This document shows, one piece after another, positions 1 through 61,496 of a DNA stretch of 61,496 nucleotides. The stretch comes from a virus. How positions within the stretch are numbered: the first letter of the stretch is position 1; the number at the start of each line of letters is the position of its first letter. The stretch lies in the UHGV virus genome UHGV-1354897; one strand, written 5' to 3'. Below the pieces are notes generated by a model that saw only the letters and a list, made by a program, of their open reading frames with translations, was not told the origin of the DNA and searched no databases. Both the position numbers and the translations under genes were made by a program.

Positions 1-54
1 CCATAAACTCGTCAAATAATACCAATAGGTACTATATACATTAATAATAAATCC
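1..54. repeat. terminal direct repeat, left copy (identical to 61437..61490)
   Basis: Exact 54-nt identity between window start and end; sequence diverges at position 55. Confidence 0.8.
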
Positions 55-123
55 TTATTTTATATATATTTATAGTTATTATTTACTATTAGTTTAATTA
101 TATTTGTTTTAGTTAGTTGACTG

Positions 124-441
124 AAAGTTTATAAGTTTATAGGGAGCGAGCCAACCGAGATTTCATAAAATGCATAGTATAGTGGTATAGTGGCATTCAC
201 TATGTTTCACTACTACTACTAATTCTTTGTTTGAAAACGGGGTAATAAGGGGAAAACCGTAAACTTATAAACTTTGCTCTGTGTCAAAAATAAAATTAGT
301 GAATAGTGGAATAGTGGTTTATAGTGGCAAACTTTTATAAAGCCAGTAACGGCGCACTATACACATTTTGCCCACTATGTACGCCACTAAGCACTATATT
401 AAAACAATCCTTGCAAATAGCTAATGTCTGTTTTATAGTGG
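124..441. repeat. iteron-like array of (A/T)ATAGTGG octamers in both orientations, bracketed by a 16-bp inverted repeat
   Basis: TATAGTGG at 178..185, 186..193, 320..327, 434..441; AATAGTGG at 302..309 and 310..317; reverse copy CCACTAT at 372..378; inverted repeat AAAGTTTATAAGTTTA (124..139) vs TAAACTTATAAACTTT (260..275). Confidence 0.6.
411..439 (+). promoter_or_regulatory. sigma70-like promoter candidate (TTGCAA, 17-nt spacer, TATAGT)
   Basis: -35 at 411..416 and -10 at 434..439, followed by RBS AGGAGG and ATG at 467. Confidence 0.4.
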
Positions 442-466
442 CTTCACCAGTTGACTAGGAGGATTT

Positions 467-1210
467 ATGAGCGAAGAAACTATCACATCCGCACCATTAA
501 CATCTAAAACTGTGGTTAAAGATCTGTGTTTTGCTGCGTGGGTTGTGCAAGCTTGCTCGCAGTTGCGCGGTGCGCCAACCAAATCACAGGCGCTTGCTAT
601 GGTGGAGGATTACTTCAACGAAGATGTGGAACAGCCTGTTAAAAAAGCTGTAAGACAAAAAGCGGGAAAGCTGGATGCAGAACGGGCGGCTTTCCTTGCA
701 TGGGTTAGCGATAAGCTGGGACATGAACTGGATGCCAAAGAGCTTCGCAGCTATACGGGCAAATTCAATTACCACATGGGCAAGGGTAACGACCCATATG
801 AAGAAGCATTTAAGGTAAAAGAAGATAAGGGTAAGGCGGGGCGCAAGGAAAACGTCGAGCTTAAAGCATGGATAGAGCGCCAAGCCTTGCTCAAAGGGGA
901 TCCTCTGACAGATAAGGAAGCGGATAAATTGACACATCGCTGGTACAGGATGCGCCGGAGCGGCGATGTTCGGGACTGGGATAATCGCGGTCGCTGGCCT
1001 ACGTGTTCCCTGCACCATTACGAAACCGCTACCGCTATCCGTGTCAAGCTTGGCGCTCATTGGGTAGACCTTGCACTATACAGGGATGCTGAACAGGCTA
1101 AAAATATTCTTCCGAACATTGATAATTGGCTTATTAGCTTAAGACAGGGAAGGGAGCCGCAGGACGTTATGTTAGAAGTTAGTAACCATATTATCACAAC
1201 TCCGCAATAA
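467..1210 (+). CDS. hypothetical protein, first gene downstream of the iteron-like array
   Basis: 247-aa ORF with AGGAGG RBS; no motif recognised. Confidence 0.6.
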   Translation: MSEETITSAPLTSKTVVKDLCFAAWVVQACSQLRGAPTKSQALAMVEDYFNEDVEQPVKKAVRQKAGKLDAERAAFLAWVSDKLGHELDAKELRSYTGKFNYHMGKGNDPYEEAFKVKEDKGKAGRKENVELKAWIERQALLKGDPLTDKEADKLTHRWYRMRRSGDVRDWDNRGRWPTCSLHHYETATAIRVKLGAHWVDLALYRDAEQAKNILPNIDNWLISLRQGREPQDVMLEVSNHIITTPQ

Positions 1211-1275
1211 TGCAAAAATAGTTGCAAAGTAAGGCTTTACTGTGTATTGTGTGGACGGTTGTAACGGAGGGTATT

Positions 1276-1479
1276 ATGGATCACGAATCGGAATTTGATT
1301 TGAACTACATAACGGCAGCGGAAATCGAAGACCGTTATGGCATATCTAAGTTTAAGATGTCGCGCATACGTGACAGCATCCCGGGCGCTATCAGAATTGC
1401 TAACCAGTACATCTACAAACGCTCCTTAGCAGTGCCCGTTCTGGAAAAGATGCAAGGCGATAAGCGTCGGAGGTCTTAA
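1276..1479 (+). CDS. small putative DNA-binding protein (possible HTH)
   Basis: GGAGGG RBS before internal ATG at 1276; segment ITAAEIEDRYGISKFKMSRI looks like a helix-turn-helix. Confidence 0.5.
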   Translation: MDHESEFDLNYITAAEIEDRYGISKFKMSRIRDSIPGAIRIANQYIYKRSLAVPVLEKMQGDKRRRS

Positions 1480-1485
1480 TTAAAT

Positions 1486-3828
1486 ATGGAACTGTTTCCC
1501 GCTGAAATTAAAGCTTTCCCACAATGGGCGGTCGCCGATGCGGATAAAAAGCCTCTTGTATGGGACAACGATATTGGACGTTTGATGGCGGCGGACGTTA
1601 CCGATCCGGATATGCTTATGACGTTTGAAGCTGCCAAAGGTTGCGCCGCGCATTTCAACAAACCTTATATTGGCTTTGTGCTTACTGCACAAGACCCGTT
1701 CACCTGCATCGATCTGGATGTGAAGAACGCGACCAATGAACCTGATCCCAAGAAGCACACGACGCCGGAACAGTTGCGCCGCTTCGAACAGATCATGACT
1801 GCGTTCGATACTTACACCGAAGTAAGTCGCTCAGGTTTGGGTGTCCACCTGTGGTTAAGAGGTAACATCGGTAAAGGTCGCCGACGTGATGGTGTCGAGG
1901 TTTATAGTCAGGAGCGTTTTATTATCTGCACGGGCAATCCTGTTTATAACAAACCAGTTGCAGAACGTGATCATTATCTTACTATGCTTGTGAATGAAAT
2001 TGATCTTCAGCGCAAGACATATGAAATTGAACTGGTAGAAAAAGATCCGGTAGAAGACGATGCGACTATTCACCAGCGAGCACTTGAAGCGGACAACGGG
2101 GATAAGTATGCACGCCTATTCAATGGCGAATGGGTTGAAATGGGATTCCCTTCCCAGTCTGAAGCAGACCTTGCCCTTATTTCTATGTATGCATTCTACA
2201 CAGAAAGTAATGAGCAATGCCGTCGTCTGTTCCGTTACAGTGCACTGGGCAAACGTGAGAAGGCTAATAAGAACAATGTTCATATTGACCGTTGTTTGCG
2301 CATGTGCCGCGGTCGTATGGAGCGTGAGCGCATTGCCCAGGAAAACGTAGCGGCGCTGGCGCGGGATTACGCTGCTCGTATGCAAGCCGCACACAGTGCA
2401 ATGCAGCAGGTAACGGAAATGCCTGTGATTGTCGAAACAACACAGGGGCAGACAGTAGTTGCGGAAAGTACATCCATTGATGCAACAGCTATTGACTGGC
2501 CACCGGGACTCGCTGGGGAGCTTGCGAAGTACATCTACAAAGCATCCGTCCGACCAGTAAAAGAAATCTCTATTGTGACTGCGCTCGGCTTTATGGCTGG
2601 GGTATGCGGGAAAGTATGGCAGATTCCGCAATCCGGTCTTAATGGTTATTTTGTCTTAATTGCTCGTTCTGGTGTTGGTAAAGAGACGTTGAACAGTGGG
2701 CTGTCTAATATAGTTAGCCAGATTCAGGACCAGTTTCCGCAGATTCATAGCTTTGTATCTTTTGACAGATGCGCTTCTGGATCTGCACTGCGTAAATCTT
2801 TTGCAGACAAACAATCTTTTATCAACTTGAACGGTGAGTTTGGTAAGATTATCAAAGCAATGGCAACGGCTCCAGCAGGATCGCCGATGCAAAGTTTCAA
2901 GAATGACCTTACCGATGTTTATCAAAAGTCCGGTCAGATGTCTATCGTTGGTGGTATGTCTTATTCTGATAAGGCTAATAATACTGAAGCTCAACAAGGT
3001 GTGGCATATAGCATCATGGGCGAAACGACACCGGATACGTTCTTTGAAGCATTAACCCGTGAAATGATGGAGGACGGATTCTTATCCCGTTTCCATGTTG
3101 TACGCTATGAAGGTGATCGACCACCTTTAAACAAAAATCAGCAGACTACAATGGATCAGCATTTGAAGGACATGGTGTGCCATCTTGTTAACCACACTTT
3201 AGTAACAATGGCAAAGCATCAGAGTATTGAAGTACAGTTTAGCCCGGATGCGGAAACATTATGCGATCAGTTTAACGATGAATGTGATCGCAATATTAAC
3301 GCAACCAAAGACGAAGCGATCCGTCAGCCGTGGAACCGTGCTCACCTGAAGGTCTTGCGACTTTCTGCCTTGTTAGCTGTGGGTGAGAACTGGATCAATC
3401 CGGTGGTACAAACCTATCATGTGCAATGGGCTTTGGACTTCGTGCGTCATGGGCAGGATATTATTATGAAGGAATGGCATAGCGGAGGCATTGGGACTAA
3501 TGATGAAGCTCGTATCCGTACTATGTGTCAGGTCTGTGTGAATTATCTAACTAAAGACTGGGTGAAAGTTAAACGTGTAGATTTGCGCAAAGAAGGTATT
3601 ATCACGCGGGGTGATATTACTACGCGTCTTGCAAGTAAGTCCGCGTTTAAAAACTATCATCACGGATTATCCGCTGCAATCGAGTCTACAATCAAGGAGA
3701 TGGTTGCTATGGGTGCACTTGTTCCGGTAACACGGGAGGAGACTATTAAACTGGGATTTACTGGGGCAGCTTGGCGCATTACGCAAGATGTTGAAGGAAT
3801 TATGGCAAACTTAGGTGAAGAGGAATAA
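1486..3828 (+). CDS. DNA primase-helicase (AEP prim-pol N-terminal domain plus P-loop NTPase)
   Basis: AEP motifs CIDLDVKN and SGLGVHLWL; Walker A-like ARSGVGKET; 780 aa. Confidence 0.75.
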   Translation: MELFPAEIKAFPQWAVADADKKPLVWDNDIGRLMAADVTDPDMLMTFEAAKGCAAHFNKPYIGFVLTAQDPFTCIDLDVKNATNEPDPKKHTTPEQLRRFEQIMTAFDTYTEVSRSGLGVHLWLRGNIGKGRRRDGVEVYSQERFIICTGNPVYNKPVAERDHYLTMLVNEIDLQRKTYEIELVEKDPVEDDATIHQRALEADNGDKYARLFNGEWVEMGFPSQSEADLALISMYAFYTESNEQCRRLFRYSALGKREKANKNNVHIDRCLRMCRGRMERERIAQENVAALARDYAARMQAAHSAMQQVTEMPVIVETTQGQTVVAESTSIDATAIDWPPGLAGELAKYIYKASVRPVKEISIVTALGFMAGVCGKVWQIPQSGLNGYFVLIARSGVGKETLNSGLSNIVSQIQDQFPQIHSFVSFDRCASGSALRKSFADKQSFINLNGEFGKIIKAMATAPAGSPMQSFKNDLTDVYQKSGQMSIVGGMSYSDKANNTEAQQGVAYSIMGETTPDTFFEALTREMMEDGFLSRFHVVRYEGDRPPLNKNQQTTMDQHLKDMVCHLVNHTLVTMAKHQSIEVQFSPDAETLCDQFNDECDRNINATKDEAIRQPWNRAHLKVLRLSALLAVGENWINPVVQTYHVQWALDFVRHGQDIIMKEWHSGGIGTNDEARIRTMCQVCVNYLTKDWVKVKRVDLRKEGIITRGDITTRLASKSAFKNYHHGLSAAIESTIKEMVAMGALVPVTREETIKLGFTGAAWRITQDVEGIMANLGEEE

Positions 3829-3855
3829 ATAAAGGGCCTTTCGGCCCTTTATTGT
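3829..3855. terminator. bidirectional intrinsic terminator
   Basis: Palindromic hairpin AAAGGGCC-TTTC-GGCCCTTT with flanking A/T runs, between convergent genes. Confidence 0.7.
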
Positions 3856-4079
3856 TAGTTGAGATAGTAATCGTCGACGTCGTACCTTGCCATAATTTCG
3901 GATGCTTCCGCTGCACTTTCCGCTTCTTCATAAGCTTGCTCAGCGTCGTCATAAGTACCGTAATACATCCAACCTTCACCCATTGGACGGATATATGCTT
4001 CAAATTTGCCAGTACGCGGGTGACGTACAACTTTATAATCCGCGCCCATTGTGCTATATACTTTATTCAGCATGACCAT
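3855..4079 (-). CDS. hypothetical small protein on the opposite strand within the early block
   Basis: 74-aa ORF with GGAGG RBS; acidic C-terminal half; ends at the bidirectional terminator. Confidence 0.6.
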   Translation of the reverse strand: MVMLNKVYSTMGADYKVVRHPRTGKFEAYIRPMGEGWMYYGTYDDAEQAYEEAESAAEASEIMARYDVDDYYLN

Positions 4080-4182
4080 TTTGTAATCCTCCGTTTTGTT
4101 TATGAGTTAATAGTACAGTTAGACGGATCAGATGTAAAGGCAAATCGTGCTATTTCATAGATGCATTTCAAGTCTAAAGTTG

Positions 4183-4210
4183 TTGCACACATCGTAAGTC
4201 CTGCTATACT
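4183..4210 (+). promoter_or_regulatory. sigma70-like promoter candidate (TTGCAC, 16-nt spacer, TATACT)
   Basis: -35 at 4183..4188, -10 at 4205..4210, upstream of a run of small early genes. Confidence 0.45.
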
Positions 4211-4237
4211 TACAGCATAAAGTTAACGGAGGGAACA

Positions 4238-4312
4238 ATGTTCGAGCTTTTAAAATTATTTGCGGGTGCTATTTTCGTAGCTGGTTATTTCTGGTTTATG
4301 TACATTCTGTGA
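4238..4312 (+). CDS. micro-ORF encoding a 24-aa hydrophobic peptide (MFELLKLFAGAIFVAGYFWFMYIL)
   Basis: GGAGGG RBS 4 nt before ATG; stop overlaps the RBS of the next gene; below the ORF-track size cutoff. Confidence 0.35.
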   Translation: MFELLKLFAGAIFVAGYFWFMYIL

Positions 4313-4320
4313 GGTGTAAG

Positions 4321-4536
4321 ATGAAAATTGAATTAGAAGTTATTGAAGGTCAGGCTCCGGTTGATGAATTTGGTCACATTGACAATGATGTAATTATTAT
4401 CGGATTAGACGGTTCTTTACATGCTGTAGGTAATCAAAATGTAATGGGAGGTCTTTGTAATTGTTGCAGTGATAATTTTCCAAAACACAATCGATATATT
4501 CTCATCCCTAAAAATATCAAAGACTGTGAGGAATGA
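4321..4536 (+). CDS. hypothetical small early protein
   Basis: ORF with GAGGTG RBS before ATG at 4321. Confidence 0.6.
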   Translation: MKIELEVIEGQAPVDEFGHIDNDVIIIGLDGSLHAVGNQNVMGGLCNCCSDNFPKHNRYILIPKNIKDCEE

Positions 4537-4539
4537 AAA

Positions 4540-4773
4540 ATGAGTAAATTAAAAACAACTATCTACACTAAAAAAGCTATTGAAGGCTTTATGCAACATT
4601 TGTCTGAATTGGGTCTAAGCGTCTATGGACCTTGTATGAAGGAAGAGATTGAGTATCCTTCCCTTATGGATTACAATGTTGACGATATTATTAATCGGCG
4701 CAAATGTATTCAGGATGGGAGCTTATTCTATATAGATGATATTACATTAATTGATCACGAGGATGACAAATGA
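4540..4773 (+). CDS. hypothetical small early protein, acidic C-terminus
   Basis: 77-aa ORF, tightly packed with neighbours. Confidence 0.6.
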   Translation: MSKLKTTIYTKKAIEGFMQHLSELGLSVYGPCMKEEIEYPSLMDYNVDDIINRRKCIQDGSLFYIDDITLIDHEDDK

Positions 4774-4961
4774 ATCTTAAACTATTAAAGAATTTATATT
4801 GGACAGTTTGGACTATCCTTACAGTTATTCTTATCGTATATGTTAATAAATCAACTGTCCTGGGAATACTTTATGTAATAGCATATGGTATTAGCTGTAC
4901 TATTGGTTCTGCTGCTTTAGTTGTTATTTCTTATGAGGGTGATAAAGGGGAAGAAAAATGA
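4770..4961 (+). CDS. hypothetical small membrane protein
   Basis: 63-aa ORF with two hydrophobic helices; start overlaps previous stop. Confidence 0.55.
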   Translation: MNLKLLKNLYWTVWTILTVILIVYVNKSTVLGILYVIAYGISCTIGSAALVVISYEGDKGEEK

Positions 4962-5272
4962 GTATTGTAAACACTATCTGTGAGGCAATTTATGCGGAGC
5001 TTATCCGTATTGAAACTAATCTGCATAAAGAAGGACGAAAAGAAATCAAAAGAATTCTTGTAGATTTCCCTACAGCAATGGATATTCGAAGAGATGGTCA
5101 TTTATACTATTGGGGTAGTGAATACATCGATGAATGCGACGGAGGGCATTGTATCCACATGGCTATTATGAATTACCCTATTGTTCCAACCGATCAAGTA
5201 ACAGGTTTTGAGTTGATGTTAAATGATGGTACTTTAGCACCAAAAGCGGCAAAGGGAACCGCGCAAAATTGA
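4958..5272 (+). CDS. hypothetical protein
   Basis: 104-aa ORF, start overlaps previous stop. Confidence 0.6.
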   Translation: MSIVNTICEAIYAELIRIETNLHKEGRKEIKRILVDFPTAMDIRRDGHLYYWGSEYIDECDGGHCIHMAIMNYPIVPTDQVTGFELMLNDGTLAPKAAKGTAQN

Positions 5273-5289
5273 AGCTTGCCATTCAAGAC

Positions 5290-5584
5290 TGCATCCTTTA
5301 AGATAACCACAGTTAACGAGGTTTAACAATTTAACAACATTAACTTAGTGAACGATGCTTAACTCAAGCCCTTGAAAGCGGTAGCTGTACCTCCTTACAG
5401 CAACTACTTTCGCTGGGCTTCCTGGAGCGGACAGGGTAAACCCGCAACTTACTGAACGATGTGAACGATGTTTAACGCGACGGCGCCAGATGTACCAAAC
5501 CGTCACCAGCCTTTGGCGAGGCTGTACAAGTAGGCCAGGATAGACGAAGACGGCAGTCAAAGTAAGCTATCCGACAATCAAGAG
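5290..5584 (+). ncRNA. candidate structured noncoding RNA region
   Basis: About 300 nt without a convincing ORF, GC-richer than flanks, with TGAACGATG-yTTAAC repeated near 5348 and 5456, ending at a strong terminator. Confidence 0.25.
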
Positions 5585-5617
5585 AGCCCAGGAATCCTTA
5601 TGCCTGGGCTTTTTTGT
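5585..5617 (+). terminator. intrinsic terminator
   Basis: Hairpin AGCCCAGG...CCTGGGCT followed by TTTTTT. Confidence 0.8.
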
Positions 5618-5689
5618 TCCTTGTGATCAACAGAACTTCAATATAAAATTCTTTATGAAGTGTTTTACATTAAAGTTATGGAGACAAAC

Positions 5690-6157
5690 ATGGCAGTAAA
5701 TATTCGCGCTAAAGGTCAACGCGGTGAGCGGGAAGTATGCGATTTCTTTAATGCAATTTATGCTGAAATCTACGCAGAGCTGGGGATGCAGTTACCGGAA
5801 AAACCTATTGCTCAGCGTAACCAGAATCAAAGTGCGGTCGGTGGTTGTGACATTAGCAATACGTGCCACCATGCGGTTGAAGTAAAAAACCACGCTACGC
5901 CACAAGTAAACACATGGTGGAAGCAGACTGTTCAATCGGCTAAAGAGCTTGGAAGATATCCAGTTCTGATGTATAAAATAGAACGTAAAGGATGGAAGGT
6001 TGTTCTACCGCTCAATCCAGTCGTCTTTAGCAATGGTGAGTGGCAGTGGTATGAAGTTAAAGACTCCATCCGCGCGGAAATTAGTCTTGATGATTACCGC
6101 ATTATTTTTAAAGCGCACGCGAAACAATGGTTAATTGATCGCGGTTCAATTCAATAA
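5690..6157 (+). CDS. putative Holliday junction resolvase-like PD-(D/E)xK nuclease
   Basis: N-terminal KGQRGEREV, then CDIS and EVK motifs resembling Hjc/RecU-type resolvases; GGAG RBS before ATG at 5690. Confidence 0.5.
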   Translation: MAVNIRAKGQRGEREVCDFFNAIYAEIYAELGMQLPEKPIAQRNQNQSAVGGCDISNTCHHAVEVKNHATPQVNTWWKQTVQSAKELGRYPVLMYKIERKGWKVVLPLNPVVFSNGEWQWYEVKDSIRAEISLDDYRIIFKAHAKQWLIDRGSIQ

Positions 6158-6166
6158 GGTGAAATT

Positions 6167-6760
6167 ATGACTGACGTATTAAATAGCACAGAAAGTTCTT
6201 TTGTAATTGATGTTGAAAAATTTGCCGCAGTATTAAGCACAATTCCGGTCGGTGTGAAACGCTTAACAGACAGCGCCATCTTGCCAGCGTTCGCTACTGC
6301 TGGGGCAGCTTGCTTTGACCTGCACGCGGATCTCAAAAGTGAAGACGGTTGTGAACAAATCATTTTCTCTTACGAGCACATATTCCGCACAGGGTTGGCG
6401 TTTGATATCCCTAAAGGGTATGCGCTTATGGTCTATTCCCGTAGTGGGCACGGATTCAAAAATGACGTGCGTTTGGCAAACTGCGTGGGCGTTATTGATA
6501 GCGATTACACTGGCGAAGTTAAAGTTAAGCTTACTATTGATCATGATGGTTGTTTTACCGTTAGTCATGGTGATCGTATTGCGCAAGCTATGCTTATTAA
6601 GGTGCCTTGCGTGCAACTGGTAGAAGTAGAAGAACTCAAAACTACTGAGCGCGGTGCTAATGGATTCGGGTCAACTGGCACGTCTGCCAATGTGGTTACA
6701 GCAGAGGAAGAAGCTGCTACGCATCCGATCATGACTTCACGTCATTTAGATAAAAAATAA
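6167..6760 (+). CDS. dut: dUTP diphosphatase
   Basis: Conserved dUTPase motifs GVIDSDYTGE and ERGANGFGSTG. Confidence 0.85.
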   Translation: MTDVLNSTESSFVIDVEKFAAVLSTIPVGVKRLTDSAILPAFATAGAACFDLHADLKSEDGCEQIIFSYEHIFRTGLAFDIPKGYALMVYSRSGHGFKNDVRLANCVGVIDSDYTGEVKVKLTIDHDGCFTVSHGDRIAQAMLIKVPCVQLVEVEELKTTERGANGFGSTGTSANVVTAEEEAATHPIMTSRHLDKK

Positions 6761-6823
6761 GTCTTGCTTAAGCACATGGATGTGTTACTATACATACATC
6801 GAAACACAACAGAGGACAGAAAA

Positions 6824-7234
6824 ATGTTCGACGCAGATAAAGCAGTACAAGCAACAGAAGCAGATGTAATTGAGTGGTATAAAACTAAAGCGGAATTGCA
6901 GAAGCTGCAAGCTCGTGAGCGAGCACTCCGTGATAAGATTATTAAGTCCTATTTCCCAGCGCCGTCTGAGGGGACTAATAAAGTTGAAATTACTGGCGGG
7001 GTTATGAAAATGACCCACAAGATTGATCGTAAGATTGATCTTCCAAGCCTTAACGGAATCTTGGGCGATCTGATTAAAGTTGGTGTTAACGTTGATCAGC
7101 TTGTGGAAAATAAACCTGTATTGAAAGTTGCGGCTTGGCGTAAACTTACAGCGGAGCAAGCCGCAGTCTTCAACCAGTGCGTTGAATCTAAAGTTGGATC
7201 TGCGTCACTGGAAATTGTTCCAAATAAAGCTTAA
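6824..7234 (+). CDS. hypothetical protein
   Basis: ORF with AGAGGA RBS before ATG at 6824. Confidence 0.55.
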   Translation: MFDADKAVQATEADVIEWYKTKAELQKLQARERALRDKIIKSYFPAPSEGTNKVEITGGVMKMTHKIDRKIDLPSLNGILGDLIKVGVNVDQLVENKPVLKVAAWRKLTAEQAAVFNQCVESKVGSASLEIVPNKA

Positions 7235-7275
7235 CCACATTAACGGGCGGTCAATCCGCCCAACAGGAAACTAAA

Positions 7276-8067
7276 ATGCGTAAAGAATTTCAGAAAGCTT
7301 ATCATGCCCTGTTAAAAGGTGTTGTAACTGTCAAAGTTAAGTTTGAAGCAGGTGGTCGTCTTTATACCTACCGTGCCCTGGAAAGCGACGAATTACATCC
7401 GGGCGATACTGTTGTTATTCAATATAACGGCAAGTTCTTTACTACGGAAGTAGTAGAAGTGGATCAGTATCCGGACTTCAGCAAGGATGTTGAATATAAA
7501 TGGATTGTGTGCAAAGTGGACGAAGAACGCTATGCCCACTTCCTGGAACAGGAACACATGTTTGAACAACAGATGTTGGCTTTGTCCGCAAACAAAGAAG
7601 CAGAAGCAACCAAGAAAGAACTGATCGAGTTGTACGGTGAAGAAAATGTCGGTTACTTAGCGGGCATTGCTCAGGGTAAAGTGACGGTCCCGACGTTCAA
7701 TGACGTTATTGACACTCTGTTGCAAAATTTTGCAGATGGTGCAGATCTTAACGGTAGTGTTGTTGAGTTTAAAACAGCCCCTTATAATGGTGAAGCTGTG
7801 CAACGTCAGCATGATCTGTATGTTCAGGTGCTGGGACGCGGTTTACGCAAGATGGAAGGTCCGCGTCTAGACTGGGAAAGCCGTTACAATAAACACATTG
7901 CAAACATGCATACTCTGAACGGTTTCACCTGGCGTGACTTTATGGCACCGGGCGCAAATAAGGAGAATAAAGAGGACGTAAAAGCTGCTAAGATTTTGTT
8001 TGATCGTTTTAAGCGTAAGCAGTATCCGATCGAGCAATATATCGAAGAGTTCAAAAACAAACTGTAA
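7276..8067 (+). CDS. hypothetical protein
   Basis: 263-aa ORF followed by a terminator. Confidence 0.65.
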   Translation: MRKEFQKAYHALLKGVVTVKVKFEAGGRLYTYRALESDELHPGDTVVIQYNGKFFTTEVVEVDQYPDFSKDVEYKWIVCKVDEERYAHFLEQEHMFEQQMLALSANKEAEATKKELIELYGEENVGYLAGIAQGKVTVPTFNDVIDTLLQNFADGADLNGSVVEFKTAPYNGEAVQRQHDLYVQVLGRGLRKMEGPRLDWESRYNKHIANMHTLNGFTWRDFMAPGANKENKEDVKAAKILFDRFKRKQYPIEQYIEEFKNKL

Positions 8068-8072
8068 TAAAC

Positions 8073-8100
8073 TAAAGGGGTCTTTAGACCCCTTTTTAAC
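8073..8100 (+). terminator. intrinsic terminator
   Basis: Hairpin AAAGGGGTC-TTTA-GACCCCTTT followed by T run. Confidence 0.8.
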
Positions 8101-8110
8101 AGGAGTTATT

Positions 8111-8734
8111 ATGCGAGTAACAATTATTTCTGATGCAAGTTTTTGTCCAAATACAAAAGCCGCAGGCTATGGCGGATGGGTAGTTTGCAACCGCGGAAGT
8201 AATGCTAATGGCGGGCCATTACGCGGTGCTCCGGATAACAATGCAGCTGAAACAATGGCGATCTGCAATGTCATTTGGGAAGGATTGAAAGCTAATTTAA
8301 TTCAATCGGGTGATCATTTAATTGTGCAAACAGATTGTTCAACAGCTATTAAAGTGTATAAAGAGGCAAGCTGGAAAAGCGAACAGGAAGGTACAGCTTT
8401 CAAATGGTTGAACGATCAACTTCGTAAATATAACCTTACTATTGAGTTTCGCCACGTTAAAGGTCATACAAGTAATCAGGACCAGCGTAGCAAAGCTCAA
8501 AGATTTTGTGATGAACGTGCGCGTTCTGCTATGCGATTGGAAAGAAGTAAGATCCGTTTGCAAGAATGCAAAGAGCTTATTTCCGAAGCAAAGAAAAAGG
8601 AAAATAGACCTAAAAAGGGTAGCGGACATTTACGCCGTAATACCCGTATGAAAGAGAAAGCTCAAAAAGCTGCAATACTTTTAGAACGTTGCGGTATACG
8701 CAGCAGTTCCCATCAACATGATTATTATGAATGA
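8111..8734 (+). CDS. ribonuclease H-like protein
   Basis: RNase H-like motifs ISDASF...GYGGWV, AETMAI, QTDCS, HVKGH...DERAR; AGGAG RBS before ATG at 8111. Confidence 0.65.
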   Translation: MRVTIISDASFCPNTKAAGYGGWVVCNRGSNANGGPLRGAPDNNAAETMAICNVIWEGLKANLIQSGDHLIVQTDCSTAIKVYKEASWKSEQEGTAFKWLNDQLRKYNLTIEFRHVKGHTSNQDQRSKAQRFCDERARSAMRLERSKIRLQECKELISEAKKKENRPKKGSGHLRRNTRMKEKAQKAAILLERCGIRSSSHQHDYYE

Positions 8735-8742
8735 GGTTAACA

Positions 8743-9657
8743 ATGGCATTTAAACCACATTTAGCGACTGACGCGGTTGAAGAAAAGATTAAGTTTCCAT
8801 GCTGCATACTGCCTAAAATCGACGGTGTACGCGGTTTAAATCCGGATGGGCAAATAGTAGGGCGCAGCTTAAAGCTGTTTAAAAACCGCCATACAAGCGC
8901 AATTTTCAGCGGTCCTCAATACATGGGCTATGACGGTGAGCTTGCAGCAGGAGTTGAAACGGACCCGGATCTGTGCCGTAAAACAACCAGTGCGGTAAAC
9001 ACAATTGAAGGTGAACCATTCCTGAAATGGCACATCTTTGATCTGTGCGCGGAAAGTGTTGCCGAGCTGGGCTATGAAGCACGCTACAACATGATGAAAG
9101 ACTTTATAACCACACAGCACGCGAAAGGTGAACTGCTCGATCTGCAAGTTGTGCCAATGTATGTGGTTAAGTCTTTGCAAGAGCTGCTTTACTGGGAAAA
9201 CATCTGGCTTGATATGGGTTATGAAGGTATTATTATCCGTGATCCAAACAAGCCTTACAAACATGGGCGCGGTACAGTTCGAGAAGGCGGATACCTTCGT
9301 ATTAAACGCTTTATTCAGGAAGATGCTATTGTCCTCGATATTATTGAGGGTGAAACTAATCTTAATGAAGCTACCGTTAACGAGCTGGGAAGGACTACAC
9401 GATCTTCACATCAGGAAAATAAAGTTCCTAACGGTATGATTGGGACGCTTGTTTGTAAAGACGTTAAGACGGGTAATACAATCAACGTTAGTCCTGGTAA
9501 ACTAACACAAGAGGATAAGATTTATTATTGGAATAACCCTGACAAGATTAAAGGTTGGACTATTTCATATAAACACTTCCCTCATGGTGTTAAAGATAAA
9601 CCGCGTTTTGCTAACTTTATGCATTTCCGCGATGAAAGTGATCAGGCTTTAGATTAA
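8743..9657 (+). CDS. ATP-dependent DNA ligase
   Basis: Adenylation motif KIDGVRG near N-terminus; size comparable to compact phage ligases. Confidence 0.7.
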   Translation: MAFKPHLATDAVEEKIKFPCCILPKIDGVRGLNPDGQIVGRSLKLFKNRHTSAIFSGPQYMGYDGELAAGVETDPDLCRKTTSAVNTIEGEPFLKWHIFDLCAESVAELGYEARYNMMKDFITTQHAKGELLDLQVVPMYVVKSLQELLYWENIWLDMGYEGIIIRDPNKPYKHGRGTVREGGYLRIKRFIQEDAIVLDIIEGETNLNEATVNELGRTTRSSHQENKVPNGMIGTLVCKDVKTGNTINVSPGKLTQEDKIYYWNNPDKIKGWTISYKHFPHGVKDKPRFANFMHFRDESDQALD

Positions 9658-9722
9658 AAAGTAATTGAGGGTTCAAAGTATATTACGTTACAATGAGCAC
9701 GAACTTAAAAGAGAGGCGTTAA

Positions 9723-10451
9723 ATGGCCATTGAAATTAAAATGTCTTCACAAGTAGTGCAAGACACAGGCGTTAAAATTCTGGTTTACGGTGAAGCGGGT
9801 ATGGGTAAAACCAGCCTTGTAGCCACGCTACCTAAACCAATTTTGATCAGCGCAGAGTCCGGTCTGTTATCTATTGCAGCGGAAAACCTTAATCGCGTTT
9901 ATGGTAACATGGGATTGCCGATCGTTTATGATATCCCAGTTATCGAAGTTAAATGTCTGGAGGACGTTGAAGCTGCTTATCAGTGGTGCGTAACTCCAGC
10001 TAACCAGCAGTATTTCGATTCTATTGCGCTTGACAGCTTGAGCGAAATTGCTGAACAATGTTTAAACAATGCGAAAAAAGGAACAAAAGATCCTCGTCAA
10101 GCTTATGGTACTTTGCTTGAAAAGATGCAAGATCTGATCCGTAAATTTCGCGATATTCCTGGCAAACATGTTTATATGTCTGCTAAAATGGGCAAAGACA
10201 AAGATGAAGTCTCCGGTGTTACCGCGTATGCTCCATCTATGCCTGGGTCCAAATTGGGGCAAATGCTCCCTTATTTCTTCGACGAAGTATTTCGTCTGAA
10301 TGTAAATAAGGATCAGCAAGGTAACTCATATCGTTACTTGCAAACTCAACCGGACTTTAATACAATCGCTAAGGATCGTTCGGGACGTTTAGATGCGGTT
10401 GAAGTCCCACACTTAGGTTCTGTTATCAACAAAATGAAAGGTATCAACTAA
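9723..10451 (+). CDS. Sak4-like RecA-fold ATPase
   Basis: Walker A GEAGMGKTS near N-terminus; about 240 aa; sits beside a DUF669-like gene. Confidence 0.6.
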   Translation: MAIEIKMSSQVVQDTGVKILVYGEAGMGKTSLVATLPKPILISAESGLLSIAAENLNRVYGNMGLPIVYDIPVIEVKCLEDVEAAYQWCVTPANQQYFDSIALDSLSEIAEQCLNNAKKGTKDPRQAYGTLLEKMQDLIRKFRDIPGKHVYMSAKMGKDKDEVSGVTAYAPSMPGSKLGQMLPYFFDEVFRLNVNKDQQGNSYRYLQTQPDFNTIAKDRSGRLDAVEVPHLGSVINKMKGIN

Positions 10452-11320
10452 TGACTATGCCAACTAATTTCCACTTTGACGCGAGCAGCTATCAAGCACC
10501 TTCTTACGGCGCATTGCCGAAAGGTTGGTATAAAGCAGTAATTGAAGCATCTGAATTTAAACCGACCAAAAATGGCGGTATAGCAATCCAGGTAACGTTT
10601 AGCATCATTGATGGTTTTGCTAAAGGTCGTAAAATCTTTGCTCGTTATAACGTTATCAACGACAACGAAGATACTGTGCGTATCGCTTACGAGCAACTGG
10701 GCGCTCTTTCCCACGCTGTAGGCGTAATTCGCTGGGATACCCCTGCTCAACTGCACAACATTCCGCTGAACCTGCGTCTGAAAGTTCGTTCTCAGGAAGG
10801 CTATGAAGACAGCAACGAGCCGAACGGTTACGCTAACATCAACGATCCGGTTAAGTATGCAGAAAAAGAAGCAGGTGCTCCGGCAATGGGTGCTCAAGCA
10901 GCAGTAGCCAACCCGTTCGGTGCAGGTGCTCCAGCACAGCAGCCAGCATTCCCGGGCGCAGCACCGCAGCAGCCAGCAGCTAACCCGTTTGCTCAGCAAC
11001 AGCAAGCTCCGGTACAGCAACAGCAGCAGCCAGTTCAGCAGCCTGTTCAGCAACCAGCACCGCAGCAGGGCGCAGCAGCTCAACCGTGGCAGAACGCAGC
11101 ACCGCAGCCGTGGGATAATCCTGCTCAAAACGCAGCGCCGCAGCAGCCAGTTCAGCAAGCTCCGGTACAACAGCCAGTAGCACCGGAAGCAGCTCAGCAG
11201 CCGTGGGCGCAGCAGGTAGCACAGCCGGGTCAGGCAGCAGCACCACAGCAGCAAGCGCAGCCACAGCAGCAAGCTGAACCGCATCCGGCACAAGCAGCAG
11301 TCCCGCCGTGGCAGCAGTAA
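10451..11320 (+). CDS. DUF669-like phage protein (putative ssDNA-binding) with a long Gln/Pro/Ala-rich C-terminal tail
   Basis: Globular N-terminal ~140 aa, then ~150 aa of low-complexity Q/P/A repeats with PWQ/PWD motifs. Confidence 0.5.
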   Translation: MTMPTNFHFDASSYQAPSYGALPKGWYKAVIEASEFKPTKNGGIAIQVTFSIIDGFAKGRKIFARYNVINDNEDTVRIAYEQLGALSHAVGVIRWDTPAQLHNIPLNLRLKVRSQEGYEDSNEPNGYANINDPVKYAEKEAGAPAMGAQAAVANPFGAGAPAQQPAFPGAAPQQPAANPFAQQQQAPVQQQQQPVQQPVQQPAPQQGAAAQPWQNAAPQPWDNPAQNAAPQQPVQQAPVQQPVAPEAAQQPWAQQVAQPGQAAAPQQQAQPQQQAEPHPAQAAVPPWQQ

Positions 11321-11346
11321 GTTAACTCTCCCTCTGTAGTGTCCCT

Positions 11347-11375
11347 AAGCCGTCGAAAGACGGCTTATTTTTCTA
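11347..11375 (+). terminator. intrinsic terminator
   Basis: Hairpin AAGCCGTC-GAAA-GACGGCTT followed by ATTTTT. Confidence 0.75.
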
Positions 11376-11385
11376 AGGTACTCCA

Positions 11386-12294
11386 ATGGCTATTTATATT
11401 GCAGAAAAAACACTTCAAGCAATCAATGACGGTGTGCAAAAAGATCAGGGCGGGACTTACCGTAAATATCTCGGCGTAGTTATTCCCACAATTGAAGACG
11501 CATATCGCCCCGAAAGCGGCAACCGCAGTCACTTAGGTGCTTCCCTTATTGGACAACAATGTGCTCGCAAGCTGTTCTACGGGTATCGCTGGGCTACTCG
11601 TAAAGAGTTCGATGGACGCCAGCTCCGCCTATTTAACCGCGGACATCTGGAAGAAGCGCGTTTCATTGCTATGCTTCTTGCGGCAGGTATGCAGGTCTAC
11701 CAGCAGGATGAAAACGGACACCAGTTCCGTATCAGCGAAGCTGGCGGACACTTTGGCGGTTCCTGCGATGGTGTGGTTATAGGTTGTCCGGACGTTCAGC
11801 CTGGGATGCCCGTGCTTACTGAAATGAAAACTCACAACGATAAGTCATTCAAGAAGCTGAAAGCTAAAGGTGTCAAAGAAGCTAAACCTGAGCACTATGT
11901 ACAGATGAACGTGTACATGCGAAAGCTTGGACTTGGTGCAGCGTTATATCTTGCTGTAAACAAGAACGATGATGAAGTTTACGCAGAAATTATTCCATTT
12001 GATCCGGTTACTGCGGACATGTATATTGATCGTGGTGTGCAGATTGCTATTGCTACGGATATTCCTGACCGTGCTTTTAAAGACTCTACATTCTTCGAAT
12101 GCAAATGGTGCGACCACTCCTCATTGTGCTGGCGTAAAACTATGCCGGAAGTAAACTGTCGCACATGTCAATTTCTTGAGCCAAAAGATGATGGAACATG
12201 GTATTGCAATTTTCATTCCGTTGCAGTAGATACGCAGGGACAGAAAGTTGGTTGTCAAAACTATCAAGTAGCTAATTATTACGGGAAAGATTGA
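11386..12294 (+). CDS. Cas4/RecB-like PD-(D/E)xK exonuclease with C-terminal Cys cluster
   Basis: Motifs GGSCDGVV and EMKTH; cysteines in CKWCDH, CRTC, WYC, GCQ at the C-terminus. Confidence 0.6.
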   Translation: MAIYIAEKTLQAINDGVQKDQGGTYRKYLGVVIPTIEDAYRPESGNRSHLGASLIGQQCARKLFYGYRWATRKEFDGRQLRLFNRGHLEEARFIAMLLAAGMQVYQQDENGHQFRISEAGGHFGGSCDGVVIGCPDVQPGMPVLTEMKTHNDKSFKKLKAKGVKEAKPEHYVQMNVYMRKLGLGAALYLAVNKNDDEVYAEIIPFDPVTADMYIDRGVQIAIATDIPDRAFKDSTFFECKWCDHSSLCWRKTMPEVNCRTCQFLEPKDDGTWYCNFHSVAVDTQGQKVGCQNYQVANYYGKD

Positions 12295-12295
12295 T

Positions 12296-14272
12296 ATGCA
12301 ACTCCGCGATTATCAACAGGAAGCAGTTTATAGCGTATTCCGCTATTTTGATGCTGAAAAGGGTAACGCGGGGAACCCTTTGATCCTGTTACCAACAGGG
12401 ACAGGAAAATCGCTCGTTATCGCGGGGTTCCTCGATCTGCTTTATAAATGGTATCCAAACCAGCGCGTAATGATGTTAACTCACGTCAAAGAGTTAATTG
12501 CGCAAAACTATGATAAATTAATGAAAGTCTGGCCTGAAGCGCCAGCAGGTATTTACAGCGCAGGTTTGAAGCGTAAAGAAGTTTATAATCTTATCACATT
12601 TGCGGGGATTGCATCTGTTGCTAAGCATCCTAAAAAGTTCGGCAAGGTTGATCTAATCTTTGTGGATGAAGCGCACCTTATTAGTCCGCGTGATGCAACA
12701 ATGTATAAGAAGTTCTTTGCAGCATTGCGTGAAGTTAACCCGTATTTAAAAATTATCGGTCTTACCGCTACACCTTACCGACTGGGTTACGGCTCAATTG
12801 TTAAGGAAAACGAAGACGATGATGCTTTATTTGATAAAGTAACGTTTGATGCAACTACCCCTGAAGCCTTTAACTGGTTCCTGGAGCAAGGCTATTTGCT
12901 TCCGGTTGTGCCAAAGCGTACAAAGATGGAACTGGACCTCAATGGTGTAGGGAAACGCGGCGGTGAGTTTATTCAGAGTGAGCTGCAAAGTGCGGTGAAC
13001 CGCGACGACGCAACACTCCGAGCACTTGAGGAAGCCATTGAATGTGGTGAAGACCGTCAAAGTTGGCTTATATTTTGTTCTGGTATTGAACACGCTAAAG
13101 ATGCGTGTGATATGCTAAACGATATGGGTATTAGTTGCGGATGTATTCACTCAAAGCTTGATGCAAAAGAGCGTGACGAGATTATTGAAAAGTTCAAGCG
13201 TGGAGAGTTTCGAGCGCTGACAAATAACAACGTCTTAACCACAGGTTTCGACCATCCAATGCTTGATCTGATTATCATGCTTCGCCCAACTGCCTCGGCG
13301 GTGCTATGGGTTCAGATGTTGGGTCGCGGTACGCGTCCGGTATATGCGGAGGGCTTTGATCTTTCCACGCAGGAAGGCCGCTTGCAAGCTATTGCAGCAA
13401 GCCCTAAGCAGAACTGCCTTGTACTGGATTTCAGCGGTAATACGCGTCGTTTGGGCCCTATTAACGACCCTGTTAAACCCAAGCGCCCGGGCGAAAAAGG
13501 TGCTGGTACTGCTCCGGTTAAAGAATGCGATGTGTGCGGGTCGTATAATCATGCATCTGCTCGCTATTGTGGTGGCTTTGCACCAATTCCTATGGACAGC
13601 GTTACACAGGAACAAGTTCAACAATTATATTTGAAGGGATTCAGACTACGTGGAACGGATTATGTTAAAGAAGGATTTTGCGGTCATGAGTTTAAGTTCC
13701 AGACGAAACTTAAAAAGGCAGCAAGTACCGAAGCACTGATCAAACAGGACATTCCGGTAGTTGAAGACTTCAAAGTTACGCATGTGACTTATGCGAAGCA
13801 CACTAAACGCAATGACAGCTCCAAACCTCCAACAATGAAGGTGACTTATTATTGCGGTAGTAAAATATTCAGCGAATGGGTAGCTCTACTTCATGGTGAC
13901 TGGGCGGGTCGTAAAGCGGTCGCATGGTGGAAGAAAAGGACGCATCTTCCTTTACCACAAACTATTGAAGAAGCTCTTGATGTTGCTGCAATGCTTAAAA
14001 CACCGAAATACATCAAAGTTCATACCAATAAGAAATGGCCTGAGATATTGAACTACGATTATGATGGTACGTGTTTCGGTAAGTTTGAAGCTCCACAGGA
14101 CGACGAAGCTATTCAAGTTAAAGTATACGGGCAAGATGGAACAACCGAAGGTCCGAGCTATAACGATGATGTGAGCTGGGATGATATTGTTTCGCAGAAT
14201 ACGCAAGGTATAACAGTGAACAATGTGGTTAATCCTGTACAAGTAGATGATCCAGATTACGTTCCGTTCTAA
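12296..14272 (+). CDS. superfamily 2 DNA helicase (DEAH-type) with C-terminal Cys-rich region
   Basis: Walker A PTGTGKS, motif II DEAH, helicase C-domain features, CDVCGS...YCGG cysteines. Confidence 0.8.
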   Translation: MQLRDYQQEAVYSVFRYFDAEKGNAGNPLILLPTGTGKSLVIAGFLDLLYKWYPNQRVMMLTHVKELIAQNYDKLMKVWPEAPAGIYSAGLKRKEVYNLITFAGIASVAKHPKKFGKVDLIFVDEAHLISPRDATMYKKFFAALREVNPYLKIIGLTATPYRLGYGSIVKENEDDDALFDKVTFDATTPEAFNWFLEQGYLLPVVPKRTKMELDLNGVGKRGGEFIQSELQSAVNRDDATLRALEEAIECGEDRQSWLIFCSGIEHAKDACDMLNDMGISCGCIHSKLDAKERDEIIEKFKRGEFRALTNNNVLTTGFDHPMLDLIIMLRPTASAVLWVQMLGRGTRPVYAEGFDLSTQEGRLQAIAASPKQNCLVLDFSGNTRRLGPINDPVKPKRPGEKGAGTAPVKECDVCGSYNHASARYCGGFAPIPMDSVTQEQVQQLYLKGFRLRGTDYVKEGFCGHEFKFQTKLKKAASTEALIKQDIPVVEDFKVTHVTYAKHTKRNDSSKPPTMKVTYYCGSKIFSEWVALLHGDWAGRKAVAWWKKRTHLPLPQTIEEALDVAAMLKTPKYIKVHTNKKWPEILNYDYDGTCFGKFEAPQDDEAIQVKVYGQDGTTEGPSYNDDVSWDDIVSQNTQGITVNNVVNPVQVDDPDYVPF

Positions 14273-14286
14273 TTGACTTCAACATC

Positions 14287-14320
14287 TAATGCCCCTACTA
14301 TTGGGGCATTACTTATTTAT
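14287..14320 (+). terminator. intrinsic terminator
   Basis: Hairpin AATGCCCC...GGGGCATT followed by T-rich tract. Confidence 0.7.
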
Positions 14321-14331
14321 AGGGGATTGCA

Positions 14332-14826
14332 ATGTACGTCCTGATTGATACAGATAAATTTGAACTCTTGGCAAAGCATCCCAATTGGCTGACACTACAC
14401 CAACTTGGAATTATTTGTTGCCCTGAGTCAACACTGGTGACACCAGTAGACGATTTACATGATCTTGAAGATGTTGATCTTCAAATGCTTTATATTAACT
14501 TGACAGAAAACTTAGGAGCTGCACCTTATGAACGGGAAATCGTTGAGCGCATTTTGTTTGATTACTTTACGCAACTTCCAGAAACAATCCTGGATCACGC
14601 CCAAATCAGCGCACAAGCCGAATTCTGTGTGGAATACGATATCCAAGGCTTTTGCTCACCTCAAATTGGGCAATACGTTCCGTCAATGGATGAAGGACTT
14701 TGGAAACCTGCCCGTGCCAAATACGATGCTGAACGGGAGGGTGGTATTATTTCCGGTGCCAGGGTCGTTTGTGAGCAACCCGCATTGCAAGCCGCATGGA
14801 CACCGGGCAGAGGGGCAAAGAGTTAG
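14332..14826 (+). CDS. hypothetical protein
   Basis: 164-aa ORF. Confidence 0.6.
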   Translation: MYVLIDTDKFELLAKHPNWLTLHQLGIICCPESTLVTPVDDLHDLEDVDLQMLYINLTENLGAAPYEREIVERILFDYFTQLPETILDHAQISAQAEFCVEYDIQGFCSPQIGQYVPSMDEGLWKPARAKYDAEREGGIISGARVVCEQPALQAAWTPGRGAKS

Positions 14827-14838
14827 TAAGTTCTAAGC

Positions 14839-14866
14839 TTGATCAAAAATATTTTTAAAAATATTC
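14839..14866. promoter_or_regulatory. A/T palindrome (AAAAATATTTTT followed by AAAAATATT), candidate operator/promoter element
   Basis: Perfect self-complementary dodecamer just upstream of the Ala/Lys/Glu-rich gene. Confidence 0.35.
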
Positions 14867-14953
14867 AGATAAGGGGTTGCGTGTCACAAAATCCTTTGGT
14901 ACATTTAACCCCGTTGGTAACAAACGAACCCATAACAATTCGGAGTGAAGAGA

Positions 14954-15757
14954 ATGAGCAACATTGAAGACAAAAAAGCTGCTGCCGCAGCCGCTGCTGC
15001 CGCCGCTGCAAAATCTGCTAAACCTGCAAAGAAAGAAGCTACTGTGAATGATGCAGAAGCTAAGAAAGCCGCAGCCGCTGAAGCTGCACGCGTAGCAAAA
15101 GAGAAAAAAGAAGCAGAGAAAAAAGCTGCCGCTGAAAAGAAACAAGCTGAAATCCGCACTGAAGCGGAAAACAAATTCAATGCGATTGCTAACGCTGCTG
15201 AAATCCTGAAAAACTCTTTGGCTACCGTCACCGACGAAAGCACTGTTGAACAGATCACGGAAGCGGAAACTCAGGGATCTGCAAACCTGAAGACCATTAA
15301 AGAAGCTCTGAAAGAGCTGAAAGCTGTCGTTAAGAAGTCTAAAGGTGAAGACCTGTCCGGTGCTGTAACTTCTGCTCAGGGCCTGGTGGATGGTCTGGAA
15401 GCTACTATTAAAGGCTTCAAAGACAAGATCCGTGCTGCAAAACAGGCAGAAAAAGAAGCGGAAAAAGCGCGCGCTAAAGAGCTTCGTGAGAAAGAAAAAG
15501 AAGCTAACCGTATGCCGGAACAGAACGGTGTTCGTCGTCCACAACCGGAAACTTCCTGCGGTCGTGCCTGGGCTCTGATGGACCAGATTAGCGCTACGCT
15601 GGGTCAGCCTGCTCCGATCTCTTATGTTCTGAACCTGGCTGGTCGCCATGGTCTGAACGAAGATACCATTAAAACTCAGTATGCACGCTGGAAGAAATTT
15701 AATGGTGTGACTGGTCGCGTACCTGTACCCGTACCGGAAGCCCTGAACGGCTTGTAA
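14954..15757 (+). CDS. Ala/Lys/Glu-rich low-complexity protein with a conserved C-terminal domain (paralog of 60060..60674)
   Basis: GGAG RBS before ATG at 14954; run of 12 consecutive Ala codons; C-terminus aligns with the 60060..60674 product. Confidence 0.65.
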   Translation: MSNIEDKKAAAAAAAAAAAKSAKPAKKEATVNDAEAKKAAAAEAARVAKEKKEAEKKAAAEKKQAEIRTEAENKFNAIANAAEILKNSLATVTDESTVEQITEAETQGSANLKTIKEALKELKAVVKKSKGEDLSGAVTSAQGLVDGLEATIKGFKDKIRAAKQAEKEAEKARAKELREKEKEANRMPEQNGVRRPQPETSCGRAWALMDQISATLGQPAPISYVLNLAGRHGLNEDTIKTQYARWKKFNGVTGRVPVPVPEALNGL

Positions 15758-15782
15758 TATCAAAACATATCACGTTATAATG

Positions 15783-15810
15783 AAAGCGCCCAATGAGGCG
15801 CTTTCTTTTT
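15783..15810 (+). terminator. intrinsic terminator
   Basis: Hairpin AAAGCGCC-CAATGA-GGCGCTTT followed by CTTTTT. Confidence 0.8.
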
Positions 15811-15826
15811 CACTAGAGGATTTAAG

Positions 15827-16534
15827 ATGAATATTAATCAACAAGCTCCCGAGTCTCGTTCTAAAGAAAACGATATGTATTTAGACGTGCATTCGGTATT
15901 CTCTACCATTCAGGGTGAAGGTCCATTCTGCGGTCAACCTGCGGTATTTGTGCGCCTTGCTGGATGTAACCTGCAATGCCCGGGCTGCGACACGGATTAT
16001 ACTGTTGGTCGTTCTCTTTACCACATTGTTGATATCATGCGTTTAATCGAAAGCCGTAAGCTGGAATCTGGCAATAGCACCTCACTTGTGGTTATCACTG
16101 GGGGCGAACCATTCCGCCAGCAAATTAACCCGTTTATTGAACAACTGTTATCACGCGGGTATCTTGTGCAGATTGAAACGAATGGGTCTATGCCTTTACC
16201 TAAGAACTTTTCCCAGCTACCTGTCATTGTATGCAGTCCTAAGACTTCAAAAATTCATCCTACTGTGCTGTACCGAGCAAACGCATTTAAATATGTGCTT
16301 AAAGCGTGCTGTGTAAACGTGGAAGACGGTTTACCGCTTCAGGCATTAGATCATCAAGCTACGCCATTTATCGCTAGACCTCCGAAGGGGTTCAAGGGTA
16401 AGATATATTTACAGCCAATGGACGAGCAGGATGAAGATCTTAACCACAGTAACATCCAAGCGGTTGTCCAAAGCTGTATGAAACACGGGTACACGTTGCA
16501 GCTTCAGGTTCACAAATATATCGGGGTGGAATAA
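15827..16534 (+). CDS. queE: 7-carboxy-7-deazaguanine synthase (radical SAM)
   Basis: QueE-like N-terminus FSTIQGEGPFCG and cysteine cluster CNLQCPGCDT. Confidence 0.8.
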   Translation: MNINQQAPESRSKENDMYLDVHSVFSTIQGEGPFCGQPAVFVRLAGCNLQCPGCDTDYTVGRSLYHIVDIMRLIESRKLESGNSTSLVVITGGEPFRQQINPFIEQLLSRGYLVQIETNGSMPLPKNFSQLPVIVCSPKTSKIHPTVLYRANAFKYVLKACCVNVEDGLPLQALDHQATPFIARPPKGFKGKIYLQPMDEQDEDLNHSNIQAVVQSCMKHGYTLQLQVHKYIGVE

Positions 16535-16536
16535 CT

Positions 16537-16797
16537 ATGAGCGAAAAATATATGTTTGAAAATCGTCCTATTGATGGTATGACCTGGAACAAACTCCAGG
16601 AAGCTGCTTGTCACGGTGCATTAGTTTGCACTAAAGAGCGCGATGTTGAAAAGGCCGGACCTGTTTATAAACTCCGCGACCCTTGTAATGAAGAATACTG
16701 CTTTGTGTTTAGCGATGAAGCTGAACAGTTTAGTAATCCTTACCGCACCGCTGATGAAGCTGCGGAAATGAGTCGTAAATATGCGGATCAATTATGA
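16537..16797 (+). CDS. hypothetical protein inside the deazaguanine cluster
   Basis: 86-aa ORF between queE and queC. Confidence 0.55.
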   Translation: MSEKYMFENRPIDGMTWNKLQEAACHGALVCTKERDVEKAGPVYKLRDPCNEEYCFVFSDEAEQFSNPYRTADEAAEMSRKYADQL

Positions 16798-16806
16798 GGT
16801 GGAATA

Positions 16807-17019
16807 ATGATCACTTTGGAAGAAGCGAAACAGCATCAGGAAATGATCACTGAGCTGGTAGAAAAACTTAATTCTGCAATTGCTCACGCTACTATGCAGG
16901 GTGTGCATGTTGAATTAGATATTAATCACGTTAGTACAATTGGAGCACGCAATCATCCGATTGTGATGTCAAACGTAACAATCAACCCTTGTGATATTAA
17001 AGGTGTAGAAGATGAATGA
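16807..17019 (+). CDS. hypothetical protein inside the deazaguanine cluster
   Basis: 70-aa ORF. Confidence 0.5.
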   Translation: MITLEEAKQHQEMITELVEKLNSAIAHATMQGVHVELDINHVSTIGARNHPIVMSNVTINPCDIKGVEDE

Positions 17020-17200
17020 AGAAACTGTAATTCTTATGCAGAAAATTCAACGTTTACAGGACGAGTTGAATGACGCTATTTGCCGCGCTGCATCAAAGAA
17101 AATACATTCGGAGCTTGAAATACACCAGCGCCGGGTAACATCTGAAGCGGTGGTGGAACAAGTAGTCATTAACCTCAATATTAGTCTTAAAGGTTTCTAA
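17012..17200 (+). CDS. hypothetical protein inside the deazaguanine cluster
   Basis: 62-aa ORF, coiled-coil-like. Confidence 0.5.
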   Translation: MNEETVILMQKIQRLQDELNDAICRAASKKIHSELEIHQRRVTSEAVVEQVVINLNISLKGF

Positions 17201-17201
17201 A

Positions 17202-17924
17202 ATGAACAAATTAGATAAACTGGTATTCCCTGTAAAAAATCATAACTCCGCCGTTGTGGTCCTGTCTGGCGGTCAGGACAGCGTGACCTGTTTAGGTCTT
17301 GCACTTAATAACTATGATAAGGTTTACGCTATTGGTTTTGCATACGGTCAACGTCACACTGTGGAATTAGCTTGCGCTGAACAGATATGTAAAGAACACG
17401 ATGTCCCATTTGTTGTCTTTGAATTACCTGCTTTGAAACAGATTGGCAATAGCGCTTTAATTGGGAACGAAGGTGATGTTAACGAACATCACGAACAGCA
17501 CAACAACCTTCCAGCAAGCTTTGTGCCAAACCGTAATGCTCTTTTCCTGACTACCGCGCACGCCTACGCGCAGAAAGTTGGTGCCCGATATGTGGTTACA
17601 GGCGTCTGTGAAACAGACTATAGCGGTTATCCGGATTGCCGCCAGCAGTTTGTAGACTTGCTTGAAGCTACGTTAAACGTTGGATATGAAACAGATATTC
17701 ATTTCGTTACCCCGCTTATGCGTTTAAATAAAGCAGAAACGTTTGAGCTGGCGGATAAGGTTGGCTTCTTAACCACAGTAATTGAACAGTCCCATACTTG
17801 CTATAACGGTGTCCGTCGCACTCTGCATGACTGGGGCTATGGTTGCGGTGAATGCCCTGCGTGCAAACTGCGTGCTAAAGGGTACAGTGAATTTATGGAT
17901 AACGCTTACAGCAAACACGTTTGA
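17202..17924 (+). CDS. queC: 7-cyano-7-deazaguanine (preQ0) synthase
   Basis: PP-loop VVLSGGQDS and C-terminal zinc site CYNG...CGECPAC; standalone, no fused amidotransferase domain. Confidence 0.85.
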   Translation: MNKLDKLVFPVKNHNSAVVVLSGGQDSVTCLGLALNNYDKVYAIGFAYGQRHTVELACAEQICKEHDVPFVVFELPALKQIGNSALIGNEGDVNEHHEQHNNLPASFVPNRNALFLTTAHAYAQKVGARYVVTGVCETDYSGYPDCRQQFVDLLEATLNVGYETDIHFVTPLMRLNKAETFELADKVGFLTTVIEQSHTCYNGVRRTLHDWGYGCGECPACKLRAKGYSEFMDNAYSKHV

Positions 17925-18044
17925 TCTTACCGCGAAAACCGCACCGCTAGCGCATTGTTTAGGGTGCGGGAACCCAACTATACTACTAAACCTTTTAAAC
18001 CCAACAACCAGCGAATAACGCTGTTAAAACTGGAGAACAAAAGT

Positions 18045-18524
18045 ATGAAATTTATCGTTGCTTATCTGGCTGCAATTACATTCGTAAACCTGGGCTTTTC
18101 CTACCTTCCAATGCTCAATACGCCTCTTGGCGTGGTCCCGATGATGGCTTTCTTTGTAGGTATTATCTTTGTGTTGCGTGACTACGCACAGCGTAACGCT
18201 GGTAAAGGCGTTATCCCTGCAATGATTGTGGGTTGCATCCTTAGCTGGGTATTTGGGGATCCTGCTGTTGTAGTTGCATCCGTTGCATCCTTTGCTCTTA
18301 GCGAGTTTGCGGACTATGCGGTATACACGATTACTAAGAAGCCGTTTCATCAACGTGTATTTATTAGCTCTTTGGTAGCTGTACCGATTGACTCCATTGT
18401 GTTCTTAAGTATTATAGGTATTGTTAATCCGGGATCAATGGTAGCAATGAGCTTAAGTAAGTTCACAGCATCTGCTATTCTTTGGGTTGTTTACGAAGTT
18501 CATTCACGTACAGCGAGAGCGTAA
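18045..18524 (+). CDS. putative queuosine-precursor transporter-like membrane protein (YhhQ/DUF165-like)
   Basis: Multi-pass hydrophobic protein directly after queC; family assignment from context and general resemblance. Confidence 0.45.
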   Translation: MKFIVAYLAAITFVNLGFSYLPMLNTPLGVVPMMAFFVGIIFVLRDYAQRNAGKGVIPAMIVGCILSWVFGDPAVVVASVASFALSEFADYAVYTITKKPFHQRVFISSLVAVPIDSIVFLSIIGIVNPGSMVAMSLSKFTASAILWVVYEVHSRTARA

Positions 18525-18526
18525 AA

Positions 18527-19114
18527 ATGAAAGATAATTTGAATAAGATTTGGCACCAACACGACGGTAAAGGGATGCCTATTTTTCTTCGTAATGAGAA
18601 GTTTGAAGTTCGTTTGCGCAACGGCACACACGTTAAGAATTTATTAGATGGATGGGATTGGGCTATGGAAGGGCGTTCAGCTATGGATGAAAATAGCCCT
18701 TATAAAGTTCAAGATATTATAGCCTGGCGATATATCGTTGCGGATGATTACGTCAAACAAGCTAGCGAAAACACTCGCTCCGGATTGTACCATCAAGCTT
18801 CTGAAACAAGCATAAGTAATACATTTAATGGTGCAGTTTTTACGAAATATGAACCATCTAAAATTCCCATGAATAAATATCAGAAAATTATTTATGGTAA
18901 AGATCAAAACGGCAATGTTGTAAAGTGCATCGTGGATGTGTATGATGTCTTGGAAGCTTGGAAGACAACTAACCCAGCTTTGCAGCATTTAATTAAAAAA
19001 GCGTTGCAGCCGGGCGAACGCGGTCATAAAAGTCTGGTAGAAGACTTGAAAGATATTATTGCATCCGCACAGCGTGCATTAGAAATTGAACAGTCTAAAG
19101 AGGTATTAAAATGA
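18527..19114 (+). CDS. hypothetical protein inside the deazaguanine cluster (candidate tailoring enzyme)
   Basis: 196-aa ORF between the transporter-like gene and queD; no motif recognised. Confidence 0.6.
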   Translation: MKDNLNKIWHQHDGKGMPIFLRNEKFEVRLRNGTHVKNLLDGWDWAMEGRSAMDENSPYKVQDIIAWRYIVADDYVKQASENTRSGLYHQASETSISNTFNGAVFTKYEPSKIPMNKYQKIIYGKDQNGNVVKCIVDVYDVLEAWKTTNPALQHLIKKALQPGERGHKSLVEDLKDIIASAQRALEIEQSKEVLK

Positions 19115-19647
19115 GCTATACAGTAATTCGTTCACATGAAATTTGCGCCGGACATCGTGTTGTAGGTCACGAAAGCAAATGTCGCCACCTCCACGGTCAC
19201 AACTATAAGTTTCACTTTAAGGTTGCTCCGAAGCATGGATGCGGAAAAGTAGTGACACGAGGAAAGCTGATTGAGGACGGTCTGGACAGCGTTGGGCGCG
19301 TGATTGACTTTAGTGTGGTTAAAACTACGCTCTGCCAGTGGCTAGAAGATAACTGGGATCATAAGTTTCTACATTGGGAAAAGGATATGTTGATCAACGG
19401 ACTGCAATGTTGTATTGAAACGGATACTCAATCTGAACGCGGTTGGCCTACTTTCGGTGAAGGGGATGAAGATCTTAAAGCTTTTAACGATTCACTGGTA
19501 TCTTTGCCGTTCAACCCAACTGCGGAAAACCTAGCTGCATATATGGTTGAAGTGATTGGTCCGCTACTGCTTGACGAACATGGCGTTCAACTTGTAGAAT
19601 GCACCATCGAAGAAACTTCGAAATGTCACGTAAACTATAGCCTGTAA
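19111..19647 (+). CDS. queD: 6-carboxy-5,6,7,8-tetrahydropterin synthase
   Basis: Motif CAGHRVVGHESKCRHLHGHNY typical of QueD/PTPS; longer than bacterial QueD. Confidence 0.75.
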   Translation: MSYTVIRSHEICAGHRVVGHESKCRHLHGHNYKFHFKVAPKHGCGKVVTRGKLIEDGLDSVGRVIDFSVVKTTLCQWLEDNWDHKFLHWEKDMLINGLQCCIETDTQSERGWPTFGEGDEDLKAFNDSLVSLPFNPTAENLAAYMVEVIGPLLLDEHGVQLVECTIEETSKCHVNYSL

Positions 19648-19678
19648 TATGACCACATTAACAAGGAAACTGCAAACC

Positions 19679-20287
19679 ATGTCAAAATTTACTATTAATG
19701 ACGAAAGTATTCAATTTGAAATTACTCGCGCGGTGCGCGCTTTACTAACTCGAATTGAAAATTGCACTGAATTACGTCCAGGTTTGGAAGAGACTCCATA
19801 TCGTGTCGCTAAAGCCTATGCTACATGGTTCGGCGGTTATAATGTGGATATTGCTGGTCTGTTTAAGACCTTTGAAGACGGGGCGGAAGGTTCAAATGAA
19901 ATGGTCATCGTCCGTGATATTCCAGTTTATAGCCATTGTGAACACCATATAGCCCCTATTATCGGTCGCGCTGTTGTGGGGTATGTTCCTAACGGTCGCA
20001 TTGTGGGGCTCAGTAAACTGTCTCGCGTTGTGGATGCTTTTAGTCGTCGACTGCAAGTTCAGGAACGTCTTACTAACCAGATTGCTGACGCTATCCAGGA
20101 ACACCTGAATCCGAAAGCTGTATGTGTTTATATTGATGCCAAGCATATGTGCATGGAGTCGCGCGGTGTTAAGCAGGTATGCGGCAGCTCTACTATTACC
20201 AAAGCGTTCCGGGGCGCTACAGAACTGGAGCATGGTAGCGATATTGGTAAAGAATGGCGCCGGGAGTTCCTCGAAGCTTGTAAATAA
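19679..20287 (+). CDS. folE: GTP cyclohydrolase I
   Basis: FolE signature YSHCEHHIAPIIGRAVVGYVPNGRIVGLSKLSRVV; AAGGAA RBS favours ATG at 19679 over 19649. Confidence 0.85.
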   Translation: MSKFTINDESIQFEITRAVRALLTRIENCTELRPGLEETPYRVAKAYATWFGGYNVDIAGLFKTFEDGAEGSNEMVIVRDIPVYSHCEHHIAPIIGRAVVGYVPNGRIVGLSKLSRVVDAFSRRLQVQERLTNQIADAIQEHLNPKAVCVYIDAKHMCMESRGVKQVCGSSTITKAFRGATELEHGSDIGKEWRREFLEACK

Positions 20288-20304
20288 TAGATAGCTTTAC
20301 AGAT

Positions 20305-20343
20305 CAAGCCCATATCGGTCATAATACTGGTATGGGCTTTTTA
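20305..20343 (+). terminator. intrinsic terminator candidate
   Basis: Stem CAAGCCCATA...TATGGGCTT with long loop followed by TTTT. Confidence 0.5.
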
Positions 20344-20358
20344 GTCATTGGAGGAAAT

Positions 20359-20565
20359 ATGGTAAGACAATACTTTTTCAACGTTCGAGCTGTAGAAAAA
20401 GGTACTTTCAGAGTTCTGTTATGTATGGACGGTATTGCTGAAAGCAGTAACGCAAAACAAATTCATGCGGATCTGCATGTTAGAGTTGAACAGATCTTAA
20501 GCGAGCAATGCTTTAAGAAAGAAAATTATCTCATTGAAGTAGTCGCTTTAAACAACGTGGAGTAA
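20359..20565 (+). CDS. hypothetical protein
   Basis: GGAGGA RBS before ATG at 20359. Confidence 0.55.
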   Translation: MVRQYFFNVRAVEKGTFRVLLCMDGIAESSNAKQIHADLHVRVEQILSEQCFKKENYLIEVVALNNVE

Positions 20566-20568
20566 GAA

Positions 20569-21489
20569 ATGAACGTTTTTATGGCAGCAGTTTACACAAA
20601 CGGATATATGCCCGGGCAGCAGCGCTATGAAAAGCTGTCCGAGCATGAGAAAAATATCACGCGCAATCTGCCCCATATTTTGGAATCATACCACTACGTT
20701 GGACGTCAGAAGTATGTTGATCAAATGCGTGCGGATGGGGCTAAAGTGTTTCTCGACTCCGGTGCATTCTCCGCGCACTCGTTAGGTGCTCACATTGATA
20801 TTGTTGAATACTGCGAATACATCAAGCGCAACAAAGACATCCTTCGCGTAGAAGATGGTGCGGTGATGGCGTCAGTGCTCGATGGTATCGGTGATCCGTT
20901 GCAGACCTACCGTAACCAACTTGAAATGGAAGCACGCGGTGCTAAACCGTTACCTTGCTTTCACTTTGGGGAGGACTTCCGCTATCTTGAATACTACATG
21001 AAGAACTACGAATATATCACCATCGGGGGCATGGTAGGACGTTCCACAGACACGCTTAAAACTTGGCTGGACCGCATGTGGGACAAATACATTTGCGACG
21101 GTAGCGGACGTGCTAAGATTAAACTTCATGCGTTTGGTATTACGTCCACAACCATTATGGAACGTTATCCGTGGTATAGCTGTGACTCTTCCTCCTGGAT
21201 TCAAGCAGCAGCGTTTGGAAGTGTGGTTACTCCTCCGTGGGGCCCAATGCGCGTATCAGATAAGTCACCGGACCGCCATCATTTTGGTAAGCATGTTTCA
21301 ACATTAACTGAAATTGAACAAGACGCTGTCCTTAAATACCTTGAGCAAAACGGTTTCACTTACGAACGTTTATCAACAATCTATGAATCACGTGCTGCCT
21401 TCAACTTATGGGCGTATGGTGTAATTGCTACAAACATTAACGCTACCCATGACGGCACATTCCGTGATCGTGTAATGGAGTTATTTTGA
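20569..21489 (+). CDS. dpdA: DpdA-like 7-deazaguanine DNA transglycosylase (TGT superfamily)
   Basis: TGT-like motif FLDSGAFS; sits directly after folE/queD in the modification cluster. Confidence 0.7.
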   Translation: MNVFMAAVYTNGYMPGQQRYEKLSEHEKNITRNLPHILESYHYVGRQKYVDQMRADGAKVFLDSGAFSAHSLGAHIDIVEYCEYIKRNKDILRVEDGAVMASVLDGIGDPLQTYRNQLEMEARGAKPLPCFHFGEDFRYLEYYMKNYEYITIGGMVGRSTDTLKTWLDRMWDKYICDGSGRAKIKLHAFGITSTTIMERYPWYSCDSSSWIQAAAFGSVVTPPWGPMRVSDKSPDRHHFGKHVSTLTEIEQDAVLKYLEQNGFTYERLSTIYESRAAFNLWAYGVIATNINATHDGTFRDRVMELF

Positions 21490-21716
21490 TGGCTAACTTA
21501 AGAAGACCAAAAGGCAAACGTAAATATACTCACACAGGCGTAAGAATTAATTATTACGGTGAAAACAGAGTAGTATTTCTCCACAAGACACCTAAGCAGT
21601 GGCAGGATCCGTCAGGTACATGGTTTAATGCACAAGGAAAACAAATGGGGCTTTACGGATACCCTCCAACCTGCGAATTAGATTTAACCACAATTAGAGC
21701 AATCGAGGATCGCTAA
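21486..21716 (+). CDS. hypothetical protein
   Basis: 76-aa ORF overlapping the dpdA stop. Confidence 0.5.
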   Translation: MMANLRRPKGKRKYTHTGVRINYYGENRVVFLHKTPKQWQDPSGTWFNAQGKQMGLYGYPPTCELDLTTIRAIEDR

Positions 21717-21952
21717 TGACACCAGTATGTGAAGAATATATTACTTCTCAATCTAAAGCTGGGGGTAAAGCGGTAGGTCGTGTTGCTATCGCTAAGTTAA
21801 CAAACGCGGGCTATGAACCAAAAGTCACCCCGCCTCCCCCTGAGCCCTGGATATGGGAGAAAAACGGGGGTCGTATTATAGCCATTACATCGTATATGGG
21901 ACCTTTTAGATTAAAGATTGAGTATCTTGTAGACTTAGATGGGGACTCCTAA
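21716..21952 (+). CDS. hypothetical protein
   Basis: 78-aa ORF. Confidence 0.5.
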   Translation: MTPVCEEYITSQSKAGGKAVGRVAIAKLTNAGYEPKVTPPPPEPWIWEKNGGRIIAITSYMGPFRLKIEYLVDLDGDS

Positions 21953-22905
21953 TGCTTGACGCTCTTAAATTTGTTCAAGGCTCCGTCGCTAAAAAGGAAC
22001 TGGTAGAAGGGCTTACCAGCTTTCTTATCCGTGATGGGCAGGTACAGGGCTTTAACGGTGTTATTGCACTGGGTAGTCCTATTGAGTTGGATATTGATTG
22101 CAAGCCCGAAGCTGGGCCTATGATTAAAGCTATTTCCAACTGCGATGAAACAGTGCAGCTAACAATGATGGCTAACGGTAAGTTAAATATCAAGTCCGGT
22201 CCGTTTCGTGTTGCTATACGCTGCATTGATAAAGAAACGCCGCACGTATTTCCTGAAGGTGATTTGTACGAAATAGACGGCGCTCGCTTCGTGCATGGTG
22301 TAAAGTCCGTTGCTCCATTTGTTGGGTCCGATGCTTCCCGTCCGTGGGCTTGCGGTATCCTGATTAATAACGGTAGCCTGTTTGCTACAAATAACGTCAC
22401 TATTGCGGAATACTGGTTTGGTAATCAGTTCCCTATTGATTGCATAATACCTTCCGTTGCAATTAAAGAAATACTGCGTATTAAAGCTAACCCGACGCAT
22501 ATTCAGGTTAGCAAGAATAACGTAACGTTTCATTATCCGGAAGGTCGCTGGTTGCGGACACAGCTTATTGATGCGGAATGGCCCGATATACGTCGTATTT
22601 TAAATGTTCAATGCAATGCACATCCTGTTGATCCAGGTCTTTTTGAAGGCTTGCATAAAATTAAACCGTTCGCAGAAGACCGACCGCGTGTATATATTGA
22701 AAACGGTCTAGCCCGTACTCACTATGATGATGCAGAAGGTGCAAGCTTCGTATTACAGGACCGCACTATAACGGGAGTGTACAATATTGACATCCTGCTA
22801 TTGCTTGAAAATGTGGTTAAGACGGCGGACTTTAGTTTATATCCGCAACCTTGCGCATTCTTTGGGGAAAACCTTCGCGGTGTATTAATTGGAGAACGTG
22901 TATGA
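21952..22905 (+). CDS. DNA polymerase sliding clamp-like protein (DnaN-like)
   Basis: C-terminal segment LIDAEWPDIRRIL resembles the beta-clamp segment LVDGRFPDYRRVLP (recalled from memory); placed directly upstream of the polymerase. Confidence 0.5.
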   Translation: MLDALKFVQGSVAKKELVEGLTSFLIRDGQVQGFNGVIALGSPIELDIDCKPEAGPMIKAISNCDETVQLTMMANGKLNIKSGPFRVAIRCIDKETPHVFPEGDLYEIDGARFVHGVKSVAPFVGSDASRPWACGILINNGSLFATNNVTIAEYWFGNQFPIDCIIPSVAIKEILRIKANPTHIQVSKNNVTFHYPEGRWLRTQLIDAEWPDIRRILNVQCNAHPVDPGLFEGLHKIKPFAEDRPRVYIENGLARTHYDDAEGASFVLQDRTITGVYNIDILLLLENVVKTADFSLYPQPCAFFGENLRGVLIGERV

Positions 22906-23048
22906 CAAATGAAGAAACATATAAAGAGGCTTGTGATAAGGTTATACTTTCGCGCTCAAATAAAAACCATAAACCTACACCTGCTCCGGAAGGGTTAAGC
23001 GACGATGAACTTTTAAAATGGTTGGAGTCTTTTAAAGATGAGGACTGA
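22902..23048 (+). CDS. hypothetical small protein
   Basis: ATG at 22902 overlaps the clamp stop. Confidence 0.45.
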   Translation: MTNEETYKEACDKVILSRSNKNHKPTPAPEGLSDDELLKWLESFKDED

Positions 23049-25023
23049 TGCTATTGGTTTCTTTTGGCAGGACTTACCGCCTGAGCCAAAAGCAAAGAAA
23101 GAAAAGGTTAAACGTTTACCGCCGGAGCGCACTTGGGAGCGCCCGGATTATCTGCCAAACTTAGAGGAAGCGCGGAACTTCCAATACAACCTGTATACGC
23201 AGGACGAACTTATTCAAGCATGGATTAACCGCGAACCGCTTGTATACGATATTGAATGTTATCCAAACTATTTCTTAATCGCGTTTCGCGGAGTACGGAC
23301 TAAGAAAGTTGTCTACTTCGAAATGTATCACGGTTGTAGTTTGAATTGCTTGTTACTTAACTGGATAATGACAAACTTCCTTATCGTAAGCTTTAACGGT
23401 AACGGGTACGATATGCTAATTGCTACGCTTGCGCTTAACGGCTGCTCTAATGCTCAGCTTAAAGATGCAACCGATAAGATAATCGTTGAAGACTGGCGTC
23501 CTTCTGATGTGTTGAAGAGTTACCGCCTTAAGCGTATGCAGAACGTTAACCACATTGATATTATGGAAGTTCTGCCTGGATCTGGTGGTTTGAAACAATA
23601 TGGCGGACGTGTACATACTCGCCGTATGCAGGATTTACCGTTCAAGCCAAATACAATGCTGACGCAGGACCAGATGTTGATTGCACGCTGGTACTGTATT
23701 AACGACCTTGTACAGACGGAAGAATGTTTTATTGCATTGCAAGAGCCTTTGCACCTTCGTGAAATTATGTCGCAAGAATATGGTGTGGATCTGCGTTCAC
23801 GTTCTGATGCGCAGATTGCAGAAGACGTAATTAAACACGAAATTCAAGCGTTAACTGGTGTGCGTCCCCAGCGTCCCCAAGTTTATCCTGGAACAAAGTA
23901 TGCGTATAACATACCGAACTTTATTCGTTTTCAAACACCTCTGATGAATAGTGTTTTGGATATTGTTCGCGACTGCCGCTTTGTTGTTAGTGATAACGGT
24001 GGTGTTAGCTTGCCCCCAGCGTTAACAGGTCTTGAAATCAAGATTGCGGACGGTGTCTACCGTATGGGTATTGGCGGTCTGCACAGCTCCGAAGAATGTG
24101 CTGGACATGGTAAAGAGCCAGGTATTAAGAAGCGGGACATTGACGTAACGTCCTATTACCCTTCAATTATTCTTAATCAGGGCTTATACCCCGAACAGTT
24201 GGGACCAGCTTTCCTTCGTGTTTATAAAAGCATTGTAGACCGTCGTATTGCGGCTAAGCACTCAGGGGACAAGAACACAGCCAACACGCTGAAGATCGTT
24301 ATCAACGGATCGTTCGGTAAATTGGGTTCAATGTGGTCTGTATTGTACGCGCCACAATTATTGATACAGGTAACTATCACCGGACAGCTATCCCTGTTAA
24401 TGCTTATTGAAGCATTCGAGCTAAACGGTGTTAAAGTAATTTCAGCGAATACCGATGGTATTGTGGTTAAGTATCCCGACCACATGCAGGACTTCGTTGA
24501 TAACATGATCAAGTGGTGGGAATCCGTCACAGGTTTTGAAATGGAATCCACTTATTATGACAAGCTATACAGTGCCAACGTCAATAACTATGTAGCTGTC
24601 AAAGAACCTGATGCAGAAGGTAACGTTGAAGTTAAGCGTAAGGGCTGGTTTGCCAAGACAGGACTTCAAAAGAACTGTACGGGCGAAATTATCATGGAAG
24701 CGGTATGTGAATGCCTGGCCCACGGTACGCCTGTTTCTCGTACTATACGCAATTGCAACGATATTAGAAAATTCATTATCCTACGTGCGGTGAAAGGTGG
24801 CGCGGTATGGAATGGCGAATTTTTGGGTAAGGTTGTACGCTGGTATTTAAGCACCAATGAAGAAACTCCCGAAATAATCTATGCTAACTCGGGCAACCGT
24901 GTAGCTGGTAGCGCGGGAGGTGTCCCAATCATGACGCTACCGGATAAAATACCGGACGACATAGATTATGATGCTTATATAGCTAAAGCAGAGAAGTATC
25001 TCGAAGACATGGGATACGCCTAA
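23038..25023 (+). CDS. DNA polymerase with family B-like motifs (compact, 661 aa)
   Basis: Exo I-like YDIE; motif A DVTSYYPSIIL; motif B KIVINGSFGKLG; motif C-like SANTDGIVV. Confidence 0.75.
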   Translation: MRTDAIGFFWQDLPPEPKAKKEKVKRLPPERTWERPDYLPNLEEARNFQYNLYTQDELIQAWINREPLVYDIECYPNYFLIAFRGVRTKKVVYFEMYHGCSLNCLLLNWIMTNFLIVSFNGNGYDMLIATLALNGCSNAQLKDATDKIIVEDWRPSDVLKSYRLKRMQNVNHIDIMEVLPGSGGLKQYGGRVHTRRMQDLPFKPNTMLTQDQMLIARWYCINDLVQTEECFIALQEPLHLREIMSQEYGVDLRSRSDAQIAEDVIKHEIQALTGVRPQRPQVYPGTKYAYNIPNFIRFQTPLMNSVLDIVRDCRFVVSDNGGVSLPPALTGLEIKIADGVYRMGIGGLHSSEECAGHGKEPGIKKRDIDVTSYYPSIILNQGLYPEQLGPAFLRVYKSIVDRRIAAKHSGDKNTANTLKIVINGSFGKLGSMWSVLYAPQLLIQVTITGQLSLLMLIEAFELNGVKVISANTDGIVVKYPDHMQDFVDNMIKWWESVTGFEMESTYYDKLYSANVNNYVAVKEPDAEGNVEVKRKGWFAKTGLQKNCTGEIIMEAVCECLAHGTPVSRTIRNCNDIRKFIILRAVKGGAVWNGEFLGKVVRWYLSTNEETPEIIYANSGNRVAGSAGGVPIMTLPDKIPDDIDYDAYIAKAEKYLEDMGYA

Positions 25024-25032
25024 ATTCTACTT

Positions 25033-25057
25033 GCAGACCCTTCGCGGGTCTGTTTTA
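25033..25057 (+). terminator. intrinsic terminator
   Basis: Hairpin CAGACCC-TTCG-CGGGTCTG followed by TTTT. Confidence 0.75.
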
Positions 25058-25087
25058 ATATATGCATACAACAAGAGGAGATACAAA

Positions 25088-25372
25088 ATGAGCTTAGTAG
25101 ACGATTACAATAAAGGTAAAATCGACGCGGTGGAACTTAACCGTCAGCTTAATAAACAAAATGAAGAACGCAAACAAGGTAAGTACCTTACAATGATTGT
25201 TGCACTTATCTTCACTGTTATTGGCGGATGTGTTTACGGCTACATTAACCACACTGTTGAAGCTGGCAATGAATGTCGCGCTAAATATCCAATTCACGTT
25301 GGTGTAACTCCACAGGAAGACATTGATGCGCTTCTGGAACTTCAAGCCTTATGTCGTAAAGGGAAAGCATAA
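25088..25372 (+). CDS. hypothetical membrane-anchored protein
   Basis: GAGGAG RBS before ATG at 25088; one central hydrophobic helix. Confidence 0.55.
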   Translation: MSLVDDYNKGKIDAVELNRQLNKQNEERKQGKYLTMIVALIFTVIGGCVYGYINHTVEAGNECRAKYPIHVGVTPQEDIDALLELQALCRKGKA

Positions 25373-25905
25373 TGAAACGTTTATTACTCGTAGCCTTGCT
25401 GATAGCGCCTGGTGTCCAAGCTGTGGATTTAAAAGATGCAGCAAAGAAACTATGCCAAGACCATCCTATTAAGTTACAATGTGAAGAGCTTGTATCCAGC
25501 ATGTTAACCAATTCTTACGTGATGGGACAAACGCAGCTTGGATGTGAGTTAGGTATTATTGATGCGTGCAAAGCAGCGCGTACCAATAAACATTTTGAAA
25601 AGAACGCACGTTGGCTGGAGCAGCGCATTAGAACCCTTGATCATAGGGGTACTTTTGGGGGGCTAGCCGCGTGTAAAACCTTAAAGGGGTACATTAGCAT
25701 GGCTGGTAAAGAAAAGAGCGTAGCAAGCGATTTAGCTGCGGATGTAGCAAGTCGCGAACCGTGGCAACATGGTGACAAACCAGTAGTTTACATTCACGTC
25801 TATTACTGGAATAATATGACAGCGGAGCAACAAGAAGCGTTGAAAGTTTTAGCCGACGTTATTGTTGTTCCTGAGGAACCATCACCGGAAACACCGGAAG
25901 CGTAA
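25372..25905 (+). CDS. putative secreted/periplasmic protein with cleavable signal peptide
   Basis: N-terminus MKRLLLVALLIAPGVQA with AxA-type cleavage site; six cysteines in the mature part. Confidence 0.6.
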   Translation: MKRLLLVALLIAPGVQAVDLKDAAKKLCQDHPIKLQCEELVSSMLTNSYVMGQTQLGCELGIIDACKAARTNKHFEKNARWLEQRIRTLDHRGTFGGLAACKTLKGYISMAGKEKSVASDLAADVASREPWQHGDKPVVYIHVYYWNNMTAEQQEALKVLADVIVVPEEPSPETPEA

Positions 25906-25911
25906 CAAATA

Positions 25912-25936
25912 AATACCCGCGTTCGCGCGGGTATTT
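25912..25936 (+). terminator. intrinsic terminator
   Basis: Hairpin TACCCGCG-TTCG-CGCGGGTA followed by TTTT. Confidence 0.8.
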
Positions 25937-25948
25937 TAAGGAGCGAGC

Positions 25949-26134
25949 ATGGCTAAAGCAGCAAAAGGTTATCGACAGACCTTTAAATTGATAGGCGGAC
26001 CGTGGGACGGGCAGAAGGTGCAATTATATAGCGCTGGAACGCTGGAATTTTCAGTGAAAAGCTTCGACTCACGTCCAGGGCGCTATGTACCCACGGGCAA
26101 TAATTATAATCTAATTTGGGAGTTTGCTAAATAA
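25949..26134 (+). CDS. hypothetical small protein
   Basis: 61-aa ORF with GGAG RBS. Confidence 0.5.
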   Translation: MAKAAKGYRQTFKLIGGPWDGQKVQLYSAGTLEFSVKSFDSRPGRYVPTGNNYNLIWEFAK

Positions 26135-26341
26135 ATGAATGAATATGTGGTTATGTATTTTGTGATTGGCGCAATTGTTGCAGCAATGACTTATTTCTTT
26201 TGTTGGAATAACTATGACTATGCGCTAGCCCATAAGAAACGTTGGGAGAAGATTGTGGGTCTTCTATGTATACTCGCTTGCTGGCCAGTCACTATTATTG
26301 CGACTGCGTATGATCAATACATGTACAGGAGACGCAAATGA
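26135..26341 (+). CDS. hypothetical small membrane protein
   Basis: 68-aa ORF with two hydrophobic helices. Confidence 0.5.
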   Translation: MNEYVVMYFVIGAIVAAMTYFFCWNNYDYALAHKKRWEKIVGLLCILACWPVTIIATAYDQYMYRRRK

Positions 26342-26619
26342 TGGAATATCTATTAGTTGTCGTTGCGCTATTTCTAATCATTGTTGTTATAATGACCGGA
26401 GATAGTAATGAGAAGGGCTTTACAGCAATGAGCAGGGCGTTATTACGCGCCCTTGCTGTAGCACTACTTGGGACCAGCTTTGCTATGGCGTTTGGGATTG
26501 TAGACATCCCTAGCACCTATTATGGCTTTGTTAAAGTTCAACACCAACTTACTTATGCTACCGTCGTCGGATTGGGTGCTGTAACACTTGCAATCCTGTC
26601 AGCTTTTCATAAGCGTTAA
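26338..26619 (+). CDS. hypothetical small membrane protein
   Basis: 93-aa ORF with three hydrophobic segments; last gene of the rightward block. Confidence 0.5.
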   Translation: MMEYLLVVVALFLIIVVIMTGDSNEKGFTAMSRALLRALAVALLGTSFAMAFGIVDIPSTYYGFVKVQHQLTYATVVGLGAVTLAILSAFHKR

Positions 26620-26621
26620 AC

Positions 26622-26648
26622 AAAAAGGGGCTCTAGCGGCCCCTTTTC
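26622..26648. terminator. bidirectional intrinsic terminator at the convergence of the two transcription blocks
   Basis: Hairpin AAAAAGGGGC...GCCCCTTTT with A run on one side and T run on the other. Confidence 0.8.
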
Positions 26649-26653
26649 TCTTC

Positions 26654-26857
26654 TTAGAATATACGAAAGAAAGCACCGTATGGGTATACGCCAAAAGTAT
26701 TGAAAACAGGCGGTGCAAAAGCATTTACAAACACAGGAGTTGGCGCTACTGGTTGAAAAGTTTTGCAATTACACGCTGCTTGAGCCAATTGCCCCTGAAG
26801 TATACCTGCTTGTGTTGCAGGACTGCCTAGACAGCAACGGTTAGTATTACCACACAT
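26654..26857 (-). CDS. small Cys-rich protein, last gene of the leftward block
   Basis: 67-aa ORF with AGGAGG RBS; six cysteines (CC, CNC); Pro/Phe-rich C-terminus. Confidence 0.55.
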   Translation of the reverse strand: MCGNTNRCCLGSPATQAGILQGQLAQAACNCKTFQPVAPTPVFVNAFAPPVFNTFGVYPYGAFFRIF

Positions 26858-26868
26858 AGTAGACCTCC

Positions 26869-27153
26869 TTAAAGGTCGCTTTCGTTATCCTGCTTGGAAC
26901 TGGGCTTTTCGGCTTCAATCATCCCAAGTACCGCAATAACTTTAACAGCAATACGCTGAGCCAGACTGATTTGCTGCTGTGTTAATTTTCCGGTCGACAC
27001 CACAGTCATTAATCCGCTTAAGTTTCCAAGAGACTTGAAATCACTGAATGCGGATTTCATAATAGTAAGTTGATCATGACCTTCATCAGCTATAACATGA
27101 GCACGAATAGAAAGTCCTTCAACAACTTTATCAATACCTTCATTCTTCGTCAT
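26869..27153 (-). CDS. hypothetical protein
   Basis: 94-aa ORF. Confidence 0.55.
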   Translation of the reverse strand: MTKNEGIDKVVEGLSIRAHVIADEGHDQLTIMKSAFSDFKSLGNLSGLMTVVSTGKLTQQQISLAQRIAVKVIAVLGMIEAEKPSSKQDNESDL

Positions 27154-37243: not shown

Positions 37244-37802
37244 CTTTTTTACTCCCCCAAAAGATTGAACGTTCAGCCATTTGCGCAACATATCTAAAGA
37301 ACCGATCACCCGGATGTAAACGTTGCTGACTTTCATCCGTATAGCGATCCGGTAAACCCTGCGACCAACGCTCAAAGACATTGGCAATAACATAACTCAA
37401 CGCATTCTGTTGCCCTGCTTGTAAAGCAGTGTCTGTGATAAACCCTTCAAATAATACGTTTGCACCAGTGACAACGCCTTGATCGTTCATAACCGCAAGA
37501 TAGCAAATAACATTGCGGCCAATAACTTCTTCGTTTAACGTTTCTCCTACAAGACTCATATCCAGACCGCTAAGTGCCATGGACATAGTGCTTGAGCTTG
37601 TGCTGTTTTCTTCTGTAACCGATCCAACATCCCCTAGAGTGCCTACACCAAGAAAAGTCTGACCATTGATAATAACAGTTCCTGTTCCAGTATGAACGCG
37701 GGTTATACCGGAAGGGAAGTCTATTTCCGCTGCCAACACTAGCGCAACGTTTGGTTGCTCCATTGCGCTAAGAAGGCTGTCGCTAAACGGACTGAATAAC
37801 AT
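37218..37802 (-). CDS. minor tail protein
   Basis: Position between tape measure and J-like gene; translationally coupled to neighbours. Confidence 0.55.
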   Translation of the reverse strand: MLFSPFSDSLLSAMEQPNVALVLAAEIDFPSGITRVHTGTGTVIINGQTFLGVGTLGDVGSVTEENSTSSSTMSMALSGLDMSLVGETLNEEVIGRNVICYLAVMNDQGVVTGANVLFEGFITDTALQAGQQNALSYVIANVFERWSQGLPDRYTDESQQRLHPGDRFFRYVAQMAERSIFWGSKKDAPGFTYE

Positions 37803-38386
37803 TAAAATGCCTCCGAGAATTTTAAAGTAAAGGAGTTATTAAAAGCAGGCTGACGTTTAACTCCATTTGTGTTTTCGGCTAAACGGAAAGATCCTTGTGG
37901 TTTCTGAGTTTCAATCTTTGCACCGTTTGGAGGGATGCTTCTTAACATCGGGGCAATATTTAAAATCACGTTACCAGAAGAATCACTCCAAGCATCTTCT
38001 GTTATTAATTTTAATTCATTGTTCACTGCGATGTAGTCCCCTTCCCATAATACCTTACGGTCAGGAGTCCAGCCCTTAGTTGACAAAGTTGTCCCAGTGT
38101 TATTTGCCCCATTAACCACAGGTGATCCCATTGGAGGTCGACCCCAGCGACCAAAATCCTGAAGCATAATCCGACCAGCTTTACCATCAAGTTTGGCTAA
38201 CGTTGATTCAAGCTTTCTAGACTGCCAATCATTTAAATTGCTGAATGTTAGCGTAGCTTCCCATCGCGATCCAGGATAGGACACAGTTTGGGAAGCCCCA
38301 TTGAAGGGGCTTGTAAATTCTACAGCGTTTGAGACTAGATACCATTCCATTTCCGATGGTCTAAGCTCTTCGGGCCAAGTGAGCAT
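37802..38386 (-). CDS. minor tail protein
   Basis: Immediately downstream of the tape measure gene, overlapping stop/start. Confidence 0.55.
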   Translation of the reverse strand: MLTWPEELRPSEMEWYLVSNAVEFTSPFNGASQTVSYPGSRWEATLTFSNLNDWQSRKLESTLAKLDGKAGRIMLQDFGRWGRPPMGSPVVNGANNTGTTLSTKGWTPDRKVLWEGDYIAVNNELKLITEDAWSDSSGNVILNIAPMLRSIPPNGAKIETQKPQGSFRLAENTNGVKRQPAFNNSFTLKFSEAF

Positions 38387-38389
38387 ATA

Positions 38390-41300
38390 TTACCCCATTG
38401 CAGTTCTACGAATTGTTCCTCGGGATGCAAAGTCAGTAAGAACTTTATTATATCCCTGCTCCGCACCATCACGAGCTGCTTGCTGCATGGCTTGCGTGAG
38501 CGCAGCATCGCCATTTCCTTGCACCGTGATATACTGAACAATGCTAACACCACCGGACATATTCACGCCACCTTGTTGTGAAGCTTGACTATCCAGGAAG
38601 CGGTTTAACTTGTCATTAGACGGGGCATTAAGTACACGTTCACCTTTATCCAATAACCATGTACCTTCGCGCGGAACATTATCAATACCGTCATGCGCCA
38701 TACCAGCGATTGCTAAGCCACCCACAGTAGCAGCAGACGCATAACCCATAGCTTTCACTATACCAGCCATAGCTGCGCCCATTGTAGCACCGCCTTGCTG
38801 TGTACCCCACGCAAGCGCCGCTGATGCCGCTGTCTCCGTGTTAGCAAGGATTGATGGAATTTGCATTGCTTTCTGTGCGGCAAACATTGCCTTATAAATA
38901 AAGTTCTGTTTACTAACACCTTCTTCCAGCCCTGACAGTATAATACCCAACGATTCCTGAGAAAAGGATATCATTCTGTTCATAAGAACTTTATCCAGGT
39001 TTTCCCTTTCCATACTTGCTTTCTTCAGGACTTGTGTTTTAGCATCTTCGTAAAGCTGATAGTAAGCTAGATCATCGGCTCGTTGTTTTGCATTAAGCTC
39101 TGCAATCTTTGTATTTTGCTCGTACGCGATTTTTTCATAGTCCGTCATACCTTCATCTAACAGACCCTGAGCAAACTTACGATTCTTCTTACGCTCGTCC
39201 AGTTTCTTTTGAGCTTCTTCTGCATCGTAAATTGCAGCAGCAAGACTAACAACTTCTGCTTTTTCCGCAGCAGTTGCAGACGCATTGAGCTTATTGAGGG
39301 CGACAGCTTGGGCTTTCGCTTTGGCGTTTTCCTTAACCCCTGTGGTTACTTCGTTAAGCTTGTTTCGTAAATCGTCAATAACCTTGGCGTTTTGTTGATC
39401 CGCCTTAATAGCGTCTTTTGTAGCTTTAGTCCTGTTTCTCTCTGCTTCTTCAAGATCGTAGTTTTTGCCAAGGGCTTGGGCTAAATCTTGAGCATACTTA
39501 ACAAGCTCTTTAGCGGATTCGCTTGTTGCCTCTGAGCTAACGTCCTGACCCATAGCTACTTTGCGAATAAGACTTCCGTATGTATCCGCATCCTTGCCCA
39601 GCGTCTGATACAGTCCCCTAAGGATTGCAGCTTGGCGAGCATTGCCAGCACCTTTAACCGTGTTAACATCAATCTCACGGTTAACGTCCCCGAGTTGGCC
39701 TTTAAAGCGATCCAATACTTTTTCGTCAATTAGCGGACCGGATTTAATGTTAAGGACAGCCTTCATATCCGCAGCAAGCTGACGCGCTAGAGGGATTATT
39801 TTCTCTATAGCGGGGCTTGTCATTTCAAGTACATTGTTATATCGACGTTGTGCGTCTTCCGCGCGTTCAGCGGCTAGCTTGACGTTATCCGTAGCAATCT
39901 GTAAGTTCTTTTCTGCACTAGCAGTATCTCGACCGGATGCAGCTCGACGCTTCAATTGTGCTTCATAGAACTTCTGCGTTTCCGTTGCAGATTTTAGAGC
40001 GGTCTGTTCCCGCTTCATTTGCTCTTCAAGTTCAGGAAGAATTGCTCTAGCTTTGACCGCGTTAGCTGCCAACTGAGCTTCTGTCATTTGCATCAGTTTT
40101 TCGCGTACACTGTCAACACTATCCGCAAACTGATTGTTTTCCGCACGACCTGCTTCCAGCGACGCTTTATAGGAGTAAATTGCACCCGCTGCCAGCATTG
40201 CTACACCAACAGGACCGCCAATTAACCCCATAGCACCGCGCAGCACGCTCATTGCTGTAGCTGCCCGGCTTGCTGCTGGTACAGTTGCATTAAGAGCAGC
40301 ATTGAGCGCTTGCCGCGCTTGTACGTCCGCCATAATTGCCGCAGAGTGAGCACGGGTAGCATTGATAAGCGCAAGACGAGCACCCGCTTCCGCTGCCGTA
40401 CCCTTAGCAACCGCTAACGCACCGCGTGCAACCTGCAAAGATGCAAGGGAAGCAGCACGGTCCGCAGCCGCTTTTTGTGCAGTAACGCCAATGGAGCTTT
40501 GCATCACCGCCGTAGTTGCCGCAGTTTGTGCAGCTTCCATCTGAGATGCTTTTGCAGCAGCTATAGACGCTTTAGTCTTAGCAAGCATTGCCGTAATGAT
40601 ACGGGCGGTGATTACTGTGGCTAAAGCTGAACCAACCGTTACAACCGTTCCTAAGTTTTCGGATAATGCAACAAACGTCTGTCCCAATGCAGCAACAGCA
40701 CCTTGAGTCTTTTGGGATTCGCCCATAAACTTAGTCAGGTTGTTTGTTGCAACTGTCCATTGCTGGTTGAACGTTGGCATAGTGCGGCTGAATTCTTTAT
40801 CAATTGTATCCGCGGCACCAGACAACGATTTGATAACCACATCTGCGGTTAACTTACCGCTGTAGGCCAGTTCACGCAATTGTCCAATGGTAACGCCTAA
40901 CGAATCGGACATGATTTGAGTTAAGCGCGGAGCTTGTTCTGCAACAGAGCGGAATTCATCCCCACGCAGAACACCGGATGCCATTGCTTGCGAAAACTGA
41001 ATAAGGGCAGCACTTGCTTCATGGGATGTTGCACCGGAAACAATCATTGCTTTGTTAATTGTTTCGGTAATGCGTCCAAGCTCCATCCCTGTCATACCAG
41101 TATTCTTCATCGCACGCTGGAGACGGGAGTACAGAGTTGCAGTCGCTTCTAAGCTTGTACGAGAACGCTGGGCAATATCAAACACGCGTTGCTGCGCATC
41201 TGCAACGGTTTCATTACCCGTACGAGCCAGTTCAAGTTTGTTGGTGAGGATAGTCCAGGAGTCCGATAGCGAAATAACACGGCTAATAGTGTCAACGCTA

Positions 41301-41506
41301 ATCATTCCTACAATTGCAGCATCCAAACGACTTGTGACAGTTGCAAGTTCGTTAGATGTGTTAGACAATGTTTTATAGCTGGAGGTAACACGTTGAGCAG
41401 ACCGCTCCGCTGTGTCACCTGTACGCGCTAAGTTCCGCAACATAGAGTCCGCGGTAGTAATCCCTCTCGCGTCAACTCTGATTACTAGCGAAGCGGTTTC
41501 GGCCAT
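38390..41506 (-). CDS. tail tape measure protein
   Basis: 1038-aa largely alpha-helical Ala/Gln-rich protein with central hydrophobic Gly/Ala-rich segment; preceded by the chaperone frameshift pair. Confidence 0.85.
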   Translation of the reverse strand: MAETASLVIRVDARGITTADSMLRNLARTGDTAERSAQRVTSSYKTLSNTSNELATVTSRLDAAIVGMISVDTISRVISLSDSWTILTNKLELARTGNETVADAQQRVFDIAQRSRTSLEATATLYSRLQRAMKNTGMTGMELGRITETINKAMIVSGATSHEASAALIQFSQAMASGVLRGDEFRSVAEQAPRLTQIMSDSLGVTIGQLRELAYSGKLTADVVIKSLSGAADTIDKEFSRTMPTFNQQWTVATNNLTKFMGESQKTQGAVAALGQTFVALSENLGTVVTVGSALATVITARIITAMLAKTKASIAAAKASQMEAAQTAATTAVMQSSIGVTAQKAAADRAASLASLQVARGALAVAKGTAAEAGARLALINATRAHSAAIMADVQARQALNAALNATVPAASRAATAMSVLRGAMGLIGGPVGVAMLAAGAIYSYKASLEAGRAENNQFADSVDSVREKLMQMTEAQLAANAVKARAILPELEEQMKREQTALKSATETQKFYEAQLKRRAASGRDTASAEKNLQIATDNVKLAAERAEDAQRRYNNVLEMTSPAIEKIIPLARQLAADMKAVLNIKSGPLIDEKVLDRFKGQLGDVNREIDVNTVKGAGNARQAAILRGLYQTLGKDADTYGSLIRKVAMGQDVSSEATSESAKELVKYAQDLAQALGKNYDLEEAERNRTKATKDAIKADQQNAKVIDDLRNKLNEVTTGVKENAKAKAQAVALNKLNASATAAEKAEVVSLAAAIYDAEEAQKKLDERKKNRKFAQGLLDEGMTDYEKIAYEQNTKIAELNAKQRADDLAYYQLYEDAKTQVLKKASMERENLDKVLMNRMISFSQESLGIILSGLEEGVSKQNFIYKAMFAAQKAMQIPSILANTETAASAALAWGTQQGGATMGAAMAGIVKAMGYASAATVGGLAIAGMAHDGIDNVPREGTWLLDKGERVLNAPSNDKLNRFLDSQASQQGGVNMSGGVSIVQYITVQGNGDAALTQAMQQAARDGAEQGYNKVLTDFASRGTIRRTAMG

Positions 41507-41913
41507 TATCTTCTCCTTTTTCTTCTACCTTTATTTTGATTTTGCATTTGACTTTCCATGAGTTTAGCATTTTGTTCAGCTTCTGACACGCGCTTTTCAA
41601 GCCATAGCTGCCGCAGTATTTCGCATTCGTATGGTTGAAGATGTAAGCCCATTGTCACTTGATAGCTGTGCAATTCTGTATAACTAAAATCTCCTCCAGT
41701 GTAGATATCATCAAATAAAGTAGATAGATATTCGAAGCAAAGCGGTATTTCCTTTTCCCGATATTCTTTAAGCTTAGGTGGCGTCTTACCAGACTGTTCC
41801 TCAACCTTTTGCAGTTGCGATAATAAAGAAGATCCCCCGCCGGGGACTTTACTATTTAGTTCCCATTGGAGGATCTTCTTATCAATTAACTGTCTGCGCG
41901 CTTTTAGAAAAAA
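41506..41913 (-). CDS. T-domain extension of the tail assembly chaperone, reached by -1 programmed frameshift (G-T fusion)
   Basis: Slippery heptamer T-TTT-TTC at 41907..41913 just before the stop of the upstream gene; the -1 frame stays open for about 134 codons and ends at a TAA overlapping the tape measure ATG. Confidence 0.7.
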   Translation of the reverse strand, partial: FFLKARRQLIDKKILQWELNSKVPGGGSSLLSQLQKVEEQSGKTPPKLKEYREKEIPLCFEYLSTLFDDIYTGGDFSYTELHSYQVTMGLHLQPYECEILRQLWLEKRVSEAEQNAKLMESQMQNQNKGRRKRRR

Positions 41914-42311
41914 TTACTATCTTTAGCGGCAAATACGTTAAGGTCTTCTCGAACAGTTGGGTTCTCCGTTAAGAACTCAAACACGTTGTCAACAGTCGGT
42001 GGCTCGTCAAAAGTCCAACCTGCTACAAGGTTACACAGTGAACGGGTAAGGATGTCTTCCTTCATAGCATCTGTTACTTCCCCGTCTTTACCCTGCATAA
42101 GTGCCAACAGTTGACGTTGTGCTTTCAATTCTGCGTCACGATACTCTGTGCAGTAGCGACTACGAATGTAGAGTTTTTCGCCAGTGTCGCCTACACCAGG
42201 AATAACCACATTCATAGGCTTAGTGTTTGCCGGATCGTTAGCCCGGCTCACAGTTTTAAAATCACGGAAGCTTTTAGCTACTGCAACTTTGCCTTTTTTG
42301 GTGTCGGTCAT
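41904..42311 (-). CDS. tail assembly chaperone (gpG-like)
   Basis: 135-aa ORF between major tail protein and tape measure, ending at the slippery site. Confidence 0.7.
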   Translation of the reverse strand: MTDTKKGKVAVAKSFRDFKTVSRANDPANTKPMNVVIPGVGDTGEKLYIRSRYCTEYRDAELKAQRQLLALMQGKDGEVTDAMKEDILTRSLCNLVAGWTFDEPPTVDNVFEFLTENPTVREDLNVFAAKDSNFF

Positions 42312-42320
42312 TTCTTATCC

Positions 42321-43244
42321 TTATTCTGCCGCTAAAACGCGGGTAATTTTGATGGAACTTGCGGTTGTTGGGTCCAGCAATCCGCGGTAGCCCATATTAA
42401 GCATGATATCACCTTCACCGTCAATAGGACGCGGAGCCTCAGTGAATTTCACGCGAGGGATTTCCACTGTGTATTTCTGTTCCGGATTGGTCGGGTCAAT
42501 CAGGTCAAACTTGATTGATGTCTCCACTTCATCCAGATACTTCATACGCAGTTTATTATCCAGGAAGTAAACGTTAGCTGTACCAGTTACAGCACGGCGA
42601 CCAGCAGACGGTTCAATGGAGAACTTCGAGCCAACAACGAAGCGTGGGGCGATATCGTTTTCAACGGTAAGACCGATTTCCGTAATAACGCTGATCTCTT
42701 CGTTGTTTTCCAGCAAGCGACCGGAGAAACCATCCATCGGTGAAGTAGTTGTACGCTCTTTGATAGTTGCACCAGCAGGAAGCGATTCCGCAATTTCCAT
42801 CGAGCGACCAACAATGCCGAACTCTACTGTGGTCATGTTTTCAGCAGACAATGCGAAAGTCATGCTATTAACTTCACAACCGCGATAGATTGTATATTTA
42901 CCTGACGGCAGATCTGCGTTATAGTCTACGAAAGTAAATGACTGACGGACAATACCACCTTTAAGGACGTTGTCTTGCCATTCACCGCGCAGTGCTGCCG
43001 CAATGAGGTCGTCAAATGTACCGAAGGACATTTCGCCTGTTACCGTACCTTCAACGCTTCGAGCGCCAAGACGGAAATCTGCGGTTTCTGCGTCATCGCG
43101 CAACTCTTCAGACTCCAGCGTCGCGATGTTAATATCCAGACCGGAACTCGTCACACGAAACGGGGTAAACTTTGCGTTCGCTGGAGTTGTGTTGCTCACA
43201 TCTTCTTTGACGTAATAACACGAATAACGTGAACCTGTAGCCAT
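42321..43244 (-). CDS. major tail (tube) protein
   Basis: 307-aa ORF immediately upstream of the chaperone pair; beta-rich composition. Confidence 0.65.
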   Translation of the reverse strand: MATGSRYSCYYVKEDVSNTTPANAKFTPFRVTSSGLDINIATLESEELRDDAETADFRLGARSVEGTVTGEMSFGTFDDLIAAALRGEWQDNVLKGGIVRQSFTFVDYNADLPSGKYTIYRGCEVNSMTFALSAENMTTVEFGIVGRSMEIAESLPAGATIKERTTTSPMDGFSGRLLENNEEISVITEIGLTVENDIAPRFVVGSKFSIEPSAGRRAVTGTANVYFLDNKLRMKYLDEVETSIKFDLIDPTNPEQKYTVEIPRVKFTEAPRPIDGEGDIMLNMGYRGLLDPTTASSIKITRVLAAE

Positions 43245-43258
43245 ATTTAGATCCTCTC

Positions 43259-43708
43259 TTACCTCGGCTCACGAGCCGACCAATAGATTGTGATAAAGTT
43301 AACGTCCCAGTTATCTTCAACCCCGCCTTTGGTAAAATCGTTCAGCGAAGTTTGCCCACCTTGCGAAAAGTCTAAACTGACAATCCGTAACGTGTGGTCA
43401 TCCGGGCACGGGATACGCAAGCCCAGTTTAAACTTTTTCCGAATGGAATCCAAGATTTGATTCTGTTTAGATGTTCCGGTGTTTAACGGACTGTACACTG
43501 TGACTTGATAGAATCCTGGAATTTCATTCAGACCGTTGTCACCTAACGTTGCCGCGTATGTGGATGCAGGTGCATTGATTGCCTTTAACCACATCTGATT
43601 CGCTTTAGGTGTAAACTTCTTGTTCTTCCACGCTATACCTATATCCGGTCCAACGGCTTCGCGTAGCATCTTATTAAATGCGTCATTGATAAAATCGTAT
43701 CCCAGCAT
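43259..43708 (-). CDS. tail completion/terminator-like protein
   Basis: Position between head-tail joining genes and major tail protein. Confidence 0.45.
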   Translation of the reverse strand: MLGYDFINDAFNKMLREAVGPDIGIAWKNKKFTPKANQMWLKAINAPASTYAATLGDNGLNEIPGFYQVTVYSPLNTGTSKQNQILDSIRKKFKLGLRIPCPDDHTLRIVSLDFSQGGQTSLNDFTKGGVEDNWDVNFITIYWSAREPR

Positions 43709-44115
43709 TATAGTTTTCCTTCTACAATAGCTTGGCGTATCAACATTGGAAGCTTCGCTACGTTAATACGCACCATGCCATTTGGCGCTTGCTGCGACCA
43801 ACCAAGATATTCAAGTTTCGGAGCATACGGGGTTAAGTTGCTAAAGTAGAAAGTCCAGTCTTTATCATCTGGCAACTGTCTTACGATAACCCTAGCTTCC
43901 GCTTTAGCTAATTCCCCAGTAGGATCAAGGCGGATAGTTTCCGTCGCATATGGTGCACCAATGGATGAACGCCAACCGCCTTTTGTGCGTCCTGTCTTAA
44001 CAGGGGTATCCTGAATCACGTTCTCCGTAAACTTGACAACAACCTTTTTGGCTTGCTCCCCAGTCTGGACAAGCACCTTTTGACTTGCACGCCGTATATC
44101 CGCCCCGAATCCCAT
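43708..44115 (-). CDS. head-tail joining / tail completion protein
   Basis: Gene order; translationally coupled. Confidence 0.45.
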   Translation of the reverse strand: MGFGADIRRASQKVLVQTGEQAKKVVVKFTENVIQDTPVKTGRTKGGWRSSIGAPYATETIRLDPTGELAKAEARVIVRQLPDDKDWTFYFSNLTPYAPKLEYLGWSQQAPNGMVRINVAKLPMLIRQAIVEGKL

Positions 44116-44495
44116 TATCGCGTCACCTTGAAAGTATAAAGAACAGAAACATTAGCAGGTCTTGTATCAACGAACTCGTTGATTGTCCATACTTCCAACT
44201 CACCGTCGGGAGACATGCGCTCAATGCGTGCAGTCATTGCTTTATCACGTGTCAGCGGCGGAGTCATTGGATAGGTTAAGACTTTCAATTCGCCAGTAGC
44301 AACAAGGCTCCCACCGATCATTTTTTCCTTCGGAGAAAGAAAAGCTCCAATAAATGGGTAGCGTTTTTCAACACTAGGATTGTCCCACTCATCTTGACCT
44401 TCTCCTTCTTCCATGACCACAAGGGTACAGTTCACGCCAGCGTCGTTGATCATTTGCTTTGAAGCTTCAACTAACTGCTCATAAGGAAAGCTCAT
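44115..44495 (-). CDS. head-tail adaptor-like protein
   Basis: Gene order; translationally coupled. Confidence 0.45.
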   Translation of the reverse strand: MSFPYEQLVEASKQMINDAGVNCTLVVMEEGEGQDEWDNPSVEKRYPFIGAFLSPKEKMIGGSLVATGELKVLTYPMTPPLTRDKAMTARIERMSPDGELEVWTINEFVDTRPANVSVLYTFKVTR

Positions 44496-44498
44496 AAA

Positions 44499-45005
44499 TC
44501 ACCGTATTAATCTGTTACCCATTTGATAACCCAGCAAAGGTGATAAAAACGTCATTGCTTTATCGTAAGTCTTTGCTGGTCCGGATTGCGCGGTACTACC
44601 AGTTGCATATTCAATCTCAAGCCCTTCCACTTTAGTTCTTTTGACTGCATATGCTGTAGTTTTACCGTTAAGAGGACCGCCAGATGCAGAGTCCGCTGTA
44701 AGCTGGCAAACCGCGTTTATAAGCGCCTTTGGTAAAGGGCTTTGGGGTAGCTCGAACCCATCCACAAACACCCCGTAGCGTGGCCAATTTAGCGGTTGCT
44801 GTGGGTCCATTTTATAACCCTTAAACCGTTGGCCGTATCCTTCCACAAAATCCATAGCGTCGAAGATCTTTGTCTTTAGATCTTCATCTTCACTTGGAAG
44901 TACAATACCTCGCATTGCGGCATACATGCGGACTTGTTCAATGGTCACATAACTGTTGGCGTCCGATACACCAGTACCATCTTCAACTATCAGTGGAATC
45001 TCCAT
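44499..45005 (-). CDS. head-tail connector / head completion protein
   Basis: Gene order. Confidence 0.45.
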   Translation of the reverse strand: MEIPLIVEDGTGVSDANSYVTIEQVRMYAAMRGIVLPSEDEDLKTKIFDAMDFVEGYGQRFKGYKMDPQQPLNWPRYGVFVDGFELPQSPLPKALINAVCQLTADSASGGPLNGKTTAYAVKRTKVEGLEIEYATGSTAQSGPAKTYDKAMTFLSPLLGYQMGNRLIR

Positions 45006-45143
45006 CTTTCTTCCTCATTGCGATGGTTGTAGGGATAAGTGGCGGGAGCTCTTCTTCAGGAACAGAAACGGCGTCTTCTTGACGCCGTTTTCTATTACGT
45101 CGGAGGAGCCACAACACATATTGTCTATGGCTCATTTCCATGA

Positions 45144-45797
45144 TTAACCTCGACGCATCATATTACGTGCAACCATACGGGCGACCGGATCGTCAATAGG
45201 GTTCTGGAAGCGATGGTCAGAAAGCATGTCTTCCGGTTTACGTTTTTTCTGCGCTTCAAGATACATCTGAGTTGCAGTAAGACCGGACTTAGGACGACGA
45301 CTTTCTTGCTCAACGATAATCTTATCCAGATCCGCTTGAACGTCTGCAATAGCAAGCTCCAGCGCGTGCTTAGTGTGGGCAATCTCTTTAACCACATCGC
45401 TAAGCTTTTCGCTCTTCGCTTTCAGTTCTTCATCGGTTAAGCTGGAAGCGTCACCGATTTTTTCCGGCTCCAGAAGAGCACGCAGTGCTTCGCTAATCTT
45501 AACTTCAATTTGCATCGTTGCAACCGCGACTTTCTTTTGTTCTTCATGAGCTTTCTCCTGTTTAACAGCTTCATGTAAAACTGGATCAGCAGATTTAACA
45601 GGTTCCACTGGCTCTGGCTCTTCCAGCACGCGGTTATCGCGGGTAAACAGTGGAGCAGCAGTTGTAATATCGTCGCGGGTTAAAGATGGGTTAGCGGTAG
45701 CGAAACGCAAAGCATCCACTTTAGGTAGACCGTCGCTAGTCCAATGATTCGGGTTATCCGGATCAAGTTCTAACAATGCTTCAATTAATGTCTTCAT
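45144..45797 (-). CDS. hypothetical acidic coiled-coil protein
   Basis: 217-aa ORF between the Ig-like gene and head-tail genes. Confidence 0.55.
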   Translation of the reverse strand: MKTLIEALLELDPDNPNHWTSDGLPKVDALRFATANPSLTRDDITTAAPLFTRDNRVLEEPEPVEPVKSADPVLHEAVKQEKAHEEQKKVAVATMQIEVKISEALRALLEPEKIGDASSLTDEELKAKSEKLSDVVKEIAHTKHALELAIADVQADLDKIIVEQESRRPKSGLTATQMYLEAQKKRKPEDMLSDHRFQNPIDDPVARMVARNMMRRG

Positions 45798-45813
45798 TGT
45801 TTAATCCTTATTT

Positions 45814-46137
45814 TTAGGTCACATTAATAACACATGTACCAGTAACACTATCCTTTGCCTTGGACGTTACTGTCAAGTTTGAAGTACCACTGCTTGCGGT
45901 TGTGGTCACGGTAATTGTACCGTCCCCGTTGTCTTTAATTGTAGCAGAGGAACCGTCAACTGACGCACTATACGCTTTGTTTGTAGTTCCGCCTGGGACA
46001 AAGTTTATTTTAACAGTAACCGTTTTTACTTCTGAAGTTGTGGTGTCAATCTTAGCAGGATCGAGAGTAATCGAAATTGGCTCCACCTGCAACGATTTTT
46101 CCATCAAGTCATGTCGTTCATAACGTTGATAACGCAT
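45814..46137 (-). CDS. Ig-like domain protein (putative capsid decoration)
   Basis: Thr/Ser/Val-rich beta-strand pattern typical of bacterial Ig-like domains; directly downstream of the capsid gene. Confidence 0.5.
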   Translation of the reverse strand: MRYQRYERHDLMEKSLQVEPISITLDPAKIDTTTSEVKTVTVKINFVPGGTTNKAYSASVDGSSATIKDNGDGTITVTTTASSGTSNLTVTSKAKDSVTGTCVINVT

Positions 46138-46206
46138 GGTTGTTCTCCTAAAAAAGAGGGGACATAAATGTCCCCAAAATACTACAGCGCGGCGTTGAGT
46201 GAAGCC

Positions 46207-47268
46207 TTAGGAACCCTGATACTCACGAGTGATCAGGCGAGCAACTTTAAGCTGCTTGCGCTCAGGGAACGCACGACGCCAGGAATCTGCATGGGCCAGG
46301 TTGTTAGTAGTTGCAGCGTTAGACGGACCACCTTTAGCAGTTTGAGCAGCAGCCCAAGCATGGCCAACAGGATGCAGAATCCATTCAACACGGTTGTGAA
46401 GAACTTCTTCACCAGCGCCTTGGTTAGCAGCTTCGTCACGAACAACCGCAGTCGGCACTTTCGGTGAACCAGCACCCATTGCAGTCGCGCCCGGGCCAAA
46501 CAGCCAGCTTTCAAAGATACCAGTACGCGGATCGTGCGGCATGGAGTCGTCTTCAATAATACGCAGACCCTGATAATACTCAAACTGAGTTTCACCGCGA
46601 GCATCTGGAATGAAGTCGATCAGGTTCAACTGACGCATACGGTTACGAACGGTAGAGTGTACCATAATCATGGTCAGACCGCGAGCAGCATCACCCATCG
46701 TTGCCGTTGCGTTGATGAAGTTAGACGCGGTAAAGTTGGTCTGGTTATTCGTAAAGGACTCGCCAGAAATATCGAAAGTCAAATCGTCGTTATGGGATTT
46801 CTTCGCATTGGCAAATACACCTTTCCAGGTTGCAATGTATGCAGCTTGCAGACGGCGAACCCACCACGCAGACACGCGATTACCGATAGCGGTCATTGGG
46901 TCGTTACCAATCAAAGCAGATACCAGATCCGCAGAACCCCAGGATTTTGAACGACTCATACGAACCTGAACTTCAGATCCGGTAGTGATGTTAGAAGGTT
47001 TGGACGGATCGCCTTTATCAACAGCGATATCTTCGTCTTCATCTTTCAGGTCGTTATAGAACGGCTCGTTAAAAGTCAGACCTGCACCAGCAAGGTTAGC
47101 AGATAAACGCTCGTCCATTACAACCGCACCGGATTGGATCAGAGCAGAAAGTTCGGCGGTCTGCGTCTGCACATAACCAGTGAAGATCTCAGGGACAATG
47201 ACATCCTTCAAACGAGTCAGGTCAGTTTCGCCACGACCAAAGGGTAGAATAATTTTAGATTTAGACAT
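46207..47268 (-). CDS. major capsid protein
   Basis: 353-aa ORF directly downstream of the scaffold gene, with structured leader hairpins. Confidence 0.7.
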   Translation of the reverse strand: MSKSKIILPFGRGETDLTRLKDVIVPEIFTGYVQTQTAELSALIQSGAVVMDERLSANLAGAGLTFNEPFYNDLKDEDEDIAVDKGDPSKPSNITTGSEVQVRMSRSKSWGSADLVSALIGNDPMTAIGNRVSAWWVRRLQAAYIATWKGVFANAKKSHNDDLTFDISGESFTNNQTNFTASNFINATATMGDAARGLTMIMVHSTVRNRMRQLNLIDFIPDARGETQFEYYQGLRIIEDDSMPHDPRTGIFESWLFGPGATAMGAGSPKVPTAVVRDEAANQGAGEEVLHNRVEWILHPVGHAWAAAQTAKGGPSNAATTNNLAHADSWRRAFPERKQLKVARLITREYQGS

Positions 47269-47343
47269 ACTTGTCTCCAGGAAAAGGATTGATTTGTTTA
47301 CTGTTGGTAGCCTTTCCCCGTGGAAGGCTGTTTAGGAACCCGT

Positions 47344-47376
47344 GTCCCTGATGTGTTGAAACTTAACATCAGGGAC
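47344..47376 (-). promoter_or_regulatory. stable hairpin in the scaffold-capsid intergenic region
   Basis: Perfect 10-bp stem GTCCCTGATG...CATCAGGGAC with 13-nt loop; a second imperfect hairpin lies at about 47308..47330. Confidence 0.5.
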
Positions 47377-47390
47377 GTCGGGATGTCAAC

Positions 47391-48263
47391 TTATTTCTTA
47401 GCAGGACGTACAGGCTTCAGCGGGTCTACGCCATTCTTTTCAGCTAAACGTTTAGCTAAAGATTGATTAGTTTTCCAGAGGTTCATCTGCTTAGAGATGT
47501 TCCAGCCGTCGTGACTGTATGGGTCTTCACCGTGATGGCCGCCAGCGCCCGGACCAGATGCACCGCCACCAGCAGATCCTTCAACCCAGTGCGGACGCTT
47601 CGGAAGGATTTCGTTCAGCCAGTCCGCCGGAGTCAGGTAAGGAGTTACACCAGCCCCATCTTTCGTAACCACATTGCCGTTCTCGTCGACGGTCATCTGC
47701 AACTGTGCATAAGTTACAGCGTCTTCGATAGCAGATGGACGCAATTTAGCACCAGAAGCAGCGGCAATAACTGCATCTTTAATCTTCGCTTTAGTTTCGC
47801 GAGTGCGGTAGCCTTCAATTTCCTGCTTAACCGTGTCACGCTCGGTGATAACAGTTTGCAATTGGCGCTCAAGCGGCGCAAGACGGGCTTTAACCATCTT
47901 TTCGATGTCTTCCGGAGTACCTTTACCGTTAGCGGCAGCTTCCAGTTGAGGGATACGATCAAGGTCCGCAAGAACTTCTTCAACCGGACGCCCAAGTGCG
48001 CTAATTTGTTGCTTCACTTGACGATGATCGTTACGCTCTTTTGCTAATGCACTTTCCAGACGACGAACGCTATCAGCAGGGGCTACACCTTTGACTTTTG
48101 CAAGAACGTATTTACCACCCTGCTCTTCGTAAAGAGCAGCAAACTCTGCCGGGATCTCTTCCGCAGATGCATATTCGTATTCCAGTTCCACATCACCTTC
48201 ACCGCGAGCGCGTGGATTAATTAGAGCAAAACCAACACTAATAGCTACAGAACTCTTTTTCAT
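47391..48263 (-). CDS. capsid scaffolding protein
   Basis: 290-aa acidic alpha-helical protein between portal and capsid genes; Gly-rich C-terminus. Confidence 0.6.
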   Translation of the reverse strand: MKKSSVAISVGFALINPRARGEGDVELEYEYASAEEIPAEFAALYEEQGGKYVLAKVKGVAPADSVRRLESALAKERNDHRQVKQQISALGRPVEEVLADLDRIPQLEAAANGKGTPEDIEKMVKARLAPLERQLQTVITERDTVKQEIEGYRTRETKAKIKDAVIAAASGAKLRPSAIEDAVTYAQLQMTVDENGNVVTKDGAGVTPYLTPADWLNEILPKRPHWVEGSAGGGASGPGAGGHHGEDPYSHDGWNISKQMNLWKTNQSLAKRLAEKNGVDPLKPVRPAKK

Positions 48264-48358
48264 TTCTTATCTCCGTTGTCACCCGTGTGACGTTTTTGGG
48301 GCTGAGCCGTCCCAGCCCCGTGTTCGTTAATATAAACCAATCAACTTGCAAGTTGCAA

Positions 48359-49855
48359 CTATTCTTTATTGGAAGCGTCGTCTTCCTTAGGATCTTTGTT
48401 TACTTGCTGCTCTGCGTTTAAATCAGCTTTAGCATCATCGGGCAGAGGCCACTTCTTAAGCTCTTCTTCAAGAATTGCCATTTCTTCTTCAAAGCTTAGT
48501 GTGGTCAAGCCCTGATCAACAAGCCAGCCATGAATAGACTGCAAGCTGATTGGAGCCTTAAGGTTGCGTGCAGTAATAATTTGAACAAAGTCCTGACCGT
48601 TAAACATGCTCTTGGTAAATTCAAGATTAGGCTTAACCACAACTTTCTCTGGATCAGCACCCATCCATTTAGCGCAGACCTTCAGCAAGTTTTCCAAACC
48701 TGCCGCACCAGTATATGCAATTCGAATCAGGCTAGCGGTACGCGCAGCAATACGCGTTTTCATAGCTTCGCCTGATTCCTGCGTGCTCTTGGTGTTGTTT
48801 ACCATCTGCCCAGCTTTAATCTGAGCTTCCTGCTTATCCGCTGCCAATGCAAGGCGTTGCTCGGACAAACCATCGCCGCTAACGCCTACATATTTAGCGT
48901 CACCCCCAAGAGCAACGTTAATCACCGCACCAGGACCAATACGTTGAGGGGCTTTATCCCCATTCTCACCCGAGCCACCAACAACAACTAACGTGTCCTG
49001 ACCTTGCATATGCAGACTTTGACGGTAATCGGCGTCACTTCGGTACATGCTTAAGCAGATGTTAGCTAGCCCCAACAATGGAGGCGCTTCCGGTGCTGGG
49101 GTAATATCTGTTGTATTAACAAACTGGAAAGGTATTTCGTCCAGCGTCTTACCTTTATAATAAGGAGCAATCATTTGCCCTTCATCATAATTGGTATTGT
49201 TGATAAATAAATGCTGGGAGTAGACCGCCCCACCTGCAACTTCATCTGTGTCCATCGGACCTAATTGCAGGACGCGATAACGCTTCTCTTCTTTCCAGTC
49301 AAACTGATTGACACGTACAGGCCCACTTTCATCCAGAACAACCATGTTCAAGTTAATATTGCCTAATTCATCTTTACCATCATCCCAGTTGATAATGGAT
49401 AAAGCATCATAAACGCTAATATACGGTCTGTTATTTACATCCTCACCTTTTGGCAAGTCCAGCAGCAGACCCAAACGTCCATTTTTTAACTGCATTTCGT
49501 TGATGCGACGTAGCAGAGCAATAATGTCTTCACCATCCGCAGTACACAGCTCCCGCATGTATTCCATTTCAGGGGGAAGCTGGATTGTAGGAGGCTTCTG
49601 GTGCAACAGACCTAAATTGTTTGTGACAGCACTTGAATAATCGTCAGGGAAGTTGGCACGCAGACGATAAGCGAGCCAACGTTGAAAGCCCAAATCATTA
49701 GGATTATTCATCCCATCAATAAGCATGGAAGCTAAAGGTGGCAGATATTTAACACCTTCTTCCTTAATTTTATCTTCACCCTCATAGCAGTCGTTGCACT
49801 TAACCCATGCATCCTTCCACTTGTCATATAGCGGGTGAGTTGCATCAATACCCAT
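48359..49855 (-). CDS. portal protein
   Basis: 498-aa ORF immediately downstream of the large terminase. Confidence 0.7.
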   Translation of the reverse strand: MGIDATHPLYDKWKDAWVKCNDCYEGEDKIKEEGVKYLPPLASMLIDGMNNPNDLGFQRWLAYRLRANFPDDYSSAVTNNLGLLHQKPPTIQLPPEMEYMRELCTADGEDIIALLRRINEMQLKNGRLGLLLDLPKGEDVNNRPYISVYDALSIINWDDGKDELGNINLNMVVLDESGPVRVNQFDWKEEKRYRVLQLGPMDTDEVAGGAVYSQHLFINNTNYDEGQMIAPYYKGKTLDEIPFQFVNTTDITPAPEAPPLLGLANICLSMYRSDADYRQSLHMQGQDTLVVVGGSGENGDKAPQRIGPGAVINVALGGDAKYVGVSGDGLSEQRLALAADKQEAQIKAGQMVNNTKSTQESGEAMKTRIAARTASLIRIAYTGAAGLENLLKVCAKWMGADPEKVVVKPNLEFTKSMFNGQDFVQIITARNLKAPISLQSIHGWLVDQGLTTLSFEEEMAILEEELKKWPLPDDAKADLNAEQQVNKDPKEDDASNKE

Positions 49856-49866
49856 ATACCCTCCAG

Positions 49867-51426
49867 TTAAATACCGATAGTTTTACCGACACCTGTATAA
49901 ACAGCTTGATCCAGAACCATATAACGTACTTCATCGCCCATATGGTCTTCACATTCCGTATCAACGTCGTCCTGATCTACTTCATCACGAGGAAGACTTG
50001 GAACAAGTTCAAAAAAATAATTGCAATTATCGAAAACATACATTGCTGGATTTTCACGTGGTCCCGGCAAAGGTTTACCGTTTGCATCTTCCCGCAACGC
50101 GGCTTTAAGAAACTCACGCATTTTCTGCCATCCGCGTTTACGCGACCCAGCAGATTTATCACTTCTCTTCCAATGGATGCCGTTATACAGCTTGCCGTTG
50201 AGACGGATTTTCTTCGCCATTGTTGCAGCGGTGGAGTTATTGTTCTCCAGATCCCAAATAGAATTATCCGCAGGTCCAGGAACTACACGGTCGTGTATAC
50301 CCCAGGCCAATTCCCGCTCCAGTATACCGCTTGCAATCTCTGAGTCCAGCAAATGTAGGCCTTCGTTTGTTTTACCGTTAGTGCCGTACCATTCGTTAAT
50401 ACGGAACAAGTCACCGCGAACAGTAGAGAATGTAGTACCATCTTCACGTACAACATCCGAACCGTCACTAATAGCCCACCAGCCAACGGAGAATGGTTTT
50501 GAAGAACCCCAGTCGAAAGAACGTGTAATCTTCCAGCTTGATGGGATTGGGAATGGGCGTATTTTATGAACAGTGCTACGCCACAGATCATCGAACATAC
50601 CGCCGGAGGTGATATCCCAGCTACCGCCTAACCATGCAGCTCGTTTGTTCGGGTCTGTGATGGACATAAGCTCTGCAATATATTTCGGGCTCAGGTTTTT
50701 GTTCTCGCGGTAAGATCCGAAGATATGACATTGCGTCGTAACCACATCTTCCTCTTTCTGCGTCCGCGGGTTAAACACTCGCGTAGTTTTCCTGAGTATC
50801 TTACCCATCGGTGCAGCGTCAATGAAGCGTTTCTTAACCCAGTTATGTCCCGCGCCAAACGGGTTACTGGTAGCAAACACTTCCAGAGGAATGTCTGGTA
50901 AATATGTAACAGTACCGTCCGGATTGATAATCGGATTATCTTCTGGTAGGAATGATGAACGGTTACAGGACATCATTGCTTCAAACAAACGCCCGTCCGG
51001 ATACTTTGTTAATTCGTTCCATCCGATAAACGGGTATTCGTGACCATGATAAGACCAATAATCCTTTTCTTTGCAAGCAACACGGAACAGCAATTCTTCC
51101 CCAGTGGGCCAAACCCATTTATAATCAGACTTGGAACTAAGGAATTTAGCACCATCTTTAAATTCAGGGAACCAACGCTGTGATTTGGTTACAAGGTCAT
51201 CAAGGTTTTTATATTCACGGTCGAATATAATGCCTTTCCAGAATTTACCGTACCCTACGCCAACATTCTTACGGAAACGCATAAGCTGGCAGTCTGTTTT
51301 TCCAGGACCGCGAGTTCCGTGGTATAAGATGATATCGGCAGGGCAGGATAAAGCGAGCGTCTGTGAACCTGGATGTGGCTTCCAGACTACTCGCGGCATG
51401 TTATCAGGTTGTCGGTTTAGCTCCAT
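49867..51426 (-). CDS. terL: terminase large subunit
   Basis: 519-aa ORF with P-loop-like GTRGPGKTD near N-terminus; follows the small-subunit gene. Confidence 0.75.
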   Translation of the reverse strand: MELNRQPDNMPRVVWKPHPGSQTLALSCPADIILYHGTRGPGKTDCQLMRFRKNVGVGYGKFWKGIIFDREYKNLDDLVTKSQRWFPEFKDGAKFLSSKSDYKWVWPTGEELLFRVACKEKDYWSYHGHEYPFIGWNELTKYPDGRLFEAMMSCNRSSFLPEDNPIINPDGTVTYLPDIPLEVFATSNPFGAGHNWVKKRFIDAAPMGKILRKTTRVFNPRTQKEEDVVTTQCHIFGSYRENKNLSPKYIAELMSITDPNKRAAWLGGSWDITSGGMFDDLWRSTVHKIRPFPIPSSWKITRSFDWGSSKPFSVGWWAISDGSDVVREDGTTFSTVRGDLFRINEWYGTNGKTNEGLHLLDSEIASGILERELAWGIHDRVVPGPADNSIWDLENNNSTAATMAKKIRLNGKLYNGIHWKRSDKSAGSRKRGWQKMREFLKAALREDANGKPLPGPRENPAMYVFDNCNYFFELVPSLPRDEVDQDDVDTECEDHMGDEVRYMVLDQAVYTGVGKTIGI

Positions 51427-51961
51427 CTTCAGTCTCTTTAACTAGTCGTTGTTGAGACTCGGATGCAGTTTTTTCCCATTCGTCAATATTTGCTACAGCA
51501 GGGACTATCATTACGCCGCCTCTGTTAGTAACATCAATTTTAGCCTTCTTGGGAGCATCCAAATCATAAATTTGTGCAAGCTTGCCCAATGCGGCTACTC
51601 TAGCAGCTTGAGAAGATCCCGGTCCTGTATAATGAGCTTCACGTTTTAATGCTTCAATGATATGCTGACGCTCTAGGTCTGCTTCAATGTTAGCTTGCTC
51701 AGAAGTACGTTGAACACGGGATCTTTCAATCTCCTTGAGCTTCCATCGAACGTAACAGTCCGTGGCAAAGCGTTGGCCAAGCTCCTGTGCAAACATAGCA
51801 TTGAACCCGCATCTCATGCAAGCGTTAGTCCAATTGTAGTCGAACATATACTCAGCAACAACTTTGTCACGTATTGCCATCTCGTCAGCGGACAAGCTAT
51901 TTGCATACTGGATATAGTTCGTCCAGTCACGATCATATTGCTCTTGACTTGCCCCGTTCAT
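51404..51961 (-). CDS. terS: terminase small subunit
   Basis: 185-aa ORF immediately upstream of and overlapping terL. Confidence 0.55.
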   Translation of the reverse strand: MNGASQEQYDRDWTNYIQYANSLSADEMAIRDKVVAEYMFDYNWTNACMRCGFNAMFAQELGQRFATDCYVRWKLKEIERSRVQRTSEQANIEADLERQHIIEALKREAHYTGPGSSQAARVAALGKLAQIYDLDAPKKAKIDVTNRGGVMIVPAVANIDEWEKTASESQQRLVKETEDGAKPTT

Positions 51962-51981
51962 GGAAGCTCCCCTTCTTATTG

Positions 51982-52287
51982 CTATTTAGGCTGAATATAA
52001 TTGCTTGATCCTACAAAATCAAGCGAAACATTTTCAGCTTCATAGCGTATGATTTCCTTAACCCTTAGCTTACATTCAGTCAGAGCAGTTTCTGTATCCT
52101 GTAAACGTCGGATAATATCTCTTGTGTAAACCAAAGGAATTTTCTCAACTTCCCGACATTCCACCAGTAGATGTGCGGGTAGTCTTACCTTCACTATCTG
52201 TGGAGCTGGAGGAGGTTGAGTTTGCGTCGAGCAACCTGCGCAAATCATCAGGAATACGCTCGTTAAGATAAGCTTTGACGTCAGCAT
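51982..52287 (-). CDS. putative outer-membrane spanin lipoprotein (o-spanin), overlapping the i-spanin gene
   Basis: From internal Met: MLTSKLILTSVFLMICAGCS with lipobox-like Cys, then Pro-rich PPPAPQ; different frame from the i-spanin 3' end. Confidence 0.45.
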   Translation of the reverse strand: MLTSKLILTSVFLMICAGCSTQTQPPPAPQIVKVRLPAHLLVECREVEKIPLVYTRDIIRRLQDTETALTECKLRVKEIIRYEAENVSLDFVGSSNYIQPK

Positions 52288-52621
52288 TGCTTTTCTCCAG
52301 TGTCTGCAACTTGTCCTGAAGCAACTTGTGGTTATGTTGTTCATCTTGAATTGCAGAAGTTAGTTTCTTGAAAGAGTCCGTGTCCTTCTCCCTTTGTGCA
52401 GCAAGAAATACAACAGCCTCGCCCAGCTTTGCATTGTCTTTCTCCACAACGGTTAAACGTTCTTCAGCCAAACTTAAATTTGATTTGTTAAGCTCGTTCT
52501 GTGACCACAGGTAGGCGGCCACCCCGCATAAAAACACTACCGCGCCGATCATCAAATACTCGATAAACAGACGCGGTTTAGCTTTTATGAAGCCGAAGAA
52601 GTTATTTAGAATCATTTTCAT
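52145..52621 (-). CDS. putative inner-membrane spanin (i-spanin)
   Basis: N-terminal transmembrane helix followed by coiled-coil; immediately after the holin. Confidence 0.55.
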   Translation of the reverse strand: MKMILNNFFGFIKAKPRLFIEYLMIGAVVFLCGVAAYLWSQNELNKSNLSLAEERLTVVEKDNAKLGEAVVFLAAQREKDTDSFKKLTSAIQDEQHNHKLLQDKLQTLEKSNADVKAYLNERIPDDLRRLLDANSTSSSSTDSEGKTTRTSTGGMSGS

Positions 52622-52946
52622 GTTTGCAGTCCTCTGAGTCGAGTTTGATCCCTGTCCGCGATGCTAGAAGCGACTTTAGAGCTTTTAGCGTAGCACGTGA
52701 ACCCGCCCAAGCGAATAGGCCAGCAAGGCCAAAAGCGAACCAAAGGCTGATATTAAACTCCCTGTAGATCGCGTACATTATAACGCCGAAGAACGCGGCG
52801 GATAAGCCCTCAAGACATGCAATGCTTAACCGTACTTTCTTACCAGCGTCAATTGTGCGCATGACGTAACCGAGAGCTCCCCCAATGAGGGAAATCAGAG
52901 CAAACCCCGCTAGAACTGCCCAATGTTCGTTTGATGAGTTGAACAT
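52602..52946 (-). CDS. putative holin
   Basis: Small protein with three hydrophobic helices and charged C-terminus; GGAGGG RBS before ATG at 52946; between endolysin and spanin candidates. Confidence 0.55.
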   Translation of the reverse strand: MFNSSNEHWAVLAGFALISLIGGALGYVMRTIDAGKKVRLSIACLEGLSAAFFGVIMYAIYREFNISLWFAFGLAGLFAWAGSRATLKALKSLLASRTGIKLDSEDCKHENDSK

Positions 52947-52982
52947 GTTCCCTCCAATAAAAAGGGGCTGACGCCCCATCAG

Positions 52983-53420
52983 TTAAATTACCATTGCAAT
53001 AGCGCGGTCGATCACGTCATCAGTATAAGGCATCATGCCATTTTCATGACGAATGATTGCTTTCACCAAACCTGACATTATCGTCTTGTCGAAGACATTA
53101 ATTGGATCGTTAGGTTGAACACCAATTGCTTTAGCAACAGAGCGAATATACGCTTCCGTATCGTTTTCGTTAGGTGGTGCCCAGCGAGCGATAATTTCAC
53201 GTACAGTGTCGATGTTTTTCTTACCCACATTGGGCAAGCCTTCACGTTTGGTGTAGTTTGTCAGGACTTTCGCCAGAGCGCGGATGCCGTAGATCGGTTG
53301 CGTAAATTGTGCAAAAGATTTGTCGGTCCGCTTATCAACAGGGACCAATCCCTGCCAATTATCACCCCAGCGAATGTTACCTGGATTGTTGTTACGAATA
53401 CCACGAGGTTGAAGCGCCAT
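52983..53420 (-). CDS. putative endolysin (family not identified)
   Basis: 145-aa product from ATG at 53420 with GGAGGA RBS; N-terminal motif GIRNNNPGNIRWGDNWQGL; assignment mostly from position. Confidence 0.4.
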   Translation of the reverse strand: MALQPRGIRNNNPGNIRWGDNWQGLVPVDKRTDKSFAQFTQPIYGIRALAKVLTNYTKREGLPNVGKKNIDTVREIIARWAPPNENDTEAYIRSVAKAIGVQPNDPINVFDKTIMSGLVKAIIRHENGMMPYTDDVIDRAIAMVI

Positions 53421-53502
53421 ATCGAGTTCCTCCGCTTGACATGAACCACTCAAGGGTAACAGAGAAACTTGATACGGCGCAAGGAGAATTGATCTAAGAA
53501 GA

Positions 53503-53763
53503 TTACCCGTCAAACCACTCGCTAATGTACCAGCTAACAAGACCTTTTCCACCTTTATCGACCCCGTAGCTGGAGTAAAAAGTGAAGTTATCGGGTTCGT
53601 GTTGCAGGATAACCATAAAGTCATGCTGAGTGCTGTCAATAATTGCAATGGCGATTTCCTCGTTATCTGTGATAAAGATTTCGCCACCAATTACAACATG
53701 CGTCCCGTGGTCAACTACCTTGCTGTGATAAGCAGGTGGGATCAGGTGACTGAATGTAGTCAT
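53503..53763 (-). CDS. hypothetical protein
   Basis: 86-aa ORF. Confidence 0.5.
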   Translation of the reverse strand: MTTFSHLIPPAYHSKVVDHGTHVVIGGEIFITDNEEIAIAIIDSTQHDFMVILQHEPDNFTFYSSYGVDKGGKGLVSWYISEWFDG

Positions 53764-54228
53764 TTAAAAACCCTCAAACGATATTGTATCAACGCCAAGA
53801 AATGCACATGTGGTATGCTTGATTGCTAGCTCGATAGCTTCGCGTGCGCTTGCACCAGCAGCCAGAGCTCCCGCAGCAAACACGCAACCACTGCCATCCG
53901 ACCCCCATCCATCCAGCATGGGTTCGCTCAAAGTACCATCATTATAAATAAAATGGCAAGTACCTTCCGGAGTAACAGCAAGACCGCAAGTTTGCCCATA
54001 ATCGTCATCTTTGCTGTAAACTTTAATATCTGGGAACTTAACAGGCTCAGGACTATTAAAATAGCGCAACACCTGATCGGTAAATGCTGTAAGACCGCAC
54101 AAGCCTAGTAAAAACCGTCCACGATGTCCATTTACGCTGTGAACTTTCTTATATGCAGTCACAACTTCCCCGCGCATAACTCCACGGTCCGCAGCTAATA
54201 CTTTTCCATCGTAAGCAATGGTTGTCAT
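53764..54228 (-). CDS. HslV/proteasome-beta-like Ntn-hydrolase peptidase
   Basis: N-terminus MTTIAYDGKVLAADR with Thr at position 2; C-terminal GWGSDGSGCVFAAGALAAGASAREAIELAIKHT resembles HslV segment GSGGPYAQAAARALLE...ARDIAEKALDIA (recalled from memory). Confidence 0.55.
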   Translation of the reverse strand: MTTIAYDGKVLAADRGVMRGEVVTAYKKVHSVNGHRGRFLLGLCGLTAFTDQVLRYFNSPEPVKFPDIKVYSKDDDYGQTCGLAVTPEGTCHFIYNDGTLSEPMLDGWGSDGSGCVFAAGALAAGASAREAIELAIKHTTCAFLGVDTISFEGF

Positions 54229-54410
54229 TTAATTTTCCTTTGGTCTTGGATAATAACAATACATAAAACAAACAGAATAAGACAGATGCACAGTCCTGTA
54301 CTTGCAAAGATTCGGATAACCGTGGAAGGTTGTTCGACTACTGTATAGGTATAAAGCCCAGCGAACATTAACGTCGCAAATAAAAACAATCCGGCGTATA
54401 GTTTGGTCAT
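54225..54410 (-). CDS. hypothetical small membrane protein
   Basis: 61-aa ORF with two hydrophobic helices. Confidence 0.45.
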   Translation of the reverse strand: MTKLYAGLFLFATLMFAGLYTYTVVEQPSTVIRIFASTGLCICLILFVLCIVIIQDQRKIK

Positions 54411-54472
54411 TGTGTACCCCTCTTATTCGATGGGTACACAATACAATGAAGGATTATCTGATAGCAAGGTTT

Positions 54473-54895
54473 TTAATTAAGCACAATCTCAACGTCTTTA
54501 ACCCAAGTATGAATGATAAATGCTCCTGGCTGTTCAGGATCTTGATCCGGGCCAACGTAGAACTTTTTACCTTCCCAACCTTTAATTGGGTCATGTACAA
54601 TAAACTTGTGATTAGTTGTATCGATCACAACCTGATGCAGTGCTCCAGGAACATTGAGACTTGGGACAGTGCACAAAAACAAACCACCCATGTATATAGT
54701 TTCACGCCCACCGCCTACAGAACAGATGTGGTCAACATTGTTTTGTACTAAATATTCGGAAATTGTTATTTCCCAGTTATTGTAATATCGATCATGAAAT
54801 TCCGCAATTACTTCTTCTACAGGTCTATTAAGGATCATCGCCAGACACGCAGAAACGCATGTATTCAATGTTGGTTGCTTGACGTGTTTAATCAT
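54473..54895 (-). CDS. papain-like cysteine peptidase (C39-like)
   Basis: QPTLNTCVSACLAMIL matches the C39 catalytic-Cys signature; downstream His/Asp candidates in NHKFIVHDP. Confidence 0.5.
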   Translation of the reverse strand: MIKHVKQPTLNTCVSACLAMILNRPVEEVIAEFHDRYYNNWEITISEYLVQNNVDHICSVGGGRETIYMGGLFLCTVPSLNVPGALHQVVIDTTNHKFIVHDPIKGWEGKKFYVGPDQDPEQPGAFIIHTWVKDVEIVLN

Positions 54896-54896
54896 C

Positions 54897-55367
54897 TTAT
54901 GCCTCGTATATGACTTCCGGCTCGTTATTATAAGGACGCAGCAGCAAACGCGCTACCAGCGCCGTACGCTCGCTCAACCCTTGCGGATGCACAAACCCAA
55001 CGAACTGGTAGTGACAACCGCGCAGGTGGTGCAAGCTCTTAGCACAATGACACGCTTCCAAACGAAGTGTCTCGCCCGACTGCCATTTAACCACAATGGT
55101 AGAACTCGCGGTCATGTTAATTTCTACGTCACCAATATCTATTTGAAGACGTAAAAGATCTTCTACAACATTACGGACATAGACAAGGATCTGTGATGTA
55201 GGCATAACAATGAGCCCATTCCAATCCTTCCCGCGACCCAATCCGCAATAACGCGCAAAGTTGGCTATCAACTGCGTTTCTGTAACCTGTTTTACTTCAA
55301 ACGACTTCTTCAGTTGGCAGTCTTTGGATTCGTCCATTGCATCAACAATAGTTTTAACGTCAGTCAT
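54897..55367 (-). CDS. hypothetical protein
   Basis: 156-aa ORF; Cys/His cluster EACHCAKSLHHLRGCH. Confidence 0.55.
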   Translation of the reverse strand: MTDVKTIVDAMDESKDCQLKKSFEVKQVTETQLIANFARYCGLGRGKDWNGLIVMPTSQILVYVRNVVEDLLRLQIDIGDVEINMTASSTIVVKWQSGETLRLEACHCAKSLHHLRGCHYQFVGFVHPQGLSERTALVARLLLRPYNNEPEVIYEA

Positions 55368-55370
55368 TAT

Positions 55371-55763
55371 TTACTCCGCTAATGTGTAAGGAATACCGGA
55401 TGCTTTAATCCGTCTGTACATGTCCATAGTACCAGCTCCGCCCGGAAACACAATAGCGTGATCTGGTTTGGGATCAGTATCCAGCATTACTTGATTGCGG
55501 TAAGCGCCTGCTTGCGCATTATAAGCTCCCTTGGCGTTATACCGTATCTTGGTATTTGGTAAGGAAAGATTGTCCCACGGGGCAGGGAACGCTTCTGTCT
55601 TAACACCGTTGCGCTCTGCCCAATGTGCGCAAATCCGGTCAACACCGTCAGCGTCACCGTGACGAAGTGTGGTTATCCTTCTTTGCGTATGCAACTTATC
55701 CAGTTGAGCATAAATATACTCTACATGTTTAAAATCACGCCCTCCGGTGACGACTAATAGCAT
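55371..55763 (-). CDS. DUF2493-like (SLOG-type Rossmann) protein
   Basis: Pattern VVTGGRDF...LD...HGDADGVD...FPGGAGT matches the DUF2493 consensus as I recall it. Confidence 0.55.
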   Translation of the reverse strand: MLLVVTGGRDFKHVEYIYAQLDKLHTQRRITTLRHGDADGVDRICAHWAERNGVKTEAFPAPWDNLSLPNTKIRYNAKGAYNAQAGAYRNQVMLDTDPKPDHAIVFPGGAGTMDMYRRIKASGIPYTLAE

Positions 55764-55826
55764 TATTTCTTCTCCAATGGTTTCAACATTTCATCAATAA
55801 AGCCTTTCCAATATTTGATATTTTCT

Positions 55827-56369
55827 TCAATCACCAATAACCTCCTTAAAACGGTTATACAAATCACGATAGAACAAAGGACCATATTTGTTACGACGCA
55901 GGAAGTCCTTTGCTACAGCTTCCAGAGCTTCGCAGCGATCACGCAACTCTTGAGCCTTCTTCTCGGTATGCGCCCACACCTCTTCGCTGGTCACACCCGG
56001 CGGATTCATTGCACCAACAATTTGACGCAAACGAATATAAGAATCGGATAAAGCGTGTTCAGCAGCACGCATGTCGACAAGGTTAGTTTCAGCATTTTCG
56101 GCACGTTCTTCCTGAGCTCGCCATTCAGCTTCTAACTGGTCAATGCGCATGTCACGATAACCCAGCTCCGCAGCAATATCACCTTTGCTGTGCAAGCCTT
56201 CGGACGTCATCGCCATAACATGACGGGAGTAATAACCTCCAGCTTGATCCAGTTCCCAAGCGTCACGCTCACGGTATAAACAATCACACTCCACCAGAAT
56301 AGGTTCACCCCACGGTTGAACGCCACCACTATCAACCATTCCTGTCCCGTTACATTTTTGACAGCTCAT
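55827..56369 (-). CDS. hypothetical protein with N-terminal CxxCxGxG zinc-ribbon-like motif
   Basis: MSCQKCNGTGM...CDC; AGGTGGAG RBS before ATG at 56369. Confidence 0.55.
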   Translation of the reverse strand: MSCQKCNGTGMVDSGGVQPWGEPILVECDCLYRERDAWELDQAGGYYSRHVMAMTSEGLHSKGDIAAELGYRDMRIDQLEAEWRAQEERAENAETNLVDMRAAEHALSDSYIRLRQIVGAMNPPGVTSEEVWAHTEKKAQELRDRCEALEAVAKDFLRRNKYGPLFYRDLYNRFKEVIGD

Positions 56370-56371
56370 TA

Positions 56372-56596
56372 TTATCTCCACCTGTTACGGTCATTGCATT
56401 TATATTCATACTCGGTAATAACCTGAGGATACATTGGCATAACATTACCTTTTGCATCGTAGATATATTGCCAAATGATAACCTCCCGGCTATTACCAGT
56501 ACGTTGACAATTTTGCCGCTCCATTTCTTTGGAGTCTACAATTGCAAATACAACGAAAGCGGCAATTATAGCGCCTAATATCATGAATATTTTCAT
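56372..56596 (-). CDS. hypothetical small membrane protein
   Basis: 74-aa ORF with one N-terminal hydrophobic helix. Confidence 0.5.
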   Translation of the reverse strand: MKIFMILGAIIAAFVVFAIVDSKEMERQNCQRTGNSREVIIWQYIYDAKGNVMPMYPQVITEYEYKCNDRNRWR

Positions 56597-56895
56597 GGGT
56601 TAAGCCTATATTCTTTGATTTCCCTTAGCGTATCACGCCAGTCCATACCTTCAAGGTCAACTTCACCGCAGTAGCGAACTCGCCAACCATCAAAGTTTAT
56701 CAACCATTGTTTCTCCGCTTCATAGAAATCAGGTTCTTCGTCATAGCAATGTACTTTACCGTCTGCATCTACAGCGATAAAGTTAGCCCAGGGCTCAACA
56801 GGGATAGTAAACCCATAATAGTCGGTAAATACTTGCGTCTCCTTGTTAACAGAAGGAATTTCGTGTCCAGTTTCATCCATTCCTAAATAAAGCAT
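56593..56895 (-). CDS. hypothetical protein, member of a two-gene paralog family (partner 57226..57507)
   Basis: Shared motifs P-x-WAN-[FW]-[IL]-AVD and Y-x-E-P-x-[FI]-[YD]-E with the 57226..57507 product. Confidence 0.6.
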   Translation of the reverse strand: MLYLGMDETGHEIPSVNKETQVFTDYYGFTIPVEPWANFIAVDADGKVHCYDEEPDFYEAEKQWLINFDGWRVRYCGEVDLEGMDWRDTLREIKEYRLNP

Positions 56896-56946
56896 AACAA
56901 CCTCCAGATAATTAAGGGCTCCGTAGAGCCCATTATAGATTGATAA

Positions 56947-57225
56947 TTATACTTCTTCCAAGAAATTGGGACTTACAAGACCATTATAAGGTACTTCATA
57001 GGTATCCATATCTTCGTTATACCCGTCTTTACCAAAGGTAACGATAACCGTATGTGGCCATCCTTCGTGACAGCTGTATAAATCCTTCACCACCTTATTA
57101 ACAGTAACAATAGTACCAGCTTTTAACTCCAGAAACTGCGTAACGTCATCCGGAGTATAGCCTACAGCGCCAATATCTGTGGTTAAACGATACTCTTTAC
57201 CTTCAACAATATCTTCTACAAACAT
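56947..57225 (-). CDS. hypothetical protein
   Basis: 92-aa ORF. Confidence 0.55.
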   Translation of the reverse strand: MFVEDIVEGKEYRLTTDIGAVGYTPDDVTQFLELKAGTIVTVNKVVKDLYSCHEGWPHTVIVTFGKDGYNEDMDTYEVPYNGLVSPNFLEEV

Positions 57226-57507
57226 TTAAGCCTCCGAACTAACATTAACTAAAGAATTTACCCAACGACCTTCTTCGAAAGGAAACTTGCAGATATATTC
57301 GGATTTACCCATATCCTCATACCATTTGTCGTAATCGTCGCATTCGTCTATATAAGGTTCCTTTTCATATGCGTATAGATCTTCGCATTTATCAACCGCA
57401 AGCCAGTTTGCCCAGGCAGGTACTACAACCTGAGTCCCAAAATAGTTAACAATCTTTTTCCCCTCTTCTACACGCATTCTTCTTTCCTCTATATATTTTT
57501 CTGCCAT
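57226..57507 (-). CDS. hypothetical protein, paralog of 56593..56895
   Basis: See the 56593..56895 entry. Confidence 0.6.
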   Translation of the reverse strand: MAEKYIEERRMRVEEGKKIVNYFGTQVVVPAWANWLAVDKCEDLYAYEKEPYIDECDDYDKWYEDMGKSEYICKFPFEEGRWVNSLVNVSSEA

Positions 57508-57845
57508 TCACGAACAGTTTCTAACATAGATTTATAATCGTCATCCCAATCATAATTCTCAACATCCTTTTGAAGTTTGGCGATCATTTCTTCAAGGCTG
57601 TTAGCTGGTAAGTAGCTTTCACCAAATGCAGCAAGACGTTTCTGATAATCGGGGCTTTGTTCATCCACCCAGCCAAATTCAGCTTCAAATGAATCACAAC
57701 CAGAGCACGATCCATAAGAACCTTCACAAACCCCCAATACACCATCTTTTCTTATCAGGGCAAGCCATTCACCCTGATAACAACCAAACTCAACAAAATC
57801 TAATACTTCGCATCCAGCAGCTTCTAATGCTAATTGGTAAGACAT
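57489..57845 (-). CDS. hypothetical acidic protein
   Basis: 118-aa ORF; Cys cluster CEGSYGSCSGC. Confidence 0.55.
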   Translation of the reverse strand: MSYQLALEAAGCEVLDFVEFGCYQGEWLALIRKDGVLGVCEGSYGSCSGCDSFEAEFGWVDEQSPDYQKRLAAFGESYLPANSLEEMIAKLQKDVENYDWDDDYKSMLETVREWQKNI

Positions 57846-58087
57846 TCTTCTTGCTCCTCTACATATTTAGTGACACATTTTTGAAAATTAAGAACGATAT
57901 TTTTCTCTTTTACGGAGTGAAATTTAACACGTTCCGGGCAGATAATCCAGCCTTTAAAACGTTGAGTAGCGTCATTCCATGCAGCACGACCATAATAGCC
58001 GCGATATGGACCTAATCGCATTGTATTTACCTCTGTAACCACATTGTTGGAGGAGTTTGTCGTGGTGCTTGCGCTGGGGTCGCACAT
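57830..58087 (-). CDS. hypothetical protein
   Basis: 85-aa ORF with AGGAGG RBS. Confidence 0.55.
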   Translation of the reverse strand: MCDPSASTTTNSSNNVVTEVNTMRLGPYRGYYGRAAWNDATQRFKGWIICPERVKFHSVKEKNIVLNFQKCVTKYVEEQEECLTN

Positions 58088-58455
58088 AAATACCTCCTTG
58101 ATGCTCTAAAAACTGGTGAGAATTGATAGAAATTGGTTGCATCCGCTTAAAGATGGTAGCTATGGGTAGCTACAAGACGGATTATACGTTGACGACTCAG
58201 AATTTACTACCAAAATCCATATATTTAGAAAGGATGAGTGCAATATATTCAAAAAGAAGGTAGGTGGGGTCATGGATGTAGGTGGATAGGCTATGTGACA
58301 GGTGAGATTTAGACAAGGACTTACTATCAGGATGGACAGGGCACGCCCCGGCGATCCAAGTACCTGGAAAAGGATGGGTCGGGTCGCGCGGCTGGGCCTG
58401 CGTGGGTCGGTGTGCGCTGTGCGAGCTGTGCGCGACGCTGTGCGCCTGTTTCGCC

Positions 58456-58494
58456 CGAGCTAATGCATTACCATTACCTTTGTGCATTAGCTCG
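58456..58494. promoter_or_regulatory. perfect 12-bp inverted repeat (CGAGCTAATGCA / TGCATTAGCTCG) with 15-nt loop, in a GC-rich repeat-laden noncoding region
   Basis: Direct reading; neighbourhood also has GCTGTGCG repeats, GTAGGTGG repeats and palindrome GTAGCTATGGGTAGCTAC near 58158..58175. Confidence 0.5.
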
Positions 58495-58514
58495 CTAGCG
58501 TGGCGCTGTGTGCG

Positions 58515-58673
58515 TTATAGCGCGGTTCCCCATTTCCGTTCGTGGCGCTCTGCATACCGCTGTTCCATTACTTCGTTGTATTTGCGATCCCATTTAGCAT
58601 CACATACTTCGGTTACAATTAGTGCCACCAGTGGACCAACTACCGCAACGACCATCATGATTAAAATTAACAT
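58515..58673 (-). CDS. putative small membrane protein (52 aa)
   Basis: ACGGAGG RBS before ATG at 58673; hydrophobic N-terminus MLILIMMVVAVVGPLVALIV. Confidence 0.4.
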   Translation of the reverse strand: MLILIMMVVAVVGPLVALIVTEVCDAKWDRKYNEVMEQRYAERHERKWGTAL

Positions 58674-58729
58674 TTTGTACCTCCGTATTTGGTTGATGTG
58701 TGTAGTATCCACCAGACCGATCATGTTGT

Positions 58730-58873
58730 CTAGGCATTTTGTGCTATTAATTGCGCGTAGAACTCGCGCCCTGTCTGCATAGCCTGCGCCCATGTAGTCT
58801 CTTCGTACTCCATGCGCATGACCTGCAATAATAACGCGTGCTGTGCGCGTGTAAGCGTGTATTTGCGTGACAT
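58730..58873 (-). CDS. putative small protein (47 aa)
   Basis: Hand-translated ORF MSRKYTLTRAQHALLLQVMRMEYEE... with GAGG RBS; below ORF-track cutoff. Confidence 0.3.
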   Translation of the reverse strand: MSRKYTLTRAQHALLLQVMRMEYEETTWAQAMQTGREFYAQLIAQNA

Positions 58874-58874
58874 G

Positions 58875-59024
58875 TTAATATACCTCTACCAGTTTAACGA
58901 TGGCGCTAAAATCAGCGATTCCAAGTTGCATCTCTGAGCGGACGAAACCTTCTGCGGCTGCACGGTTCGGAGCTTTAACGTCTCCAATGTAGTTACCGTA
59001 GTACATGACTTTAAACTTTCTCAT
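58875..59024 (-). CDS. putative small protein (49 aa)
   Basis: Hand-translated ORF MRKFKVMYYGNYIGDVKAPNRAAAEGF... with GGTGGAGG RBS; stop coupled to the next start. Confidence 0.35.
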   Translation of the reverse strand: MRKFKVMYYGNYIGDVKAPNRAAAEGFVRSEMQLGIADFSAIVKLVEVY

Positions 59025-59247
59025 TTTATTTTCCTCCACCTTTCGGCTTTATCTTTCCTTTGACTATATAGTACGCCATGACTTGATCTATGTCTAGGCC
59101 AAACGTGGCATTTTAGCGTAGCGTTGCTGCAAAGCTGTAGATGCAAAACAATTCTAAAATAGCACTTTTGGCCTATTCAATATCACGATGCAAGGCTATT
59201 ATTACTTCAACAAAGCAATACTGCTTAACCACATTAAGGGTTACATC

Positions 59248-59400
59248 ATGGAATTCAAATTAGTGGAACTCGAGTCCGGTAAAATAGCTGGTTATGTATC
59301 TGCCCCAAGCTGGGAGGAGGCTGAAATCTTCTTAATGGGTCAGTTCGATATGTACATTAGCGACATCTACAAGGAATACGATTTAGTCCAAATTAAGTGA
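59248..59400 (+). CDS. small acidic protein (50 aa), first gene of the rightward block
   Basis: AAGGGT RBS before ATG at 59248; Glu/Asp-rich. Confidence 0.5.
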   Translation: MEFKLVELESGKIAGYVSAPSWEEAEIFLMGQFDMYISDIYKEYDLVQIK

Positions 59401-59441
59401 TTTATATCTTGCCTAGTTGATCCAACTGGGCAATAATAAGT
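59398..59441 (+). repeat. 44-nt intergenic element, copy 1 (TGATTTATATCTTGCCTA...TAATAATAAGT)
   Basis: Starts on the TGA stop codon; contains an imperfect hairpin; near-identical flanks shared with 59971..60014. Confidence 0.6.
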
Positions 59442-59469
59442 CAACTTAAACAAAACGAGGATATACATC

Positions 59470-59973
59470 ATGGCTACCAAACTAATTGGCAAGGGTGCTT
59501 TCACTAAAGCATACCTTCTGGATTCAGGTCGCGTACTTCTAAAATCTTGCGACCCTATTAAAGAATGCATGGCGTGGGGATGGTTTCCTGAGCATGAATT
59601 ATTTCCCCATGTCACAATGATAGACACAGGAGTCTACGAAATGGATTATTATCCTCGTGTTCGCAGCTTAAAGAGCGCTTTACAACCTGAGCAATACGCA
59701 CTCTATAAACAACTCCGCAGCTTGTGCGCAGGGTTAGAGATGCCGCGTAATACATATGACAACTATAGCTATCTATATGATGTTTTCAGTAATAGCGACC
59801 TGGCCCAAGACATTAAAGATGTGCTCCTGGAAGCTTTGGATGCTTGCGCTAATATTGGTCCGCAAATGTGGTTTGAAATCAGTCCTCGCAATGTGGCGGT
59901 AAAAAACGGAAAACTTGTTTTGCTGGATGTTTTCTTTTGTACACAAGCTCTAAAGAATATCAGAAATAGTTGA
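59470..59973 (+). CDS. minimal protein-kinase-like protein (T7 gp0.7-like)
   Basis: Gly-rich loop LIGKGAFTKAY, candidate Lys in RVLLKS, catalytic-loop-like ISPRNVAVKNGKLVLLDVFF; only 167 aa. Confidence 0.45.
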   Translation: MATKLIGKGAFTKAYLLDSGRVLLKSCDPIKECMAWGWFPEHELFPHVTMIDTGVYEMDYYPRVRSLKSALQPEQYALYKQLRSLCAGLEMPRNTYDNYSYLYDVFSNSDLAQDIKDVLLEALDACANIGPQMWFEISPRNVAVKNGKLVLLDVFFCTQALKNIRNS

Positions 59974-60014
59974 TTTATATCTTGCCTACTTCAACTTAGT
60001 AGGTAATAATAAGT
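59971..60014 (+). repeat. 44-nt intergenic element, copy 2
   Basis: TGATTTATATCTTGCCTACTTCAACTTAGTAGGTAATAATAAGT; same flanks as copy 1, different central hairpin. Confidence 0.6.
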
Positions 60015-60059
60015 ACAACTTAGCAAGACTACTAAACAATCCAACAGAAGGAATATACC

Positions 60060-60674
60060 ATGTCTAAAGTAACCCACCGCGAACAGGATAAAATGCGCTA
60101 CACCATGAAAACGAATGCACGCCGCGCTCTGAAGACCCGCTGGGGCCAGGTTGCACGCGATGCACACGAACAGCTTATCCATCAGGACGACATTGGTTTT
60201 TACATTATCGAGAAGGAAGTCCTTCAGGTGCTGCGCGATCACGAAAAAGCGCAACAGCCGGAGCACAAAGTCCCGGCACCGACCGCCGCGCCAGCTGCCA
60301 GCGTCTCGGTACTGCGCCCGATGGTAAATCCGGAAATTGTCAAAAGCTGCCTCGAAGCTCTGGAGCAGGAGGAAGAGAAAGATATGAAACATGCAAAAGC
60401 TGCCACGCAGGTTTCTGAAATCAAAATCGAAGAGCCAAAAGCTGCCGCGCCAAAACAGGATGTAAAAGCTGCTCGCTGTGATTTCAAAAATGGCGCTCGC
60501 AAGCCTCTGAAAGGAAAAACTGCCGAAGTGTGGGCAATGGGTGACAAACTTTTAGCCGAACTGGGCCGCACGCCGGAGCTGAAAGAAATGAAAGCTGCAA
60601 TGCCTTCTTACAACGGGACGACGGTAGCCATTCAGTTCTACGCTTGGCGCAAATATAACGGCCTGGACGCATAA
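60060..60674 (+). CDS. Ala/Pro/Lys-rich protein sharing a C-terminal domain with the 14954..15757 product
   Basis: C-terminus NGARKP...EVWAMGDKLLAELGR...AIQFYAWRKYNGL aligns with NGVRRP...RAWALMDQISATLGQ...KTQYARWKKFNGV; GC-richer than neighbours by eye. Confidence 0.65.
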   Translation: MSKVTHREQDKMRYTMKTNARRALKTRWGQVARDAHEQLIHQDDIGFYIIEKEVLQVLRDHEKAQQPEHKVPAPTAAPAASVSVLRPMVNPEIVKSCLEALEQEEEKDMKHAKAATQVSEIKIEEPKAAAPKQDVKAARCDFKNGARKPLKGKTAEVWAMGDKLLAELGRTPELKEMKAAMPSYNGTTVAIQFYAWRKYNGLDA

Positions 60675-60729
60675 TCTATAACCACACTGTTCACTGACGG
60701 GCTTCTGCGGGAGCCCTAAGGATAAGAAG

Positions 60730-60906
60730 ATGCAATTAGATAGTTTCGCAACTCAATACTTAAAAGACCTTCAGCGTCGTGTGAATGAAGCACGTGCCAA
60801 AGAAGGCCTTAAACCTCTAAACCAGTCCCAGCTTGTTGGCGAATTAATCGAGCAAGCTGCCACTCAGTCAACATTATTCGTCGGCTCTGTGTTCGTAAGG
60901 AAATAA
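60730..60906 (+). CDS. hypothetical small protein (58 aa)
   Basis: AAGGA RBS before ATG at 60730; stop coupled to the next start. Confidence 0.45.
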   Translation: MQLDSFATQYLKDLQRRVNEARAKEGLKPLNQSQLVGELIEQAATQSTLFVGSVFVRK

Positions 60907-60907
60907 T

Positions 60908-61234
60908 ATGAAAAAGTTCATCCGCTCTTACACTGACATCCGAGGCTTGCGAAAAGGAACGGTTTATGAAGTTGCCGACTTCGGAAATAAAATATTGGTC
61001 CCTTATTACAATAAAGACGAAAAGCCGGTTCCAATGACCAGCGTATGCTTCACCCGCCTTATGCAGGACAAGTTCCTTGTAGAAGTGCAACCGATGCGCA
61101 AAGAAGGCACATCCGAAATCTGGTTTGTGCACCGCCAGGAACCGGATAGTATTTGGTCCGACTGGATAAGCGAAAAACTGTCGGGTATTATGTCCGACGA
61201 TACGCTAGCCCACTTCACACCTGTACAGCTCTAA
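60908..61234 (+). CDS. hypothetical protein
   Basis: 108-aa ORF with AAGGAA RBS. Confidence 0.6.
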   Translation: MKKFIRSYTDIRGLRKGTVYEVADFGNKILVPYYNKDEKPVPMTSVCFTRLMQDKFLVEVQPMRKEGTSEIWFVHRQEPDSIWSDWISEKLSGIMSDDTLAHFTPVQL

Positions 61235-61436
61235 AATACTCCCGGGCCAGCCCTCCTACTGGTCCGGTTAACCGCGCAATAAAGTCCTCCTCCAATATCT
61301 CGCGATTAAGCGCATTATAGCTTGATATACCTTCCGATCACAATAGTTCAATAAATTTCCCTCAAAAGCACTTGACTTCTCATTTTTGATCTGCATCCGT
61401 TCAGGTTTATGAAAATTTATAGAGTTTATATAATGA

Positions 61437-61490
61437 CCATAAACTCGTCAAATAATACCAATAGGTACTATATACATTAATAATAAATCC
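61437..61490. repeat. terminal direct repeat, right copy (identical to 1..54)
   Basis: Exact 54-nt match to the window start. Confidence 0.8.
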
Positions 61491-61496
61491 CCAAAC

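What the first reader, a model, noticed from the sequence alone, without database searches (positions are those of the whole stretch)
59398..60014. Two copies of a 44-nt intergenic element flanking the kinase-like gene
Both copies start on the TGA stop of the preceding gene. They share the flanks TGATTTATATCTTGCCTA and (T/G)AATAATAAGT around a central hairpin whose sequence differs but keeps its pairing. This may be a promoter with an operator-like hairpin (a TTGCCT to AATAAT spacing is plausible) or an RNA processing site.
Basis: seen in the sequence. Interest (0 to 1): 0.5.

Follow-up and report, generated by a model that had tools for sequence, protein, structure and literature searches.

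The report
Hairpin joints bounding phage early-gene cassettes
The two repeats are copies of a conserved, roughly 55-base RNA hairpin that closes each small early gene of this Seurat-like coliphage and marks the exact points where such genes are gained, lost or swapped between phages; it is a modest new variant of known phage intergenic hairpins, and its biochemical role is untested.

Summary
The window is a complete Seuratvirus genome, and the element occurs exactly twice (E1 59398-59441, E2 59971-60014). Each 44-nt copy is the core of a longer three-helix hairpin (59393-59449 and 59968-60020). The hairpin begins in the last codons of the upstream gene.

Across 37 distinct relatives, all 11 pairs of the upper helix show compensatory changes. 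These relatives come from Seuratvirus, Nonagvirus, Vidquintavirus, T5-like phages and uncultured contigs. G-U pairs outnumber A-C mismatches 32 to 5, which points to a structure in the sense RNA.

Phage SA80RD lacks exactly one repeat period (59442-60015). CAjan carries a different gene in the same slot. The copies are therefore cassette joints.

The TTGCCT-17-AATAAT match is only 9 of 12 and ranks about 103rd in the genome. It is absent from two hairpin classes that still keep the invariant UAUA/UAAUA core. An operator reading fails, and there is no U-tract for a terminator.

My best reading is an intercistronic RNA processing or 3'-end-protecting hairpin like the T7 RNase III sites, possibly with weak promoter activity, and reused as recombination homology. 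The structure and the joint role are shown. The RNase III step is inferred. The 'kinase-like' label is unsupported.

The parts
59393..59449 (+). E1, full three-helix hairpin. Outer helix TTAAGT/ACTTAA (59393-59398 with 59444-59449) with a bulged A at 59443. Middle helix GATTTAT/ATAAGTC (59399-59405 with 59436-59442). A 3x2 internal loop, ATC (59406-59408) opposite TA (59434-59435). Upper helix 59409-59419 with 59423-59433, and apical loop ATC.
   Evidence: RNA fold of 59380-59460 gives -24.4 kcal/mol, z = -5.3, with 0 of 200 shuffles folding as well. Covariance-model hit of 86 bits. Covariation.
59398..59441 (+). It begins on TGA 59398-59400, the stop codon of the upstream small ORF.
59409..59437 (+). 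Sigma-70-like match inside E1: TTGCCT (59409-59414), a 17-nt spacer, then AATAAT (59432-59437). The -35 hexamer is the 5' arm of the upper helix. The -10 hexamer spans the 3' arm, the internal loop and the middle helix.
   Evidence: 9 of 12 match in the scan. PWM score 8.9, about rank 103 in the genome but the best + strand candidate in 59000-60100.
59968..60020 (+). E2, full hairpin. Lower helices AGTTGATTTAT (59968-59978) with ATAAGT (60009-60014) and CAACT (60016-60020), with a bulged A at 60015. Internal loop ATC opposite TA. Upper helix 59982-59990 with 59998-60006. Apical loop TCAACTT.
   Evidence: RNA fold gives -17.5 kcal/mol, z = -2.8. Covariance-model hit of 69.9 bits.
59971..60014 (+). 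It begins on TGA 59971-59973, the stop codon of the 167-aa gene. It carries TTGCCT (59982-59987), a 17-nt spacer, and AATAAT (60005-60010).
59442..60015 (+). A 574-bp cassette: leader, 167-aa gene and one element copy. This is one repeat period, and it is exactly absent from phage SA80RD. CAjan-type phages carry an unrelated 82-aa gene with a C-type hairpin in this slot.
   Evidence: Pairwise alignment: window 59180-59441 matches L004 2501-2762 at 97%, then jumps to 60016. Sequences read.
59248..59400 (+). Upstream small early gene (50 aa from ATG 59248, which has an AAGG ribosome-binding site; 70 aa if started at 59188). Its last codons and its stop form the 5' arm of E1. This gene plus E1 plus the leader (59240-59464) is missing from phage Seurat.
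59470..59973 (+). It belongs to PHROG 11084, function unknown, and is 51% identical to early gp2 of the T7-like phage SH4.
60060..60674 (+). Conserved 204-aa gene downstream of E2. In every relative examined where its 5' end and upstream DNA were available, a hairpin of this family lies directly upstream of its homologue. This includes Vid5, whose protein is only 33% identical.

Best explanation
Each copy is the DNA for a three-helix RNA hairpin of about 55 nt that closes a small early-gene cassette.

The hairpin has lower helices of about 12 bp that include the upstream gene's stop codon. Above them is an invariant internal loop, A-N-N opposite U-A. Above that is an upper helix of 9-11 bp whose sequence is free to vary as long as it pairs.

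The hairpin forms in the sense polycistronic early mRNA, read rightward from the divergent control region near 59040-59250. I think it most likely acts there as an intercistronic processing and 3'-end-protecting signal of the kind T7 uses, namely host RNase III cleavage at the internal loop. That would leave the upstream message capped by the upper hairpin and free the downstream leader.

Because the arms and the adjoining leader are nearly identical between copies, they also act as patches of homology. Recombination between two copies deletes the gene between them. Recombination with another phage inserts or replaces a cassette.

The embedded TTGCCT-17-AATAAT may give some internal initiation in the classes that have it, but it is not the conserved determinant.

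Shown: the structure, its sense-strand bias, its conservation across phage groups, and the cassette breakpoints. Inferred: that it is transcribed through, and that RNase III (or another RNase or exonuclease barrier) is the effector.
For: - Structure: folds. On a plain MAFFT alignment of 12 variants, 9 of 11 upper-helix pairs change on both sides and 92% of cells pair. Sliding the partner by 1-3 columns drops pairing of the whole structure from 87.7% to 28-48%. On 37 distinct sequences, 11 of 11 upper-helix pairs covary and 94% pair, with 0 of 500 shuffles reaching the observed score.
- RNA and strand: 32 G-U cells against 5 A-C cells. The antisense strand folds worse (z = -0.8 for E2). The antisense hits score 26.6 and 13.7 bits against 86 and 69.9 for the sense copies.
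- Orientation: the element lies sense to the flanking genes, right after a stop codon, in all seven contexts where I checked the flanking genes. These are the Seuratvirus rightward cluster, the leftward-cluster M class, Nonagvirus JenP1, Vid5, T5-like phages after gene A2, and contigs L180 and L172.
- Not promoter-driven: the invariant columns are 5' UAUA and 3' UAAUA, including the unpaired A and UA. They hold in classes C and M, which lack the -11 A. In T5-like copies the TTGCCC-to-AATAAT spacing runs from 15 to 19 while the hairpin is kept. The characterised T5 pre-early promoters lie elsewhere, at hdi and gene 011 (bioRxiv 10.64898/2026.04.02.716235).
- RNase III-like anatomy: 24 bp (E1) and 20 bp (E2) of quasi-continuous helix with an internal loop. 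This matches the stated requirement of about two helical turns, with internal loops limiting cleavage so that a protective 3' hairpin remains (PMC1540722). T7 sites R0.5, R1 and R1.1 fold into the same lower stem / internal loop / 9-10 bp upper stem layout, and in the two that directly follow a gene (R0.5 after gene 0.4, R1 after gene 0.7) the hairpin region begins at that gene's TGA. The best-conserved upper-helix pairs, U-A and G-C at the second and third positions above the loop, fit proximal-box positions 2 and 1.
- Cassette joints: SA80RD lacks exactly 59442-60015, and Seurat lacks 59240-59464. CAjan and SA126VB carry an 82-aa gene plus a C-type hairpin in the slot. CSP1 and SLUR25 carry a hybrid C' hairpin.
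Against: - No transcript data exist for any Seuratvirus. Read-through from upstream is inferred only from gene layout, and I found no convincing + strand promoter upstream of 59188.
- RNase III sequence rules are weak, and my match to them is partial. The distal box is not canonical, and the proximal-box register depends on an assumed cleavage position. Natural sites often fail the consensus (PMC5371410).
- The hexamers with 17-bp spacing recur in several independent hairpin classes (A, B, S, Y, Vid5, L180). Class K replaces the -35 but gains TGTTATAAT, a perfect extended -10. This looks like selection for promoter function in part of the family.
- The leader after the element is conserved from Seuratvirus to Vid5, as a promoter plus 5' UTR unit would be.
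- The covariation counts come from a model-fitted alignment and from related sequences, so they overstate independence.
Confidence: 0.45

Rival explanations
1. Internal sigma-70 early promoters. RNA polymerase binds TTGCCT (-35) and AATAAT (-10) and starts about 7 nt downstream. Each cassette then brings its own promoter and conserved leader. The palindrome in the spacer would be a secondary feature, for example tuning promoter strength through DNA structure, or terminating or insulating upstream transcription.
For: - Optimal 17-bp spacing in both window copies, with 9 of 12 matches.
- They are the best + strand candidates in 59000-60100, where no good upstream promoter is seen.
- The same TTGCNN-17-AATAAT layout is kept in hairpin classes with different stems: A, B, S, Y, Vid5 and L180.
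- Class K loses TTG but gains TGTTATAAT.
- JenP1 reads TTGCCC-17-TAATAT.
- Every phage examined has at least one promoter-competent copy upstream of the 204-aa gene.
- The leader is conserved as far as Vid5.
Against: - The score is ordinary: about rank 103 in the genome, and the regional scan found 9-of-12 matches at the frequency seen in shuffles. The -10 lacks the conserved first T, and there is no TG extension.
- Classes C and M lack the -11 A. C' and C have 15-bp spacing. All of them keep the hairpin and the invariant TAATA.
- T5-like copies vary the spacing from 15 to 19, and they are not among the mapped T5 pre-early promoters.
- A promoter does not need spacer complementarity, and it gives no reason for a G-U bias on the sense strand.
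Confidence: 0.25
2. Leaky intrinsic terminators or attenuators that partition the early operon. This is how the GenBank records of SA126VB and Shivani annotate them.
For: - Annotated as 'rho-independent terminator' by WebGeSTer/TransTermHP in SA126VB, and as 'terminator' in the T5-like phage Shivani.
- The hairpin is stable and lies directly after stop codons.
Against: - No U-tract follows either the upper helix (AAUAAUAAGU) or the whole hairpin (ACAAAAC in E1, AGCAAGA in E2).
- The terminator scan does not list either copy.
- The essential-looking 204-aa gene lies downstream without a strong promoter of its own in C-class phages, so efficient termination would silence it.
Confidence: 0.1
3. 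Primarily a DNA-level mobility element. This would be a structure-defined recombination site, like PeSL mini-circles or integron attC, whose main selected role is to move early-gene cassettes within and between phage families.
For: - Indel and replacement breakpoints fall exactly at the copies.
- Hybrid elements exist (C' and SA80RD).
- The same element design occurs in Queuovirinae, Vidquintavirus and T5-like phages, in some cases with near-identical arms. GTTGATTTAT is shared with a T5-like contig.
- The cassette gene itself is shared with T7-like phages.
Against: - Ordinary homologous recombination at any conserved intergenic sequence gives the same breakpoints.
- No integrase or dedicated recombinase was seen among the ten ORFs I scanned.
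- The attC core motifs RYYYAAC / GTTRRRY are not present.
- There are only two copies in this genome.
- The sense-strand G-U bias and the fixed sense orientation argue for an RNA role.
Confidence: 0.12
4. Operator for a dimeric phage or host DNA-binding protein that represses an overlapping promoter.
For: The inverted repeat lies between the -35 and -10 hexamers. TTGCC/GGCAA is well conserved.
Against: The stems of classes K, M and C share no half-site sequence with class A, yet they keep pairing through double substitutions. G-U pairs are tolerated only in the sense strand.
Confidence: 0.03

Closest known systems
T7-group RNase III processing signals (R0.3, R0.5, R1, R1.1, R1.3)
   Same: - A repeated family of intergenic hairpins of about 50-60 nt between early genes.
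- A lower stem, an internal loop and a 9-10 bp upper stem. R0.5 and R1 begin at the upstream gene's TGA.
- About two helical turns in total, with A/U-rich pairs next to the loop followed by G-C.
- The expected product is an upstream mRNA capped by a 3' hairpin (PMC1540722).
   Different: - No sequence similarity.
- The internal loop is smaller (3x2, against about 4x5).
- A sigma-70-like hexamer pair overlaps the hairpin.
- Only 1-3 copies per genome.
- Cleavage has never been tested.
PeSL (promoter-early stem-loop) cassettes of T4-like phages (Arbiol et al. 2010, PMC2839356; Comeau et al. 2014, PMC4122927)
   Same: - A composite stem-loop plus sigma-70-type promoter, followed by a ribosome-binding site and start codon, between small early genes.
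- It sits at insertion, deletion and replacement boundaries between close relatives.
- Recombination between tandem copies deletes the intervening ORF.
   Different: - In PeSLs the stem-loop lies upstream of the promoter. Here the -35 hexamer is the 5' arm and the -10 hexamer overlaps the 3' arm.
- PeSL promoters are near consensus and the elements are numerous, clustered in hyperplastic regions. Here the promoter is 9 of 12, is missing in some classes, and the genome has two copies.
- The host phages are siphoviruses of about 60 kb, not T4-like.
Morons and conserved boundary sequences of lambdoid phages (from my own knowledge, not checked here)
   Same: Single accessory genes bracketed by short regulatory sequences and exchanged as units.
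   Different: Morons carry a normal promoter upstream and a U-tract terminator downstream. Here there is no shared hairpin with covariation of that kind.
REP/BIME intercistronic palindromes of E. coli (from my own knowledge, not checked here)
   Same: Imperfect palindromes inside operons that protect upstream mRNA from 3' exonucleases and act as recombination hot spots.
   Different: Different sequence and size. REPs are chromosomal and occur in hundreds of copies. No RAYT-type transposase is involved here.
Integron attC sites
   Same: Gene plus a 3' structure-defined imperfect palindrome as the unit of exchange, with structure conserved more than sequence.
   Different: The core sites RYYYAAC/GTTRRRY are not present. 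No integrase was seen among the ten ORFs scanned. Orientation and strand evidence point to RNA.

Membership tests
RNase III processing signal (E. coli/T7 type) | About two helical turns of quasi-continuous double helix | tested here: met
   E1 has 6+7+11 = 24 bp. E2 has 5+6+9 = 20 bp. The criterion is quoted from PMC1540722.
RNase III processing signal (E. coli/T7 type) | Internal loop or bulge at the target site that limits cleavage to one strand | tested here: met
   A 3x2 internal loop, A-N-N opposite U-A, with invariant A, U and A in 37 distinct sequences.
RNase III processing signal (E. coli/T7 type) | Proximal-box and distal-box base-pair preferences (pb1 GC, pb2 AU/UA, pb3 AU, pb4 AU/UA; db UA then UG) | tested here: inconclusive
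   If the scissile site lies in the loop, then pb3 = U-A, pb2 = U-A (36/37) and pb1 = G-C (33/37). The distal box is not canonical. The register is assumed, not measured. Natural sites often miss the consensus.
RNase III processing signal (E. coli/T7 type) | Lies within a polycistronic transcript, in the sense orientation | tested here: inconclusive
   Sense orientation held in all seven contexts where flanking genes were checked, and the G-U bias is 32 to 5. No transcript data are available.
RNase III processing signal (E. coli/T7 type) | Cleaved by RNase III | not testable with these tools
   Needs an in vitro cleavage assay or end mapping in wild-type versus rnc-mutant cells.
PeSL (T4-like promoter-early stem-loop) | Stem-loop placed just upstream of the promoter's -35 hexamer | tested here: not met
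   Here the -35 hexamer is the 5' arm of the stem and the -10 hexamer overlaps the 3' arm. PeSL layout taken from PMC4122927.
PeSL (T4-like promoter-early stem-loop) | Sigma-70 promoter with 17-bp spacing, conserved in the family | tested here: inconclusive
   9 of 12 match with 17-bp spacing in classes A, B, S, Y and Vid5. 15-bp spacing in C' and J. Absent in C and M.
PeSL (T4-like promoter-early stem-loop) | Many copies per genome, clustered in hyperplastic regions | tested here: not met
   Two copies in 61.4 kb. One place per record in 32 of 33 related genomes, plus C or M copies in some.
PeSL (T4-like promoter-early stem-loop) | Located at indel and replacement boundaries between close relatives | tested here: met
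   SA80RD lacks exactly 59442-60015. CAjan has a replacement gene in the slot. Seurat lacks 59240-59464.
Intrinsic (rho-independent) terminator | U-rich tract immediately 3' of a G+C-rich stem | tested here: not met
   The tails are AAUAAUAAGU after the upper helix, and ACAAAAC (E1) or AGCAAGA (E2) after the full hairpin. Neither copy is listed by the terminator scan.
Sigma-70 promoter | -35 and -10 hexamers with 16-18 bp spacing, an A at -11 and a T at -7 | tested here: met
   TTGCCT-17-AATAAT in both window copies. However, the regional scan found such matches no more often than in shuffles, and my PWM scan ranks them about 103rd in the genome.
Sigma-70 promoter | Transcription starts there | not testable with these tools
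   Needs dRNA-seq, 5' RACE or reporter fusions.
Integron attC | Core sites R'' RYYYAAC and R' GTTRRRY, with an integron integrase | tested here: not met
   The arms read GTTGATT and AGTCAAC/GTACAAC, which do not fit, and they are in the wrong order. No integrase turned up among the ten ORFs scanned; the whole genome was not screened.
Any Rfam family | Covariance-model match | tested here: not met
   Only chance hits with E of 0.16 or more, all far below gathering scores.

The most novel reading that the evidence does not exclude
The hairpin is a portable, structure-defined 'end-piece' for early-gene cassettes that is shared by otherwise unrelated virulent coliphages (Queuovirinae, Vidquintavirus, T5-like Demerecviridae and uncultured phages). 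It would do two jobs at once. It would supply post-transcriptional punctuation for the gene it closes. It would also provide the homology or recombination site that lets host-takeover genes move between phage families. That would make it a siphovirus counterpart of PeSLs or integron attC sites.
Probability: 0.18. Interest if true: 0.7.

Novelty: new variant of a known kind. Interest (0 to 1): 0.45.

Why it matters
Early 'host-takeover' regions are the most plastic and least understood parts of virulent phage genomes. A defined, alignable element at the ends of these genes gives three things.

- A practical marker for cassette boundaries. It also corrects database annotation: the copies are currently labelled as terminators in SA126VB and Shivani, and the neighbouring genes are called on the wrong strand in Vid5.
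- A testable case of RNase III-type mRNA punctuation outside the T7 group, in phages from the BASEL collection that are easy to work with.
- A concrete mechanism for how accessory genes are shuffled within Seuratvirus, and possibly between phage families.

If the hairpin only stabilises messages, it is an ordinary feature described more precisely.

Tried and rejected
- **IMG/VR scan with the 14-mer ATTTATATCTTGCC.** It returned almost only chance matches; one real locus, slur01. Too unspecific.
- **The search for related loci with the 204-aa protein in IMG/VR.** Only 4 loci, so the INPHARED phage records were used instead.
- **Pattern with the wrong spacer length.** Zero hits. This was my own counting error, since the spacer is 16 nt, and says nothing about the element.
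- **Rfam.** Nothing.
- **Phage-encoded RNA polymerase or N4-type hairpin promoter.** None of the five large ORFs scanned resembles an RNA polymerase; they are primase/helicase, helicase, tail proteins and one with no match. Rejected.
- **Operator.** Rejected, because there is no conserved half-site across classes.
- **Intrinsic terminator.** Rejected, because there is no U-tract.
- **Sigma-54 promoter and MotA-box resemblance.** Checked by eye. The spacing and motifs do not fit.
- **Stop-codon read-through signal.** The frame relation to the upstream stop is not conserved (TGA in the window, TAA upstream in SHIN8 and KS_S4). Rejected.
- **attC.** The core motifs are absent.
- **Element travelling with the T7-like homologue of the 167-aa gene.** In phage SH4 the homologue overlaps its neighbours, and the model finds no copy there.
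- **'Kinase-like' label.** No support.
Full report
**What the window is.** Bases 1-54 repeat at 61437-61490, so the window is a closed genome of about 61.4 kb. Megablast places it in Seuratvirus (Queuovirinae), 92-96% identical to phages Seurat, CAjan, slur01 and several BASEL phages. Coverage of the region around the finding is patchy, 36-92%. The finding lies 200-800 bp inside a rightward cluster of small genes. That cluster starts at a divergent intergenic region near 59040-59250.

**The observation.** The 18-nt left flank occurs exactly twice, against 0.07 expected.

Four corrections are needed. First, the variable base before AATAATAAGT is C/T, not T/G. Second, the 'flanks' pair with each other. 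Folding 81-nt windows gives a three-helix hairpin at 59393-59449 (-24.4 kcal/mol, z = -5.3) and another at 59968-60020 (-17.5 kcal/mol, z = -2.8). Each includes the last codons and the stop of the upstream gene, a 3x2 internal loop (AUC opposite UA), and an upper helix of 11 or 9 bp. Third, the upstream stop is not a TGA in every relative: SHIN8 and KS_S4 use a TAA a few bases earlier. Fourth, the 'kinase-like' label has no support from Pfam, PHROGs, PDB sequences or comparison with T7 gp0.7. The protein is 51% identical to early gp2 of the T7-like phage SH4.

**Copy number.** A covariance model built from 14 variants was run over the whole window with filters off. It finds only E1 (86 bits) and E2 (69.9 bits) in the sense orientation. 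The next unrelated hit scores 15 bits. In 32 of 33 related genomes the A/B-type sequence occurs once, always at this locus. This is therefore a locus-specific element, not a genome-wide repeat.

**Why there are two copies.**
- Phage SA80RD matches window 59180-59441 at 97% and then continues at 60016. It lacks exactly 59442-60015, which is 574 bp or one repeat period. Its single element has an E1-type stem joined to the E2-type leader, so the crossover lay in AATAATAAGT/CAACTTA. SHIN8 is built the same way behind a different upstream gene.
- CAjan, SA126VB, slur01 and others carry an unrelated 82-aa gene in the slot. That gene is followed by a diverged hairpin, class C.
- CSP1, SLUR25 and phiG7 carry a hybrid, class C'.
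- Seurat lacks 59240-59464, which is the first small gene plus E1 plus the leader.

The copies are thus the joints of exchangeable single-gene cassettes.

**The hairpin is under selection as a structure.** On a plain MAFFT alignment of 12 variants, 9 of 11 upper-helix pairs change on both sides and 92% of cells pair. For the whole structure, 87.7% of cells pair, and sliding the 3' partner by 1-3 columns drops this to 28-48%.

The model then found further members:
- class M in the leftward gene cluster of other Seuratviruses, sense to those genes;
- class J in Nonagvirus JenP1;
- a copy upstream of the 204-aa homologue in Pantoea phage Vid5;
- copies downstream of pre-early gene A2 in T5-like phages;
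- copies in uncultured viral contigs.

On 37 distinct sequences, all 11 upper-helix pairs covary, 94% of cells pair, and 0 of 500 shuffles reach the observed score. That alignment is model-fitted and the sequences are related, so these numbers are generous. The independent MAFFT result points the same way.

The stems of different classes share no sequence: TTGCCTAGTTG, TTGCCTACT, TTGCCGA, TAACAGACTG, CTGCTCATC, AATGGGCAT, TTGCCCCCTT. That rules out an operator read by a protein.

**RNA rather than DNA.** G-U pairs, which are possible only in the sense strand, number 32 cells. A-C mismatches, which would be G-U in the antisense strand, number 5. The antisense strands fold worse and score far lower with the model. 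In the seven contexts where I checked the flanking genes, the element lies in their sense orientation, starting at or just after a stop codon. In an eighth group of T5-like contigs (L201, L179, L190) the model's top hit is antisense to the adjacent gene; read in the gene's sense, the same palindrome follows the stop with an altered internal loop and no -10-like hexamer.

**Promoter reading.** TTGCCT-17-AATAAT is present in both copies, and these are locally the best + strand candidates. It is only a 9-of-12 match. The regional scan found such matches no more often than in shuffles, 19 against 18.2 expected, and it ranks about 103rd in my PWM scan of the genome.

In favour of a promoter:
- the same layout recurs in several stem classes;
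- class K trades the -35 for a perfect extended -10, TGTTATAAT;
- the leader is conserved as far as Vid5.

Against a promoter:
- classes C and M lack the -11 A, and C and C' have 15-bp spacing, yet all keep the hairpin and the invariant 5' UAUA and 3' UAAUA, including the unpaired loop bases;
- T5-like copies vary the spacing from 15 to 19 through small duplications while keeping the hairpin;
- the experimentally characterised T5 pre-early promoters lie elsewhere.

I conclude that promoter activity is possible in some copies but does not explain the conservation.

**Terminator reading.** Two GenBank records annotate these hairpins as terminators. No U-tract follows either the upper helix or the whole hairpin, and the scan does not list them.

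**Most likely mechanism.** The anatomy matches the T7 early RNase III sites that I folded for comparison. Those have a lower stem, an internal loop and a 9-10 bp upper stem. R0.5 and R1, which directly follow genes 0.4 and 0.7, begin at that gene's TGA.

E. coli RNase III needs about two helical turns, which may be coaxially stacked. Internal loops restrict cutting to one strand and leave a protective 3' hairpin (PMC1540722). E1 offers 24 bp and E2 offers 20 bp. If cleavage is in the loop, the two best-conserved upper-helix pairs (U-A, then G-C) fall on proximal-box positions 2 and 1. The distal box does not fit, and natural sites often miss the consensus.

I therefore propose that the hairpin punctuates the polycistronic early mRNA and protects the upstream message. 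I also propose that its conserved arms double as recombination homology. The first part is inferred, with about 0.35 confidence on RNase III specifically. The structure and the joint role are shown.

**Comparison with known systems.** The nearest functional analogues are the T7 RNase III sites and the PeSL promoter/stem-loop cassettes of T4-like phages (PMC4122927).

It is not a PeSL by the defining layout. In a PeSL the stem-loop lies upstream of a near-consensus promoter, and there are many copies per genome. It does share the association with indels. It has no Rfam family. I found no paper describing it.

**Verdict.** This is a real, structured and conserved element, and a new variant of a known kind of phage intergenic punctuation. 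Its interest is moderate. It would rise if the cross-family, cassette-mobilising role proved true.

Noticed in passing
window 1-54 and 61437-61490: These 54 bases are identical at both ends, so the window is a circularly closed, complete phage genome of about 61.4 kb with the join inside a long intergenic region.
   Followed up: partly
L141 (Pantoea phage Vid5, MG948468) 990-2600: GenBank calls Vid5_gp78-gp85 on one strand. The homologue of the 204-aa protein (ORF 1571-2113), a 65-aa ORF (1281-1478) and the hairpin between them lie on the opposite strand. The deposited annotation is probably on the wrong strand here.
   Followed up: partly
window 59479-59592; L135 (Citrobacter phage SH4) 1098-1622: The 167-aa cassette gene shares 68-75% nucleotide identity and 51% protein identity with an early gene (gp2) of T7-like Kayfunavirus phages. 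It is therefore an early gene shared across phage families. The T7-like copies have no hairpin.
   Followed up: yes
L002 1792-1855(-), L139 616-679(-), L140 777-840(-), and others: A further class of the same hairpin (class M, stem AATGGGCA/TGCCCATT, no promoter-like -10) sits between leftward early genes in CAjan, Dru_SM1, yong3 and others. It is absent from the corresponding part of this window.
   Followed up: partly
L262 2502-2560 (Shivani); L264-L267: T5-like phages carry a related hairpin directly after pre-early gene A2. Some (GEC_vB_N3, 3sent1, GE_vB_N8) have a tandem duplication of CTTGCCCC inside the stem that changes its length.
   Followed up: partly
L201 556-625, L179, L190 (T5-like contigs): Another palindrome with a TTGCCCGC/GCGGGCAA core follows a 135-aa gene on the opposite strand. 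Read in that gene's sense it begins GTTGATTTAT, identical to the Seuratvirus left arm. Its internal loop differs and it has no AATAAT.
   Followed up: no
window 59243-59251 and 59465-59473: The same 9-mer, ACATCATGG, spans the start codons of the first small gene (ATG 59248) and of the 167-aa gene. This suggests 59248, not 59188, is the true start of the first gene. It is also a second short homology flanking the segment missing in Seurat.
   Followed up: partly
L140 (Hafnia phage yong3) 2229-2298: After the 204-aa homologue there is a 9-bp hairpin, CTGCTGTAG/CTACAGCAG, whose large loop contains GCTATAATAAGT. This resembles the right half of the element. It may be a recombination remnant or a promoter.
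   Followed up: no
window 10925-11270: A cluster of imperfect direct repeats rich in CAGCAGCC/GCACCG lies inside a + strand ORF (10451-11320). It probably encodes a low-complexity Gln/Pro/Ala-rich protein segment.
   Followed up: no
window 59040-59250: The divergent early control region has recognisable leftward promoter candidates (TTGAAT-18-TAGAAT at 59180, TAGACA-17-TACTAT at 59096). It has no + strand match better than PWM score 7, so the promoter of the rightward cluster is unclear.
   Followed up: partly
L263 (CSP1C, PQ202980) 828-977: A 49-aa ORF upstream of the element is annotated 'serine/theronin preotein kinase' in GenBank. That is implausible for its size, and may be the source of kinase labels in this region.
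   Followed up: no

What the first reader, a model, noticed from the sequence alone, without database searches (positions are those of the whole stretch)
60060..60674. Second member of the paralog pair, located in the earliest rightward gene set
It carries the same C-terminal module as the 14954..15757 product but a different Ala/Pro/Lys-rich N-terminal region. It sits among the first rightward genes, next to the kinase-like gene, which suggests a host-takeover role.
Basis: seen in the sequence. Interest (0 to 1): 0.55.

Follow-up and report, generated by a model that had tools for sequence, protein, structure and literature searches.

The report
Conserved phage DNA-binding-like paralog, relocated early
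This gene of an E. coli Seurat-like phage encodes a small basic protein with a previously unnamed helix-turn-helix-like domain, and it is one of an ancient set of related proteins found only in the phage lineage that carries one subfamily of the DNA transglycosylase DpdA, so it more likely acts on phage DNA than takes over the host.

Summary
The ORF at 60060..60674 (+, 204 aa) is real and equals gp65 of phage Seurat, annotated as hypothetical. It shares a roughly 65-aa C-terminal module with the 14954..15757 product, and these are the only two copies in the window.

The protein has three parts, not a low-complexity N-terminus plus a module. There is a conserved folded N-terminal domain with a 'SNARRALK' motif, a hypervariable Ala/Glu/Pro/Lys linker, and the basic C-module. 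The module is a beta-hairpin (NGxR[KR]P) followed by three helices. Its fold is winged-helix/HTH-like, and it matches no Pfam or NCBIfam family.

The module family is large: 2061 clusters at 50% identity. In every context I inspected it sits in siphophages that carry the queE/C/D-folE-dpdA 7-deazaguanine cluster. The commonest gene order is helicase, F-type, MYxxID protein, S-type, queE. The target is the F-type member, moved to the start of the rightward gene cluster in Seuratvirus and Nonagvirus. The paralog is the S-type.

Both genes show host-optimal codon bias. The bias is strong for the S-type and moderate, and not replicated in a second genus, for the target.

The best reading is a DNA-binding protein of the phage replication/modification module. 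The host-takeover reading and the kinase-like label for the neighbouring gene are not supported. The function has not been tested.

The parts
59964..60029 (+). Intercistronic repeat element directly upstream of the target. It begins at the stop codon of the preceding gene, folds into a two-tier hairpin, and matches a TTGCCT-17-AATAAT promoter consensus. A second copy lies at 59391-59456.
   Evidence: The direct repeat is 66 nt and 73% identical. The exact 17-mer occurs only twice in the window against 0.2 expected. RNA fold z-scores are -4.8 and -6.5, and the stem sequences differ between the two copies. The copy upstream of the ortholog is conserved in Seurat and CSP1C. Its function (promoter, processing site or attenuator) is unknown.
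60047..60052 (+). Shine-Dalgarno-like GAAGGA, 7 nt before the ATG
   Evidence: Read directly from the sequence. Seurat annotates a ribosome binding site at the same offset.
60060..60674 (+). Coding sequence of the target, 204 aa, pI 9.2. It is the F-type member of the module family and belongs to phrog_22313.
   Evidence: The antisense ORFs 59991..60392 and 60239..60571 are by-products of the GC-rich, Ala-rich coding strand. In-frame indels among orthologs fit the + frame.
60081..60254 (+). N-terminal folded domain, aa 8-65, beta-alpha-alpha-beta-beta-alpha, with the motif (Y/F)xxxSNA(R/K)RA(L/A)K; net charge +3
   Evidence: AlphaFold2 pLDDT is 91-94. Identity among orthologs is 73-98%. A profile of the domain finds it almost only in module-bearing ORFs, both early-cluster genes and first-after-helicase genes. 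No Pfam match was found.
60255..60464 (+). Variable Ala/Glu/Pro/Lys linker, aa 66-135, net charge -3, with frequent in-frame indels
   Evidence: pLDDT is below 50 for 69-90 and 104-135. Identity is 37-48% where the C-module is 96-100% identical, and ortholog lengths range from 179 to 214 aa.
60465..60671 (+). C-terminal module, aa 136-204: a beta-hairpin (KNGARKP) followed by three helices; net charge +6, pI 9.7. Family-invariant residues are R139, N144, G145, R147, P149, W158, W196 and K198.
14954..15757 (+). Paralog, the S-type member: an A/K/E-rich N-terminus, a helical middle region, and the module at about aa 183-260. It lies directly upstream of queE (15827..16534).
   Evidence: The S-profile scores 122.6 bits against 54.4 for the F-profile. 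Codon-bias z is 5.9, rank 4 of 87 genes.
14332..14826 (+). MYxxID-domain protein (phrog_7864), the third member of the conserved set. It is fused to an S-type module in other phages.
   Evidence: Fusion proteins are P0061, P0111, P0128, P0137, P0155 and P0170. In about 30 of the 44 sources with a hit the gene lies cleanly between the F and S genes, and a few more overlap a module ORF at that position. The PHROG match covers only positions 1-163 of a 242-position profile.

Best explanation
**What it is.** The gene encodes a small basic nucleic-acid-binding protein, most likely DNA-binding. It belongs to the replication / 7-deazaguanine-modification supermodule of Queuovirinae-like phages, not to a host-takeover set.

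**Proposed mechanism.**
- The C-terminal module is a three-helix HTH-like bundle preceded by a conserved NGxR(K/R)P beta-hairpin.
- It would contact DNA through the conserved Arg/Lys residues of the hairpin and through the WRK end of helix 3.
- The N-terminal SNARRA domain would provide a second contact or an oligomerisation or partner surface.
- The flexible acidic linker would act only as a tether.

**Evolutionary placement.**
- The protein is the F-type member of an ancient set of module-bearing proteins. The other members are the S-type, here 14954..15757, and the MYxxID protein, here 14332..14826.
- In most related phages these are encoded side by side between the SF2 helicase and queE.
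- In Seuratvirus and Nonagvirus the F-type gene has moved to the start of the rightward cluster, so it is probably made earlier than its partners.

**Shown:** the ORF, the paralogy, the domain architecture, the fold class, the synteny, the lineage distribution and the codon bias.

**Inferred:** DNA binding, cooperation with the S and MYxxID proteins, and early timing.
For: - **Charge.** The module has net charge +6 and pI 9.7, and the N-domain +3. The invariant residues are Arg, Lys and Trp.
- **Shared domain on different proteins.** The same module is attached to three unrelated N-terminal parts and occurs in tandem two or three times (P0029, P0031, P0032, P0060). This fits a common targeting domain for a repetitive ligand such as DNA.
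- **Extra nucleic-acid-type element.** Some F-type relatives carry a four-cysteine zinc-ribbon-like insert.
- **Synteny.** The order helicase, F, S, queE occurs in 44 of the 88 sources classified (87 fetched loci plus the window), usually with the MYxxID gene between F and S. Position-defined profiles place the target in the F lineage, 45.9 against 31.5 bits.
- **Core-gene behaviour.** The family is present in 129-155 GenBank phage records spanning many host genera. The module is 96-100% conserved where the linker is 37-48% conserved.
- **Codon bias corrected for amino-acid composition.** The target has z 3.4, rank 7 of 87. The paralog has z 5.9, rank 4. They sit among the SSB, major head and scaffolding genes.
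Against: - No binding experiment exists, and no DNA target motif was identified.
- The hairpin lies N-terminal to the helices, unlike the C-terminal wing of canonical winged-helix domains.
- In Nonagvirus JenK1 the F-type gene shows little codon bias (z 1.1, rank 17 of 69), so high abundance is robust only for the S-type.
- The Seuratvirus F-type module is the most divergent of its lineage. It has lost the conserved Cys and the terminal GR motif.
- The synteny could reflect vertical inheritance of one supermodule and not functional coupling.
Confidence: 0.45

Rival explanations
1. It is a transcription regulator. The HTH-like module would bind specific promoter-proximal sites, and the early-made F-type protein would switch on or off the next temporal class of phage genes transcribed by host RNA polymerase.
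For: Most structural neighbours are transcription regulators. The phage encodes no RNA polymerase of its own that I saw. The gene lies near the divergent control region and behind its own promoter-like element. Some GenBank records label the S-type paralog 'transcriptional activator (FtrA domain-containing)'.
Against: The 'FtrA' label is not reproduced by NCBIfam or Pfam. Three different proteins share the module, and tandem arrays exist. The S-type gene is as codon-optimised as the capsid and SSB genes, which is unusual for a regulator. No repeated operator correlated with the protein was found. The one clear iteron set, at 179-441, changes between this phage and Seurat while the module stays 97-100% identical.
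Confidence: 0.2
2. It is a protein-protein adaptor of the replisome. The module would dock on a phage or host replication protein such as the SF2 helicase, the DUF669-type SSB, the clamp or the polymerase, and the N-domains would bring in other activities.
Against: The conserved surface residues are mainly Arg and Lys, and the domain is strongly basic. Tandem repeats of the module fit a polymeric ligand better. No co-variation with any partner was tested.
Confidence: 0.15
3. It is a host-takeover or anti-defence early protein. It would bind and neutralise a host factor such as a nucleoid protein, a nuclease or a defence sensor.
For: It is the third gene of the rightward cluster next to the divergent control region in Seuratvirus, and the second in Nonagvirus JenK1. 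It has its own upstream element. Its linker is hypervariable.
Against: The gene is core, not sporadic. In most relatives it sits inside the replication module. The same family occurs in phages of Rhizobium, Synechococcus, Vibrio, Pseudomonas and Xanthomonas, which would not share a host target. The folded domains, not the linker, are under strong constraint. The supposed kinase neighbour has no support.
Confidence: 0.08
4. It is an accessory or reader of 7-deazaguanine DNA. The module proteins would recognise or organise preQ0- or G+-modified phage DNA, or help DpdA reach its sites. This would resemble the abundant SPO1 TF1 protein, which, from my own knowledge and not checked here, prefers hydroxymethyluracil DNA.
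For: Every context I inspected carries queE/C/D-folE-dpdA, and the S-type gene is usually the gene immediately before queE. In GenBank the S-type module is in 155 records and this DpdA subfamily (at least 80% query cover) is also in 155, with nearly identical genus counts. The S-type gene has very high codon bias.
Against: Phage 9g DpdA plus Gat-QueC alone modify up to about 18% of the G in plasmid DNA in E. coli (PMC6884629), so the proteins are not required for base exchange. DpdA phages of Mycobacterium, Cellulophaga and Arthrobacter are not among the module-bearing genera at tblastn sensitivity. The co-occurrence is confounded by inheritance of the whole supermodule.
Confidence: 0.12

Closest known systems
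Winged-helix / HTH DNA-binding domains of regulators such as BrxR, CapW, HxlR and LexA
   Different: No sequence-profile relationship was found with Pfam or NCBIfam. The beta-hairpin precedes the helices, where canonical winged-helix domains have a C-terminal wing. The conserved NGxR(K/R)P and (Y/F)xxWRK(F/Y)xG motifs are specific to this family.
PF18780 HNH_repeat (homing-endonuclease-associated repeat)
   Same: It is the only Pfam model that touches the module. The local pattern is similar...ELGRTP... helix ... aromatic-x-x-W.
   Different: Scores are 14.6-16.7 bits against a gathering score of 26. Only 3 of 130 family members hit at E<=1. The match covers only 33 residues.
H-NS / MvaT / Lsr2-type nucleoid proteins (architectural analogy only)
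   Same: The layout is similar: an N-terminal helical or oligomerisation part, a flexible linker, and a small basic C-terminal domain with a conserved Arg-containing loop. This comparison is from my own knowledge of those families.
SPO1 TF1, an abundant phage DNA-binding protein that prefers the phage's own modified DNA (functional analogy, from my own knowledge)
   Same: Both are phage-encoded small basic proteins. The S-type paralog has codon bias typical of abundant proteins, and the family is restricted to phages with hypermodified DNA.
   Different: TF1 is an HU-family protein, whereas this family has an HTH-like fold. A preference for modified DNA is entirely untested here.
phrog_22313 / 17772 / 21588 / 18634 / 11298 (PHROG families of unknown function)
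   Same: The target matches phrog_22313 end to end (E=2e-142). The module links all five families.
   Different: PHROGs treats them as separate families with no annotation. Their unity, the F/S split and the synteny are worked out here.

Membership tests
Module family defined here (PHROGs 22313, 17772, 21588, 18634, 11298) | A roughly 65-aa domain with R-x4-NG-x-R-(R/K)-P, an invariant Trp in helix 1, and (Y/F)-x-x-W-(R/K)-K-(F/Y) in helix 3 | tested here: met
   All motifs are present in residues 139-199. Profile E-values are 1e-29 with A5 and 2e-12 with an independent profile.
F-type sub-lineage of the module family | The module scores higher with the profile of first-after-helicase genes than with the profile of before-queE genes | tested here: met
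   45.9 against 31.5 bits. Nonagvirus and Vid5 orthologs score 82 against 46-52.
F-type sub-lineage of the module family | An N-terminal SNA(R/K)RA domain on the same polypeptide | tested here: met
   The N-domain profile hits the target at E=5e-24, and it also hits first-after-helicase genes of L074, L058, L025, L081, L067 and L035.
F-type sub-lineage of the module family | Position directly after the SF2 helicase | tested here: not met
   In this window only 60 nt separate the helicase from the MYxxID gene. The F-type gene lies about 17 kb away in circular distance, in the rightward early cluster. I interpret this as relocation.
Winged-helix/HTH superfamily | Three-helix bundle with HTH geometry | tested here: met
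Winged-helix/HTH superfamily | A beta-hairpin wing C-terminal to the recognition helix | tested here: not met
   The only hairpin is N-terminal to helix 1.
Winged-helix/HTH superfamily | Demonstrated nucleic-acid binding | not testable with these tools
   This needs gel-shift or ChIP experiments.
PF18780 HNH_repeat | Score at or above the Pfam gathering threshold of 26 bits | tested here: not met
   14.6 bits for the full protein and 16.7 bits for the module alone; 3 of 130 members hit at E<=1.
FtrA/AraC-type transcriptional activator (label used in some GenBank records for the S-type paralog) | A match to the corresponding NCBIfam or Pfam models | tested here: not met
   Neither paralog has any hit.
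Protein kinase (claimed for the neighbour 59470..59973) | A profile or sequence match to a kinase family, or to a solved kinase | tested here: not met
   Pfam, NCBIfam and PHROGs give nothing relevant. A PDB phmmer search returns only chance T-cell-receptor hits. I did not model its structure.

The most novel reading that the evidence does not exclude
The F-type, MYxxID and S-type proteins together would form a dedicated, abundant DNA-organising system that recognises 7-deazaguanine-modified phage DNA. Under this reading the shared module would be a new 'reader' domain for deazaguanine DNA, marking phage DNA for replication, transcription or protection, in the lineage whose DpdA lacks a ParB-like DpdB partner.
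Probability: 0.1. Interest if true: 0.8.

Novelty: new variant of a known kind. Interest (0 to 1): 0.45.

Why it matters
Phages with 7-deazaguanine-modified DNA are being studied intensively, but attention has gone to the que genes and DpdA.

This work shows that the DpdA lineage that includes Seuratvirus, Nonagvirus, Nipunavirus and many marine and soil siphophages always carries two or three uncharacterised proteins built on one unnamed HTH-like domain. These genes usually lie between the helicase and queE, and one of them is as codon-optimised as the capsid gene.

If they bind DNA, they are candidates for organising or reading modified phage DNA. If not, they are still a conserved, testable component of a widespread replication module. 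The result also gives a name and a boundary to a domain with more than 2000 clusters at 50% identity and no Pfam entry.

For the finding itself, it replaces a positional guess (host takeover) with an evolutionary placement.

Tried and rejected
- **Pfam, NCBIfam and PDB sequence searches** on the full protein, the module profile, the N-domain and 130-148 family members gave nothing above threshold. Designed-repeat proteins and TolA/CAF1-type hits came from low-complexity or charged linkers.
- **Foldseek against PDB** gave nothing at E<=1e-3. The afdb50 library was unavailable.
- **Rfam** on 58800-61496 found nothing.
- **Literature searches** for Queuovirinae transcriptomes, for these genes in the CAjan, iggy and 9g papers, and for the 'transcriptional activator' label in the R7M paper found nothing on function.
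- **Origin-binding initiator** was considered and rejected. The iteron cluster at 179-441 and the adjacent ORF 467..1210 differ from Seurat, while the target module does not.
- **Obligatory DpdA cofactor** was considered and rejected, because 9g DpdA plus Gat-QueC suffice in E. coli.
- **Downstream terminator:** the hairpin at 60699-60716 is not a convincing terminator (z -1.9, no T-run).
- **Codon bias as evidence of abundance** holds for the S-type in two genera but only weakly for the F-type.

Full report
**Source of the window.** The window is a complete Seuratvirus (Queuovirinae) genome.
- The tested stretch 58500-61496 is about 95% identical to E. coli phage Seurat and to many BASEL and SLUR phages.
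- Bases 1-57 repeat 61438-61491, so the record is a circular assembly opened in an intergenic region.
- Genes run rightward from about 59188 across the end of the window to about 26000. This block holds small early-type genes, primase, Sak4-like ATPase, SSB, helicase, queE/C/D, folE, DpdA, clamp and polymerase.
- Genes run leftward from 59039 to 27140, covering small genes and then the structural genes.

**Check of the observation.**
- ORF 60060..60674 (+, ATG, 204 aa) is present, with GAAGGA 7 nt upstream. It corresponds to Seurat gp65, annotated 'hypothetical protein'.
- BLASTP against the 14954..15757 product aligns the last 69 residues at 29% identity, E=1e-6. Both proteins hit phrog_21588 and phrog_18634.
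- A profile of the module finds exactly these two ORFs in the window.
- So do two profiles built only from metagenomic loci. The target scores E=2e-12 and 4e-8, and the paralog E=4e-16 and 2e-37, among 675 ORFs.
- The paralogy is therefore real, and there are two copies.
  - AlphaFold2 with a 30-sequence alignment gives two confident domains: residues 8-65 (beta-alpha-alpha-beta-beta-alpha, pLDDT 91-94) and 140-200 (a beta-hairpin plus three helices, pLDDT 87-92).
  - They are joined by a low-confidence stretch.
  - In the orthologs that are 65-68% identical overall, the N-domain is 73-76% identical, the linker 37-48% with many in-frame indels, and the module 96-100%.
  - The Ala/Glu/Pro/Lys-rich segment is the central linker, residues 66-135.

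**The module.**
- The invariant positions are R139, N144, G145, R147, P149, W158, W196 and K198.
- The domain is basic, with net charge +6 and pI 9.7.
- A domain-only model from 130 sequences has pLDDT 82.
- No Pfam or NCBIfam model reaches threshold. PF18780 HNH_repeat scores 15-17 bits against a cut-off of 26, and only 3 of 130 members touch it.
- An exhaustive profile search finds 2061 clusters at 50% identity with E<=1e-3, and 973 with E<=1e-10. They are mostly proteins of 100-350 aa with the module at the C-terminus. A few carry two or three tandem copies.
- Source names for these proteins are 'hypothetical', or are spurious TolA-type labels caused by A/E/K-rich linkers.

**Genomic context elsewhere.**
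- I fetched 74 IMG/VR loci and several GenBank contexts.
- In the commonest arrangement, 44 of the 88 sources classified (87 fetched loci plus the window), two module genes lie between the SF2 helicase and queE. These are followed by queC, queD, folE and DpdA.
- I built profiles purely by position, using 41 loci: first after the helicase = F, last before queE = S. The window's 14954 product is clearly S-type (127 against 59 bits). The target is F-type (45.9 against 31.5), as are the early-cluster genes of Nonagvirus and Vid5 (82 against 46-52).
- The SNARRA N-domain of the target recurs in first-after-helicase genes of distant phages. Some of these carry a four-cysteine insert in the linker.
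- Between F and S lies a third conserved gene with an 'MYxxID' N-domain (window 14332..14826, phrog_7864). It is found in 44 sources. About 30 are cleanly between F and S, and a few more overlap a module ORF at that position. In some phages it is fused to a module.
- The target is therefore one member of an old set of proteins that share one domain.
- In Seuratvirus and Nonagvirus the F gene sits near the start of the rightward cluster, third ORF here and second in JenK1. Only 60 nt separate the helicase from the MYxxID gene.

**Distribution.**
- In GenBank phages the S-type consensus is found in 155 records and the F-type consensus in 129.
- The window's DpdA finds 237 records. Of these, 155 match over at least 80% of its length, with genus counts almost identical to those of the module: Escherichia 41, Pseudomonas 32, Vibrio 23-24, Rhizobium 13-14.
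- The remaining DpdA phages (Mycobacterium, Cellulophaga, Arthrobacter) are not among the module-bearing genera.
- Every context I opened carries the que/dpdA cluster. These were Xanthomonas DoCa3, Stenotrophomonas Bhz54, Vibrio 1.117.O, Rhizobium RHEph04, Synechococcus Ssp-JY38 and JenK1.
- The association is strong but confounded, because all these phages share the whole replication supermodule.
- Phage 9g DpdA plus Gat-QueC alone modify plasmid DNA in E. coli (PMC6884629), so the module proteins are not needed for base exchange.

**Expression hints.**
- I corrected for amino-acid composition and used E. coli optimal codons recalled from memory.
- The S-type gene has z 5.9, rank 4 of 87. The target has z 3.4, rank 7.
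- The other top genes are SSB (z 7.9), major head protein (6.3), an unknown gene at 28126..28962 (6.0), scaffolding protein (4.0) and a tail protein (3.5).
- In JenK1 the S-type is rank 2 of 69 (z 7.1), but the F-type is only rank 17 (z 1.1).
- High abundance is therefore a robust inference for the paralog and a weak one for the target.
- Early timing rests only on position and on a promoter-like element. I found no transcriptome for this subfamily.

**Interpretation.**
- The evidence fits a DNA-binding protein acting on phage DNA metabolism together with its S-type and MYxxID relatives (confidence 0.45):
  - the basic HTH-like fold and conserved Arg/Lys residues;
  - the use of one module on three different proteins and in tandem arrays;
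  - the zinc-ribbon inserts and the core-gene conservation;
  - the ancestral position in the replication module.
- Rivals:
  - specific transcription regulator, 0.2;
  - replisome docking adaptor, 0.15;
  - reader or accessory of deazaguanine DNA, 0.12;
  - host-takeover or anti-defence protein, 0.08.
- The last is disfavoured. The gene is core across phages of unrelated hosts and is normally inside the replication module. The kinase-like neighbour is also unsupported.
- An origin-binding role is unlikely.
  - The iteron cluster at 179-441 (7 of the 9 ATAGTGG sites in the window) is replaced in Seurat by TATAGGG-type repeats.
  - The adjacent ORF 467..1210 is only 43% identical to its Seurat counterpart.
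  - The target module stays 97-100% identical.

**Novelty.**
- The gene is annotated only as hypothetical. Its PHROG families have no function, and there is no Pfam entry.
- The fold class is ordinary, so this is a new variant of a known kind.
- The value of the result lies in the conserved F/MYxxID/S set tied to one DpdA lineage, which can be tested directly.

Noticed in passing
window 179-441 and ORF 467..1210: Seven of the nine ATAGTGG sites in the whole window cluster in 263 bp of the AT-rich intergenic region upstream of ORF 467..1210. Seurat has TATAGGG-type repeats there, and its counterpart of the ORF is only 43% identical although the flanking tested stretch (58500-61496) is about 95% identical. 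This looks like a swapped iteron plus binding-protein cassette, a candidate replication origin and initiator.
   Followed up: partly
window 59391-59456 and 59964-60029: A 66-nt direct repeat (73% identity) starts at the stop codons of two consecutive genes. Each copy folds into a two-tier hairpin (z -6.5 and -4.8) whose stem sequences differ between copies, and each also matches TTGCCT-17-AATAAT. It could be a promoter, an RNA processing site or an attenuator.
   Followed up: partly
window 59095-59175: A 33-nt imperfect palindrome (76% complementary, 15-nt spacer) lies in the divergent intergenic region between the leftward and rightward gene sets. It may be an operator or a bidirectional control element.
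   Followed up: no
window 1-57 and 61438-61491: The two ends of the window are the same sequence, a terminal overlap from assembling the genome as a circle.
   Followed up: yes
L087 3432..3992 (-) against 3471..4013 (+), Pantoea phage Vid5: The annotated Vid5_gp80 is a Cys-rich antisense ORF. The real gene is on the opposite strand and is a clear ortholog of the target, with the SNARRA domain and the module. The GC-rich, Ala-rich coding strand keeps the antisense frame open, as it does in this window at 59991..60392, 60239..60571 and 14855..15763.
   Followed up: yes
window 14332..14826: The MYxxID protein matches only positions 1-163 of the 242-position phrog_7864 profile. The JenK1 homolog gp38 (240 aa) has an extra C-terminal stretch that, by my eye and without a test, looks like a degenerate module. 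The Seuratvirus protein therefore appears to be truncated.
   Followed up: partly
window 59470..59973: The 'kinase-like' neighbour (phrog_11084, unknown function) has no kinase hit in any profile library or among PDB sequences. By eye it has GKGAFTKAY...VLLK and ...PRNVAV...LLDVF motifs that recall a glycine loop, a VAIK motif and a DFG motif, but no catalytic Asp. I did not model its structure.
   Followed up: partly
window 28126..28962 (-) and JenK1 gp25: An unknown protein (phrog_9288) encoded beyond the tail-fibre genes has codon bias as strong as the major head protein: z 6.0 here and z 6.2 for hyp25 at the comparable position in JenK1. I did not test whether the two are homologous. It is probably an abundant, uncharacterised protein.
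   Followed up: no
L074 6167-6877, L025 7509-8207, L082 5601-6176: F-type proteins of distant phages carry two CxxC pairs, a zinc-ribbon-like insert, in the linker between the SNARRA domain and the module. The insert is absent from the Seuratvirus protein.
   Followed up: no
window 17955..18521: A YhhQ/Vut_1-like putative preQ0 or queuosine-precursor transporter gene lies inside the que cluster. This agrees with the yhhQ gene named among the CAjan deletion mutants.
   Followed up: no
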